Origin: an uncultured Muribaculaceae bacterium
GTDB lineage: Bacteria > Bacillota_I > Bacilli_A > RF39 > UBA660
Direction: 5' to 3'
Assembly: GCA_964384115.1 (NCBI GenBank)
Contig: CAYLJU010000001.1
Location: 6,469-70,468 of the forward strand
DNA: 64,000 bases
The notes under the pieces were generated by a model, which saw only the letters and a program-made list of their open reading frames with translations, was not told the DNA's origin and did no database searches. The position numbers were made by a program, and so were the translations under genes. Shown in pieces: positions 1 through 64,000 of this stretch. Position 1 is the stretch's first letter. Each line of letters opens with the position of its first letter.

Positions 1-171
1 ACTTATAACGAATGTTTAAAGGTAATTGAAAAATGTAGATCTATAATGCAAGAAAAAAGATATTATGTTCCAGAAAGTAGACCTAAAATGGCTTTATTTA
101 GAATAGTTAGTGAGTATTTAGGCTTAATTGATGATTCAAAAACAGTTAAAGAAAACGGTTTAATATATTAA
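1..171 (+). CDS. 3' terminal fragment of a gene running off the left edge (product not recognised)
   Basis: Frame 1 open from base 1 to TAA at 169-171 (...KMALFRIVSEYLGLIDDSKTVKENGLIY*); no start inside window. Confidence 0.3.
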   Translation, partial: TYNECLKVIEKCRSIMQEKRYYVPESRPKMALFRIVSEYLGLIDDSKTVKENGLIY

Positions 172-394
172 TATCACAACATTATTTATACTTTACTTTA
201 TAGTGCTTTTTTAGTACACTTGTAGCAGGTAAACAAATTGTTGTGATAAAATGATTTTTGTCCACGATTTGTCCACGTAATATATAAAATTAGTAATATT
301 TATAATATAGATAATACTAATAATATAATGTACTAAATGCCCATAAAATAAGGGAAAAACACATAATACTATTTGTACCATATATAAGTAAAAT

Positions 395-454
395 ATGGTC
401 AAAGGTCGAGCATGTGGTTCAGGGAAAAAATACAAACAATGTTGTGGAAAATAA
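395..454 (+). CDS. 19-aa mini-ORF consisting only of a SEC-C-type metal-binding motif (MVKGRACGSGKKYKQCCGK)
   Basis: ATG 395..TAA 452-454; CxxGSGKKYKxCCG matches the SecA C-terminal zinc motif; no clear RBS; lies in 640-bp AT-rich intergenic region. Confidence 0.2.
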   Translation: MVKGRACGSGKKYKQCCGK

Positions 455-741
455 CTCGCAATCCAAGATAATATAGGTTCTTTGTCAAATATTGTTGGTA
501 CGTCCAAAACTAGTGATAAATGATTAGAAGTCAATTTTGGCTTCTTTTTTTATATATTTATAAGCATATTTATTTAAAAAATAAATGAAAAAATAATTTA
601 TAATTTTTTTAAATTATTGACAATATAATAAAACATTTAAATTAATTATAAAATGAACATTAGCAAGTTGATAAATAATAAAATTAGTAATTAAAAAATT
701 CATATAAAACGACAAATAAATGACAAAAATAGAAGTAAATT

Positions 742-770
742 ATTTAATAAAAAAATAAATGTGCTATAAT
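742..770 (+). promoter_or_regulatory. candidate extended -10 promoter (TGcTATAAT) upstream of 809 gene
   Basis: TGCTATAAT at 762-770, 38 nt upstream of RBS AAAGGAGG; weak -35. Confidence 0.35.
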
Positions 771-808
771 CTAATTAGTAAAGATAAAGTACCAAAAGGA
801 GGAATTTT

Positions 809-1774
809 ATGAAAGCAAATGAAATAAAAAAAGTATCTTGTGTAGGATCAGGCGTAATCGGATATAGTTGGGCACTATATTTTTCATTAAAAAAATTAGA
901 CACAACAGTATATGATATTACTATAGAAGGATTAGAACTAGCAAAAACTAGAATTAAAGAAAGCATAAAATCGCTTCTAAAAAATGATGTTGTAACAGAA
1001 GAAGAATCTGAAGAAATAGAAAAAAGAATTACATACACAACATCAATGGAAGAAGCCGTAAAAGATGCTGATTTTATTGTAGAATCAGTACCAGAAAACT
1101 ATGATATAAAAAGAAATGTTGTAAAAGAAATAGAAAAATATACAAGTGCCGAAACAATTATTGCAAGTTCAACATCAGGACTTCTAATAACAGAAATAGC
1201 AAAAGAAGCAGCACATCCAGAACGATTCATAGGAGGACACCCTTATAATCCTCCACACTTAATTCCATTAGTTGAAATAACTAAAGGAGAAAAAACAACA
1301 GAAGAAGTCATAAAAACTGCTAAAGAATTTTATACACTAATAGGTAAAGAACCAGTTGTATTACAAAAAGAAGCCCTTGGCTTTATATGTAATCGTATTC
1401 AAATGGCATTATACCGTGAAGTATGTGATCTAGTTATGCGTGGTGTGTGTACGATAGAAGATGCCGATAAAGCCGTAACATATGGACCCGGTTTGCGTTG
1501 GGGAATAATGGGACCTTCTCTAGTATTTCAATTAGGAGGAGGAAAAGCAGGTATAGACGGAATACTAAAACACCTTGGACCATCAATAAATATGTGGCTA
1601 AAAGATATGGCAGACTTTAAAGAATTTCCAGAAGAATTTGGTCAAATTGCCCGTGAAGGAGTAGAAGCAGAAATGAAAAATCGAACAAAAGAAACAGGAA
1701 ACGATGATGCCAGTCTTGCTGAATACAGAGATAAAATGCTAATTGAAATGTTAAAATTACACAATAAATTATAA
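809..1774 (+). CDS. 3-hydroxyacyl-CoA dehydrogenase family NAD-binding protein (carnitine/hydroxybutyryl-CoA dehydrogenase-like)
   Basis: N-terminal Rossmann GSGVIG, central ...GFICNRIQ... 3HCDH-like region; RBS AAAGGAGG. Confidence 0.7.
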   Translation: MKANEIKKVSCVGSGVIGYSWALYFSLKKLDTTVYDITIEGLELAKTRIKESIKSLLKNDVVTEEESEEIEKRITYTTSMEEAVKDADFIVESVPENYDIKRNVVKEIEKYTSAETIIASSTSGLLITEIAKEAAHPERFIGGHPYNPPHLIPLVEITKGEKTTEEVIKTAKEFYTLIGKEPVVLQKEALGFICNRIQMALYREVCDLVMRGVCTIEDADKAVTYGPGLRWGIMGPSLVFQLGGGKAGIDGILKHLGPSINMWLKDMADFKEFPEEFGQIAREGVEAEMKNRTKETGNDDASLAEYRDKMLIEMLKLHNKL

Positions 1775-1775
1775 A

Positions 1776-1799
1776 AGCACGCACAATCGTGCTTTTTTA
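1776..1799 (+). terminator. rho-independent terminator
   Basis: agcacg-cacaat-cgtgct hairpin followed by TTTTTT. Confidence 0.6.
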
Positions 1800-1883
1800 A
1801 AACAATTATTTGCATTTTATAATCAAAATTAGTATAATAAAAATAAATCTTTTAAAAGATTATATTTTGTAAAAGGAGAAAAA

Positions 1884-3185
1884 ATGGAAATAACAAACAT
1901 AGAAACATACGAAAAATATGAATCAAACGTAAGAAGCTATTGCCGAAAATGGCCAGTAGAATTTAATTATGCCAAAGGATCAATATTAAAAGATACTAAA
2001 AATAATAGCTACATAGATTTTTTTAATGGAGCAGGAGCGTTAAATTATGGACACAATAATCCATATATAAAAAGAAAACTAATAGAATACTTAAGTGAAG
2101 ACAATATAATGCATTCATTAGACATGCATACAAAAGCAAAAACAGAATTTATAGAATATTTTGAAAAACAAGTATTAGAACCAAGAATAGGTAAAGGTGA
2201 AGATGGATATAAAATAATGTTTCCAGGTCCAACAGGAACAAATGCTGTTGAATCAGCATTAAAACTAGCAAGAAAAGTAACAGGACGAAACAATATCTTT
2301 GCCCTAATGGGAGCATTTCATGGAATGACACTTGGTTCACTTGCATTAACAAGTGAAGAAGCAGCCCGTAAAGGTGCCGGTGTAAGTTTGAATAATGTTA
2401 CCCATATCCCAGCACCATACATGATGAATGGAACATTTGATACTATCGCATACATAGAAGAAATATTAAATGATGATCATTCTGGAATCGAAAAACCAGC
2501 CGCAATTTTTATCGAAACAGTTCAAGCAGAAGGTGGAATTGAAGTATTATCAAATAAATTTTTAAAAGATTTAAGAGAACTATGCGATAAATATGAAATA
2601 TTACTTGTAATAGACGATATACAAGTAGGTAATTGCAGAACCGGTAAATTTTTCTCATTTGAAAGAGCCGGAATAATTCCCGACATGGTAACATTATCAA
2701 AATCAATAAGTGGAATTGGATCACCATTCTCATTATTATTATTTAAAAGAAAATATGACAAATTTAATCCAGGTGAACATAACGGAACATTTAGAGGATA
2801 CGTACCATCAATGGTTACAGCCAAAGCAGGATTAGAATATATGTTAAATAATAACATTGAATCTGAAGTAAAAAGAAAAGAAAAAATAGTAAAAGAATAC
2901 TTAGAAAATGAAATTAAACCATTATTAGATCAAAATCAAGAAGTTCGTGGAATTGGATTAATATGGGGAATAGATTTCAAAGATGGTGCTTTAGCACGCC
3001 AAATATTAAATACATGCTTTGAAAATGGTTTAATAATTGAATTAGCAGGAAGAGGAGATTCAGTCCTAAAAATAATGCCATCACTTGTAATAGAAGACGA
3101 ATTATTAATTCAAGGATTAGACATTATAAAAAAATCAATAAAATTAAATTTAGAAAAAACAATCCAAAAAAAATTAAATAAGTAA
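1884..3185 (+). CDS. class III (PLP) aminotransferase, diaminobutyrate--2-oxoglutarate transaminase (EctB)-like
   Basis: N-terminus VRSYCRKWPVEF...DFFNGAGALNYGHNNPYIK...LDMHTKAK typical of DABA transaminase family; 433 aa. Confidence 0.7.
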   Translation: MEITNIETYEKYESNVRSYCRKWPVEFNYAKGSILKDTKNNSYIDFFNGAGALNYGHNNPYIKRKLIEYLSEDNIMHSLDMHTKAKTEFIEYFEKQVLEPRIGKGEDGYKIMFPGPTGTNAVESALKLARKVTGRNNIFALMGAFHGMTLGSLALTSEEAARKGAGVSLNNVTHIPAPYMMNGTFDTIAYIEEILNDDHSGIEKPAAIFIETVQAEGGIEVLSNKFLKDLRELCDKYEILLVIDDIQVGNCRTGKFFSFERAGIIPDMVTLSKSISGIGSPFSLLLFKRKYDKFNPGEHNGTFRGYVPSMVTAKAGLEYMLNNNIESEVKRKEKIVKEYLENEIKPLLDQNQEVRGIGLIWGIDFKDGALARQILNTCFENGLIIELAGRGDSVLKIMPSLVIEDELLIQGLDIIKKSIKLNLEKTIQKKLNK

Positions 3186-3267
3186 TATTTATATAAAAAA
3201 ATATTAAAAATTAAAGAAAATATGTTATAATAGTTAAGAAATGTAAAAAAGTATTAGAGGAGGAAGT

Positions 3268-4098
3268 ATGGAAAATAAAAGATTTATAACAGTATTAGTA
3301 TTTATATTATTACTAATAATCGTTTTACCAATAGTTAATTATATCGGAGGAAAAACAGGAAGAGAAATAATTGAAAAGTTCGATGCAGCTTATAATAATA
3401 AAGAAGAATATACATTTATAGAATTAGCCCGTGATGGATGTCCATGGTGTGAAAAACAAAAAATAGTTATAGATGATTTAGTAGCAAATCATGAATTAAA
3501 ATATATGTATATTGATACAGACAAAATAAATAGCACGCAATTATCATATATACTTGAAAAAATAGAAGTATCTGAAGATGAGTTTGGAACACCAACAATG
3601 GCTATAATAGGAAAAGAACAAGTAGCCGAAAACATTATTGGCTATAAAAACGAAGATTATATAGCCGAAAAATTAGAAAAATATTCAATCATAAAAGATT
3701 ATGGATTTAATAAATTAAAAGAAATATCATATACTGAATATTATAAATTATTAAAAAGTAAAACACCAGTAGTAATATTCTTAGAAAGAACAGACAGTAC
3801 AAAAAGCGAATATGCAATATCACAATTAAAAAGAGCATCATATGAAACATCAGTTCAAATATATTCTTTAGATGTATACGATGTATATAAAGCTGAAACA
3901 TATCCAGAATCAGCAACAGATAGTCAAAAACAAATAGCTGAAAAATTTATGGAATCACTTTCAATATATGATGATGGTTTAAAAACACCAACAGTATTAA
4001 TAGTCAAAAATGGCAAATTAATTGCATCTAATACAACAGAATATGCAGAAACAAGTGAATATGTAGAATTCTTAAAAGAAAATAAGCTAGCAAAATAA
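3268..4098 (+). CDS. membrane-anchored thioredoxin-fold protein (CPWC active site)
   Basis: N-terminal TM helix; ARDGCPWCEKQK CxxC motif. Confidence 0.5.
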   Translation: MENKRFITVLVFILLLIIVLPIVNYIGGKTGREIIEKFDAAYNNKEEYTFIELARDGCPWCEKQKIVIDDLVANHELKYMYIDTDKINSTQLSYILEKIEVSEDEFGTPTMAIIGKEQVAENIIGYKNEDYIAEKLEKYSIIKDYGFNKLKEISYTEYYKLLKSKTPVVIFLERTDSTKSEYAISQLKRASYETSVQIYSLDVYDVYKAETYPESATDSQKQIAEKFMESLSIYDDGLKTPTVLIVKNGKLIASNTTEYAETSEYVEFLKENKLAK

Positions 4099-4190
4099 AG
4101 AGTAAAATTTAAAAAGTGAAATTTTGCTCTTTTTTCATGAAAAGACAAAAAATTTAAATTGAAAATAATATAATTATTATAGGTGAGGTT

Positions 4191-5114
4191 ATGAAAAAAG
4201 CAATTCTATCCATAATAATTATATTGATATTACCATTTATATTAACAAATATATTAGAAAAAAATGAAACTAAAATAATCGAATTAGTACATAATGAAAA
4301 AACAATTCGCGTGTTAAGAAGTAAAACTCAAACAATTGAAAAGGTACCATTCGAAGAATACGTAGTAGGAGTATTAGCAGGTGAAATGCCAATCTATTTT
4401 GAAGAAGAAGCATTAAAAGCCCAAGCAGTAGCATCAAGAAGTTATGCATTAAAAAGAATAGAATATAATAAAAACAAAAATTATGATGTTGTAGATAGCA
4501 CTAATAATCAAGTTTATTTAGATAATGATTATTTAAAAAAAGCATGGGGAACAAATTATACAAAAAATATAAACAAAATACGTAAAGCAGTTAATGCAAC
4601 ATCATGTGAATATTTAGATTATAATGGAATGATAGTTGATGCCTTGTTTTTTTCAACAAGTACAGGAAAAACTGAAAGTGTAGGCGAAGTATTCAATATA
4701 AGTCTTCCATATTTAAAAAGTGTGTCAAGTACCTGGGATGAAAAAGTATCACCTGTATTTAACGATTATTATACTTTTACAATAGATAATTTCTATCAAA
4801 AACTAGGATTAAATTATAATGAAAATTTAAATATAGAAGTAATAGAAACTACATCAGCTGGAAGAATAAAAAAAATAAAAATAAATAATGTCGAGTTTAC
4901 AGGAAATAAAATATCAACAACATTTAACTTAAGATCAACAAGTTTTACAATAGATAAAGAAGGTAATAAAATTAACATAACAACAACAGGATACGGACAT
5001 GGAGTAGGCATGAGTCAGTATGGTGCCCAAGGAATGGCAAGTGAAGGATATAAATATGATGAAATATTAAAACATTATTATAGCGGAGTAAAAATAAAAA
5101 AGTATAAAAATTAA
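4191..5114 (+). CDS. spoIID: stage II sporulation protein D (SpoIID/LytB family lytic transglycosylase)
   Basis: EEYVVGVLAGEMP...ALKAQAVASRSYAL...YGHGVGMSQYGAQGMA...ILKHYY signature blocks; signal/TM N-terminus. Confidence 0.8.
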   Translation: MKKAILSIIIILILPFILTNILEKNETKIIELVHNEKTIRVLRSKTQTIEKVPFEEYVVGVLAGEMPIYFEEEALKAQAVASRSYALKRIEYNKNKNYDVVDSTNNQVYLDNDYLKKAWGTNYTKNINKIRKAVNATSCEYLDYNGMIVDALFFSTSTGKTESVGEVFNISLPYLKSVSSTWDEKVSPVFNDYYTFTIDNFYQKLGLNYNENLNIEVIETTSAGRIKKIKINNVEFTGNKISTTFNLRSTSFTIDKEGNKINITTTGYGHGVGMSQYGAQGMASEGYKYDEILKHYYSGVKIKKYKN

Positions 5115-5148
5115 AATACTGTACAATATATAACTGAGGTGAAAAAAG

Positions 5149-5766
5149 TTGAGAAAACTAAAACAATCAGTTATATATGGAATATATGCATTAGGAAGTC
5201 TAAGTTTAATAGGAGGTTTATTTATTTATCAAGCTATTCAAAATACTGAAGATTACATAAGCACAAGATATGTAACAAAGAATATATTTGATGAAGTATA
5301 CCCAGTAATAAATATATCAAAAGGAATAGAAAAACCATTCAATGATGCATCTGTAAAAATAGTAAAATCTTTCTATGATTATAAAGAAGAAAACCACGAA
5401 AATTCTATTATTTACTACGAAAATACATACATGCCAAACACAGGAATAATCTATAAAGGTGATGAAACTTTTGATGTCCTATCAATATATGAAGGTGAAG
5501 TAATAAAAATAGAAGAAGATGAAATAATGGGTACAATTGTAACCATCAAACACAGTGAAAATGTTTTAAGCATATATCAAAGTTTAAAAGATATAAAAGT
5601 AAAAGAAGGAGATCTTGTAAATAAACAAGATGTAATAGGATCATCAGGTAAAAATAACCTATCAAGTGATATTGGCGAACACTTACATTTTGAATTAATA
5701 GTAAACGGTCAAAATGTAGATCCTGAAAAATATTACGGAAAAACTTTAGAAGAATTAAATAAATAA
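5149..5766 (+). CDS. M23/LytM-domain peptidase, SpoIIQ-like (adjacent to spoIID as in C. difficile)
   Basis: N-terminal TM; C-terminal LytM domain with ...IKHSENV... and GEHLHFE motif. Confidence 0.6.
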   Translation: MRKLKQSVIYGIYALGSLSLIGGLFIYQAIQNTEDYISTRYVTKNIFDEVYPVINISKGIEKPFNDASVKIVKSFYDYKEENHENSIIYYENTYMPNTGIIYKGDETFDVLSIYEGEVIKIEEDEIMGTIVTIKHSENVLSIYQSLKDIKVKEGDLVNKQDVIGSSGKNNLSSDIGEHLHFELIVNGQNVDPEKYYGKTLEELNK

Positions 5767-5812
5767 GTATAAAAATCCCCATAATTTATATATTTTATTA
5801 AGGGGTGTTTTT

Positions 5813-6073
5813 ATGTTAAAAATACGTACTAGAGTACTAGAAGAAGCAAAACATATAATTCAAACAGAAGAAACAGTAAGAGAAATCGCACAAAAATTTA
5901 AAGTATCAAAAAGTACTGTTCATAAAGATCTACACGAACGTTTAAAAAAAATAGATAAAGACCTATATATAGAAGTAGATAAAATATTAAAATATCATAC
6001 CGATATAAGACATATAAGAGGTGGCCAGTCAACCAAAAATAAGTATTTAAATAAAAATAAAAAAATGATATAA
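5813..6073 (+). CDS. spoIIID: sporulation transcriptional regulator SpoIIID
   Basis: 86 aa; ...VREIAQKFKVSKSTVHKDL...ILKYHTDIRHIRGGQSTK closely matches B. subtilis SpoIIID. Confidence 0.85.
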   Translation: MLKIRTRVLEEAKHIIQTEETVREIAQKFKVSKSTVHKDLHERLKKIDKDLYIEVDKILKYHTDIRHIRGGQSTKNKYLNKNKKMI

Positions 6074-6086
6074 TAAAGGAGGAAAA

Positions 6087-7073
6087 ATGTTCAGCAAAGA
6101 TATAGGAATAGATTTAGGAACTGCAAATGTATTAATCTATGTAAAAGGCGAAGGAATCGTTTTAAATGAACCAAGCGTAGTAGCATATGACGAAGAAAAT
6201 CATAGATTATTAGCAGTAGGAAGCGAAGCAAGAGACATGTTAGGACGCACACCAGGAAAAGTAAAAGCCGTTAAACCATTAAAAGATGGTGTAATAGCAG
6301 ATTTTGAAACCACCGAAGTGATGCTTGATTATTTCATAAAAAAAGTGTTAGGTAAGAATATCTTTATAAGACCAAAAATAGTTATATGTTGCCCAACAAA
6401 TATAACAGAAGTTGAAAAAAATGCTATTAAAGAAGCAGCAGAAAAAACAGGCGCTAAAAAAGTATACATTGAAGAAGAACCAAAAGCTGCAGCACTAGGA
6501 GCAGGACTAGAAATATCCGCCCCAAGTGGTTCAATGGTAGTAGATATTGGTGGAGGAACAACCGATATAGCAGTCTTATCATTAGGAGGAATAGTAACAT
6601 CTGCATCTATTAAAATTGCTGGCAACACCTTTGATAAAGACATCATGAAATATGTTAAAGATAAATATAAATTACTTATTGGTGAAAGAACAGCCGAAGA
6701 AATAAAAATAAAAATAGGAACAGTATTTGATGATAAAAATGAAAAAATCGATGTGAAAGGAAGAAACTTAGTAACAGGATTACCACATACTATTCATATA
6801 ACATCAAACGAAATTAAAGATGCTCTCTCTGATAGCGCTTTCTCAATCGTCCGTACAGTCAAAAATGTATTAGAGCAAACACCACCTGAATTATCAGCCG
6901 ATATAGTTGAAAAAGGAATCGTTTTAACAGGAGGCGGAGCTTTATTAAATGGATTAGATAGTTTACTATCAAAAGAATTAAAAGTACCAGTAAAAGTAGC
7001 AGAAAGTCCATTATCATGCGTAGCAGAAGGAACAGGAATACTATTAAGTAATCTATATTTAATAGAAAGGTAG
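6087..7073 (+). CDS. mreB: rod-shape determining actin homologue MreB/Mbl
   Basis: DLGTANVLIYV...DIGGGTTD...actin-fold motifs; position after spoIIID matches mbl in Bacillus. Confidence 0.9.
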   Translation: MFSKDIGIDLGTANVLIYVKGEGIVLNEPSVVAYDEENHRLLAVGSEARDMLGRTPGKVKAVKPLKDGVIADFETTEVMLDYFIKKVLGKNIFIRPKIVICCPTNITEVEKNAIKEAAEKTGAKKVYIEEEPKAAALGAGLEISAPSGSMVVDIGGGTTDIAVLSLGGIVTSASIKIAGNTFDKDIMKYVKDKYKLLIGERTAEEIKIKIGTVFDDKNEKIDVKGRNLVTGLPHTIHITSNEIKDALSDSAFSIVRTVKNVLEQTPPELSADIVEKGIVLTGGGALLNGLDSLLSKELKVPVKVAESPLSCVAEGTGILLSNLYLIER

Positions 7074-7075
7074 TT

Positions 7076-7489
7076 ATGAAAAAAGGATTTACTCTAGTAG
7101 AATTACTCGCAATAATTGTAATACTCGGAATACTAGGAACAATAAGCACAGTAATCTATACAAATGTTCAAAATAAAGCAAAAAATAAATTATATGATGA
7201 ACAATTAAACACAATAGAAAGAACAATAAGAAGGTATATAACAGAAAATGAAGGAAGAACAGTAAATATTAACGGTAATAATGTTAAATTAGATATTTAT
7301 ACAATAGATAATTCGTTTCAATTACCAATGAGTTTTTTATTAAGTGAAGAATATCTAGATGTTATACCAACAAACCCAAAATGTAATAAAAAAATGGAAG
7401 GATATTGGCAACTAACAGTAACAACACCAGGATCATATGAATTAGAGTATAAAATGTCTAATACTGAAGAAACATTTTGCAAAGTATAG
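7076..7489 (+). CDS. prepilin-type N-terminal cleavage/methylation domain protein (type IV pilin/pseudopilin-like)
   Basis: MKKGFTLVELLAIIVILGILG class III signal. Confidence 0.6.
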   Translation: MKKGFTLVELLAIIVILGILGTISTVIYTNVQNKAKNKLYDEQLNTIERTIRRYITENEGRTVNINGNNVKLDIYTIDNSFQLPMSFLLSEEYLDVIPTNPKCNKKMEGYWQLTVTTPGSYELEYKMSNTEETFCKV

Positions 7490-7551
7490 AAAACTATACT
7501 TTTTTTGTATACAAAAAGATTAATTACCAATAATAATAAAGGTGATTATAA

Positions 7552-8268
7552 ATGTTTGATTATAAAGAAATATTACAAGTATCTTATAGAGCATTAATAT
7601 CTTTAGTAACATTATTTTTAATAACAAAACTATTAGGGAAAAAACAAGTATCCCAGTTAAGTCTATTCGATTATGTAATAGGAATATCAATAGGTAACTT
7701 TGCAGCAGAAGTAACAATTAACTTAGAAGCAGAATGGATAAATGGTGTAGTAGCAGTAACAATATTTGGTGTAGTAGCATACTTAGTATCAATAATAACC
7801 ATGAAAAGCATAATAGCAAGAAGATTTTTTATGGGTGCCCCAACAGTAGTAATCCAAAATGGCAAAATAATAAAAGAATCCCTAAAAAAAATTAAATTTG
7901 ATATTAATGATTTATTAGAAGAATGTAGAAATAATGGTGTATTTGATCTAACACAAATAAATTATGCATTAATGGAAGCAAACGGAGAATTAAGCATATT
8001 ATTAAAACCAGAATACTTGCCAATCACTCCAAATGACATGAAATTAAAACCAGAAAAAAATAGCCTTGTAGCAAACATAATAATCGATAAAAAAATAATG
8101 CCTAATAATTTAAAACAAATGAATAAAGATGAAAAATGGTTATTAAAAGAACTAAAAATTAAAGGATATAAATTAGAAGATATATTACTCGCAACACTTG
8201 ATATAAATGATAAACTAACAATATATAAACAAAAAGAAAATGAAAATATTAAAAACATATTAGAATAA
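7552..8268 (+). CDS. DUF421 (YetF-like) membrane protein
   Basis: N-terminal TM segments plus conserved DUF421-like core; 238 aa. Confidence 0.6.
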   Translation: MFDYKEILQVSYRALISLVTLFLITKLLGKKQVSQLSLFDYVIGISIGNFAAEVTINLEAEWINGVVAVTIFGVVAYLVSIITMKSIIARRFFMGAPTVVIQNGKIIKESLKKIKFDINDLLEECRNNGVFDLTQINYALMEANGELSILLKPEYLPITPNDMKLKPEKNSLVANIIIDKKIMPNNLKQMNKDEKWLLKELKIKGYKLEDILLATLDINDKLTIYKQKENENIKNILE

Positions 8269-8348
8269 TTTACGAGTAATTTACATATAAATAAAGGACT
8301 TTATTGATTTATAAAGTTTTTTTTTATATAATAAATTTAGGTGATAAC

Positions 8349-8789
8349 ATGGATAAAGATTATTGCGCTTCTGCATTTGTAATAAATCCAATAAATAAAA
8401 AAATACTATTAGTTTACCATAATGAATTTGAGCGTTGGGTTCAACCCGGAGGACATATTGAAAAAAACGAAACACCAGAAGAAGCAGTTTCAAGAGAAGT
8501 ATGGGAAGAAACAGGAGTAAAAATTAGATTGTTAGGTGAAAGATTTCCAAGAGAACAAGATTTTATAAGACCACTTGGAATTCAAAAAAATCGAACTATC
8601 AGTGGAAAAATTCATATTGACATAATATATCCAGCAGTTCCCATAAATGAAATTGATCACATAGATGCAGATACTGATATCCAAAAAATAGGATGGTTTA
8701 CGAGAAATGAATTAGAAAGAATAAAAGTATTTCCAGACATAAAAATAACAATGGACTATATATTAAAAAAATATTTTAGTGAGGCATAA
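8349..8789 (+). CDS. NUDIX hydrolase
   Basis: Nudix box GGHIEKNETPEEAVSREVWEETGV; start chosen at ATG 8349 behind RBS AGGTGA (track ORF begins 8304). Confidence 0.7.
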   Translation: MDKDYCASAFVINPINKKILLVYHNEFERWVQPGGHIEKNETPEEAVSREVWEETGVKIRLLGERFPREQDFIRPLGIQKNRTISGKIHIDIIYPAVPINEIDHIDADTDIQKIGWFTRNELERIKVFPDIKITMDYILKKYFSEA

Positions 8790-9405
8790 AATGGACAAAA
8801 TAACAATTTTATTCTCGCTTTTAACAATAATCGTAACCGTTTTTGTAGCAGTATATACAGTTCATGGAAGAGTAAAAAATGAAAACAAGGAAAAACATAA
8901 ACCATACCTAGTACTAAAAGCATTACAAATACTAAAAAATTTAGACCAATATAAATACTATATAACACTCAAAAAAAATGAAGTAGGTGAAGAAATAGAA
9001 ATACCATTTAAAATAGTATTAGAAAACATTGGCTATGGCGTTGCAAGTAACATAAGATTTTATGATTTATTAACAGGTGAATGCATAAGAGGAACACAGT
9101 TACTAGAACGTAGTATAAACCAACAATTATTCACAACACTAGATGTAGCATCCGGAAGTACAATTGAAATCCAAATGTTACTAACAAATTATTTAGGAAA
9201 AAATGCAATAAGCCATAATAGAATATTATGCATATATCAAGACCTAAACAATAACGTCTATGACTTTATTATCCATATAAACATAAAAAGTAAAAAAAAT
9301 TATGACTTTTATGCATATCAAAGATCATCAAAAAGCTATCAAAAATGTATAAATGAATGCAAAAAAGAATATAACACCATAATAAAAGATTATAAAGGTG
9401 ATTAA
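8779..9405 (+). CDS. hypothetical membrane-anchored protein
   Basis: N-terminal TM helix, no recognisable motifs. Confidence 0.35.
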   Translation: MRHKMDKITILFSLLTIIVTVFVAVYTVHGRVKNENKEKHKPYLVLKALQILKNLDQYKYYITLKKNEVGEEIEIPFKIVLENIGYGVASNIRFYDLLTGECIRGTQLLERSINQQLFTTLDVASGSTIEIQMLLTNYLGKNAISHNRILCIYQDLNNNVYDFIIHINIKSKKNYDFYAYQRSSKSYQKCINECKKEYNTIIKDYKGD

Positions 9406-9432
9406 AGGTGCTAAACACAATCGCACCTTTTA
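9406..9432 (+). terminator. rho-independent terminator
   Basis: aggtgc...gcacct hairpin followed by TTTTAAAAT. Confidence 0.45.
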
Positions 9433-9467
9433 AAATGAAAAAAATTACAAAAATTTAAAAAAACAGT

Positions 9468-9495
9468 TTGACAACACTTAAAATTGTGCTATAAT
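9468..9495 (+). promoter_or_regulatory. sigma-A type promoter for typA (TTGACA-16-TGcTATAAT)
   Basis: TTGACA 9468-9473, TATAAT 9490-9495 with TG extension. Confidence 0.55.
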
Positions 9496-9524
9496 ACCAA
9501 AGTACTAAAAGAGGGGATGAACTC

Positions 9525-11342
9525 ATGAAAAAAATTAAAAATATAGCAATAATCGCCCATGTTGACCATGGAAAAACAACACTAGTAGATAAATTACTAG
9601 CATCAGCAAATACCTTTAGAGAAAATGAAGAAGTAAAAGAACGTGTTATGGACTCTAATGATATCGAAAGAGAAAGAGGAATAACAATTCTAGCAAAAAC
9701 AACATCAATCGAATACAAAGGATACACTATTAACATACTAGATACACCAGGACACGCTGACTTTGGCGGTGAAGTTGAAAGAATCATGAACATGGTAGAT
9801 GGCGTAATACTAGTAGTAGATGCCTATGAAGGAACAATGCCACAAACAAGATTTGTTCTAAAAAAAGCATTAGCAGCCGGAGTTACACCAGTAGTAGTTG
9901 TAAACAAAATAGATAAACCAACCGCAAGACCAAAAGAAGTTGTAGATGAAGTATTAGATTTATTCATTGAATTAGGCGCAGATATAGAACAACTTGAATT
10001 CCCAGTAATATACGCATCAGCTATAAATGGAACAAGTAGTTTAGAAGTTGGATTAGAAAATCAAAAACCAACAATGGAACCAATACTAGACGCAGTTATA
10101 AATACAGTACCAGACCCAAGAGTAAGCTTAGAAGGCGGATTACAATTCCAACCAGCATTAATAGATTATAATGATTATGTAGGAAGAATCGGTATCGGAC
10201 TTGTAAAAAGAGGAAAAGTTAAAGTTGGTGAAATGGTATCTTGTATGCGCTTAGATGGAACTAAAAAACAATTCCGCGTAGCCAAACTATTTGGCTTTAA
10301 AGGACTAAAAAAAGTAGAAATAGAAGAAGCAGAAGCCGGAGAAATAATTGCCATATCAGGTTTACCAGATATTGAAGTTGGTGAAACAGTATGTACAATA
10401 GGAAAAGAAGAAGCATTACCACGCTTAAGAATAGATGAGCCAACCATGCAAATGACAATTGGCGTTAATACAAGTCCAATGGCAGGCCAAGATGGAAAAT
10501 TATTAACAGCCCGTAAAATAGAAGAAAGACTAATGAAAGAAACCGAAAAAGATGTATCCTTAAAAGTCGCACCAAATGATGCTGAAAGTTGGATAGTATC
10601 TGGTAGAGGAGAATTACATCTTGGAATATTAATAGAAAATATGCGCCGTGAAGGATTTGAAGTTCAAGTATCAAAACCAGTTGTTATAATTAAAGAAATA
10701 GATGGCATCAAATGTGAACCATATGAAGAACTACAACTAGAAGTAGATGAATCATGTGTTGGAAATGTAATTGAAGAACTAGCTACTCGTGGTGGAACAA
10801 TGGAAAATATGACAAATTATAATAATTTAGTTAGATTAACATATACAATCCCATCAAGAGGATTAATCGGATTTGCAACAGACTTTATGACATTGACTAA
10901 AGGATATGGAATAATGAACCATACATTTAAAGAATATGCCAAAATGGAAGACGTTGAAGTTGGTGAAAGACAACTAGGTGTATTAGTATCAATGGAAAAT
11001 GGTAAATCAACAGCATATGCCTTAGGACAACTTGAAGATCGTGGCATAATGTTTATTGAACCAGGCATTGAAGTATATGAAGGTATGATTGTAGGAGAAT
11101 GTAATAGAGATAATGATTTAGCTGTAAATGTTGTTAAAGGTAAAAACTTAACAAATACAAGATCATCATCAAAAGATCATACAGTTGTTTTAAAAAGACC
11201 AAGACCAATAACACTTGAATATGCACTTGATTATATCAATTTTGACGAATTAGTTGAAGTAACACCTCATAATATTAGAATGAGAAAAAGAATACTAAAT
11301 ACTGAATTAAGAAAAAAAGAAGACGCAAAAAAAATAAAATGA
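9525..11342 (+). CDS. typA: translational GTPase TypA/BipA
   Basis: [16 protein letters not shown]1, DTPGHADF G3, EF-G-like domain order; 605 aa. Confidence 0.95.
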
Positions 11343-11367
11343 TTTCCTTAAAAGAAATCATTTTTTT
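11341..11367 (+). terminator. rho-independent terminator
   Basis: gatttc-cttaaaa-gaaatc hairpin + TTTTTTT. Confidence 0.55.
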
Positions 11368-11440
11368 ATAATCAAAAAGTAAGAAAATTGCAAAATAATA
11401 TAAAATAATCATTTACATATCTATAAAAGCAAATAATATT

Positions 11441-11468
11441 TTGACAAAAAAAATATATATGTTAAAAT
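11441..11468 (+). promoter_or_regulatory. sigma-A type promoter (TTGACA-16-TAAAAT)
   Basis: TTGACA 11441-11446, TGTTAAAAT 11461-11468; the track's TTG 'start' at 11441 is the -35 element. Confidence 0.45.
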
Positions 11469-11491
11469 ATCTATCACTAGGTGGTGATAAA

Positions 11492-13648
11492 ATGGAAATT
11501 GAAAAATTATTAAACTTAAAATATTCTGATTTAGTAAATCAAATAGAAAATATTAAAAATTATGAAGAAAAAATAAAAATACTATTAAATGACAAAATAA
11601 TTGAAAAACTATCATCATATATATTTGATTTATTTACATCAGAAAGTATATATCGTCAAAAAATTTTCCTTAATAACCCAAACTTTTATAAAGCAGTATC
11701 ACCATCACTTCTATATACATATATAAATGGAGTAAACTCCAATAATCTATACAATTACCTAATAATTGATAATTTAATAAATCATATAAAACAAGCAGAT
11801 AATATAACTACTTTATTAGAAAAAATAGAAGATAAAAATAAATTAAAAAAACTAATAATGAAAGAAAATATATTTAAAATATTAGAAGAAGAAAATAATT
11901 ATAAACCATTGCTATTATTTACTGAAGATAAAGAAATAATTGAATACGTAAAAAATAAAAATATTAAAGTAAATATAAAAGAATTATATGAAAATAATAA
12001 TTATGACACTTTAAATGAAGATGAAATAAAATATATTCTATTAAAAGAAAAAACTGATAAAATATTAAAATTAATAAATATTGAAAAAACAAAAATGATC
12101 TTAAAAGAAAATCCAAAAATATTATATGAAATTTTTAAAAACAATATAGAAAAAGAAAAATTATTAAAAAATCAAATTTTTCAAAAATACGTAACAACTG
12201 AAATATTAGATAAAATAATACTTTTAATAGAACATAATATTTCATGCATAAAAATAATATTAGAGCAACCAATTTTATTAGATCAATTAGATGAATATTC
12301 ATTAGTAACATTACTAGCATTAAATTCAGTCGAATTATTGGAATATCAAAATAATATTAATATAACAAAAAAAATAAGTCATAAAGCACTTGAAAATACT
12401 ATTTATATGGCCCAAACATATAATATTAAATCATATCTATATTTTCTTTTATCAAAAAATATAGTCAAAAATATTAATGTAATTGAACTATTTTCCAAAA
12501 TAAAAATAGAAAAAAAAGAACTAGATCAAATAATAGAAAAAGTAAAGTTAAATAAATATAAAAAAATAATAATATATAATACATTAAAATATAAAGAAAA
12601 TAATATAAAAGAAATAGAAAATCAAATAAAAGAAGATATAAATAATTATAGATCAAATGAAATAATAGAAGAACTAAAAGAAGAATTAAAAGATGAAAGT
12701 ATATTAAGTGATATTGATATAGAACCAATATTAGAGTTTTTATATAAAAATCCTACATTTAAAATAACAAAAGCATATTTTGAAATAATACTATCTCGTC
12801 TATTTAGAAAAATAACTATATCTAGTTACCCAAATATAAAATTAAAAATTAAAAATATCTATGATGAAGGAATACAAAAAAATAATGAAATTATCATAAA
12901 TGCTAGAAACATAAAAGATACATTAAATAAAAATATCGAAATATTTTCTATTTACTTTCACGAATTAATACATGAAAAACAAGAAAAATCTATATACAAT
13001 AATACATATGATTATGAAATACTAAAACAATTAAAAGATGAATTATTAAGATCTATAATAGATACATATTATGATGAAAATTATTATAATATAAGTACTG
13101 AAGTAGAAGCCTTTATAAAAGGTGAAATAATGTCTATCAACTATTTTTATAAAAAATGTAAACAAATACCTGATATGGAAAAAAGAAAGAAAGAAATTAA
13201 AGAATATTGTATTTATAATAAAATTACAGACAGAAAAAATAATGAAAATATTTATTCTCTAGAATATTTATTTGATAAAATATACACTAAAGAAGAAATT
13301 AAAAAAGTAATTGCTATATATCCAATTTTATTATTTGAATACAATTCTGATGGAACCAAAAAATCATTACAAGAATTAATATTATTATATAGTAAAGCCA
13401 AATACAATTTAATAAACGAAAAAACAAATAAAAACATTCAAATATATGTGTTTTACAAAAGATTATTAGATGACATAATGTTAAAAAATCAAAAAATAAT
13501 TAATGAAGAAGAAATAATAAAATATAATGAAGAATTAAAAACAATACCTTATTATTCAAAAGAAACAATATATTATAAAATATATAATGAAAAATTATCT
13601 GAAATGAAATCATATATACCAAAAACAGTAATATTAAAAAAACGTTAA
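11492..13648 (+). CDS. large Lys/Ile/Asn-rich hypothetical protein with one HExxH motif
   Basis: ATG 11492 behind RBS AGGTGGTGA; 718 aa; FHELIHE only recognisable motif. Confidence 0.5.
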   Translation: MEIEKLLNLKYSDLVNQIENIKNYEEKIKILLNDKIIEKLSSYIFDLFTSESIYRQKIFLNNPNFYKAVSPSLLYTYINGVNSNNLYNYLIIDNLINHIKQADNITTLLEKIEDKNKLKKLIMKENIFKILEEENNYKPLLLFTEDKEIIEYVKNKNIKVNIKELYENNNYDTLNEDEIKYILLKEKTDKILKLINIEKTKMILKENPKILYEIFKNNIEKEKLLKNQIFQKYVTTEILDKIILLIEHNISCIKIILEQPILLDQLDEYSLVTLLALNSVELLEYQNNINITKKISHKALENTIYMAQTYNIKSYLYFLLSKNIVKNINVIELFSKIKIEKKELDQIIEKVKLNKYKKIIIYNTLKYKENNIKEIENQIKEDINNYRSNEIIEELKEELKDESILSDIDIEPILEFLYKNPTFKITKAYFEIILSRLFRKITISSYPNIKLKIKNIYDEGIQKNNEIIINARNIKDTLNKNIEIFSIYFHELIHEKQEKSIYNNTYDYEILKQLKDELLRSIIDTYYDENYYNISTEVEAFIKGEIMSINYFYKKCKQIPDMEKRKKEIKEYCIYNKITDRKNNENIYSLEYLFDKIYTKEEIKKVIAIYPILLFEYNSDGTKKSLQELILLYSKAKYNLINEKTNKNIQIYVFYKRLLDDIMLKNQKIINEEEIIKYNEELKTIPYYSKETIYYKIYNEKLSEMKSYIPKTVILKKR

Positions 13649-14586
13649 AAACGTTTTTTTGCTTGTTTAATTAAAATATCAATGATATCACTATAACTAT
13701 ATCCATCATGAATAAAAAGTTTAGGAAACATACTTATATCAGTAAAACCAGGAATAGTATTAATCTCATTAAAATAAAGTTCGTTATTATCCTCATCATA
13801 TAAAAAATCTACTCTAGCAAAAGAGAAACATTCAAGAATTTTAAATATCTTTCTAGCACATTCCTTAATTTCTAAGTTAATATTTTTACTTATATTAGCA
13901 TCAACTATAACTTCAGTATCCTTAATATATTTAGAATCAAAATCATAAAAACCATTACTCTTTATTTCTCCAATTGAAGAACAAATAAGACCATTATTTT
14001 CTATAATTCCAACCTCTAATTCTCTAGCTTTAATAAATTTTTCAACAACAATCTTTTTATCATATTTAAAAGCATTAGTTAAAGCTCTCACAAGTTCTCT
14101 ATTATTATTCGCAACACTAATACCTATACTAGAACCACCATTAGCAGGTTTAATAATAACAGGAAAATTAAGTTTTTCTATAATTTCTTTAATTTTACTT
14201 TTTTTATTAACAATAACATAAGGAATTTGTTTAATTTTATATTTATCTAAAATAATTTTACAAAAAGCCTTATCCATAGCAAGAGCACTACTAATAGTAT
14301 TTGATCCAACATAATTAATATTAAAAGTTTCAAAAACACCTTGCAATTTGCCATCTTCCCCAATATTACCATGAATAAGAGGGAAAATAACATCTTGTTT
14401 TTTTAAGAAATCAACAATATTGTTAATAATTATATTATCACAATACCAATTTCCATCTTTATCAACATAAATAGTTGATAATTCATATTTTTTAGTGTTT
14501 ATATTGTTAATAAAACTCTTAAATGACCTAACAGAAATATCATGCTCATATGATTTTCCACCATAAATAACTGCAATTTTATCCAT
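13645..14586 (-). CDS. ddl: D-alanine--D-alanine ligase
   Basis: MDKIAVIYGGKSYEHDISVRS..., ATP-grasp blocks (GEDGKLQG, SSIGISV), 313 aa. Confidence 0.9.
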   Translation of the reverse strand: MDKIAVIYGGKSYEHDISVRSFKSFINNINTKKYELSTIYVDKDGNWYCDNIIINNIVDFLKKQDVIFPLIHGNIGEDGKLQGVFETFNINYVGSNTISSALAMDKAFCKIILDKYKIKQIPYVIVNKKSKIKEIIEKLNFPVIIKPANGGSSIGISVANNNRELVRALTNAFKYDKKIVVEKFIKARELEVGIIENNGLICSSIGEIKSNGFYDFDSKYIKDTEVIVDANISKNINLEIKECARKIFKILECFSFARVDFLYDEDNNELYFNEINTIPGFTDISMFPKLFIHDGYSYSDIIDILIKQAKKRF

Positions 14587-14621
14587 AAAACCCCCATTAA
14601 ATCATATGAAAAAAATGATCA

Positions 14622-15176
14622 TTAATGACCATTTTGATAATATTCTAATAAATCTTTAAAACGATGGTAATGAACAACTTCTCTTTGTCTTAAGAAAGAT
14701 AAAGGACCAAGTAAGTCTGGATCATTAGTTTCATTCATTAAATTTTCATAAGTAACTCTAGCCCTTTCTTCAGCAGCCATATCACTAGCTAAATCAGCCA
14801 TATAATTACCAGTTGATTCAATATAAGAAGCCGTATAAGGAACACCACTAGCATCTACTGGATAAATTCCTCTATTATGTTGTGTATAATAGCCAATTAA
14901 ACCAGCATCTTCAAGTTCTTGAATACTAGTACCTTCTAACAATTGATAAACCATAGTAGCAATCATTTCAACATGAGCCATTTCTTCTGTAGCAATATCA
15001 TTAAGTAAAGCTTTACCTCTTTCATCAGGCATTGTAAATTTTTGACAAAAATAGCGCATAGAAGCACCAATTTCACCATCAGGTCCACCAAGTTGAGCAA
15101 GCAATGTTTTAGCCATCTTTAAATCTTTATTTTTAATATTAATAGGATATTCTAACTTTTTTTCGTAACACCACAT
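14622..15176 (-). CDS. cotJC: spore coat protein CotJC (manganese catalase family)
   Basis: MWCYEKKLEYPI...LGGPDGEIGASMRY...EEMAHVEMI... near-collinear with B. subtilis CotJC. Confidence 0.8.
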   Translation of the reverse strand: MWCYEKKLEYPINIKNKDLKMAKTLLAQLGGPDGEIGASMRYFCQKFTMPDERGKALLNDIATEEMAHVEMIATMVYQLLEGTSIQELEDAGLIGYYTQHNRGIYPVDASGVPYTASYIESTGNYMADLASDMAAEERARVTYENLMNETNDPDLLGPLSFLRQREVVHYHRFKDLLEYYQNGH

Positions 15177-15185
15177 AAAATCCTC

Positions 15186-15611
15186 CTAACTTTCCCATGG
15201 CCAAGGTGTCTTATCCCAAGCCCAAGGATAACTCATCATCGCATCACTATTTAAATTAAGCGGGCCGTATTTATTTTCATATTCTTTAATAAGCCCATTA
15301 ACTTCTACCCTATATCTATTAAATAAATCAATATATTCCTTAGAATTAGGATAAATATCTAGATATAAATTTAAATCAATCATTGCAAACTTTAAAGCAT
15401 CTATGCTAGTAAGCATTCTTGCTTGTTCATTAGCTGGTTCAATATCATAAGGCTTATTTAATTTATAAGGACTATATAAGTCTCTAAATAAATTACCTCT
15501 AATAAAACCTTGATAAGGATCATAAATACTAGGTAATTGAATATTTGCATTATTCATATTGTTCATAGTATTCATATTACCAATATTATTCATATAATTA
15601 TAATAATTCAT
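15186..15611 (-). CDS. cotJB: spore coat protein CotJB
   Basis: DLNLYLDIYPNS...YGPLNL...PWAWDKTPWPWES C-terminal signature; Asn/Met-rich N-terminal extension. Confidence 0.7.
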   Translation of the reverse strand: MNYYNYMNNIGNMNTMNNMNNANIQLPSIYDPYQGFIRGNLFRDLYSPYKLNKPYDIEPANEQARMLTSIDALKFAMIDLNLYLDIYPNSKEYIDLFNRYRVEVNGLIKEYENKYGPLNLNSDAMMSYPWAWDKTPWPWES

Positions 15612-15720
15612 TTTTTCCCTCCATCATATAATAAACAAAATAGACTAAAATGTATGGGTTTTTAACCTAAAACATTTATTATTTTTAACTTTAATGATAT
15701 AATTAAAACATGGAGGAAAC

Positions 15721-16083
15721 ATGAAAAAGAAAAATATTGCTTTATTAATTATCGGAATATTATTAATTGGAATATCAATATTAATAATGTTTTCTAATTC
15801 AAATAAGAAAATTGATTTAAATAATCCAAAAGAAAAAATAGAAAACCTAAAAAAAGAAATTGATGAATTAGTTGTAACAGATAAAATTGAAAATTTAAAA
15901 ACATATCAAATAAAGATAAGTGAATTAGCAATTATAGTAAATGAATTGGAAGGAACTAATTATGAAATGTATAAGAATAAAGAAATATCTTTATATGACT
16001 ATTTAACAAATAATAAAAAATTAAAGAATTATAATAAAGAAATTGAAAAAATAAGAAATCAATTAACAGCAAAATTAAAATAA
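15721..16083 (+). CDS. hypothetical membrane-anchored coiled-coil protein
   Basis: N-terminal TM, Lys/Glu-rich. Confidence 0.35.
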   Translation: MKKKNIALLIIGILLIGISILIMFSNSNKKIDLNNPKEKIENLKKEIDELVVTDKIENLKTYQIKISELAIIVNELEGTNYEMYKNKEISLYDYLTNNKKLKNYNKEIEKIRNQLTAKLK

Positions 16084-16116
16084 CCCCCGTTTCTATATTT
16101 TAAGAAACAGGGGTTA
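16083..16116. terminator. bidirectional rho-independent terminator between convergent genes
   Basis: aacccccgtttct/agaaacaggggtt 13-bp stem with A/T-rich flanks on both strands. Confidence 0.6.
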
Positions 16117-16121
16117 TTTAT

Positions 16122-16883
16122 TTAACCTATTTTTCTAACTACATCAATTTGTTTTTCATAATTTCTATAATATTCTTTAATAAATTCATCTAAAAAACGT
16201 AACCTTAAAACAAGTTTAGCATTCATAGCAATTAAAGGATCAACAGTTTTACCACTAGGTAACATTTGTCTAACATCAATTAAATTATATTGATTAAAAG
16301 AACCATCTCTATTAAAGTTAAATCTTTTAACAAGTGATAAAGGAGCTTCACCCCTTACTGCCCTAGCTGCATTAATTTTAGCTTCATTTTCTAAAGCCCT
16401 TTCAATAGACATAGATGCAGGATTCAATAAAACAGTACAAGAACTATGACTATTAGCATTTACATTCGCTCTAGTAGAACCTTGAAGCGCGAAGGTACGT
16501 TTTGGTTCCAATCTCCCAACATAACTAACCTCAGAACCCCTTTCACTAGAAACATAAACATTACCCATTTTACCTCTACCTGGAGTTAAACCTTCCAAGT
16601 AAACATCATCAAGTCTTTTTTTATCAATCACTTTACCAGAACTAACCGCTCTAGTTAGTTTTATTAAATCATCAGATGAAGTAAAAATACCCGCATGTCC
16701 ACTATATCCACCAAGTGCATTCGCACCTGAATCATTGACAGAAGCAAGATTAATATTAGATGTACCTGTAATTAAGTTTCTTTTTTCAATAGGAACAATT
16801 AAATGTGTATTACTTAAACCAAACTTAGAAACAATATATTTATCAATTAATTCTCTGTAAGATAGGACAAAGTTTTCTTTCAA
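16122..16883 (-). pseudogene. C-terminal portion of a beta-lactamase-fold serine hydrolase, separated from its N-terminal portion by the prophage
   Basis: GYSGHAG (HxG box) region; begins at TTG directly after in-frame stops; the matching SxxK/YxN half lies at 47007-47654 on the same strand. Confidence 0.5.
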
Positions 16884-16955
16884 ACCCTATAAACCCAGTG
16901 TTTATGGGGTTTTTGCATTTTTAAGGATACAGAAAAACACCATTAGATTTGGTTC

Positions 16956-16988
16956 GTAGCACACAAGTAGCCCACAGGTAGCCCACAC
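16956..16988. repeat. attL: three tandem 11-bp units GTAGCACACAA/GTAGCCCACAG/GTAGCCCACAC
   Basis: 22 bp AGTAGCCCACAGGTAGCCCACA (16966-16987) matches attR 46945-46966 at 21/22. Confidence 0.6.
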
Positions 16989-17030
16989 AAAAATGCAATA
17001 ATAAAAGAGGAATTAATCCTCTTATTTTTT

Positions 17031-18077
17031 TTACCTTAATTTATTAACTGCCACAAGTAAATCTTCAATATCTTTATGTGTATATACTTTATCAGTTATA
17101 TCTTTACTTGCATGACCAAGTATTCTTTTAGTACATAATTTATTTGCATCAGTTCTATCCATACGAGTAGAAAAAGTATGTCGTGTATCATGTGGTTTAT
17201 GTTCTTTATTAAATCCAAGTTGTTCAATTACTTTTTCCCATTTTTCGTGATAGAAATTCCAATATAACATTTGTTTATATTCGTGATTAAATATTAAATA
17301 TTCACTGCCAACTTCTTTTGCCCTGTCATACCATCTTTTTATTAAAGGAACAATCCTTTCATGGAATGGTATAACTCTATTTTTACCTGCATCAGTTTTT
17401 GAACCACCTCGCATGTATTTTTCTTCCATGTTGACATTTTCAATTTTAATATCCAATAATTCGCCAATTCGCATACCTGTATATATTAATATCAATATAC
17501 AGTCAATAAAATCCATTCTATCGACATTTTCCCATAGGATGTCTATTTCTTCCTCCTCAAAAGGAATTCGTTCTAATTTGGTCGTTTTTTTGCCTATATC
17601 GATATATTCTGAATATTTTCTTACATTCATATCATTTTTAATCGCAAAATCATACATTTGATGCCATAATATTTTAAATGCTTTCTTTGCTGACCATTTT
17701 TCACCCATACCATCAACAATTTGTTGTAAATGAGGTAGTTTAACATCGACAAAAGGCATATCCTTAATATCTTGACAGTAATTCCAACACATATTATATA
17801 CCTGTTGAGTTTTATGGGCAATTTTAGGATATTTTTCATCTTGCCATTTAGAATGTAATTTTTCTACTGTAATTGACCTAGCATCTATATCATAAGGTTT
17901 CTCATTATATAGTGCTAATTCTTGCAGTGCTTTTGTTCTAGTTTCAAAGTATCCAATAGTTTTTCTTATCTGTGTTCCATCTTCTTTCCAACCAACAGTT
18001 TTTCGTACTCTGTATGGTTTTCTTCTGTTGCCTGATAATTTTTCTATTGAACCATAATTATTAGGTAGTTTTATAAG
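17031..18077 (-). CDS. int: tyrosine-type phage integrase (N-terminal arm-binding region lacks canonical start; possible 1-nt frameshift)
   Basis: Catalytic HDTRHTF...RILGH...Y; frame stays open upstream of Met 17792 to 18077 encoding GSIEKLSGNRRKPYRVRKTVGWKEDGTQIRKTIGYFETRTKA (typical N-term) with no ATG/GTG/TTG; an ATG with SD lies +1 frame at 18081. Confidence 0.8.
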   Translation of the reverse strand, partial: LIKLPNNYGSIEKLSGNRRKPYRVRKTVGWKEDGTQIRKTIGYFETRTKALQELALYNEKPYDIDARSITVEKLHSKWQDEKYPKIAHKTQQVYNMCWNYCQDIKDMPFVDVKLPHLQQIVDGMGEKWSAKKAFKILWHQMYDFAIKNDMNVRKYSEYIDIGKKTTKLERIPFEEEEIDILWENVDRMDFIDCILILIYTGMRIGELLDIKIENVNMEEKYMRGGSKTDAGKNRVIPFHERIVPLIKRWYDRAKEVGSEYLIFNHEYKQMLYWNFYHEKWEKVIEQLGFNKEHKPHDTRHTFSTRMDRTDANKLCTKRILGHASKDITDKVYTHKDIEDLLVAVNKLR

Positions 18078-18197
18078 TCATCACCACCTATAATAAAATA
18101 ATATTTCATATATCAAAATCCTCCCATTTTATTGTATTTTTTAGCAATATTTGATATAATGAAATAGAAAAATCCAAAACATTATATCTTATATTTT

Positions 18198-18220
18198 GTT
18201 TTTAGTTTTGACCGACTAAA
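18198..18220. repeat. left copy of perfect 23-bp inverted repeat GTTTTTAGTTTTGACCGACTAAA
   Basis: Exact reverse complement occurs at 19404-19426; the pair brackets the cI/cro switch. Confidence 0.7.
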
Positions 18221-18277
18221 TGAGGTTTTTCAAATTGACTTACTGTTCCAGCAGTAGGTCTTTTTTTTCTTGCTAAA

Positions 18278-18967
18278 TTATTTTAGTTTTCTTCTTACTT
18301 CAATGGCTATACCCAAAATTTTAACAGGTTTAGTTAATATTTCATATTCATTAAAATAGTAGGGTTCATATTCATTATTTAATGGTTTTAGGATGATGCT
18401 TTTTTCTTGCTTTATAACTCTTTTAAATGTTGCATCATCACCATTTACCATAACAATGCAATCATCACCTGAATTACAATCATTTTGTTGTCTTATAATG
18501 ATAATATCACCAGTTTTATAATCAGGGTACATACTATCACCATCGACTTTTAATGCAAAATAATTTTCACCATTTCTTAACATAGAAGCAGGAAGTTCCT
18601 CGTATCCTAAAATATCTTCAATTGCCTCAATAGGTATTCCAGCAGGTACTTTACCTAGCACAGGGATTTTTATATTTTTTGATGTAGTTTCAATATATCT
18701 AGCATTGTCAATATTCAACTCTGATGGTTCTTTTTCTTCAAACCATTCTCTGTCTATATCGACATCATATCCCATTAGCCACCCCTCGCTAACATCTAGG
18801 GCAATAGCAAGTTTATGTAATTTATCTTGTTTGGCTTTATATTTTCCAGATAGGTAGTTGCTTATCAATGCTTTATCAAGTCCAGTTTTATTGCATAAGT
18901 CAACTTGTTTCATGCCTTTAAGTGACATCGCTTTCTTTAATCTATCAGAAAATTCCTCAACAATCAT
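18278..18967 (-). CDS. CI-like phage repressor (XRE HTH + S24 LexA-like peptidase domain)
   Basis: N-term ...MKQVDLCNKTGLDKALISNYLSG...; C-term ...LKVDGDSMYP...GDIIII... Ser/Lys S24 signature. Confidence 0.85.
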   Translation of the reverse strand: MIVEEFSDRLKKAMSLKGMKQVDLCNKTGLDKALISNYLSGKYKAKQDKLHKLAIALDVSEGWLMGYDVDIDREWFEEKEPSELNIDNARYIETTSKNIKIPVLGKVPAGIPIEAIEDILGYEELPASMLRNGENYFALKVDGDSMYPDYKTGDIIIIRQQNDCNSGDDCIVMVNGDDATFKRVIKQEKSIILKPLNNEYEPYYFNEYEILTKPVKILGIAIEVRRKLK

Positions 18968-19066
18968 ACATCAACCTCCTCAATAATTATTATATACACA
19001 AAATTAAGAAAAATCAATAAAAGTTGATGAAAAAATAAAAAAGTTTAGAAAAGTTAATAAAACATG

Positions 19067-19118
19067 TTGACAAATAAAATAAAAAAATATATACTTGTTT
19101 TAGTTGAGTAAACTCAAC
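19067..19118 (+). promoter_or_regulatory. rightward early promoter (TTGACA-17-TATACT) with downstream 7-2-7 palindrome GTTGAGTAAACTCAAC (operator candidate)
   Basis: TTGACA 19067-19072, TATACT 19090-19095, palindrome 19103-19118, then RBS GGAGGG. Confidence 0.45.
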
Positions 19119-19138
19119 AAGATAGGAGGGTATGCAAA

Positions 19139-19408
19139 TTGGATACATTATTTGATTATTCTAAATTAAAAGACTTGATTGAAACAACACAATATTTTGA
19201 TAAAAAGAGTAATAAAATAAAACTTTATAACAAAACATCATTTGCTAATGCAATTGGAATGTCGTATTATTCTTTATACAAAAAATTAAGAAATCAAGTA
19301 CCATTTACACAAAATGAAATAATTAAATCTGTAAAAATATTAAATATTGATGTTAAAGAAATACCAATTTATTTTTTTACAGAAAAAGTTAAGAAAACTC
19401 AATTTTAG
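19139..19408 (+). CDS. Cro-like HTH protein (first rightward gene)
   Basis: ...TSFANAIGMSYYSLYKKL... HTH-like; divergent from cI. Confidence 0.45.
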   Translation: MDTLFDYSKLKDLIETTQYFDKKSNKIKLYNKTSFANAIGMSYYSLYKKLRNQVPFTQNEIIKSVKILNIDVKEIPIYFFTEKVKKTQF

Positions 19409-19426
19409 TCGGTCAAAACTAAAAAC
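19404..19426. repeat. right copy of perfect 23-bp inverted repeat
   Basis: TTTAGTCGGTCAAAACTAAAAAC = reverse complement of 18198-18220; overlaps stop codon of 19139-19408. Confidence 0.7.
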
Positions 19427-19455
19427 AAAAAACTAAATATAAGAAAGGATTTTTT

Positions 19456-19647
19456 ATGAAAAAGATAACAATTAAACAAGCATCAGAATTGATGCACAAA
19501 TCACCACAATTTATAAGAGTGGGTTTACAAACAGGGAAATTACCATTTGGTTCAGCAGTAAAGGTGTCTAAAAGATGGAATTACATCATTTATCCTGAAA
19601 TGTTTTATCAATATATAGGTGTTAAGGAGGTTGAACAAAATGGCTAA
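19456..19647 (+). CDS. small DNA-binding protein (excisionase/MerR-type HTH-like)
   Basis: 63 aa; IKQASELMHKSPQFIRVGLQTGKLPF. Confidence 0.4.
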   Translation: MKKITIKQASELMHKSPQFIRVGLQTGKLPFGSAVKVSKRWNYIIYPEMFYQYIGVKEVEQNG

Positions 19648-19933
19648 AAATAATGATTATGATTTTGATTTAATCGTATCAAGCGATGATTTAAAAAGAA
19701 ACAGAGAAAAATGTTTAACTTCTTCAAAAAAGGTAGTTAAGAAAAGAAAATTAAAAAGATGGGTAAAAAATGTTTTATGGATGGTATTAGGTGCAGTTAT
19801 TGCAATCACTATATATCAATTATTCACAGTAGAAACAGTTAAAGAAACACCAGTTGGAAATTATACATGTAGAGGTGGAATATTCCAAATATGTACAGGA
19901 AACAATGAAGTTGCTGACTATTTGGGGGTGTAA
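19619..19933 (+). CDS. hypothetical membrane protein
   Basis: single TM helix. Confidence 0.3.
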   Translation: MLRRLNKMAKNNDYDFDLIVSSDDLKRNREKCLTSSKKVVKKRKLKRWVKNVLWMVLGAVIAITIYQLFTVETVKETPVGNYTCRGGIFQICTGNNEVADYLGV

Positions 19934-20185
19934 TTGATGAAGAAAAAGAGTCAAACATCTGAAATTATTAAATTATTAAGAAAACAAGGATATATTACAT
20001 CATTTGAAGCAATAGAAAGATTTGGTGCAACAAGATTATCAGGAATTATCTTTGTTTTAAGAAAAAGAGGTTTTGGTATAGAAACAGAAATGGTTCAAGG
20101 TAAAAATAGATATGGTCATTCAACCAATTATGCTATTTATCGCCTTACAAAAGATATAGCAGATGAGGATGGTGAAAATTTATGA
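19934..20185 (+). CDS. small winged-helix/HTH phage protein
   Basis: 83 aa basic protein, ...KLLRKQGYITSFEAIERFGATRLSGIIFVLRKRGF... Confidence 0.4.
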   Translation: MMKKKSQTSEIIKLLRKQGYITSFEAIERFGATRLSGIIFVLRKRGFGIETEMVQGKNRYGHSTNYAIYRLTKDIADEDGENL

Positions 20186-20298
20186 TTTTAAAGATTTTAG
20201 AATTTTTTGCAATTTTAATTATTGTGTTATTGGGGGTATTTATAGTAGCAATCTTATGTAAAAAGATGTGGCAAGAGTTAAGAAAGTGAGATGTCATC

Positions 20299-21165
20299 AT
20301 GAGTACATATAACAAAACTAAATTTTATTGGTTGCAACTAAAAGAAGATTTTTTTGATGATGATGCAATAGCATGGTTAGAAGAACAACAGCCAAAAGGA
20401 AAAGAATATGCTTTATTTTATTTAAAATTATGTTTGAAATCACTAAAAACAAATGGGATTTTAATTAGAAATGTTGGCAATTTTTTAATTCCCTATGACA
20501 ATAAAAAACTTGCAGAATTAACAAAAACAGATTTTGATACAGTCACAATTGCTATGGAATTATTAAAAAAAATAGGTTTAATTCAACTTCTTGATAATGG
20601 TGAAATTTATATAAAGCAACTAGAAAATCTTATTGGTTCAAAATCAATAGGTGCATTTAAAAAGGAACAACAAAGAGTATTAAAAAACAAGGGTGGACAA
20701 TTGTCTGCTAAATGTCCACCAGATATAGAACTAGAAATAGAAAAAGAACTAGAAATAGAAAAAGAATTAGATTTAGAGAATAATAACCCACAAGAACCTG
20801 TATTGCTTCCTGCTAATTTAAAAAAAGAAGAAATTATTTCCAAGACAGATTATGAATTAGAATTTGAAAAACTTTGGAATTTATATCCAAATAAAAAAGG
20901 AAAAACAAAATCCTTAACTAAATACATTTTAGCAAGAAAAAAAGGAACTACTTACGAACAGGTTTTAAATGGAATTAATAATTATATTGAATATATCAAA
21001 AAGAACAAAATTAGTACTCAATATATAAAACATGGTGATACATATTTTAATAATCAATGTTGGTTGGATGAATATAGAAATGAAATTAATAATAAAACAA
21101 AAAATGATGAACAATGGGCATTATTGAAAGGAGTTTATGATGGAACAATCAAGATTGATAAGTAG
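20299..21165 (+). CDS. phage replisome organizer (phage_rep_org_N / DnaD-like)
   Basis: N-terminus KFYWLQLKEDFFDDDAIAWLEEQ...YALFYLKLCLKSLKTNG matches replisome-organizer N-domain; internal acidic repeat linker. Confidence 0.8.
   Translation: MSTYNKTKFYWLQLKEDFFDDDAIAWLEEQQPKGKEYALFYLKLCLKSLKTNGILIRNVGNFLIPYDNKKLAELTKTDFDTVTIAMELLKKIGLIQLLDNGEIYIKQLENLIGSKSIGAFKKEQQRVLKNKGGQLSAKCPPDIELEIEKELEIEKELDLENNNPQEPVLLPANLKKEEIISKTDYELEFEKLWNLYPNKKGKTKSLTKYILARKKGTTYEQVLNGINNYIEYIKKNKISTQYIKHGDTYFNNQCWLDEYRNEINNKTKNDEQWALLKGVYDGTIKIDK
20728..20781 (+). repeat. 18-bp tandem repeat (2 perfect + 1 degenerate) inside replisome organizer gene: candidate origin iterons
   Basis: GAACTAGAAATAGAAAAA x2 (20728-20763) + GAATTAGATTTAGAGAAT. 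Confidence 0.45.
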
Positions 21166-21607
21166 TGCAATTGCTAAATTAAAAATAGCATATCCTTATT
21201 ATTTTAAAGAATTAAAAACAGAGGAACTTGCAGGGTTAATAAGTATGTATCAAGAATATTTGTCAGGATATAATGATTTGACAATAAATAGTGCGATTAA
21301 ATCAATAATATCTAAAAGTAAATATATGCCATCTATAAATGAATTAATTGATGAATGTGAACATTCAAAAACATATCGTGGAAATGAAATATTAAGCAGA
21401 ATGAATGCAGATGGTTATTTTAAATATGGTGCAGTATGCGAGTTAGATGATGTACATGCAACAAGAAATTATGAAAAAGCACTTATGTGGGTTGAAAAAG
21501 GTATTATTCCTACATGGTTATTGGAAGATATGAAAAAGTATGGATATGTTGAAGATAAACCATTATTATCAACACATAATTCAAATTTAATTGGTATTCA
21601 AGGATAG
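21140..21607 (+). CDS. putative helicase loader (SPP1 G39P-like)
   Basis: ...IAKLKIAYPYYFKELKTEELAGLISMYQEYLSGY...YMPSINELIDEC resembles G39P N-domain. Confidence 0.4.
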   Translation: MEQSRLISSAIAKLKIAYPYYFKELKTEELAGLISMYQEYLSGYNDLTINSAIKSIISKSKYMPSINELIDECEHSKTYRGNEILSRMNADGYFKYGAVCELDDVHATRNYEKALMWVEKGIIPTWLLEDMKKYGYVEDKPLLSTHNSNLIGIQG

Positions 21608-21620
21608 AAAGGGGTAAGTT

Positions 21621-22046
21621 ATGACAATAAAAGAATTATCAAAATATCATTCTACAAAGATTGAAATACAACAACTAGAAGATAATATCACAGAATTAGA
21701 AACAACAATCATTGGTTCTTCTAAAATTACAGGTATGCCAATTACAACAACAGGTAATGCTAGTAATCCTACTGAAAGAATAGGAATGAAACTGGTTAAG
21801 TTAAAAAAAAAATTAGAAAGTAAAAAAGAATTACTTATTGATGAGTTAAACAAAATAGAAGATTTTTTAGAAACTGTTGATGATAGTGAAATTCGTATAA
21901 TAATACGAAAAAGATTTTTAGAGGGTAAATCATGGAAGATTGTTGGTAAAGAAATAATTGCAGATAGGTCAACCCCTTACTACAAACTAAAAAAATACTT
22001 AAAAGATAGGGAGGATGCAAATGAAAAAAATAAAAGAAACAGTTGA
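21621..22046 (+). CDS. sigma-70 region-4-like phage transcriptional regulator (DUF1492/ArpU-like)
   Basis: C-terminal ...EIRIIIRKRFLEGKSWKIVGKEI... HTH. Confidence 0.5.
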   Translation: MTIKELSKYHSTKIEIQQLEDNITELETTIIGSSKITGMPITTTGNASNPTERIGMKLVKLKKKLESKKELLIDELNKIEDFLETVDDSEIRIIIRKRFLEGKSWKIVGKEIIADRSTPYYKLKKYLKDREDANEKNKRNS

Positions 22047-22260
22047 TTTATTTAAATTAAATAAAATTCAGTTAATAAGGAAAATAAATACACTAGATAT
22101 TGAAAAAAGTGTTTTAGAAAATACAATCAAAGATGAATTATATAAAACATTTATGGCTAAATTAGATGAACCACAGGAAATTAATCGTTTAAAAAAAGAA
22201 AATAAAAATTTAAGAACTAAAAATAAAACATTAAAAGCATTATTAAAGGGTGAGAAATGA
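22015..22260 (+). CDS. hypothetical coiled-coil protein
   Basis: ORF with RBS, overlaps neighbours by a few nt. Confidence 0.3.
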   Translation: MQMKKIKETVDLFKLNKIQLIRKINTLDIEKSVLENTIKDELYKTFMAKLDEPQEINRLKKENKNLRTKNKTLKALLKGEK

Positions 22261-22516
22261 TATGGCAGGTGAATTTTTAAGTATTGAAACTGCACAAAAA
22301 ATTGCTAGACTTGAAAAAGAAAATAAGCAGTATGAAAAAATAATATGTGATTTTGATAAGGAAGTAAATAGATTATTTAACATCATTAAACATGCCTATG
22401 AATATGTTGATAAACAACTATTTGCAGAATATGTTCAAATAAAAGATTTAGAAAATATATTAGGTGCAGGGCTTAATAAAAATAAAGAGGTCAAGGATGC
22501 CAAGACCACATCATAA
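22250..22516 (+). CDS. hypothetical protein
   Basis: ORF in phage early operon. Confidence 0.3.
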   Translation: MRNDMAGEFLSIETAQKIARLEKENKQYEKIICDFDKEVNRLFNIIKHAYEYVDKQLFAEYVQIKDLENILGAGLNKNKEVKDAKTTS

Positions 22517-22937
22517 TAATTTTAATAAAACAAGTTATGACATCCATAAAGATAATGAATTTAATAAAAAATTAAGGTCTTTAAAAAAATATTGTCCACA
22601 ATCTTATAAGTATTTAATATTTGAATTTAAAAATGGTAATCATTTTGAAAAAGATGATGGTGAATATGAAATTAATTTGCCTACTTCAAAAGAATTCAAA
22701 TTTGTATATGGTCAGATAAAACTTAAATACTGTATAAAAAATAATGCACCAATATACAAAGATTTAGAACCATCTCAATTTTTCTTGGATGGATATAGAT
22801 TTGATTTACATATTTATAAAAAACTTTATTATAGAAATGAAAAAGATAAATTCAAAATTGATTTAATGTTCGAACTAAAAAAAGGAGGAAATTATGAACG
22901 AAAAATTAAGAAAAATAATAAATCATTATACAGTTAA
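22464..22937 (+). CDS. hypothetical protein
   Basis: ORF in phage early operon. Confidence 0.3.
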   Translation: MQGLIKIKRSRMPRPHHNNFNKTSYDIHKDNEFNKKLRSLKKYCPQSYKYLIFEFKNGNHFEKDDGEYEINLPTSKEFKFVYGQIKLKYCIKNNAPIYKDLEPSQFFLDGYRFDLHIYKKLYYRNEKDKFKIDLMFELKKGGNYERKIKKNNKSLYS

Positions 22938-23250
22938 AAAACAATTAAAGTATTTTCAAAGTGAAGTGTTTGAATTGAATGAAGCAATCTTAAATTACAA
23001 TTCAGGTGGAATATTAGAAAATTTAATTTCAGGAATTACCCAAGCAGTTGGTCAAGTTATTGGGGTAGAAGCAAAAGACTATAAAAAAGAACATATTAAA
23101 GAAGAAATTGCAGATGTGATGGTAATGTTAAAACAATTTCAATTGTATTACAACATATCTACAAAAGAAATAAAAGAAGTTATGAAATATAAAGTTGATA
23201 GACAACTAGAAAGGATAGAATATGAACCAAAACATGGAAAAGTGGAATAA
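22894..23250 (+). CDS. MazG-like nucleotide pyrophosphohydrolase
   Basis: ...KEEIADVMVMLKQF... EExxD-type motif, ~118 aa all-alpha. Confidence 0.55.
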   Translation: MNEKLRKIINHYTVKKQLKYFQSEVFELNEAILNYNSGGILENLISGITQAVGQVIGVEAKDYKKEHIKEEIADVMVMLKQFQLYYNISTKEIKEVMKYKVDRQLERIEYEPKHGKVE

Positions 23251-23419
23251 AATTGAAAATATTTGTATAACAGTAGGCATATTATTATTCTTTGCATTTG
23301 TTTGTTTAGTTATTTATATAGGAATTGATTTTGCAAATGATTATAGATGTAGCAATTTACCTATAAATGAATTTTTTCAAGATGAAAAATGTGAAAAATA
23401 TTGGAGGTATAGAAAATGA
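23222..23419 (+). CDS. small membrane protein
   Basis: TM helix. Confidence 0.3.
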   Translation: MNQNMEKWNKIENICITVGILLFFAFVCLVIYIGIDFANDYRCSNLPINEFFQDEKCEKYWRYRK

Positions 23420-23661
23420 TAGAAGAAAAAGAAATGGAATATGTAAATGTTCCTACTTATATAGAAAAAGCAGTTAAAAAATTATTTAAATTAAAAAATA
23501 CAGAAAAAGAGTTGGCGATGCAAATTAAGGATTATATGTCAACACATGATATTCCATTAGACACACCATTGCAACTATTAAAATATATTCCAAAAGAAGA
23601 TGTTGACCCAAACCAAATGAAAATCAATTTTGAAACAGGTGAGGTTGAACAACATGGTTAA
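23416..23661 (+). CDS. hypothetical protein
   Basis: overlapping-stop ORF in operon. Confidence 0.3.
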   Translation: MIEEKEMEYVNVPTYIEKAVKKLFKLKNTEKELAMQIKDYMSTHDIPLDTPLQLLKYIPKEDVDPNQMKINFETGEVEQHG

Positions 23662-23938
23662 ATATATAGGTTTTGCACCTAGTAAAGAAGAATTTAATAT
23701 AAAAGGTGAAAGTTTAGGTATGAGTAGTGAAAGGGCTTTATATTATGCATCTGATATAGGAAAACATCGCATATATAGAAGTTCTTATCCACTAGTACCA
23801 TATATGTTCAATGGTAAAGATATTAATAAAACATTGAAATTATTATATTTTAATACTTATGATGAAGCCAAAGAAGTGGTTGATGAAATTAACAATGTAT
23901 ATAATGATACTTTTATTGTAAAAGAGGTGAATAAATAA
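23630..23938 (+). CDS. hypothetical protein
   Basis: ORF in operon. Confidence 0.3.
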   Translation: MKQVRLNNMVKYIGFAPSKEEFNIKGESLGMSSERALYYASDIGKHRIYRSSYPLVPYMFNGKDINKTLKLLYFNTYDEAKEVVDEINNVYNDTFIVKEVNK

Positions 23939-24162
23939 TGTTAGATAAAAAAGATAAATTAAAAGAATTACAAGATATAGTTAATATTTCAGAAAAACAA
24001 TTTGAAAAATTAGATTATAAAGGAAAACAAAGATATTTTAAAGCAAAAAGTAAACTTGCAAAAATATCATTTATTTCAAGAGATAAAAATGGTAAAGGAA
24101 TTACTTATGTTAAGCCATTAATTCCAAATTCTATTCAAAAAGAATTAAAGGGAGGCAAATAA
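23938..24162 (+). CDS. hypothetical protein
   Basis: ORF in operon. Confidence 0.3.
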   Translation: MLDKKDKLKELQDIVNISEKQFEKLDYKGKQRYFKAKSKLAKISFISRDKNGKGITYVKPLIPNSIQKELKGGK

Positions 24163-24477
24163 ATGCATTTAACATTTGGTGATATTGTTATAGTTGAAAA
24201 AAATCAAATAGGTGTCATTGTTAAATCATGGGTTCATAATAATGAATATATTGAACATGAAGTATATGTTAGAAATTATAATGGTATTTTAAAGTATAAA
24301 GAAGAAGATATCCAAAGATATTTAGTAAGACATAAAGAATTAACAGATGAAGAACTTGGTTATCAATTAAATGCAGAAAAACCTTTTGTTTCAAAAAAAG
24401 AAGTAGAGGATTTTATGAAAAAATTTAATTTTGCTTTTGAAGATTTAGATATAGGTGGTGAAAATAATGAAAAATAA
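24163..24477 (+). CDS. hypothetical protein
   Basis: ORF in operon. Confidence 0.3.
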   Translation: MHLTFGDIVIVEKNQIGVIVKSWVHNNEYIEHEVYVRNYNGILKYKEEDIQRYLVRHKELTDEELGYQLNAEKPFVSKKEVEDFMKKFNFAFEDLDIGGENNEK

Positions 24478-24739
24478 TGAGTTTATTGATTTATGTGTAT
24501 CAAAGTTAGTAGAATATGTAAATTCCCATTTAGATAAAAGTGATAGTTTAAAAAATATTACAAAAGATTGTGTATTTATTGTTTGGAGTTGTAAAACATT
24601 ACAAAATAACAAAGCATTATTAAGTACAACATTGTATGATGGAATGTATTATGAATTTACTTTTAATGGTGATAAAAACGAGTTATATCTTGATGCATAT
24701 AAGAAATGGGAAAATATCTGTTATCAGGTTAAAGACTAA
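24455..24739 (+). CDS. hypothetical protein
   Basis: ORF in operon. Confidence 0.3.
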   Translation: MVKIMKNNEFIDLCVSKLVEYVNSHLDKSDSLKNITKDCVFIVWSCKTLQNNKALLSTTLYDGMYYEFTFNGDKNELYLDAYKKWENICYQVKD

Positions 24740-24753
24740 AAGAGGTACTACTT

Positions 24754-25383
24754 ATGAGTAGAACATTTAGAATAAATTTTGGAAGAAAAACAGTAAGACC
24801 ATTTGAAGCACATGATATCAATAATATGCTTGTAATTTGTAAAAAAGCAAGAAATCAAGCAGAAGAAGATAGTAATGATGAACAAAGATATTTATGGGAT
24901 AGAAATTATATGATTTTAGTAATTGGTATGAATTTAGCATTTAGAATAGAAGATATATTGCAATTAAGAGTCGATAATTTCAAAAATGGTGGTGTATATA
25001 CAAGAGAATTTAAAACGAATAAAGAACAATCTTTTGAATTACATCCATCATTGTATAAAGATATTCAGAATTATATTAATAGAAACAATTTAATTGATGG
25101 TGAATACCTATTTAGAAGTAGAAAAGGTATTAATAAGCCAATTACAAGACAAAGAGCATGGCAAGTAATAAAAGGACTTGCTGATGCAGTTAAAGTGTCA
25201 TATCCAGTAGGATGTCACTCATTAAGAAAGTATTTTGCAAGACAATATTATGAAAAAACAGGTGATATTATTGGTTTAAAAGAAATGTTAAATCATTCAA
25301 GCGAAAGAGTCACATTATTGTATATTTGTTGGAATACTGATGATAAAAATGAAAAAAGAAAGAACTTCTATTTAGGAAGTTAG
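24754..25383 (+). CDS. tyrosine recombinase catalytic-domain protein (no N-terminal core-binding domain)
   Basis: ...R...GCHSLRKYFARQYY...TLLYI(Y) R-H-R-Y-type residues; 209 aa. Confidence 0.5.
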   Translation: MSRTFRINFGRKTVRPFEAHDINNMLVICKKARNQAEEDSNDEQRYLWDRNYMILVIGMNLAFRIEDILQLRVDNFKNGGVYTREFKTNKEQSFELHPSLYKDIQNYINRNNLIDGEYLFRSRKGINKPITRQRAWQVIKGLADAVKVSYPVGCHSLRKYFARQYYEKTGDIIGLKEMLNHSSERVTLLYICWNTDDKNEKRKNFYLGS

Positions 25384-25392
25384 GAGGAATTT

Positions 25393-25635
25393 ATGAGTAA
25401 AGATATAGAAAAGTTAATTAAAATACAAGGTGCAATAAATAAAAATATATATCATTTTCATGTAGAAACGAATTTGGAAAATGATTATAGATGGGTATTA
25501 TATTTATATAATCCAAATACAAAAGATTATTTTAGTGAATATAATAGACCTATTTTAATGAGTTCTATCGATAGTATTGATTATTTAATTGATTATTTAG
25601 AAAAACATGATGGATTTAATAGACATTTTAGATAA
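25393..25635 (+). CDS. hypothetical protein
   Basis: ORF with RBS GGAGGAA. Confidence 0.3.
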   Translation: MSKDIEKLIKIQGAINKNIYHFHVETNLENDYRWVLYLYNPNTKDYFSEYNRPILMSSIDSIDYLIDYLEKHDGFNRHFR

Positions 25636-25862
25636 CAAAATATTAATAATTTAGGTGGTATGCATTGGCATATCACTTAAATTAAAATATAGCAATTTTA
25701 CAAAATGAAAAGTTGTAAATTCAACAAAAAAATAACACTTTCCTGATAACAGGAAAATAATTATAAAATCTAGGAAAAATTAAGATTTTGGTGTTAAAAA
25801 ATGAATTTAACAGAATTATGTCATTTAGTAAAATTCGTATAGGTGAAATTAGGAGGTAGCAA

Positions 25863-26156
25863 ATGGACTATAACAGAGGACATTTATTAAATATTTATGA
25901 TGCAATAAAAGAAAAAAGAAATAGACAAAATGAATATATAAAAGAAGTTCAAAATTTAGATAGTGAAATAAAAGTAGATGTATTTGAATATAGAATTGCA
26001 AGTGTTTCAAGAGTTTTAAATTATATTCATAGTAATCAAAAGAAAGTTGCTAGTGATTTAAAACAATTTGATACTTTAATAACACATTGTTGTAATAAGT
26101 TAAGTGGAAATTTAGATGGTATTGAATTACAGTTGGGTGATGCAGATGAAAAATAA
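25863..26156 (+). CDS. hypothetical protein
   Basis: RBS AGGAGG. Confidence 0.3.
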   Translation: MDYNRGHLLNIYDAIKEKRNRQNEYIKEVQNLDSEIKVDVFEYRIASVSRVLNYIHSNQKKVASDLKQFDTLITHCCNKLSGNLDGIELQLGDADEK

Positions 26157-26544
26157 TACTTATAATGGTATTTTATATGCTTGTTCAAAAGGTAAACAAA
26201 AAGAATGGGCAAGGGAGCATTTAATTATAGATTTGTTATACAATACAGATGAAGAAACAATGAGATATTTAAAATTTAATGATATTTGTAAATTAGATAA
26301 GTGCGATGAAGAAACAGAAGATTTTTATATTTATAAATTCGGATATCATTACCAAATACCAAGAACTGAAATAGATTTATATGTAAGTAAAAAAAATCAT
26401 AAATTATTTATTAAAAAAATTGGAATAGGTTATGCGTACGAAAATGTAGAAAAAGTAATATATAATTTTATTAAAGAACAGATTAAAAATAAAAATTTAT
26501 ATATAAGAACCAATATAAATGGTGAAGAATTTTTAATAAAATAA
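26116..26544 (+). CDS. hypothetical protein
   Basis: ORF in operon. Confidence 0.3.
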   Translation: MVLNYSWVMQMKNNTYNGILYACSKGKQKEWAREHLIIDLLYNTDEETMRYLKFNDICKLDKCDEETEDFYIYKFGYHYQIPRTEIDLYVSKKNHKLFIKKIGIGYAYENVEKVIYNFIKEQIKNKNLYIRTNINGEEFLIK

Positions 26545-26555
26545 AGAGGTGTATT

Positions 26556-26882
26556 ATGCAAACTGTTGATATATATGAAATAAATGAATATATAAAAAAA
26601 ACATATCAGGTAGATACATTAGTTAATACTAATTTTCAAGACTTAGACCAAATATGTTTTAAAAATAAAAAATTATATTATCCTTTTTGTTCCTTATATA
26701 TAGATTTATGTCCGAGTTGGGGATATGCACCCAATAAATTGCTAATACATCATAGTAAAGAAAAAAAAGACCATACTGGTGCAAGTGGTAGCATAGTTTA
26801 CAATGGTATTGAAAGTATAGATTGGGTAATGCAAAATGTATTTGAAATAGAAAAGAAAGAAGAACAATTGACATTGTTTTAG
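26556..26882 (+). CDS. hypothetical protein
   Basis: RBS AGAGGTG. Confidence 0.3.
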   Translation: MQTVDIYEINEYIKKTYQVDTLVNTNFQDLDQICFKNKKLYYPFCSLYIDLCPSWGYAPNKLLIHHSKEKKDHTGASGSIVYNGIESIDWVMQNVFEIEKKEEQLTLF

Positions 26883-26909
26883 CGAATTAAAAAAATAGGA
26901 GGAAACAAA

Positions 26910-27122
26910 ATGAAAATATTTAAAAATATAATAACTGATGCAATAGAATATAATCAAATGATTGCAAAATATAATTCTAAAAATCAATTGGTTGAATTAT
27001 CGCCAGTAATTGCAGAAAAAGTTATTACAATAACATTAGAAGAATATAAAGAACTTTTAGTTTATAAAGGTATGTATTTAGGATTACAAGGAAGTGAACC
27101 AAATGAGAACAAAAAAGATTAA
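26910..27122 (+). CDS. hypothetical protein
   Basis: RBS GGAGGAAA. Confidence 0.3.
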   Translation: MKIFKNIITDAIEYNQMIAKYNSKNQLVELSPVIAEKVITITLEEYKELLVYKGMYLGLQGSEPNENKKD

Positions 27123-27474
27123 GCAATTTATTACAAAATCATGTAATCAAGAAAAAGATAATTATTGTTGGTATAATACAAATTTTAAATTATCCGAAGA
27201 AGAATTAAATGATTTAAAAAATTATTTTGAATTAAAAGAATATAATTTCATGTTAATTATTAACGGATGCAGTATGCAAAGACCACAAAGAACTTGGGGG
27301 AGTTTTCCAACATTTTTAAAAGGTTTGGATGGTTGTCATATTATATTTAAAAGTTTATCTAATTCATTTATATTATGCAGTTGGTTAGATAATTACGATA
27401 CGTATGAAGAAGATATAAGGACATTATTATCAACAATTCAGGATGATTTAGATGTAATTATTTATAGGAAATAA
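27094..27474 (+). CDS. hypothetical protein
   Basis: ORF in operon. Confidence 0.3.
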   Translation: MNQMRTKKIKQFITKSCNQEKDNYCWYNTNFKLSEEELNDLKNYFELKEYNFMLIINGCSMQRPQRTWGSFPTFLKGLDGCHIIFKSLSNSFILCSWLDNYDTYEEDIRTLLSTIQDDLDVIIYRK

Positions 27475-27704
27475 TGAAAAGTAAATTTAAAGACCAGTGT
27501 GATAATTGTGGAAAGTTTGATTATTTAGTTGGTATGGATGATAAATGTTTATGTTATGAATGTAGAAATAATAAAAATATAAAAAATAATCAAAAAACTA
27601 TCAAAAAAGAACAAAAACAATTAACAATTTATGATTTTATTGACCAACTTTCACACTTTTCACATTCAAATAGTGATATAATGTATTTGTATAATTTTGA
27701 TTAA
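27474..27704 (+). CDS. small zinc-ribbon protein (CxxC...CxxC)
   Basis: CDNCGK...CLCYEC. Confidence 0.35.
   Translation: MKSKFKDQCDNCGKFDYLVGMDDKCLCYECRNNKNIKNNQKTIKKEQKQLTIYDFIDQLSHFSHSNSDIMYLYNFD
27648..27695 (+). repeat. upstream copy of ~48-bp imperfect direct repeat bracketing the HNH-terminase module
   Basis: aactttcacacttttcacattcaaatagtgatataatgtatttgta vs 30497-30544 (~85% identity). Confidence 0.6.
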
Positions 27705-27750
27705 AGACAACATTTCTTCGTTGTCTTTTTTTGCATGGTGGTGATATCAA

Positions 27751-28176
27751 ATGTTAAAGAGTTGTAGCAGGTGTGGTAAGATACACGATTTCAACCATAA
27801 TTGTTATAAAAATAGGCAAGTAAGAGGTTTAAGTCCTGCTGATAAGTTCCGTAAAACCTATAAATGGCATAAGAAAAGCCTTGATATAAGAGAACGTGAT
27901 AAGAATTTATGTAGATGTTGTCTTGCCAATATTTTCAATACATTGACACAATTTAATTTTGATAAGTTAGAAGTGCATCACATTACACCATTAGAAGAGG
28001 ATATAAGCAAAGGTTTAGATGATGATAACTTAATTACTCTTTGTTGTTATCATCATAAGTTGGCAGATGATAATAAAATACCTAGATACATATTAAGTAA
28101 ATTAGTAGATGAAAATTGCAATTTAAAAGAGATAAAGAGAGAAGTCGAAACAAAAGACATCCCCCCTACCTTTTAA
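27751..28176 (+). CDS. HNH homing-type endonuclease (terminase-associated)
   Basis: CSRCGK...EVHHITPL...LITLCCYHHKLAD HNH motif; immediately upstream of terS. Confidence 0.8.
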   Translation: MLKSCSRCGKIHDFNHNCYKNRQVRGLSPADKFRKTYKWHKKSLDIRERDKNLCRCCLANIFNTLTQFNFDKLEVHHITPLEEDISKGLDDDNLITLCCYHHKLADDNKIPRYILSKLVDENCNLKEIKREVETKDIPPTF

Positions 28177-28284
28177 ATTCAATTTTTTTATTTTACTTCA
28201 AAACCTACTGCCCACCTTTGAACATAAAAAATGCCCAAAATGAAAATTCAATATTTTTGCACTCGAAGAAATGGAGATGATAAC

Positions 28285-28782
28285 ATGGCAAGACCAGCAA
28301 AATCAATTGATACAAATTCGCAAAAAATGAGTAAAGAAGAAAGAGAAGCAAGAAAGAAAACTGAAAAAGAGTTAAGAGGAAATAATGATAAAATCAAACC
28401 TTTTAAATATCTTAATAAAAGACAAAAAGCAATCTTTAAAGATATATTGAAAAATCTTAACAAAGATATTTTAAGCAATCTTGATGTTTATTTATTAAAT
28501 CAAACTGCTATAACTATTGAGAGATTAGAGGCAATAGAACAAGAGATAAATAAGTCAGGAAAAACAATGGATGAGAATGGTAAGGAAATAGATAAACTTG
28601 ATGTTAAAACAATTACCAATTTAAAATCTGCAAGAGATATGTATTCGAAAGATTTTTTTAGATGTTGCAATGAGTTGTCACTTTCACCACAAGCAAGAGC
28701 GAAAATATCTATATCAACACAACCACCAAAAAAACAAACATTGATGGATATTTTAGGTGATGATGACAATGACAACGAGTAA
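28285..28782 (+). CDS. terS: terminase small subunit (P27 family)
   Basis: MARPAKSIDTN...; start at ATG 28285 behind GGAGATGA (track ORF starts 28231). Confidence 0.7.
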   Translation: MARPAKSIDTNSQKMSKEEREARKKTEKELRGNNDKIKPFKYLNKRQKAIFKDILKNLNKDILSNLDVYLLNQTAITIERLEAIEQEINKSGKTMDENGKEIDKLDVKTITNLKSARDMYSKDFFRCCNELSLSPQARAKISISTQPPKKQTLMDILGDDDNDNE

Positions 28783-30499
28783 AATACAAAAACATCCAAG
28801 TTATATATATGCAACACAAATTGTTAATAATGAAGTTGAACCACCTGAATTATATTATGAAAGAAATGGTGAAAAAAAATTTATATCACCAAAATATGTA
28901 AAAAAACAATGTCAGATATTTTTAGATATAGCAGATGGTAAAGATGCTAAATATATTATCAATGAAAATCGTGTTGGTAAAATAGATAAAATATTAAAAA
29001 TATTGAAGATGGCAAAAGGGTTAAAAGTTGGCGAAAGAATATATAATTCATTAGCAGGTTATCAATGGTTGTTAATAGTTGCAAGTCTTTGCACAGTTTA
29101 TAGGGAAGATAGAAAAAGAAGAAGATACGAAACAGTAATATTGGAAATATGTCGTAAGAATGGTAAAACATTTATAGTTGCATTATTGATGTTATTATTA
29201 TTTTATCTTGAACCAAAGTATTCAAGATTTTTCTCTGTTGCCCCTGATGGAACATTAGCAAAAGAAATAAAAGTTGCACTTGATTTGTTAATTAGTGCAA
29301 ATGATGATGTTTTTGAAGAAAAAGAATTTAAACCTTTAAGAGATAGCATCACACATAATCCAACAGGTAGTGTTTATACACCACTTAATACTTCTAAAAA
29401 TAGAATGGATGGTCGTGAACCAAATGTATTTGTTGCAGATGAAGTTGGTGCATTAGTTGGTTCTTATCCAATAGAAGCCATGAGGTCAGGGCAATTATTA
29501 GTTTTAAATCCATTAGGTTTTTTAATTTCAACTAAATATCCAACATTTGACAATCCAATGGAAGATGAAGTCAATTATGCAAAAAAAGTATTAGATGGAT
29601 TAATTGAAGATGAGCAAATATTTGCATTGTTATATGAGCCAAACGAAACAAAAAATTGGACAACAGATGATGATATTATTTTACAATCTAATCCACTAGC
29701 ATGTGAGTTATTAAAAGTTTATAAAGATTTATTAAGTAAAAGAAAAAAAGCCATTGAAACTGAAAGTAAAAGAGAAAACTTTTTAACAAAGCATTGTAAT
29801 ATTATTTATCAAGGTGCAGGAACAGAAAGTTTTATTGATGTAAGTGAAGTTCAAAAATGTAGGGTTGAAAAAATAGATTGGACTGGTAGAGAAGTTTATT
29901 TAGGTGTCGATTTAGCAATGTCAAATGATAACTGTGGTGTAGGAATGGTTGCTGATGATGATGGCACAATATTAGCAGAAGCAATTGGTTTTGTACCAGA
30001 GGGAAGAATAGAAGAAAAGAACCAAATTGAAAAGATTAATTATAATGAATTTATAAATGCGATGAAGTGTATTGCCTGTGGGGATAGAACAGTAGATTAT
30101 AAAGTTATTGAAGAATTTGTTTTTTCAATAGAAGAAAAATATGATGTTGTAGTTATGGGTATTGGATATGATAGATATAATGCTTTATCATCAGCCCAAA
30201 AGTGGGATACAAAATATACCACTGTTCAAGTAAGACAACATTCAGACACATTGCATCCACCAACTAAATTATTATTTGAAAAAATAATGAATAATGAATT
30301 TAAGTATGAAACAAATAAATTATTAGAAATTAATTTTCAAAATGCAAAATGTGTTTATGACACAAACATGAATAGATATATACATAAGAAAAAATCAAAT
30401 GGTAAAGTGGATTTAGTGTTCAGTTTATTAAATGCAATATATTTATTGCAACAAGAAATTTATTTAGAAAATGGAAACTTTTTTGTTCAAGTTGGATAA
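28757..30499 (+). CDS. terL: terminase large subunit
   Basis: Walker A ICRKNGKTF, nuclease domain Asp/Glu blocks; 580 aa. Confidence 0.9.
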   Translation: MMMTMTTSKIQKHPSYIYATQIVNNEVEPPELYYERNGEKKFISPKYVKKQCQIFLDIADGKDAKYIINENRVGKIDKILKILKMAKGLKVGERIYNSLAGYQWLLIVASLCTVYREDRKRRRYETVILEICRKNGKTFIVALLMLLLFYLEPKYSRFFSVAPDGTLAKEIKVALDLLISANDDVFEEKEFKPLRDSITHNPTGSVYTPLNTSKNRMDGREPNVFVADEVGALVGSYPIEAMRSGQLLVLNPLGFLISTKYPTFDNPMEDEVNYAKKVLDGLIEDEQIFALLYEPNETKNWTTDDDIILQSNPLACELLKVYKDLLSKRKKAIETESKRENFLTKHCNIIYQGAGTESFIDVSEVQKCRVEKIDWTGREVYLGVDLAMSNDNCGVGMVADDDGTILAEAIGFVPEGRIEEKNQIEKINYNEFINAMKCIACGDRTVDYKVIEEFVFSIEEKYDVVVMGIGYDRYNALSSAQKWDTKYTTVQVRQHSDTLHPPTKLLFEKIMNNEFKYETNKLLEINFQNAKCVYDTNMNRYIHKKKSNGKVDLVFSLLNAIYLLQQEIYLENGNFFVQVG

Positions 30500-30544
30500 C
30501 TTTCACATTTTTCACACTCTATTAATGATATAATGTATATGTAG
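30497..30544 (+). repeat. downstream copy of the 48-bp repeat (non-coding relic encoding LSHFSHSINDIMYM*)
   Basis: aactttcacatttttcacactctattaatgatataatgtatatgta; contains TGATATAAT. Confidence 0.6.
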
Positions 30545-30600
30545 AGAAATGAGAACAAACAGAGATGTTTGTTTTTTTGTTGCTGAAAGGTGGTGAAAAC

Positions 30601-31863
30601 ATGGGATTATTTAATTGGATTTCAAAAAGAGATGAGTCATCTGTATCAACAGAAGAAACAGAAACAACTGTTGATGAAGTAGTTGAAACAGAGTCAGCAG
30701 GTGATGTATTGCTTAAAGCATTATTAAAAAGTGAAACTATTAATAAAAATAAAGCAATGTCTATCCCAGCAGTTTCAAGTGCAGTTGATAAAATTTCAAA
30801 TATGGTCGCAATGCTTCCTATCAAGTTGTATAAAAAAGAAACAACAGAAGATGGAAAAGTTAAAGGTGTAGAAATACACGATGACCCAAGAACTAAAATT
30901 TTAAATCAAGATACTGGTGATACATTAGACCCTTTTCAATTAAAGAAAGCCATCGCAAGAGATTATCTCATTGAAAAAGGTGCTTATGTTTTTTTAGAAA
31001 AAAAGCAAGGTGTCTTTCAATCAATTAGATATGTAGAACCTAGTCAAGTATCTATTCTAAAAAACTGCGACCCAATATTCAAAGATGCAAAATATGAAGT
31101 AAATGGAAAAAGTTATGAAACATATAATTTCTTAACTATTTTAAGAAATACAACAGATGGTGCATCAGGTAAAAGTATTGTTGATGAAATATCTAAATCA
31201 TTAGAAACTTCATTTACAACTATTTTATATGAATTAGGGCTTGTTAAAAAAGGTGGTGGAAAAAAAGGATTTTTAACTGCTACAAAAAAACTTGGTAAAG
31301 AGGAAATGGCAAATTTAAAAAGAGCATGGAATAGTTATTATGGAAATAATGAGGAAAATGTAATTATTTTGAATAATGGTTTGGAATTCAAAGAGGGTTC
31401 AAATTCTTCTGTTGAATTACAGATTAATGAAAGAAAGAAAACATTAAAAGAAGATATAAATGATGTATTCCATATTTCATCTAATTATGATGAAACTGTA
31501 AAAGATGCAGTTATGCCAATAGTTAGTGCCATTGAAAGTGCTTTAAACAAAAACTTCTTGCTAGAAAGCGAAAAAGGAGTTTTTTATTTTGCATTTGATA
31601 CTAAAAACATAACTCGTGGTTCATTAAAAGAAAGATGCGAAGCATACAAAATGGCTTCTGATACTGGATGGTTAGGAATTAATGAAATTCGTGCAGAAGA
31701 AGATTATGATGCTATTGATGGTTTAGATGTTATCAAATTAAGTCTAGCAAATGTTTTTTATGATACTCAAAACAAAAAATTCTACACACCAAACACTGGT
31801 GCATTAATGGATATAAGTGCAGAAACACAGAATGGAGGTGAAAATAATGAAAATACAGGTTAG
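30601..31863 (+). CDS. portal protein (HK97-family type)
   Basis: position after terL, ~420 aa; start ATG 30601 behind AAAGGTGGTGA. Confidence 0.75.
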   Translation: MGLFNWISKRDESSVSTEETETTVDEVVETESAGDVLLKALLKSETINKNKAMSIPAVSSAVDKISNMVAMLPIKLYKKETTEDGKVKGVEIHDDPRTKILNQDTGDTLDPFQLKKAIARDYLIEKGAYVFLEKKQGVFQSIRYVEPSQVSILKNCDPIFKDAKYEVNGKSYETYNFLTILRNTTDGASGKSIVDEISKSLETSFTTILYELGLVKKGGGKKGFLTATKKLGKEEMANLKRAWNSYYGNNEENVIILNNGLEFKEGSNSSVELQINERKKTLKEDINDVFHISSNYDETVKDAVMPIVSAIESALNKNFLLESEKGVFYFAFDTKNITRGSLKERCEAYKMASDTGWLGINEIRAEEDYDAIDGLDVIKLSLANVFYDTQNKKFYTPNTGALMDISAETQNGGENNENTG

Positions 31864-32737
31864 AGATGACAAAGTTGTCATTGATGGTTATGTAAATGCA
31901 GTTGAAAGATTTTCTAAAATACTTACTAATAAACAAGGCAAGAAATTTATAGAAAGAATAATGCCATCAGTATTCCAAAGAGCCATTGAAAAAAATGATG
32001 CTATAAAAGTTTTATTAAATCATAACTATGATATGGAACTTGCAAATACAAAAGATGGAACTGCACAACTATTTGAGGACAATATAGGATTAAGGGCTAT
32101 CGTTGAAATTACTGATGCTAATGTAATAGAAAAAGCAAAGCAGAAAAAATTAAGAGGTTGGTCTTTTGGTTTTATTTGTAATAAGCAAGATGAAGAAGTA
32201 AATGAAAAAGGTATCAGCGAAAGGACAGTTCGAGATATTGATTTATTTGAAGTGTCTATTATTGATGATAAAAAAATACCTGCCTATATTGGTACTAGCA
32301 TAGAAATGCGAGATGGTGAGGTTAAAGAAATTGAATTTAGAAATTCAGAAGATTTAACAGAAGAAGAAACACCATCAACAACAGAAGATGATAAATCAGA
32401 TGTTGATAATTTTGAAAGCATGACTGCTTCACAAAAAAGAGAATTATTAAATGGTTCTTATAGACAAACATTTAATAATGGGTGGTTAGAAGATTATGAT
32501 GACTATTTTGTTTATGGAACTATTAAAGAAGATAGTACATTATATAAAATGCCTTACACCATAACTGATGGTGTGGTTAATATTGACACTACTAAACAAG
32601 TTAAAGTGGTTAGAGGTGGATATAAAGAAGTAAGGTATGATGAAAGACCCGAGCAACAACCAACAAAGGAAGTTGAAAAAATAGATTACTCGACTTATGA
32701 GGAAAGAATTCGAAAAATTAAGGAGGAAATAAAATGA
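31847..32737 (+). CDS. HK97-family prohead protease
   Basis: MKIQVRDDKVVIDGYVNAVERFS... S78/U35-type N-terminus; start ATG 31847 behind GGAGGTGA. Confidence 0.75.
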   Translation: MKIQVRDDKVVIDGYVNAVERFSKILTNKQGKKFIERIMPSVFQRAIEKNDAIKVLLNHNYDMELANTKDGTAQLFEDNIGLRAIVEITDANVIEKAKQKKLRGWSFGFICNKQDEEVNEKGISERTVRDIDLFEVSIIDDKKIPAYIGTSIEMRDGEVKEIEFRNSEDLTEEETPSTTEDDKSDVDNFESMTASQKRELLNGSYRQTFNNGWLEDYDDYFVYGTIKEDSTLYKMPYTITDGVVNIDTTKQVKVVRGGYKEVRYDERPEQQPTKEVEKIDYSTYEERIRKIKEEIK

Positions 32738-33927
32738 ACGAATTAAAAAAATATGCTGAAATGAAAGCAAGTAAGCAAAAAGAAATGACAGATTTAGTCG
32801 ATAAAGTAAAACAAGAAGAAAGAGCATTTACACCAGAAGAAGATGAATTATTTACTCAATTAGAAAAAGAAATTCAATCTATCACTGATACTGTTGCGAA
32901 AATAAATAAAAGTCGCCAATTAACAGAAGAAAAAGATGGTGAAGATGCTGGAAATAATGATGATAAGGAGGAAAAAGAAGATATGAAAGATGAAGAAAAA
33001 AGAAGTTTAGAAGAAATCGAACAAAGAGATATTGAAGCATTTGCTAAATATATCAGAGAAGATATTATGGAAGAAAGAGCAGACAGTGGTATGACTGTTG
33101 GTTCAAATGGTGTTATTGTTCCTACTTCAATTGCTAATAAAATAATCACTAATGCAGTTGATATGTCACCAATCTTATCAAAAGCAACAAAATATAATAC
33201 AAAGGGAACATTAGAAATTCCAGTATATGGAAAAACAACAGAGGGTGCAGATATTACTGTTGGATATGCAGAAGATTTTAAAGAATTAGAAGCAAAAGCA
33301 GGAAATTTCACTTCTGTATCATTAAAAGATTATTTAGTTGCATCACTTACATTAATTGGTAAGAGTTTAATCAATAATTCTGATATTGATGTTGTATCAA
33401 AAGTTATTGAAATAATGAGTGAATACTTCCAAATCTTTTTAGAGGGAGAAGCAATTCATGGAACTGCTGATAAAATTGATGGTTTAAGTAAAAATACTAA
33501 TAAAGTTGAAGAAGTTGCAATAACTTATGAAGCATTAGTAAAAACTAAAAATGCAGTTAAACAAGCATTTAGAAAGAATGGTATTTGGGTAATGAACCAA
33601 AATACTCAAACATTACTTGAAACAATGAAAGATGGTAATGATAGACCATTATTTAATGCAGACCCAACAGGTGCATTTGATGGTAAAGTATTAGGATACC
33701 CTGTATATGTTTCAGATAATATGCCTGATGCAGTTGCTGGAAATGAACCAATCTTATTTGGTGATTTCAGTGGTTTAGCATTTAAGAGTGCTAAAAATCT
33801 TGAAATTGAAATTTTAAGAGAAAAATATGCTACTCAACATGCAGTAGGAATTGTTGGATTTACAGAAGTTGATATGAAAATCGAACATGTTCAAAAAATT
33901 GCTTCATTAGTTTTAGCGAGTGAATAA
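32734..33927 (+). CDS. HK97-family major capsid protein
   Basis: coiled-coil delta domain then capsid fold; follows protease. Confidence 0.8.
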   Translation: MNELKKYAEMKASKQKEMTDLVDKVKQEERAFTPEEDELFTQLEKEIQSITDTVAKINKSRQLTEEKDGEDAGNNDDKEEKEDMKDEEKRSLEEIEQRDIEAFAKYIREDIMEERADSGMTVGSNGVIVPTSIANKIITNAVDMSPILSKATKYNTKGTLEIPVYGKTTEGADITVGYAEDFKELEAKAGNFTSVSLKDYLVASLTLIGKSLINNSDIDVVSKVIEIMSEYFQIFLEGEAIHGTADKIDGLSKNTNKVEEVAITYEALVKTKNAVKQAFRKNGIWVMNQNTQTLLETMKDGNDRPLFNADPTGAFDGKVLGYPVYVSDNMPDAVAGNEPILFGDFSGLAFKSAKNLEIEILREKYATQHAVGIVGFTEVDMKIEHVQKIASLVLASE

Positions 33928-33929
33928 TA

Positions 33930-34334
33930 ATGTTTCTTGTAAAACAAGGATTTGTTATTGATGGGATTACTGCCACAAAAGGAAAAACAATTAATTTAAC
34001 TGATAAGAAACTTATCAAAAAATTAGTTGATGCTAATTTAATTACTGAATATTCTGCCAAAGAAGCAAGTAATAAAGAACTTCAAAAACAAGTTCAAGAA
34101 TTAGTAAAAACAAACAATGAATTAACTAATAGAATTACAGAATTAGAAGAAGAAAATCAATCTTTAAAAGATGAAATTTCTTCTTTTAATTTAAAATCTA
34201 ATGAAGCACCATCAGAAGATGATGGAAATAGTAATTCTGATGATAATTCAGATGATAATGGCACACCATCAACAACAGAAAATGAAAATCCTGAAACTAA
34301 TAAAGATAATTCGGAAAACTCTGAAAACAATTAG
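33930..34334 (+). CDS. hypothetical head-associated protein with acidic low-complexity C-terminus
   Basis: coiled-coil, Asp/Asn/Ser-rich tail. Confidence 0.3.
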   Translation: MFLVKQGFVIDGITATKGKTINLTDKKLIKKLVDANLITEYSAKEASNKELQKQVQELVKTNNELTNRITELEEENQSLKDEISSFNLKSNEAPSEDDGNSNSDDNSDDNGTPSTTENENPETNKDNSENSENN

Positions 34335-34377
34335 TTGACATGTTGTTCGGGTTAAACTTCCAAAAGGAGGATACAAT

Positions 34378-34671
34378 ATGATTACTAAGGTTAGTGAGAT
34401 TACTGTTGATGATTTAAAAAGTTATCTTAGGATAAGTGATGATTTATCTGCTGATGACAAAAAATATCTATCTACAATTTTAAATGTTTCCAAAGATTAT
34501 ATAAAAAATAACACTGGTATGGATGATATAGATAAATATAGTGATTTAGTTATAGTTGTTTTTGTTTTATGCCAAGATATGTATGATACAAGGACATTAT
34601 ATGTTGATAAAAATAATGTCAATAAAGTTGTTTCATCTATTTTAAGCCAACACGATAATACACTTTTATGA
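34378..34671 (+). CDS. head-tail connector (gp6-like)
   Basis: ...ITVDDLKSYLRISDDLSADDKKYL... connector family N-terminus. Confidence 0.55.
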   Translation: MITKVSEITVDDLKSYLRISDDLSADDKKYLSTILNVSKDYIKNNTGMDDIDKYSDLVIVVFVLCQDMYDTRTLYVDKNNVNKVVSSILSQHDNTLL

Positions 34672-35006
34672 GTCGACAAATAAATGCTGGTAAATATGAT
34701 AAAAAAATTCAAATTTTAGGTATTAGACCAAAAAAGGACAGTGCTGGTTTTAAAGATAATGAAGAATATGTTGTATTAGAACCTTATGCATCAATAAAAA
34801 CAACTAGGGGTTATACCCTTATACAAAATGATAGTGATTTTGAAAAGGCATATACCAATTTCACTATAAGATATCCAAAATATGTATCAATTACTAGGGA
34901 TATGTTTATTAAATATAATTCAAAAAAATATACAATTGAATATTTGAATGATATAGATGAGGAACATATCGAATTAGAAATTCAAGCAAAAGTGGTTGAT
35001 AAGTAA
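34668..35006 (+). CDS. head closure/head-tail adaptor protein
   Basis: size and position. Confidence 0.45.
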   Translation: MSRQINAGKYDKKIQILGIRPKKDSAGFKDNEEYVVLEPYASIKTTRGYTLIQNDSDFEKAYTNFTIRYPKYVSITRDMFIKYNSKKYTIEYLNDIDEEHIELEIQAKVVDK

Positions 35007-35419
35007 TGGCTAAATTTAAAGCAGAATTACCTATCGAAATAATAAGAAGTTTTGAAAAGTTAGAGTCAAGTTGCCAAGAAATGATTGGTGAAATGACACG
35101 AGCAGGGGCAGAAACAGTTTATAAAAAAGCAGTAGTTAATATGAGAAAATCATTTAAAAACTCTACTGATTTAGAAAAATGTTTAAAGATAACTAAAACA
35201 TATAAGACTGCATCTGATGGAGGAATTAACACCAAAATAGGTATTTATGGATATTTAAGAGGTGATAAGAAAAAACCTGCACCTTTGATTGCAAATGCAA
35301 GAGAGCATGGAACATCAAAGGGTGAAGCAAGAAAACCTTTTTTTAAAAAATCTTTTGTTAAAAGTGATATTGAACGAGAAATGAATAGAGTTCAAGAAAA
35401 ATATTTGCCAAAGGAATGA
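35006..35419 (+). CDS. HK97 gp10-like tail-component protein
   Basis: size and position. Confidence 0.4.
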   Translation: MAKFKAELPIEIIRSFEKLESSCQEMIGEMTRAGAETVYKKAVVNMRKSFKNSTDLEKCLKITKTYKTASDGGINTKIGIYGYLRGDKKKPAPLIANAREHGTSKGEARKPFFKKSFVKSDIEREMNRVQEKYLPKE

Positions 35420-35425
35420 TGAATT

Positions 35426-35770
35426 ATGAATGAAGAAATAGAAAAAATATTTCAAGGAAAAATTACTATTGATGAAAAAGATATTCCAGTAAGTTTTATG
35501 GAATATGTTGGTGATAGTGAGGATTATGTAGTTTACTATAACGATGGCAATACCCCATGTTATTATTCAGATGATGATGTTGTATATAGTAATAACGAAT
35601 TAGAATTTAATGTTTATACAAAAGGGAATTATTTAAAAATTGTAGAAAAAATAAAAGAAATAATGAAAGAAAATGGTTATAACTGGTTAGGTGATAATGG
35701 TGATTTGTATGAAACAGATACTAAATATCATCACTTTGTTATAACTTTTGATAAATTAAGGAGGATATAA
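35426..35770 (+). CDS. tail completion/terminator-like protein
   Basis: size and position. Confidence 0.35.
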   Translation: MNEEIEKIFQGKITIDEKDIPVSFMEYVGDSEDYVVYYNDGNTPCYYSDDDVVYSNNELEFNVYTKGNYLKIVEKIKEIMKENGYNWLGDNGDLYETDTKYHHFVITFDKLRRI

Positions 35771-36316
35771 ATGGCAAGAATTGGATTAAAAAATTTCAGA
35801 TATTCATTATTAGATGAAAGTGAAAATGTTAATGAACCTAAATCATTAGGTAAAGCAATTGATTGCAAAGTTTCTTTGGAATTAAATAGTGCTGAATTAT
35901 ATGCAGATGATGGTTTGGCAGAAAGTGATTATACTTTTAACAAAGGAACTGTCACAATTACAGTTGATGATGATGATGACCAAATTTTAGCACCATTATT
36001 AGGTCATAATATTAGTGAAGATGGTGAAGTAATTCGTAAAGATACTGACATCGCACCTTATGTTGCATTTGGTAGAATTTTAACTAAAATTGTGGCTGGA
36101 ACTTATAAGTATAAAGTAGAATTCTTATCAAAAGTAAAATTCAAAGATGCTATGCCTGATGAAAAAACAAAAGGTGAGTCAATAGAATTTACTACTACTT
36201 CAATTGAAGGTTCAGTAATGAAAAAATCAAATGGGGAATGGTCAAAAACAAAAACATTCACTACTTATGATGAAGCAAGTGAATATTTAGATAGTTTATT
36301 GACTAAAACAGCATAA
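35771..36316 (+). CDS. major tail protein
   Basis: position before chaperone-TMP; 181 aa; strong RBS AAGGAGG. Confidence 0.6.
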   Translation: MARIGLKNFRYSLLDESENVNEPKSLGKAIDCKVSLELNSAELYADDGLAESDYTFNKGTVTITVDDDDDQILAPLLGHNISEDGEVIRKDTDIAPYVAFGRILTKIVAGTYKYKVEFLSKVKFKDAMPDEKTKGESIEFTTTSIEGSVMKKSNGEWSKTKTFTTYDEASEYLDSLLTKTA

Positions 36317-36501
36317 TGGTTAAATGTATAGTTATTAAAAGATTTAATGATAAAGATACAAAAGAATTCTATAAACTTAATAAAGTTTTAGAAGTATCAG
36401 AAGAAAGATACGATGAAATCAAAGAGTTTGTAAAACTTTTCGAAGAAACAGTGAAAAAATCTGATAGAAGAAAGGGTAAAGAACTAGAAAAAGAAATCTA
36501 G
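36316..36501 (+). CDS. small hypothetical protein; its 3' end overlaps a terminator/attenuator hairpin
   Basis: gggtaaagaactaga...tctagtctttaccc + TTTTTT at ~36470-36520. Confidence 0.3.
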   Translation: MVKCIVIKRFNDKDTKEFYKLNKVLEVSEERYDEIKEFVKLFEETVKKSDRRKGKELEKEI

Positions 36502-36553
36502 TCTTTACCCTTTTTTAATTTATTTAAATCAAAAAAAGGAGGAAAAAGAAGAT

Positions 36554-36904
36554 ATGAAAGAAAAAGAAGCAATATTTAATGTAAATGGAAAAGAGTATAA
36601 AGCAGTATTTAATTTAAATGTTATGCAAGAAATTCAAAATGAATACGAAACATTTTCTAAATGGGGTGAATTAACAGATGGTAAGAATGGTGAAACCAAT
36701 ATTCAAGCCCTTATATTTGGGATAGAAGCAATGTTAAATGAAGCCATCGATATTGAAAATGAAACATCAGAAAAGAAAAAAGATTATTTTACTCAAAAGC
36801 AAGTTGGTAGATTAATCACTGATATGGGGTTAAAAGAAGCCACACATCAATTAAATCAAACAGTTATTGACTCAACAAAAGATGATACACCAAAAAACGA
36901 GTAA
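36554..36904 (+). CDS. tail assembly chaperone (G product, zero frame)
   Basis: position immediately upstream of tape measure; ends ...TPKNE*. Confidence 0.6.
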   Translation: MKEKEAIFNVNGKEYKAVFNLNVMQEIQNEYETFSKWGELTDGKNGETNIQALIFGIEAMLNEAIDIENETSEKKKDYFTQKQVGRLITDMGLKEATHQLNQTVIDSTKDDTPKNE

Positions 36905-37119
36905 TCCACGAGGAAGAAGAAAATGAAAAAATTGATTTCTCGTGGTTTTCATTTATAGGGGTCACTAAATTACATTTTACAGAAAAAGAAGTATTTAGGA
37001 TGACTTTAAGGAAGTTTAACAAATTATGGGAACATTATAAATTTTATTTTGATTTAGAGAAAAAATCAACTTATCAGGATGTAGAAGAAGCCCAATCAAA
37101 AGATGATGAATGGTTATAG
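36892..37119 (+). CDS. -1 frameshift extension producing G-T tail chaperone fusion (slippery A_AAA_AAC at 36892-36898)
   Basis: -1 frame open from heptamer to TAG 37117-37119 (KRVIHEEEENEKIDFSWFSFIGVTKLHFTEKEVFRMTLRKFNKLWEHYKFYFDLEKKSTYQDVEEAQSKDDEWL*), ending 16 nt before TMP start. Confidence 0.6.
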   Translation, partial: KKRVIHEEEENEKIDFSWFSFIGVTKLHFTEKEVFRMTLRKFNKLWEHYKFYFDLEKKSTYQDVEEAQSKDDEWL

Positions 37120-37134
37120 GAGGGAGGTAATAAT

Positions 37135-46013: not shown

Positions 46014-46842
46014 ACCATCAGCAGGTAATAAGTTTTATATTACAAAAAGCAAAGGTGGATATTCAACTTGTATTCAAGGAAAACCAACTGATGCAAATTG
46101 TAATGTATTAGCAAACTGTGTTGGATATGCTTGTGGTAGATTTAATGAAATTATTGGAAGCATGAAATATCCATCATTAAATTGCAATGCAGAAAATTTT
46201 ATTGAAAGAGCCAAAAGTTTAGGTTTAACAGTTGTATCATATCCAACATTAGGCGGTATTATGGTATGGCAAAAAGGTTCAACATTATCAGGTAATGATG
46301 GTGCAGGACATGTTGCAGTTGTTGAAAGAATAGACAGTGCAAGTAAAATCTATACATCAGAAAGTGGATATGGTTCAAGTGCATTTTGGAATTCAGTAAG
46401 AAGCAATTCAAATGGTCGTTGGGGATTAGGTTCAGGATATACTTTTAGAGGTTGTATCGTAAACCCAGCAATTGGTGATGTTCATTATGTAGCACCAACA
46501 CCATCAACACCAACTAAATCAAATGAAGAAGTTGCAAATGAAGTTATTCAAGGTAAATGGGGTAATAATCCTGAAAGAAAGCAAAGATTAACAGAAGCAG
46601 GATATGATTATAGTGCTATTCAAGCAATTGTTAATCAAAAAATGGCAGGAAATAAACCATCTGAACCAACAAAATCAAATGATGATATTCTTTTATTAGT
46701 TAAAAAGACTATTAGAGGTGATTTTGGCAATGGTGCTGATAGAAAAAATGCATTAGGTGACAAATATAATGAAGTTCAACATCAAGTTGATTTAAATTAT
46801 AAAAATGGCACTACACAATGGGATAATATAAAATTATATTAA
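45985..46842 (+). CDS. endolysin: CHAP amidase/peptidase domain + two Cpl-7-type (CW_7) cell-wall-binding repeats
   Basis: Cys ...NCVGYACG..., His ...GAGHVAVVE...; repeats EVIQGKWGNNPERKQRLTEAGYDYSAIQAIVNQ and IRGDFGNGADRKNALGDKYNEVQHQVD. Confidence 0.75.
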   Translation: MKKMQMRTSKPSAGNKFYITKSKGGYSTCIQGKPTDANCNVLANCVGYACGRFNEIIGSMKYPSLNCNAENFIERAKSLGLTVVSYPTLGGIMVWQKGSTLSGNDGAGHVAVVERIDSASKIYTSESGYGSSAFWNSVRSNSNGRWGLGSGYTFRGCIVNPAIGDVHYVAPTPSTPTKSNEEVANEVIQGKWGNNPERKQRLTEAGYDYSAIQAIVNQKMAGNKPSEPTKSNDDILLLVKKTIRGDFGNGADRKNALGDKYNEVQHQVDLNYKNGTTQWDNIKLY

Positions 46843-46874
46843 TTTATATAGTTTTAATAAGAGTGATATTTGAA

Positions 46875-46904
46875 AGGTAAGGATTTATTCCTTGCCTTTT
46901 TTTT
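46875..46904 (+). terminator. rho-independent terminator after lysis cassette
   Basis: ggtaagga-ttta-ttccttgcc + TTTTTTTT. Confidence 0.6.
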
Positions 46905-46944
46905 CGTGTTATAAAGCATAGTTTATATATAGATAACTCTAATT

Positions 46945-46967
46945 AGTAGCACACAGGTAGCCCACAA
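46945..46967. repeat. attR: two tandem 11-bp units GTAGCACACAG/GTAGCCCACAA
   Basis: AGTAGCACACAGGTAGCCCACA matches attL 16966-16987 at 21/22. Confidence 0.6.
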
Positions 46968-47006
46968 AACCCTTGTAATCCCTTTAAATTCCAATGACCA
47001 CAATTC

Positions 47007-47654
47007 TCAAAACGATAAACCAGTAACCCTTTCCATTACCTCTTTCATTATCATCATACCAATATCATTGTAATTATATTTACCACTCTCAACAACATTA
47101 ACACTAAATAAAGTATTATAAGCATCATTTAAATTATTTTTTTCATTAATTCTACCATTAGTCATAAATCTTACACCAAAACTAGTTATATCTCCAACAG
47201 TTAAATCTTTTAAATTAATAAAGCGATCATCTAAATCATATATTTTTGAATTAAATTTAAAGAATTTCTCCTTAACCAAATTATAAATTATTATTTGTGT
47301 ATAAAATTTAGAAATAGAAGCAATATCAAATAAAGCATTTTCATTCATAGCAGGTCCATTTTCATATAAATTACCACCAAGTAACTTAACATTTATGTTG
47401 CCAACATTAATTCCAATAGTATAACCAGGAAAATAATATTTTTCTCTAATATCATTTACAAATTTAACATTATCATTTATGACAAATTCAACAAGTTCTT
47501 CTGGAGTACAATCTTTATTATTTTTAATAAGATCAAGCATCAAGCAACAAGATTCCCTAATTTCATCTCGACTAGCATAAATGCCTTCTTTTCTCACACT
47601 TTCAATAAATTTATCAAATATTTTATCAATACGCATATAAATCACCAAACTCAT
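47007..47654 (-). pseudogene. N-terminal portion of the same beta-lactamase-fold serine hydrolase (SxxK and YxN boxes)
   Basis: FDIASISKFYT (SxxK), YNYNDIG (YxN-like); ends at TGA 39 nt from attR. Confidence 0.5.
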
Positions 47655-47778
47655 TATTTCATAAAAAAAGATAAAAGTAAAGAAATTTCAAATAAATAAT
47701 AGGCATTTAACGTAAATAAAAATAGTATGATATTGAAAAAAAAAACAAAAAAAACTATAATTTATATAGGTGATTCAA

Positions 47779-49113
47779 ATGTTGATACCAAAAGAATTTG
47801 AAAATAGAATGAAAGATATTATTCCTAATTATGATAAATTTATAAATGAAATGGAAAATGATAATGTAAAAGGAATAAAAGTAAATACAAATAAAATAGA
47901 AGTAGAAGAATTTTTAAAAATATTTCCATACAAATTAGAAAAAATACCATATACAAATGATGGATTTTATTTAAAAGAAAATATAAAAATAGGAAATCAT
48001 CCATATCATCATATGGGATTATTTTATAGTCAAGATCCAGGAGCTCAAGCACCAATAAATAGTATTGAAATAAAAGAAGATTATAAAGTATTAGATTTAT
48101 GCGCAGCTCCAGGCGGAAAAAGTATTCAAATAGCATCAAAATTAAAAAAAGGATTTTTAATATCAAATGAATACAATTCCAAAAGAGCCCAAATATTATA
48201 TAGTAATATTGAAAGAATGGGATTAACAAATGTAATAGTAACAAATTCTGATGTTAATACTTTAAAAGAAGTATATCAAGGATATTTTGATTTAGTTGTT
48301 ATAGATGCACCATGTTCAGGTGAAGGAATGTTTAGAAAGAATATAGAAGCATTAAATGAGTGGAGTTTAGAAAATATTGAATTATGTATTAAAAGACAAA
48401 AAGAAATATTGAAAAACGCTAAAGATATGGTAAAAGAAAATGGATATATCTTATATTCAACCTGTACATATGAATTAGAAGAAAATGAAAAAATGATTGA
48501 ATGGTTTGTTAAAAATTATAATTATGAAATCAAAGAATTAAATAAAAAAATAGACAATTATACTATAAAAGGAATAAAAACATCAGAAAATACCGATAAA
48601 TCCAGAAGATTTTATCCACATATTTCAAAAGGTGAAGGACAATTTATGTGTCTACTACAAAATAAAAATAAAATAGAAGAAAAAGTTAAACTAAAACAAA
48701 AGAATTATCCAACACCAAAAGAACAAAAAATAATCGATGAATTTTTAGAAAATTTAGAAATCAAATTAGAAACAAATATTCAAAATAATAAAGTATTTCA
48801 AGCAGTAACTGAAATACCAGATAAAATTCATGTAATATCTTCAGGAGTTCAAATAGGTGAAATAAAAAATAATTATATATATCCAAATCATTATCTGTTT
48901 TCTGCATATGGAAAATATTTCAAAAATAAATGCAATCTTACTATAAATGATGAAAGAGTGTTAAAATATTTAAAAGGTGAAGAAATAGAAGCAAATGTAC
49001 CAAATGGTTGGGGTGTTATAACAGTAGAAGGCTATCCGCTTGGTGGTTATAAAGCAACAAATGGAAAACTTAAAAACCATTATCCGAAAGGACTAAGAAA
49101 CATATGCAAATAG
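47779..49113 (+). CDS. RsmB/RsmF-family (NOL1/NOP2/Sun) rRNA cytosine-C5 methyltransferase
   Basis: SAM motif DLCAAPGGKS, catalytic DAPCSGEGMFRK; start ATG 47779 behind AGGTGA. Confidence 0.75.
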   Translation: MLIPKEFENRMKDIIPNYDKFINEMENDNVKGIKVNTNKIEVEEFLKIFPYKLEKIPYTNDGFYLKENIKIGNHPYHHMGLFYSQDPGAQAPINSIEIKEDYKVLDLCAAPGGKSIQIASKLKKGFLISNEYNSKRAQILYSNIERMGLTNVIVTNSDVNTLKEVYQGYFDLVVIDAPCSGEGMFRKNIEALNEWSLENIELCIKRQKEILKNAKDMVKENGYILYSTCTYELEENEKMIEWFVKNYNYEIKELNKKIDNYTIKGIKTSENTDKSRRFYPHISKGEGQFMCLLQNKNKIEEKVKLKQKNYPTPKEQKIIDEFLENLEIKLETNIQNNKVFQAVTEIPDKIHVISSGVQIGEIKNNYIYPNHYLFSAYGKYFKNKCNLTINDERVLKYLKGEEIEANVPNGWGVITVEGYPLGGYKATNGKLKNHYPKGLRNICK

Positions 49114-50126
49114 ATTTAATATTAATAATATTATCAATATTATTTACAATAGGAATAGAAGAAATATATAAAGTTAAAAAAAACGAAAATGAAAAACAAG
49201 TTATACCAAAACTATCACCAGCAGAATTAAAATATAATTCTAAAGGAGTAGTAAATGAAAGAGATTTAACATCAATAATACTTGAACTAGGCCAAAAAAA
49301 ATACCTAAAAATAGTTGCTGATGATGAAATGAAAATCATAAAATTAAGAAAATATAAAGAAAAAAATAAAAGTGAAGAATTAATGTATAAAGCTCTATTT
49401 AAAAAAGGAAATGTTATAAAAGTGAGTGAATTACATAAAAATTTATACAAAGATATAAGTGAAATAGTACATGCTATAGATAATAAAGAATTAAGAAAAA
49501 GTATTAATGAACAAGAAGATTTAACACTAAATAACACTTTAGTATTACTAACATTAATCATATTTTTTATAACAAATATCCATTTACCATATAATAAATT
49601 TAAAATAATAGCAATAACAATAATGACATGGGCATCATTCATATCATTAGTAAGAGTATATACAACAAAAAACAGTAAAAGATCAAAAATATTAGTGTCA
49701 GTATTGTCCATAATGGTAGGACTACCATTTTACATGATGAGTGTATCAAAAATAATGAATAATATAAATAATATAGCTATATTTATATTAGGACATATAG
49801 GAGTATTCTTTATAATAAAATCCTTAAATTTATTAACCCCAAAAACAAAAACAGGATTAGAATTAAAAACAGAATCAGAAAATTTTAATAATTATTTAAT
49901 AAATATAACAAAAGAAGAAATATCTAAAAAACTAAAAGAAAATCCTAACTTTTTAGAAATCACATTCCCATATGCATATGCATTTAATCACACACTTAAA
50001 TGGCGTATATTACTAAAAAAATACGATAAAAATCTCAAATGGTTTGAAGGAAATGAATTTGAACTAACAGAATGTTTAATCAAAATAAAAAATCAAATAG
50101 TAAAATCAGGTCATAAGGAGGAATAA
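49104..50126 (+). CDS. hypothetical polytopic membrane protein
   Basis: multiple TM segments. Confidence 0.35.
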   Translation: MQIDLILIILSILFTIGIEEIYKVKKNENEKQVIPKLSPAELKYNSKGVVNERDLTSIILELGQKKYLKIVADDEMKIIKLRKYKEKNKSEELMYKALFKKGNVIKVSELHKNLYKDISEIVHAIDNKELRKSINEQEDLTLNNTLVLLTLIIFFITNIHLPYNKFKIIAITIMTWASFISLVRVYTTKNSKRSKILVSVLSIMVGLPFYMMSVSKIMNNINNIAIFILGHIGVFFIIKSLNLLTPKTKTGLELKTESENFNNYLINITKEEISKKLKENPNFLEITFPYAYAFNHTLKWRILLKKYDKNLKWFEGNEFELTECLIKIKNQIVKSGHKEE

Positions 50127-50127
50127 A

Positions 50128-50592
50128 ATGAAAGAAATAGTTGAACTATTAACACAAAAAAAAGAAACAATTGCTACAATGGAATCATGTACAGGCGGAT
50201 ACATAGTAAATGAAATAACCAACATAGAAGGTGCATCAAATGTTTTAAACTTTAGCGCAGTTACATACTCAAATGAATATAAAATTAAAATGGGAGTACC
50301 AAAAAAAACAATTGAAAAATATTCAGTCTATAGTATTGAAACAGCAATTGAAATGGCAAAAGCAATATCTAAGTATGCAAATTCAACATATGGAATAGGA
50401 ATAACTGGCCAATTAGGGAAAAAAGATCAAAATAATGAATCAAGTGACGATAGTACAATTTACATATGTATATATAACAGTAAAAATGATAAAAAACAAA
50501 CAATAACATTACAAGCAGAAGAAACAAGAATTAAAAGTAAACAAAAAATATGTTATATAATACAAAAAATATTAAAAGAATTTATAAATTAA
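50128..50592 (+). CDS. CinA C-terminal domain protein (PncC-like NMN deamidase)
   Basis: ...TIATMESCTGGYIVNEITNIEGAS... CinA-C signature. Confidence 0.7.
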   Translation: MKEIVELLTQKKETIATMESCTGGYIVNEITNIEGASNVLNFSAVTYSNEYKIKMGVPKKTIEKYSVYSIETAIEMAKAISKYANSTYGIGITGQLGKKDQNNESSDDSTIYICIYNSKNDKKQTITLQAEETRIKSKQKICYIIQKILKEFIN

Positions 50593-50613
50593 CTCTAAAA
50601 AGAGTTTTTTTTT
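50591..50613 (+). terminator. rho-independent terminator
   Basis: aactct-aaaa-agagtt + TTTTTTTTT. Confidence 0.6.
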
Positions 50614-50653
50614 ATAAAATATGATATACTTAAAATATAATATGGAGGAGTAA

Positions 50654-51739
50654 ATGAATAAAGTTAGTATAATAGCATTAGAATCCATCAAAGAATTAGC
50701 ACTAAAAACAAATGATTATTTAAAAAAAATAAATAATCAAAAAGAAAATTATCTTATCGAAACAGAAGAAATTAGATTCAGTAACGGTGAAGGTAAAATA
50801 AAATTATTAAGTACTATAAGAGGTCATGAAGTATATATCATGACAGATATAGGAAATCATAGTATCAAATATCAAATGTATGGAAAAGAAAACTATAAAT
50901 CACCAGACGATCATTTTCAAGACACCAAAAGAGTAATATCAGCAATAAGAGGACATGCATCAAGCATAACAGTAATAATGCCACTACTATATTCATCAAG
51001 ACAACATCGAAGAAAAGGACGTGAATCACTCGACTGCGCTCTAGCTTTAAAGGAAATAGAGAACCTAGGAGTTAAAAGTATTATAACATTTGATGTACAC
51101 GATGAAAATATTCAAAATGTTGTACCATTAATGGCATTTGAAAATTTTTTTCCAACAGTTAACATAATAAACGAAATATTAAAAAATGAACAAATAGATT
51201 ATGAAAATACTATAATAATAAGCCCAGATACAGGTGCATTTAATAGAGCCCGCTATTATGCAGATATGTTAAAAGTTGATGTCGGATTATTCCATAAAAG
51301 AAGAGATTTAACACAAGTAATAAATGGAAAAAATCCAGTAATTGCCCATGAATACTTAGGAAAAAACGTCATGAACAAAGATTGTATTGTAGTAGATGAT
51401 ATGATAGCATCAGGAGAATCAATGTTAGATGTAGCAAAAGAATTAAAGAAAAGAGGAGCTAGAAATATATATCTAGCATCAACATTCGGACTATTTTGTA
51501 ACGGAAAACAAGTATTCAATGAAGAATATGAAAAAAAATCATTTGCTAGGGTATATACAACAAACTTGACATATGTAGATGATGAAATAAAAAATTCACC
51601 TTGGTATAAATCAGTAGATTGTTCTATATTTATAGGAAAAATAATAAATGAATTAAGTAAAAACTCATCAATAACACCACTATTACAAGGTGATCCAGAA
51701 ATAGTTGAACAAGTCCAAAAAAAATTACTCAAAAAGTAA
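50654..51739 (+). CDS. ribose-phosphate pyrophosphokinase family protein (Prs-like, extended)
   Basis: ...FSNGEGKIKLLSTIRGHEVYIM... and PRPP-binding VVDDMIASGESM. Confidence 0.6.
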   Translation: MNKVSIIALESIKELALKTNDYLKKINNQKENYLIETEEIRFSNGEGKIKLLSTIRGHEVYIMTDIGNHSIKYQMYGKENYKSPDDHFQDTKRVISAIRGHASSITVIMPLLYSSRQHRRKGRESLDCALALKEIENLGVKSIITFDVHDENIQNVVPLMAFENFFPTVNIINEILKNEQIDYENTIIISPDTGAFNRARYYADMLKVDVGLFHKRRDLTQVINGKNPVIAHEYLGKNVMNKDCIVVDDMIASGESMLDVAKELKKRGARNIYLASTFGLFCNGKQVFNEEYEKKSFARVYTTNLTYVDDEIKNSPWYKSVDCSIFIGKIINELSKNSSITPLLQGDPEIVEQVQKKLLKK

Positions 51740-51778
51740 TTTTTTTTTTATAAAACCATAAACTTAAATGGTGATAAT

Positions 51779-52558
51779 ATGCTATTCATAAAAGGACTCA
51801 TAATTGGACTAGGAAAAATTTTACCAGGCGTAAGTGGATCATTAATGGCAATATCAATGAAATTATATGAACCATTATTAGAAAGCATTAATTCATTTTT
51901 TAAAAATCCCAAAAAAAACATTAAATTTTTATTGCTCATATTATCTGGAATAATAGTATCTATAATTATATTTAGTAAAATAATATCAATTCTATTAGAA
52001 AAGTATTATTTTTCAATTTTATTACTTTTTATAGGCTTAATAATTGGTTCAATAGACTTTAATATTAAAGAATTCAAAACAAAAAAAACATCTAAAATCA
52101 TAATATTTGTTATCTTCTTTACATTAATTATATTAATAAATAAACTATCATTAAACATAACATTAAAAGACACCTTCTTTACAAATATATTATTAGGTAT
52201 AATTGAAGCAATATCAACCATAATACCTGGAATTAGTGGAACAGCAATATTTATTGTTTTAAAAAAATATGAAATGATACTAAACATGTTATCAAATCCT
52301 ATAACAAATATTAATATATTAATACCATTTTTAATCGGAATAATAATCGGTATAATTTTAATAACAAAATTAATAATATACATATCAAAAAAACATCCAA
52401 TAATATTTATAATAATAATAAAAGCATTTACATTATCAACACTATTGATAATGTATTTAAATACCATTACAATTAATAAAACAATAAAAGATATAATAAT
52501 AGGGGAGATATTATTAATAATAGGATGCATATTATCAAAAAAAATGAATAATTTATAA
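51779..52558 (+). CDS. DUF368 family membrane protein
   Basis: ...GKILPGVSGSLMAI... and second ...IIPGISGTAIFIV... repeat. Confidence 0.6.
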   Translation: MLFIKGLIIGLGKILPGVSGSLMAISMKLYEPLLESINSFFKNPKKNIKFLLLILSGIIVSIIIFSKIISILLEKYYFSILLLFIGLIIGSIDFNIKEFKTKKTSKIIIFVIFFTLIILINKLSLNITLKDTFFTNILLGIIEAISTIIPGISGTAIFIVLKKYEMILNMLSNPITNINILIPFLIGIIIGIILITKLIIYISKKHPIIFIIIIKAFTLSTLLIMYLNTITINKTIKDIIIGEILLIIGCILSKKMNNL

Positions 52559-52569
52559 TAGGTGACTAT

Positions 52570-52863
52570 ATGAAAGAAAACTTATTTGTTAACAAATTTG
52601 ATAAAGAATTCAAAAACAATGAAAAAGTATTTTATTCAAAAGGAAGTAATATAACTAGAAGTACTGAAAAAGTAGACGTAAAAAAACAAATATCAGATAT
52701 TTTTAAAGCAAACGATTTTGTATATAAAGCTGATGTAACAATAACAACAAAAGATAAAAAATTTAATACAACAATAATAGCTAGAAACAAAAATTCTTTA
52801 ATAACATTAGATAATGAAATAATAAAAATAAGTGATATCTTAGACATAAAAAAAGTAGTATAA
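52570..52863 (+). CDS. hypothetical protein
   Basis: ORF with RBS. Confidence 0.3.
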   Translation: MKENLFVNKFDKEFKNNEKVFYSKGSNITRSTEKVDVKKQISDIFKANDFVYKADVTITTKDKKFNTTIIARNKNSLITLDNEIIKISDILDIKKVV

Positions 52864-52865
52864 AA

Positions 52866-54197
52866 CTACTTGTATAAATAAGTATATTTATAACTTATTT
52901 TTTTTGTATTATCAAGTCTAAATTCTTCTAAACTCTTTCCAACAGCACTTTCAAATTCGTCTTTAGAAACATAATTATCTAAAACTAAAAAGTTAATATC
53001 TCTATAAAAAGCTCTATAACGATAATAAATATCAGTATCAATAGTTCTATAATCATAACTAGTAGGAACACTACTATCCCAATTAGACCATTTAGTATAA
53101 CTAGTCATCAAAAGATCTTTATAATTGTAACCATTAGGTTTATAAGTGGAATAATTATAATAGTAATCTCTTTTATCGCCATTATACCATCTCCAAGTTT
53201 CATCACGATATGAATACATTTTAGCAGCTTCATCATAAGAAGGATATTGATCACTAGGCTTATTAACAGAATATGCCCCACCATTCCAGTAATGTCTGTT
53301 TTTATTTTCATCAACATAATACCACCTATAACCAGTAGAACTCTTGATATGTCTATATTCCTTTTCAGTAGGATAGTTTAAAGACCATTCAGACCATTCT
53401 GTATATTTTAGCGTATCTTCATCTTTATAAGCATAACCATTTGGTTTAACGGAATACCATTCATTAGTGTATTGATTATTATTATTTTTATACCATTTCC
53501 AAGTTTTATCACGATAACTATAGAAAGTTTTATATTCAATATCATACTTTAAAACTTCAGAAGTTTCTGGAATAGAAGGATAATACTTAGCATCATTTGG
53601 CAATTTAATGCCATATTGCTCACTTACAGAATCACTTATATAACTAGAAGGATACCAATCTGTCCATTTTGTATAAAATGTTTCAGCATTATAATAATTA
53701 TATTTAACATCAACATCAACAAGTTTAGAATTAACAAAAGTATTACTTTCTTTCCATGAACCATATCTTTTATTAGTTGAACAGTACGAACAATTAGTAA
53801 TATCAAAAGTTTTAATTATTTTACCATCAGCCATTGTAAATTTAACAGTACCACTACAAACATTACCATTTGATAATTCAGAATAGCCACTAGCATACAC
53901 ATCATTAATATCTACATAAATAGAATCACTTTCATTTATATTAAGCAAATTATTATTTTCAGCATATTCATAAGCATAATCAAGAAATTTATTCTCAATA
54001 TTATTACATTTATTATTTTTATACATATTAAAACCGATAAAAAAAGCAACAACAATAACTATAATCGAGCCAATCATATAAATAATTGTATAATCTTTTT
54101 TTTCTACATATTTTACAACAGTTTTAGGTCTATTTTCCTGAAAATTAAGTCTCATCTTTATCAGCCTACTTTCTACAAATAATATTACCATAATCAT
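52866..54197 (-). CDS. N-terminally anchored Trp/Tyr-rich repeat protein (surface protein)
   Basis: TM near N-terminus; internal repeats YSYRDKTWKWYKNN...YKPNGY..Y..WS.W. Confidence 0.4.
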   Translation of the reverse strand: MIMVILFVESRLIKMRLNFQENRPKTVVKYVEKKDYTIIYMIGSIIVIVVAFFIGFNMYKNNKCNNIENKFLDYAYEYAENNNLLNINESDSIYVDINDVYASGYSELSNGNVCSGTVKFTMADGKIIKTFDITNCSYCSTNKRYGSWKESNTFVNSKLVDVDVKYNYYNAETFYTKWTDWYPSSYISDSVSEQYGIKLPNDAKYYPSIPETSEVLKYDIEYKTFYSYRDKTWKWYKNNNNQYTNEWYSVKPNGYAYKDEDTLKYTEWSEWSLNYPTEKEYRHIKSSTGYRWYYVDENKNRHYWNGGAYSVNKPSDQYPSYDEAAKMYSYRDETWRWYNGDKRDYYYNYSTYKPNGYNYKDLLMTSYTKWSNWDSSVPTSYDYRTIDTDIYYRYRAFYRDINFLVLDNYVSKDEFESAVGKSLEEFRLDNTKKISYKYTYLYK

Positions 54198-54240
54198 AAA
54201 AAAAACTCAATAAAAAAGCAGAAATTAATCTGCTTAAAAA

Positions 54241-54660
54241 TTAAATGCAAGTAACACAAGTATCATTTAAACATCTAATCACGCAACAACACTCTAAATC
54301 CATTGTAAAAAATGAATTTGTCGCTACATAAGGACATTCAGCATCTTCTTCAGTATTAGGAACAAGAACTCTAAATGTAGCACAGTTGCCATCAACCTTT
54401 TCAACTCTAAAAACATTTGATGTAACAGTTTCATTTGGGTTATCCCTTGAAACAGGCATACTCCAAGCAGTACCATTACCACAACAAGTATAAAGCATGA
54501 CAGGACGAGTATTGCATCCAACACTAGAAATATTACATCCCAAGAATCCACGATCACAAGTATCTAAACAAGTATCACCGCATTCTGCATTTTGCTGAAG
54601 TGTATTGATAACTCTAAGGATTTTAGCAATGCATCCACAACAGTCTTCCATATAATCCAC
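54241..54660 (-). CDS. cysteine-rich spore coat protein, CotZ/CotY family-like
   Basis: ...VFRVEKVDGNCATF...DLECCCVIRCLN parallels CotZ VFFRVERVHGSCATL...DLDCFCAINCLN. Confidence 0.55.
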   Translation of the reverse strand: MDYMEDCCGCIAKILRVINTLQQNAECGDTCLDTCDRGFLGCNISSVGCNTRPVMLYTCCGNGTAWSMPVSRDNPNETVTSNVFRVEKVDGNCATFRVLVPNTEEDAECPYVATNSFFTMDLECCCVIRCLNDTCVTCI

Positions 54661-54732
54661 CCCTTCTTTATTATCTATTACAATATATTCAATTGTTAGA
54701 TAAAATGTGTGAATAATAAGCCTAAAATATAA

Positions 54733-55527
54733 TTAATTAACCATTTTGGCATGTACAACTAACTTAATACCACTACTAGAAGAATTATAACATGTTGAAA
54801 GTGTAATTATTTTTTCATCATTTACATCAACATTAAAATCAATAAAACTTCTTCCCATAATCAATTGAATAAAATCATTATAATCATCAGTAAAATCAAT
54901 GTTTAAATAATCAGTAGTTGTTTTAATCTTATAAACAGAAAAAATCTGAAATTTATAATCTTTAATAGAAGTACTAAAATAAATATATTTATTTTCCTCA
55001 TTATTATACCAATCTTTATTAAGTAAATTATTTAAATCACCAAACATAATACCAACACTAGTATTATGACCATAAATAATAGTATTTTTTGATAAATCAG
55101 GAAATTCATTTCTATAATCAGCAAAAATCCAACCATAAACATTATTTTTTTTATAAAAATCATTTTTTAAATAAAACTTATTATCATTACTCCTTACAAC
55201 TGGATAATCAATAACAGTATTAGGTAATTTTATCCAGCCAACAGTATCACTATTTTTTTTAATCAAAGAATCAAAATCAATTGAATTTTGATTATTATTA
55301 GAAAGTTCACGAACAATACTTTTAGCCTCATTAAAATCAGTATTATTATCAACAATAATCTTTATAAAATAACCAGAAGTAACAAGCAGAATAATTGTAA
55401 AAATACTTATAAAAAAACTCCATAATCTGCGCAAATGATTCTTTTCTTTTTTAACCTTATTTTGATCAGAAACACTATCTATATAATTAAGTAAATCATC
55501 AAACTTTTTATCCAATTTTATCACCAT
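54733..55527 (-). CDS. sortase-family transpeptidase-like protein (class B-like, TLSTC motif)
   Basis: N-terminal TM, ...IIYGHN..., ...ITLSTC...; canonical Arg after Cys not evident. Confidence 0.45.
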   Translation of the reverse strand: MVIKLDKKFDDLLNYIDSVSDQNKVKKEKNHLRRLWSFFISIFTIILLVTSGYFIKIIVDNNTDFNEAKSIVRELSNNNQNSIDFDSLIKKNSDTVGWIKLPNTVIDYPVVRSNDNKFYLKNDFYKKNNVYGWIFADYRNEFPDLSKNTIIYGHNTSVGIMFGDLNNLLNKDWYNNEENKYIYFSTSIKDYKFQIFSVYKIKTTTDYLNIDFTDDYNDFIQLIMGRSFIDFNVDVNDEKIITLSTCYNSSSSGIKLVVHAKMVN

Positions 55528-55765
55528 AATAATTATACAAAATATACATTTACAAGTAAAGTGTCAAACTCAAAAATTGAACTTGAATAAATAAATAGAT
55601 TGTGGTAAATTATAAATAGAGAAACTATTATCAGTGTTACGTATATGCTGGGCGAATATACTAACCATAACTGCTTTAACTATAATAGTTTATAAACATA
55701 AATATGCCATTATTTATGTTTATTAAATGGGCTTAAAAAGTCCTTTTTGCGTAAGGAGAGAAATT

Positions 55766-56944
55766 ATGAATATCAAAGATGAATTTAATCAAATAAATTT
55801 AGAATTAACAGAAAATAAAAATGATATTTGTAATAAAATAAACGAAAAAATATCTCAAACTCAAAATCAAATAGAAAATAAATTAAAAAAAGAAAATATA
55901 GTAGTTAAAGTAAAATTAAACATAATACCAATAATAAATAAATTTTATCAAAAACTAATAAATATTAACAATTTTGTTGAAAAAAATTTATTATTTAATA
56001 TTAAAAATGAACCAGAAGATATGATGTTTTTACAAAAAAATATAATATCGATAAATATTGAAAGCAAAAACGTAGAAATAAAAGAAGAAATAAAAGGAAT
56101 GTTTGAATTACTATTATATAATTTAACCGTTCAATTTAAATTAGACGCTTATTTATATAAAAATGTTAAACAAATAATTACTGAAGAAGAAGATAAACTA
56201 ATACCAGAAATAAATAAAATATTAAATGATGTTTTAAATAATAACAAAAATAAAATTATAAAAAAATATAACGAAATAATGCTATACAAAAGTAAAGAAA
56301 ATCCAAATAAATATGAAATAAATACATCTTTTTTATCAAAATATGCCCAAAAATATTTAATAAAAATATCAAATGAAATGTTAATAAACTTAAAATCAAA
56401 ATCAGAAAAAAAATTAAATGAAGAAATCGATTCTTTAAAAGAATCTATTTTAGAAAATAATAAAATTAAAAAAAATGATTTAAATAAAATAATTGAACCA
56501 CTACAAACATATATTGAACAGTTTATAAATACTTTATTTAATAAACTAAATGAAATAACAATATCCACAACTGAAATGATTTATTCAAACAATCTAAAAA
56601 AAGATATTGAAAAATATAATAATTATATAAATAAAATATTAGATAAGGAAATAATATTAGATAAAGAATTTAAAAATATCAAAAAAAAATTATTCTCAAA
56701 CAAAAAAATAAAAAAAGATGCTGAAAACATCAAAATACTTGATAGCACTTTTGAAGAAATAAAAAATAACATTATAAGTAATATAAAAATAACAATAATG
56801 GATTTATTAAAAACTAACAGTTTTAATATAAACAAAACTATAACATGCACAAATTTCATAAAATATAGTACAAAAGATCAAATAGAAGAATTAAACGAAA
56901 AAGAACTAATTCAAATGTTTGAACTATTAATTAAAAATGAATAA
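55766..56944 (+). CDS. hypothetical Lys/Asn-rich protein
   Basis: start ATG 55766 behind AAGGAGAG. Confidence 0.35.
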   Translation: MNIKDEFNQINLELTENKNDICNKINEKISQTQNQIENKLKKENIVVKVKLNIIPIINKFYQKLININNFVEKNLLFNIKNEPEDMMFLQKNIISINIESKNVEIKEEIKGMFELLLYNLTVQFKLDAYLYKNVKQIITEEEDKLIPEINKILNDVLNNNKNKIIKKYNEIMLYKSKENPNKYEINTSFLSKYAQKYLIKISNEMLINLKSKSEKKLNEEIDSLKESILENNKIKKNDLNKIIEPLQTYIEQFINTLFNKLNEITISTTEMIYSNNLKKDIEKYNNYINKILDKEIILDKEFKNIKKKLFSNKKIKKDAENIKILDSTFEEIKNNIISNIKITIMDLLKTNSFNINKTITCTNFIKYSTKDQIEELNEKELIQMFELLIKNE

Positions 56945-57000
56945 AATAATTTTACAAAAATAAAAAAAAGATTTATAATAAACCCAGTTTTGGGGGAATT

Positions 57001-57690
57001 ATGAAAGAAAAACTTTTAGAAGAAATATTAAAAAGTATTGATGACACTATTCTATTATATGATGGAGACAAGTTAATATATAGAAATCACGAAGAAGGAA
57101 ATGATCAAATAATAGTAGATAAAAAAAATATTAATTTCATGAATAAAGAATATAGTGTAGTATTTTTAGGTAAACCTAAAAATAATGAATATGAAATTGA
57201 TGATTTAACCGGAGTATTAACAAAAGGTGCATTCAAAAAAAACATTATGGAATTGAATAATGAAAAAATAGAAAGCAACGTTATCGTTTTTTGTGATATA
57301 GACAATTTAAAAAAATTTAATGAAAGATATGGTCATGTAGAAACTGATAAAGTAATTAAAAATGTAGCAAATATAATGAAAAAAAATATCAGATCAACTG
57401 ATATCATTGCTAGATTTGGCGGAGATGAATTTGTTATTCTTCTTAAAGATACAAATATATCAAAAAGCTTTAATAGAATAGAAAAAATAAGAAAAATGAT
57501 ATGTGAAACACCATACACTTTAAGATGTACTGAAACAGGAAAAATAGAAACAACTTATATAAGTATGACATTTGGAATGTCAACAGTAGAAGAAAACATA
57601 TCGAAAAGTTTAGTTAATGCAGATGATATGTTAGTTAATGGAAAGAAAAATGAAAAAAATAAAATATACATATTAGAAAAAAATAAATAA
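57001..57690 (+). CDS. GGDEF-domain diguanylate cyclase (no sensor domain)
   Basis: ...FCDIDNLKKFNERYGH...RFGGDEFVILL. Confidence 0.75.
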   Translation: MKEKLLEEILKSIDDTILLYDGDKLIYRNHEEGNDQIIVDKKNINFMNKEYSVVFLGKPKNNEYEIDDLTGVLTKGAFKKNIMELNNEKIESNVIVFCDIDNLKKFNERYGHVETDKVIKNVANIMKKNIRSTDIIARFGGDEFVILLKDTNISKSFNRIEKIRKMICETPYTLRCTETGKIETTYISMTFGMSTVEENISKSLVNADDMLVNGKKNEKNKIYILEKNK

Positions 57691-57872
57691 TTAAATTCAA
57701 AAATTATTATTTTTAAAATCAAATCATTATAAACAATTATTAATAACAAATACAATTAATATATACGTAAAAAGATCTAAAAAATTTTTTAGATCTTTTT
57801 TAACTAAATATTTTGTCGAACCAAAAAAAACAAAAAAAACATAAAACCTAATAAAATTTATTAGGTGATAAA

Positions 57873-60413
57873 ATGAACGGACTAACAAATGAAGAAGTAA
57901 AAGTAGCACGTGAAAAATATGGAACAAACGAAATAACAAAAAAGAAAGCCAAAAAAGTTATCAACATTTTTGTTGATAACTTGGGCGATCCAATAATAAG
58001 AATCTTACTCATTGCCCTAGCAGTCAAAATCGTATTTTTACTAAAAGATTTTGATTGGTATGAAACAATTGGCATTGTAGCATCTATTCTTTTAGCATCA
58101 ATAGTATCAACAATATCAGAATATGGAAGTGAAAAAGCCTTTGAAAAACTTCAAAAAGAAGCAGAAACAATTAAAACAAAAGTATTAAGAGAAAAAAAAG
58201 TAGAAGAAATAAAAATAAATGAAGTAGTAAAAGGCGATATAATAATTCTTGAATCAGGCGATAAAGTATCAGCAGATGGAAATATAATAGAAGGAAAACT
58301 ATCAGTTGATGAGTCTTTAATAAATGGAGAATCTAAAGAAAAAATAAAAACATTTAATGATAAATTGTATAGAGGAACAATTATAACAGAAGGAAAAGGA
58401 CTAATGCACGTAAATGAAATTGGAAACAATACAACATATGGTCAGATTGCTAGTGAATTGCAAATAGAAACTGAGGAAAGTCCATTAAAAACAAGGTTAA
58501 GACATTTAGCAGAAACAATTAGTAAAATGGGATACATAGGATCAGCATTAGTCGCACTATCATATTTATTTAAAGTAATAATAATTAATAATAATTTTGA
58601 TTATCAAGATATTCTAGCAACAATAACTAACTTTAGATTATTATCAGGATATATATTACATGCCCTAACACTATGTGTAACAGTTATAATAGTATCAGTA
58701 CCAGAAGGATTACCAATGATGATAACACTAGTACTATCGTCTAACATGAAAAAATTATTAAAATCAAATGTTTTAGTAAGGAAATTAACAGGAATTGAAA
58801 CAACCGGAAGTTTAAACATATTATTTACCGATAAAACAGGAACTCTAACCAAAGGTAAATTAGAAGTAATAGGAATAATGAATCCAAATCTTGAAATCGA
58901 ATCATACAAGGAAGTAATTCAAAATGAATTATTAAAAGAAAATATAATCATAAATAATGATAGTGTGTATTCATCTGAAATAAATAAGGCAATAGGATCA
59001 AATGCAACCGATCGTGCATTAAAAGAATTTATAAGAGAAAATAGTAAAGAAAAAGTTTTAAAAAAAGAATCATTTTCATCCGATAAAAAATATTCAAGCG
59101 TTACAACAAAAAAACAAACATATATAAAAGGAGCATATGAAAAATTACTAATAAAATCAAATAAATACATCAATAAATTTGGCTATGAAAGAATGATAAT
59201 AAATAAGGATAAAATAATTGAAAAATTAAAACAACTATCTGAAAAAGGAATAAGAATAGTAATGTTAGGAATAAAAAAAGAAACCGAAATAATCTTACAA
59301 GGTTTTGCTTTAATTAGAGATGAACCAAGGGAAAATGTTAAAGAAGCACTTGAATTAGTAGAAAAAGCAGGAATAAGAACCATAATGATAACAGGGGATA
59401 GTAAAACAACAGCATCAGCAATTGCTAAGGAATTAAATATGTTAAAAAAAGATGAATATGTATTAACAAGTGATGAATTAGATAGTTTAACAGATGAAGA
59501 AGTAAAAAAAATAATACCTAAATTAAGAATAGTCGCTAGAGCACTTCCGAAAGACAAAAGCAGATTAGTCAAATTATCTCAAAATTTAGGCTATGTTACA
59601 GGCATGACCGGAGATGGTATAAATGATGCTCCAGCCTTAAAAAAAGCTGATGTTGGATTTTCTATGGGATCAGGAACTGAAGTAGCAAAAGAAGCAAGTG
59701 ATATTGTAATATTAGATAACAACTTTTTATCAATAACAAAAGCAATTCTTTTTGGAAGAACAATTTTTAAATCAATAAGAAAGTTTATTATATTTCAATT
59801 AACAGTAAATACATGTGCCCTAGCAATATCAATAATCGGACCATTTATAAATATAGAATCACCAATAACAGTTGTTCAAATGCTTTGGATAAATATGGTA
59901 ATGGATACTTTAGCAGGATTAGCATTTTCATATGAACCACCATTAATAGAATATATGGAAGAAAAACCTAAATCAAGAAATGAAAAAATTTTAAATAAAT
60001 ATATGATAAATGAAATATTTATAACAGGACTATATTCATCATTATTATTAATTATATTTTTAAAATTACCAATGTTTAAACAAATGTTTAGACCAGATGA
60101 AACAAATAAATATTTCATGACAGGTTTTTTTACACTATTTATATTAATAACAATATTTAATAGTTTTAATGCCAGAACAAGTAGAATCAACATATTAGCA
60201 GACATTAAAAAAAATCCTATATTTTTAGGAATAATAATATTTATTATGGCAATACAATTAATAATAATATACTTTGGAGGAAATGTATTTAGAACATATG
60301 GATTAGACATATCTGAAATTATATTCCTAATATTATTATCATTAACAGTAATACCAGTAGATTGGATAAGAAAATACATTCTAAAGATAAAAGGAATAGA
60401 AAAAGGCGTATAG
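57873..60413 (+). CDS. calcium-translocating P-type ATPase (PMCA/YloB-like)
   Basis: DKTGTLT phosphorylation site, TGDGINDAPALKKADVG, 10 TM pattern, 846 aa. Confidence 0.9.
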   Translation: MNGLTNEEVKVAREKYGTNEITKKKAKKVINIFVDNLGDPIIRILLIALAVKIVFLLKDFDWYETIGIVASILLASIVSTISEYGSEKAFEKLQKEAETIKTKVLREKKVEEIKINEVVKGDIIILESGDKVSADGNIIEGKLSVDESLINGESKEKIKTFNDKLYRGTIITEGKGLMHVNEIGNNTTYGQIASELQIETEESPLKTRLRHLAETISKMGYIGSALVALSYLFKVIIINNNFDYQDILATITNFRLLSGYILHALTLCVTVIIVSVPEGLPMMITLVLSSNMKKLLKSNVLVRKLTGIETTGSLNILFTDKTGTLTKGKLEVIGIMNPNLEIESYKEVIQNELLKENIIINNDSVYSSEINKAIGSNATDRALKEFIRENSKEKVLKKESFSSDKKYSSVTTKKQTYIKGAYEKLLIKSNKYINKFGYERMIINKDKIIEKLKQLSEKGIRIVMLGIKKETEIILQGFALIRDEPRENVKEALELVEKAGIRTIMITGDSKTTASAIAKELNMLKKDEYVLTSDELDSLTDEEVKKIIPKLRIVARALPKDKSRLVKLSQNLGYVTGMTGDGINDAPALKKADVGFSMGSGTEVAKEASDIVILDNNFLSITKAILFGRTIFKSIRKFIIFQLTVNTCALAISIIGPFINIESPITVVQMLWINMVMDTLAGLAFSYEPPLIEYMEEKPKSRNEKILNKYMINEIFITGLYSSLLLIIFLKLPMFKQMFRPDETNKYFMTGFFTLFILITIFNSFNARTSRINILADIKKNPIFLGIIIFIMAIQLIIIYFGGNVFRTYGLDISEIIFLILLSLTVIPVDWIRKYILKIKGIEKGV

Positions 60414-60535
60414 CATTATAATTTATCAAATGAAAAAAATTTTACAAAAGATGCTAAGTTATATTATAATGGAAATATAATAGTTCCGATGATTTGGAAA
60501 CTATTTGTCTAAAATAAAAAAAGCGGAGGATAAAT

Positions 60536-61054
60536 ATGGAAATCTTAGATTTATATGATAACAAAAAAAATAAGATTGATAAGACTTTAATTAGGGAAAA
60601 TAGCGAGCCTTTAGAAGGAGAATTTAAATTGTCTATTCATTTATGGATTATAAACAGTAATGGTGAATTTTTAATTCAAAAAAGAAGTGCTAGTAGGAAA
60701 TCTAATCCGAATAAATGGGCTTTTACTGGAGGAGCAGTTGATTCGGGAGAAGAATCATATCAAGGTGCAATTAGAGAAGCTAAGGAAGAAATGGGAGTAA
60801 ATTTGGATTCAGATGATGTTGAATTTTTACTTGGATTTAAAAGAGAACATGATTTTGTTGATGTATTCATTGCAAAAAGCAATATAGATATTAAAAATGT
60901 AAAAATGCAAGAAACTGAAGTATCAGAATCAAAATGGGTTAAACCTACTGAACTTGATGAACTAATTAAAAATGGAGAATTTGTTCCAGCAATTAATCTT
61001 TATTATGATTTGTTTAAAAAATTACTAGAAAAATGTAAAGGAATTAAGTTTTAA
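60536..61054 (+). CDS. NUDIX hydrolase
   Basis: Nudix box GGAVDSGEESYQGAIREAKEEMGV. Confidence 0.75.
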   Translation: MEILDLYDNKKNKIDKTLIRENSEPLEGEFKLSIHLWIINSNGEFLIQKRSASRKSNPNKWAFTGGAVDSGEESYQGAIREAKEEMGVNLDSDDVEFLLGFKREHDFVDVFIAKSNIDIKNVKMQETEVSESKWVKPTELDELIKNGEFVPAINLYYDLFKKLLEKCKGIKF

Positions 61055-61208
61055 TTGATAAAAAAGAGTAGGACTTGATATACTAAATTAGAAGTTACTT
61101 TAGAGGTATTAGCGCCTCAAATTGCATTATCAATTTCAAAGACCCAGTAATTAAGAATAGAAATAATTAATTAGTTAAAATTAGATAAAATTTATTAAAA
61201 ATGATTCA

Positions 61209-61500
61209 ATGGAATTTGGAACTAAAGTAGCAAAAGAAGCAAGTGATATTGTAATATTAAATAACACCTTTTTATCAATAACAAAATCAATTCTTTTTGG
61301 AAGAATAATTTTTAAATCAATAAGAAAGTTTATTATATTTCAATTAACAGTAAATATATTTGCCCTGGCAATATCAATAATCGGACCATTTATAAATATA
61401 GAATCACCAATAACAGTTGTTCAAATGCTATGAGTAATACCAGTAGATTGGATAAGAAAATACATTCTAAAGATAAAAGGAATAGAAAAAGGCGTATAGT
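61209..61500 (+). pseudogene. decayed partial duplicate of the P-type ATPase 3' end (internal ~460-bp deletion)
   Basis: 61209-61433 ~95% identical to ATPase ~59670-59894; 61434-61500 identical to 60347-60413 including the stop. Confidence 0.75.
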
Positions 61501-61573
61501 CTTATAATTATGAGTATTTACAAAAAAAAATATTTATTATATAATGATGGTATAAAATGAAAGGAAGTTTCAA

Positions 61574-62110
61574 GTGAAAAAAATAATAACAATGTGCATC
61601 ATTATACTATCATTAACCGGTTGCACTTTATATAGAGAAGAACTTAAAACCACTACAAAAGAAGAATCAAAAAATATTTTATCAAGTGAAGAAGCTCTTG
61701 AATTAATAAAAGAAAAATATGAACAAATGGAAAAATCATACACAGAAATATCTGGAACATACCCAACAATAATAGAAGACAACAAAACATATTACACATT
61801 AATTAATTATAATGAACTAACAAAAATATATAATGAAAAAATGCTAAAAAAATATAATGAAGAAAATAATATAATTCAAAAAGAAAACACATATTATTCA
61901 TATTTATTACCAAAAACTAAAGCTGAATACGATGATATCTCATACACTGAAATATCAATAACAGAAAATAAAATAAAATATAATATTTTATTATATAAAT
62001 GCGCAGAAAAAAAAGATGAAAAATGTAAAAATTCAACATTAACAACAAATCAATTTGAATTAGAAAAAGAAAATAATGAATGGAAAATATCAAATTATGA
62101 AGTAAATTAA
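61574..62110 (+). CDS. lipoprotein (hypothetical)
   Basis: signal peptide with lipobox LTGC. Confidence 0.5.
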   Translation: MKKIITMCIIILSLTGCTLYREELKTTTKEESKNILSSEEALELIKEKYEQMEKSYTEISGTYPTIIEDNKTYYTLINYNELTKIYNEKMLKKYNEENNIIQKENTYYSYLLPKTKAEYDDISYTEISITENKIKYNILLYKCAEKKDEKCKNSTLTTNQFELEKENNEWKISNYEVN

Positions 62111-62162
62111 AAATTTTATTTTTATAATTTAAAAATAAGCATACAATAATATTGGTGATAAA

Positions 62163-62612
62163 ATGAAAATAAAAAAATTAATAATATCAATATTAATACC
62201 ATTATTATTAGGAATTATAGTAAGTCTATTTATCAATACAGATATATATGATGTAATAATAAAACCAGAAATAAGTCCACCAAAAATAGTTTTTCCAATA
62301 GTATGGACAATATTATATATACTAATGGGAATATCAAACTATATAATAAATAAAGATAATAAAAAAGAAGTACCAAATTTAATATACTATATAAGCTTAG
62401 CAATAAATTTAATATGGCCAATTATATTCTTTAACACGCAAGAATATTTAATATCTTTACTAATAATAATCATATTAATAATATTTGTAGCATTAACAAT
62501 AATAGAATATTTTAAAATATCAAAAATAGCAGGATATTTACAAATACCATATATACTATGGCTATTATTCGCACTTTACTTAAACTATCAAGTATTAATA
62601 TTAAATAGATAA
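62163..62612 (+). CDS. TspO/MBR family tryptophan-rich sensory membrane protein
   Basis: five TM pattern, ...PPKIVFPIVWTILYILMG...LIWPIIFF... Confidence 0.6.
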   Translation: MKIKKLIISILIPLLLGIIVSLFINTDIYDVIIKPEISPPKIVFPIVWTILYILMGISNYIINKDNKKEVPNLIYYISLAINLIWPIIFFNTQEYLISLLIIIILIIFVALTIIEYFKISKIAGYLQIPYILWLLFALYLNYQVLILNR

Positions 62613-62697
62613 AAAATATTTTTATAAAACAAATAAAAATGTTTTTTTTTTAGCTTTTAAATGATATAATTAAATAAAATAGAAAAGGTGATTGAAG

Positions 62698-63999
62698 TGA
62701 AGATAATACTTTTTAAAGAAAATAGATTAATCCCATTTATATTACCAAAAAATGGTGATTTTTGGATAACCAATACAAATGAAAACAATGAAGAATATAA
62801 CTTAATAAATGTCGAAAATAAAGAAGATGGATGCTATTTAAAAAGTAATTTTGAAACAAAAATTTTAGATAATGAAATAGAATTAGAAGAAATAAGAATT
62901 AGACCATATCAATTTTATAAAATTAAAACAAATGGTAAAATTATATTATTATATGTAGAGCCAAATATTGAAGAAAATTATAAATACTATAGAATTCTAA
63001 ATAATGAATTAACCATAGGAAGTAATGAAAATAATAGTATAATTGTAAAAACATCTGAAAATATTAAAGCAAAAATTCATATTTATGAAAATAAATTTGA
63101 ATTTGAAAATTTGAATCAAAATATACCATCTTTCATAAATAATAATAAAGTAGTAAAAGAAAATATAAAATATGGTGACGTTTTATTTATAAATGGTATT
63201 AAAATTGTATTTTTAAAAGGAATATTAATGATTAATAATCCTAATAATATTGTACATATAAATCCAAATATTTTAAAAGAAGGAATAATAAATCCAAGAG
63301 AAAAAATGGAAATCGTTGAAGATGAATCACCAGATTCACATAATCCAAATTTATACAATAAAGAAGACTATTTTTATAGATCACCTAGATTCAGAAGCAT
63401 CATAGAAAGAGCAAATATAACTATAGATGAACCACCGGCAAAAAATGAACAAAAAGAACTACCAGCTATCCTTGCTATTGGTCCTATGATAACAATGGGA
63501 TTGACATCATTAGTGACAGCATCATCAGCAATAACTAATGTAGTAGTCAATAACCGAAGTATATTTCAAGCTCTTCCAACACTCGCAATCGCCCTTGCAT
63601 CATTTGCAACAATGTTAATATGGCCAAGTATAACTAGAAAATATAATAAAAAAGAAAAAGAAAAGGAAGAACAAAGAAGACAAAAAAAATATAAAGAGTA
63701 TTTAGAAACAAAAAAGGCTGAAATAGATAAAACTATTAAAGAACAAAGTAATATTTTAAAAGAAAACTATACAAGTTTAGAAGAATGTCAAAACATAGTT
63801 TTAAATAAAAAAACAAATCTTTGGGAAAGAGGAAACGATCAAGATGACTTCTTAACAGTAAGACTTGGAATCGGAAATAAAGAAATAGAAGCTGACATAA
63901 AGTATCCTGAAGAAAAATTCACTATGAATGAAGATAATTTAAAGGTAATGATTGAAGAAATAGTAAATTCAAGAAAAGAACTTGAAAATGTGCCAATAA
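62698..63999 (+). CDS. 5' part of EssC-like type VII secretion FtsK/SpoIIIE-family ATPase (FHA-like N-domains + TM segments), runs off right edge
   Basis: GTG 62698 behind AAAGGTGA; two ~100-aa FHA-like repeats (...TIGSNENNSIIVK..., ...GDVLFINGIKIVF...), then two TM helices and coiled-coil; no stop before window end. Confidence 0.5.
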
Positions 64000-64000
64000 T

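What the first reader, a model, noticed from the sequence alone, without database searches (positions are those of the whole stretch)
18198..19426. Perfect 23-bp inverted repeat brackets the cI/cro genetic switch
GTTTTTAGTTTTGACCGACTAAA (18198-18220) is the exact reverse complement of 19404-19426. The right copy overlaps the stop codon of the cro-like gene; the left copy lies ~60 nt beyond the cI stop. A perfect 23-mer is unlikely by chance in a 30-kb element, which suggests function. Possibilities include paired distal operator sites for repressor looping, boundaries of an exchangeable immunity cassette, or sites for an invertible or recombinational switch. No invertase is adjacent.
Basis: seen in the sequence. 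Interest (0 to 1): 0.5.

Follow-up and report, generated by a model that had tools for sequence, protein, structure and literature searches.

The report
Prophage small RNA and its target
The inverted repeat around the prophage's cI/cro switch is best read as a small antisense RNA gene and its matching target site on the early lytic transcript, with a variable loop that changes in step at both sites across related gut phages, which suggests an RNA lock-and-key layer of phage immunity.

Summary
The repeat is real. It is a perfect 27-mer (18194-18220 / 19404-19430) inside about 65 nt of imperfect complementarity, and shuffles predict none.

The left arm lies in a ~105-nt unit (18161-18268, + strand) between int and cI. 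The unit has an invariant extended -10 promoter and an intrinsic terminator. Conservation across relatives starts and stops at exactly those two signals. The right arm is a mirror hairpin on the rightward early transcript. It holds the cro stop codon and runs into the ribosome-binding site of the next gene, a small Xis-like winged-helix protein.

About 60 related gut-phage and MAG loci carry 24 versions of the 6-9-nt hairpin loop. Every locus that still has its early region carries the exactly complementary loop 1.2-2.3 kb away on the same strand (99% paired, 13 positions changed on both sides, 0/500 shuffles). Loop identity does not track cI, Cro, the Xis-like protein or integrase. Most arm differences are G·U-compatible only for + strand RNAs.

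Best explanation: a trans-acting kissing-loop antisense RNA that represses the early transcript. It works like P1/P7 c4 but is not homologous to it.

Repressor operators, an invertible switch and cassette ends are not supported. A separate operator-like palindrome does abut the right arm. RNA expression is untested.

The parts
18132..18160 (+). Promoter of the small RNA: -35 TTGTAT (18132-18137), 17-nt spacer, extended -10 TGATATAAT (18152-18160)
   Evidence: Read from the sequence. TGATATAAT is invariant in all 42 distinct copies, while the DNA upstream of it varies freely. The consensus scan did not list it because the -35 matches only 3 of 6.
18161..18268 (+). Predicted ~105-nt small antisense RNA gene. 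The start of transcription is inferred at about 18161-18167. The 5' arm GAAAAATCC is at 18167-18175.
   Evidence: Covariance model R1 hit at 115.7 bits, E 7e-22. The unit is conserved almost base for base in relatives from the -10 to the terminator T-run. The consensus fold has a closing helix, a small hairpin, the variable-loop hairpin and a terminator. No Rfam match. There is no conserved ORF: ATG-TGA in most relatives.
18194..18220 (+). Left arm of the perfect 27-nt inverted repeat. It holds the variable-loop hairpin: stem 18201-18206 / 18215-18220, loop TTTGACCG 18207-18214.
   Evidence: Loop positions are the most variable columns of the unit.
18222..18231 (+). GAGGTTTTTC, predicted to pair with the 5' arm inside the free RNA (closing helix P1)
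   Evidence: RNAalifold consensus: 9 pairs, invariant except U-A to U-G in 4 sequences.
18237..18268 (+). Intrinsic terminator of the small RNA: 10-pair stem-loop plus T8. It ends 9 nt before the cI stop codon.
   Evidence: Terminator scan. The stem is kept in relatives through G-U / A-U / C-G changes. Sequence similarity among relatives ends at the T-run.
18278..18967 (-). cI-like repressor (HTH_3 + Peptidase_S24), convergent with the small RNA
   Evidence: Pfam 8e-30 / 1e-8, PHROG 4.
19139..19408 (+). cro-like gene (DUF739). Its stop codon TAG (19406-19408) lies in the 5' stem of the target hairpin.
19392..19456 (+). Predicted target region on the rightward early mRNA, complementary to nt ~7-73 of the small RNA
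   Evidence: RNAduplex -53.5 kcal/mol against -16.2 +/- 3.0 for shuffled targets. Cognate pairs average -51.6 and non-cognate pairs -37.5.
19404..19430 (+). Right arm of the perfect 27-nt repeat: target hairpin (stem 19404-19409 / 19418-19423, loop CGGTCAAA 19410-19417) plus A-rich tail
   Evidence: It co-varies with the left arm in 20 distinct pairs.
19438..19455 (+). TATAAGA, Shine-Dalgarno AAAGGA (19444-19449) and GGATTTTTT (19447-19455), complementary to TCTTATA and GAAAAATCC of the small RNA
   Evidence: Both partners are invariant in nearly all relatives, even where the downstream gene differs. There is therefore no covariation test for this block.
19456..19647 (+). orf63, the first gene after cro: a small winged-helix protein, Xis/BldC-like
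   Evidence: PHROG 6058, function unknown. No Pfam hit. AlphaFold2 pLDDT 89, H-H-E-E-H. Best PDB match is mycobacteriophage Pukovnik Xis 4j2n (probability 0.97, E 0.095), then BldC.
17031..18074 (-). Tyrosine integrase, divergent from the small RNA promoter. Any int transcript that starts upstream of the promoter would be antisense to the small RNA.
   Evidence: Pfam Phage_integrase, translation, relatives.

Best explanation
The two arms are the DNA footprint of an RNA-RNA antisense pair.

A ~105-nt small RNA is transcribed rightward from its own extended -10 promoter between int and cI, and ends at an intrinsic terminator just before the cI stop codon. It presents a 6-9-nt loop (8 nt here) on a weak A/U stem. 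The rightward early transcript from PR carries the mirror hairpin at the cro stop codon, with the exactly complementary loop.

Inferred pathway:
1. The two loops kiss.
2. Pairing spreads through the U-rich and A-rich flanks to give a 27-31-bp perfect duplex.
3. The invariant 5' arm of the small RNA (GAAAAAUCC) is masked in the free RNA by an internal helix. Once released, it pairs with GGAUUUUUU between the Shine-Dalgarno sequence and the AUG of the next gene, a small Xis-like winged-helix protein.

Predicted outcome: blocked translation of that gene and/or RNase III cleavage of the early transcript. This would back up cI in the lysogen and act on incoming phages that carry the same loop, as a phage-specific RNA immunity.

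The same RNA is perfectly antisense to any cI-to-int read-through transcript.

Shown here: the repeat, its conservation, arm-to-arm covariation, the transcription signals, and independence from the neighbouring proteins. Inferred: that the RNA is made, the direction of regulation (repression), and the immunity role.
For: (1) Transcription-unit signature. Across 42 distinct copies, sequence variation stops at the extended -10 TGATATAAT and resumes after the terminator T-run. Inside the unit only the loop, a short spacer and the terminator loop vary. The terminator was detected independently.

(2) Covariation. There are 24 loop variants. Every locus with an intact early region has the complementary loop on the same strand, 1157-2338 nt away and always at the same place (cro end, next gene's RBS). 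On 20 distinct pairs, 99.1% of cells pair, 13 pairs changed on both sides, 61 cells changed on both sides, and 0/500 shuffles reached this. Slid controls gave 32-56% pairing. In the permutation test, 16 of 17 variants were cognate against a mean of 1.06.

(3) No neighbouring protein tracks the loop. L018 and L023 have cI HTH 100% and Cro 93% identical, with the module 94.8% identical, yet different loops in both arms. L035 and L071 share a loop with 47% / 48% identical cI and Cro. L002, L003, L064 and L069 have identical orf63 and four different loops. L052 and L058 carry unrelated repressors.

(4) Strand. Five of the seven internal arm differences are U(sRNA)·G(target) wobbles. They would be A·C mismatches if the opposite strands were the RNAs.

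(5) Energetics. -53.5 kcal/mol against -16.2 for shuffled targets. Cognate pairs are about 14 kcal/mol better than non-cognate pairs.

(6) The variable bases sit in hairpin loops in the consensus fold, as in kissing-loop antisense RNAs.

(7) Remnant elements that lost the early region (L066, L005) keep int-sRNA-cI and lack only the target.
Against: There are no expression data of any kind. The start of transcription is inferred. The -35 is weak and variable, and absent in L033- and L055-type copies, so the promoter rests on the extended -10.

Arm-to-arm covariation alone cannot separate RNA pairing from two identical DNA sites. The case for RNA rests on the transcription signals, the wobble asymmetry (few events, probably not independent) and the lack of a co-varying protein.

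Pairing of the 5' arm with the RBS has no covariation support because both sides are invariant, and it is weaker in L058 and L092.

The hairpin stems are short and A/U-rich.

The sign of regulation is unknown: repression, activation, or titration of the small RNA by the early transcript.

Loops vary about as much as unconstrained flanking DNA, so diversifying selection is suggested rather than demonstrated.
Confidence: 0.7

Rival explanations
1. The arms are two copies of a DNA binding site for a phage protein (cI, Cro, the Xis-like protein or integrase). For example, they could be distal operators that loop the switch region.
For: Two identical sites in inverted orientation flank the switch, and each arm is itself a partial palindrome. 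Distal operators are known in Gram-positive phages (TP901-1 OD, from my own knowledge). A genuine operator-like palindrome lies right next to the right arm.
Against: The arm motif is absent from the cI-cro intergenic region, where the main operators must be. Those operators are a different palindrome, GTTRAG-N4-CTYAAY. The variable bases do not track cI, Cro, orf63 or int sequence. The variable part is the asymmetric centre of the palindrome, not its half-sites. A protein site does not explain the invariant promoter and terminator framing the left arm, or the wobble-type differences.
Confidence: 0.08
2. The arms are conserved module boundaries (recombination linkers) for swapping the cI/cro immunity cassette. 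They are kept identical by gene conversion and have no regulatory role of their own.
For: cI and Cro types between the arms are mosaic, while the flanking small-RNA scaffold and the orf63 RBS are nearly invariant. The left unit looks like an inverted duplicate of the cro-end / orf63 leader.
Against: Arms in inverted orientation cannot exchange a cassette with each other. Recombination between them would invert cI-cro, and this is never seen in 53 loci. Linkers should be conserved, not carry a variable 6-9-nt core. Conversion copies sequence but does not generate 24 variants. L018 and L023 differ at both loops within a 95% identical module, so no cassette swap is involved. It also does not explain why conservation is bounded by a promoter and a terminator.
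Confidence: 0.07
3. An RNA pair as in the best explanation, but with the opposite logic. In one version the early transcript's hairpin is a sponge that titrates the small RNA on induction. This relieves the small RNA's cis-antisense block on the cI-to-int read-through transcript, so that Int appears together with Xis. In another version the small RNA activates orf63 translation.
For: The small RNA is perfectly antisense to whatever is transcribed from cI towards int. The terminator hairpin has no U-tract on the minus strand, so cI transcripts probably read through. The int RBS abuts the small RNA promoter, so int mRNA must start inside or beyond the small RNA gene.
Against: Direct complementarity to the Shine-Dalgarno-to-AUG spacer of orf63 is the usual signature of repression. 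No int promoter or read-through has been shown.
Confidence: 0.12
4. An invertible or site-specific recombinational switch that flips the 1.2-kb cI-cro segment.
For: Perfect inverted repeats bracket a regulatory segment.
Against: There is no invertase. The only recombinase is the prophage tyrosine integrase, which has its own candidate att core elsewhere. The segment has a single orientation in all 53 related loci from independent assemblies. Inversion would point PR into int and separate cro from the early operon.
Confidence: 0.01

Closest known systems
c4 antisense RNA of phages P1 and P7 (immI region; target icd-ant mRNA)
   Same: A phage-encoded, trans-acting antisense RNA of similar size (77 nt) whose exposed loop bases pair with sites at or near a ribosome-binding site on a lytic-pathway transcript. 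Matched changes in RNA and target define heteroimmunity between related phages (PMC12197685, and my own knowledge).
   Different: No sequence or structure homology: Rfam, which contains the C4 family, gave no hit. c4 is processed from the same operon transcript as its target and uses two short recognition elements. Here the RNA has its own promoter and terminator, lies between int and cI 1.2 kb from the target, and uses one loop plus a long flanking duplex. The target precedes an Xis-like gene rather than an antirepressor. The hosts are low-GC gut Bacillota rather than enterobacteria. There are 24 specificities rather than two.
P4 CI RNA with seqA/seqC, and P22 sar RNA
   Same: An RNA rather than a protein supplies, or adds to, prophage immunity by pairing with early transcripts.
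   Different: P4 CI causes premature transcription termination and is cut from the leader of the operon it controls. sar is cis-encoded opposite ant. Neither has a separate gene in the int-cI gap or a hypervariable loop (my own knowledge; sar in PMC12197685).
Plasmid copy-control antisense RNAs (CopA/CopT of R1, RNA I/RNA II of ColE1)
   Same: Recognition starts with a loop-loop kiss between mirror hairpins and then spreads into a long duplex. Loop sequence sets specificity (incompatibility groups). The loops here start UUUG, which fits the YUNR U-turn motif typical of such loops (inference from the sequence).
   Different: Those RNAs are cis-encoded, so complementarity is automatic. Here the two sites are separate loci and must co-evolve.
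Distal operators of Gram-positive temperate phages (for example OD of TP901-1)
   Same: A site at the far end of the cro-side gene that adds to the intergenic operators. The 16-bp palindrome at 19388-19403 fits this description.
   Different: That palindrome is a separate element from the 23/27-bp inverted repeat. The repeat itself shares no motif with the intergenic operators and does not track repressor type.

Membership tests
C4 antisense RNA family (Rfam; P1/P7-type) | Match to the family covariance model (sequence and structure) | tested here: not met
   cmscan of 17000-21000 against all 4227 Rfam 15 families at E up to 10 returned only a chance snoZ182 hit elsewhere.
C4 antisense RNA family (Rfam; P1/P7-type) | The RNA is processed from the same transcript that carries its target, upstream of an antirepressor operon | tested here: not met
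   The RNA has its own promoter and terminator, and it lies on the other side of cI from the target. The downstream gene is an Xis-like winged-helix protein.
Trans-acting kissing-loop antisense RNA (functional class) | A discrete transcription unit: promoter, non-coding body and intrinsic terminator | tested here: met
   Invariant extended -10, terminator, conservation bounded by both, and no conserved ORF. This is sequence evidence only.
Trans-acting kissing-loop antisense RNA (functional class) | Complementarity to the target is maintained by compensatory change across relatives | tested here: met
   99.1% paired, 13 pairs with changes on both sides, 0/500 shuffles. 16 of 17 variants cognate against a permuted mean of 1.06.
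Trans-acting kissing-loop antisense RNA (functional class) | The complementary bases are presented in hairpin loops on both RNAs | tested here: met
   RNAalifold consensus for the small RNA and single-sequence folds of both partners.
Trans-acting kissing-loop antisense RNA (functional class) | The RNA is expressed and changes target expression | not testable with these tools
   No transcriptome or genetic data are available here.
cI/Cro operator sites (distal operators for looping) | The same motif as the operators in the cI-cro intergenic region | tested here: not met
   There is no copy of the arm, or of TTTAGT-N8-ACTAAA, in 18968-19138. The intergenic repeats are a different palindrome.
cI/Cro operator sites (distal operators for looping) | The site sequence co-varies with the DNA-binding domain of the repressor | tested here: not met
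   L018 and L023 have identical HTH regions and different loops. L035 and L071 have 47% identical HTH regions and the same loop.
Invertible DNA switch | An adjacent invertase, and both orientations present in populations | tested here: not met
   No invertase. One orientation in 53 loci. Read-level data were not available.

The most novel reading that the evidence does not exclude
A second immunity determinant made of RNA, independent of the cI repressor. It would be a modular lock-and-key pair, with a small RNA loop and an mRNA loop under diversifying selection. It would define two dozen or more heteroimmunity groups among prophages of uncultured low-GC gut Bacillota, and it would couple control of the Xis-like gene, and possibly int, to phage identity. 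Its invariant anti-RBS arm would be masked until the cognate loops have kissed.
Probability: 0.35. Interest if true: 0.8.

Novelty: new variant of a known kind. Interest (0 to 1): 0.62.

Why it matters
Antisense-RNA immunity is textbook for a few enterobacterial phages (P1/P7, P4, P22). I found no description of it for cI/Cro-type siphophages of Gram-positive bacteria, in Rfam or in the searchable literature.

If this pair works as proposed, immunity specificity in a widespread group of human and animal gut prophages would be set by two independent codes: repressor with operator, and RNA loop with RNA loop. That bears on predicting which prophages exclude which phages in gut communities.

The system also provides more than 20 natural, orthogonal small RNA/target pairs built on one invariant scaffold. 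These form a ready-made test set for studying how kissing-loop specificity evolves across two unlinked sites, and they could be useful as orthogonal riboregulators.

It also shows that a plain inverted repeat around a genetic switch can mark a small RNA and its target.

Tried and rejected
- BLAST of 17000-20500 against 50,697 deposited phage genomes found no relatives. The only hit was a 168-nt match in a staphylococcal replisome-organizer gene. The exact 20-mer is absent from IMG/VR. Relatives had to be reached through the cI protein and through the conserved RNA scaffold.
- Rfam gave no family.
- Pfam gave nothing for orf63 even at E 10. A PDB sequence search gave nothing meaningful. Only fold comparison pointed to Xis/BldC, and weakly.
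- My first repeat scan looked only 400 nt beyond cI, so L010, L025 and L005 appeared to lack the repeat. The covariance model then found the RNA in L010 and L025 650 nt beyond cI, with a cognate target 1842 nt away. L005 and L066 proved to be remnants without the cro side.
- More distant phages (L011-L014, L026-L032; cI 27-56% identical, or matching the query over only part of its length) have no copy by the covariance model.
- An automatic palindrome picker for the cro-end operator was misled by the TTTTTTTACAGAAAAA palindrome in many loci, so the operator comparison rests on only three relatives. With 2 mismatches the operator pattern is not enriched window-wide. Only the two perfect copies and their clustering are notable.
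- A peptide in the small RNA was considered and rejected. The ATG at 18221 opens a short ORF only in the window, and relatives read ATG-TGA.
- A guide RNA for a TnpB/IscB/TldR-type protein was considered and rejected. No such gene is nearby, and the variable part is only 6-9 nt inside a hairpin.
- No tRNA lies at the attachment site.
Full report
**Observation**

The 23-mer at 18198-18220 is the exact reverse complement of 19404-19426. The window has no other copy at up to three mismatches, and 100 dinucleotide-preserving shuffles gave none. The perfect repeat is in fact 27 nt (18194-18220 / 19404-19430). It sits inside imperfect complementarity of 50 nt at 82%, plus a second register that reaches 19455. 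Each arm is also a hairpin, TTTAGT-8 nt-ACTAAA.

The gene assignments hold:
- cI-like repressor (HTH_3 + Peptidase_S24), 18278-18967, minus strand
- cro-like DUF739 gene, 19139-19408, with its TAG stop inside the right arm
- tyrosine integrase, 17031-18074, minus strand
- a 63-codon ORF starting at 19456

A 15-nt direct repeat at 16973 and 46952 is a candidate att core and gives a prophage of about 30 kb.

**What surrounds the left arm**

On the + strand the left arm is preceded by TTGTAT, a 17-nt spacer and TGATATAAT (an extended -10, 18132-18160). It is followed by a 10-pair stem-loop with a T8 run (18237-18268). That terminator ends 9 nt before the cI stop codon. The arm therefore lies inside a compact rightward unit of about 105 nt that converges on cI and diverges from int.

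**Relatives**

Deposited phage genomes contain nothing similar. Searching with the cI protein found 10 viral contigs and 11 MAG contigs with cI 63-84% identical. The MAGs are labelled uncultured Bacilli, "Tenericutes" and Clostridia.

Almost all of these loci have a perfect 17-28-nt inverted repeat at the same two positions. The outer parts are conserved (TTTTGTTTTT(T)AGT ... ACTAA). The centre differs between phages but matches between the two arms of each phage.

Scans with the conserved scaffold added viral and metagenome loci, and a covariance model added L010 and L025. In total there are 24 loop variants. Every locus that has enough sequence and an intact early region carries the exactly complementary loop on the same strand, 1157-2338 nt away. 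It is always at the end of the cro-side gene and in front of the next gene's ribosome-binding site.

The exceptions are explained. L066 and L005 are remnants that keep int, the small unit and cI but have lost the cro side. Other loci are cut by contig ends.

It fails to refute: the repeat is present, with different sequences.

**Covariation**

I joined the small-RNA arm and the target arm of 20 distinct pairs and counted the intermolecular pairs.
- 99.1% of cells pair.
- 13 of 24 positions show changes on both sides, in 61 cells.
- No shuffle out of 500 reaches this.
- Sliding the partner by 1-3 columns drops pairing to 32-56%.
- The central loop columns carry all four Watson-Crick pair types.
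- With one row per loop variant, 16 of 17 are cognate, against 1.06 expected under permutation. The one failure is at the outermost position.

**RNA or DNA**

Four observations favour RNA pairing.

1. Across 42 distinct copies of the left unit, variability is high upstream of the -10. It falls to zero at TGATATAAT and stays near zero through the body, except for the loop, a short spacer and the terminator loop. It rises again immediately after the T-run. That is the footprint of a transcription unit. Part of the body's invariance in scaffold-derived loci comes from how they were found, but the loci found through cI show the same pattern.

2. No neighbouring protein tracks the loop.
   - L018 and L023 have identical cI HTH regions, 93% identical Cro and a 94.8% identical module, yet differ at two loop positions in both arms.
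   - L035 and L071 share a loop although cI and Cro are only 47-48% identical.
   - L002, L003, L064 and L069 have identical orf63 proteins and four different loops.
   - L052 and L058 have unrelated repressors but keep the pair.

3. Where the arms differ, five of the seven internal differences put a U in the left-arm RNA opposite a G in the right-arm RNA. This is tolerated if both + strands are the RNAs. It would be an A·C mismatch for the opposite strands. These events are few and probably share ancestry, so the support is modest.

4. The variable bases lie in hairpin loops. The RNAalifold consensus has a closing helix between the 5' arm GAAAAAUCC and G.GAUUUUUC, a small AU hairpin, the variable-loop hairpin and the terminator. 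One-sided changes are all of the wobble type.

Predicted duplex energy is -53.5 kcal/mol, against -16.2 +/- 3.0 for shuffled targets. Cognate pairs are on average 14 kcal/mol better than non-cognate pairs.

**The target side**

The duplex predicted for the window runs from 19392 to 19456. It covers the last cro codons, the hairpin with the stop codon, the A-rich tail, TATAAGA, and GGAUUUUUU between the Shine-Dalgarno sequence and the AUG of orf63. GGATTTTTT and the small RNA's GAAAAATCC are both nearly invariant, even where the downstream gene is a different one (L033, L055, L089, L010). This block is therefore consistent with RBS occlusion but cannot be tested by covariation.

orf63 has no Pfam family. 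A confident AlphaFold2 model (pLDDT 89) is a small winged helix. Its best solved matches are mycobacteriophage Pukovnik Xis and BldC (probability 0.97 and 0.87, but E about 0.1). The gene is probably an excisionase-like DNA-binding protein. That assignment is tentative.

**Mechanism proposed**

A constitutively made small RNA recognises the early transcript of its own phage type by a loop-loop kiss. Pairing spreads into a 27-31-bp duplex. The 5' arm, masked in the free RNA by the closing helix, then covers the RBS of the first gene after cro. RNase III cleavage of the long duplex is a likely addition.

The effect would be to silence leaky or incoming early transcripts, as a backup to cI with its own specificity code.

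The small RNA is also perfectly antisense to any cI-to-int read-through. The terminator has no U-tract on the minus strand, and the int RBS abuts the small RNA promoter. It may therefore control int as well. Alternatively, the early transcript may titrate it on induction.

These steps are inference. Only the sequence relationships are shown.

**Rivals**

- Operators for looping. Not supported for the repeat itself. However, a different 16-bp palindrome (GTTRAG-N4-CTYAAY) has its only two perfect copies in the window at the PR start (19103-19118) and at the last cro codons (19388-19403), and weaker copies at 19003 and 19043. In L071, L023 and L018 the cro-end palindrome has another sequence, and it again matches sites in that phage's own intergenic region. 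That looks like a distal operator lying directly against the right arm.
- Cassette boundaries. The module between the arms is mosaic, so the conserved flanks may well serve recombination. This does not account for the co-varying loop or for the transcription signals.
- Inversion. Excluded as far as assemblies can show: one orientation in 53 loci and no invertase.

**Comparison with known systems**

In function the closest system is the c4 RNA of P1/P7, whose matched differences with its target give heteroimmunity (PMC12197685). In pairing mechanism the closest are the plasmid kissing-loop RNAs. It is not a member of the C4 family. It differs in gene organisation, target gene, host range and number of specificities.

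Five full-text searches found no description of such an RNA in Gram-positive cI/Cro phages. I therefore rate it a new variant of a known kind.

**Verdict**

Confidence is about 0.7 that the repeat reflects RNA-RNA pairing. Confidence is lower, about 0.5, for repression of the Xis-like gene, and about 0.35 for a true heteroimmunity role. Expression of the RNA is the key untested step.

Noticed in passing
window 19003-19018, 19043-19058, 19103-19118, 19388-19403: An operator-like 16-bp palindrome, GTTRAG-N4-CTYAAY. The only two perfect copies in the 64 kb are just after the PR -10 and in the last codons of cro, touching the right arm. Two weaker copies lie near the cI promoter. In L071, L023 and L018 the cro-end palindrome has a different sequence that matches 2-4 sites in that phage's own intergenic region. 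It is a likely distal operator, like TP901-1 OD.
   Followed up: partly
window 18063-18113 (minus strand): The integrase has no ATG/GTG/TTG start. Relatives begin ATG AAA CTA CCT (MKLPN...). The window reads ATA AAA CTA CCT, preceded by a ~33-nt insertion with its own Shine-Dalgarno sequence and a 12-codon ORF. Either int starts at ATA or the prophage has lost int expression.
   Followed up: partly
window 16973-16987 and 46952-46966: A 15-nt G+C-rich direct repeat, CACAGGTAGCCCACA, lies just beyond the int stop and just beyond the last large rightward ORF. It is a candidate att core and gives a ~30-kb prophage. No tRNA is present.
   Followed up: partly
L066 1-4300; L005 2300-5876: Two relatives are remnants that keep int, the small RNA gene and cI. 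The cro side is replaced by unrelated genes (a membrane protein in L066, tail-fibre-like genes and a TYIH repeat in L005). The small RNA therefore persists without its target.
   Followed up: yes
L066 1619-1825; L005 4480-4674: Many relatives carry a conserved 64-68-aa ORF (M..RIRT.SKIGKGKY.TSSWK.SDYL...) between the small RNA terminator and cI. It is absent from the window, where the terminator almost touches the cI stop.
   Followed up: no
L002/L004, L003/L006, L010, L041 (all from IMG/VR metagenome 3300045988): One metagenome holds at least four different loop variants of the small RNA (CGACCAAG, TTGTCTG, TTTAGCG, TTGACCG). Multiple specificities therefore coexist in one community.
   Followed up: no
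window 12001-14000: G+C falls to 17.6% here, against about 26% elsewhere in the window.
   Followed up: no
window 19368-19383 and homologous positions in relatives: The conserved Cro C-terminus (YFFT.KV) is encoded by a near-palindrome, TTTTTTTACAGAAAAA, just upstream of the operator-like palindrome. It may be coincidental in A/T-rich coding sequence.
   Followed up: no
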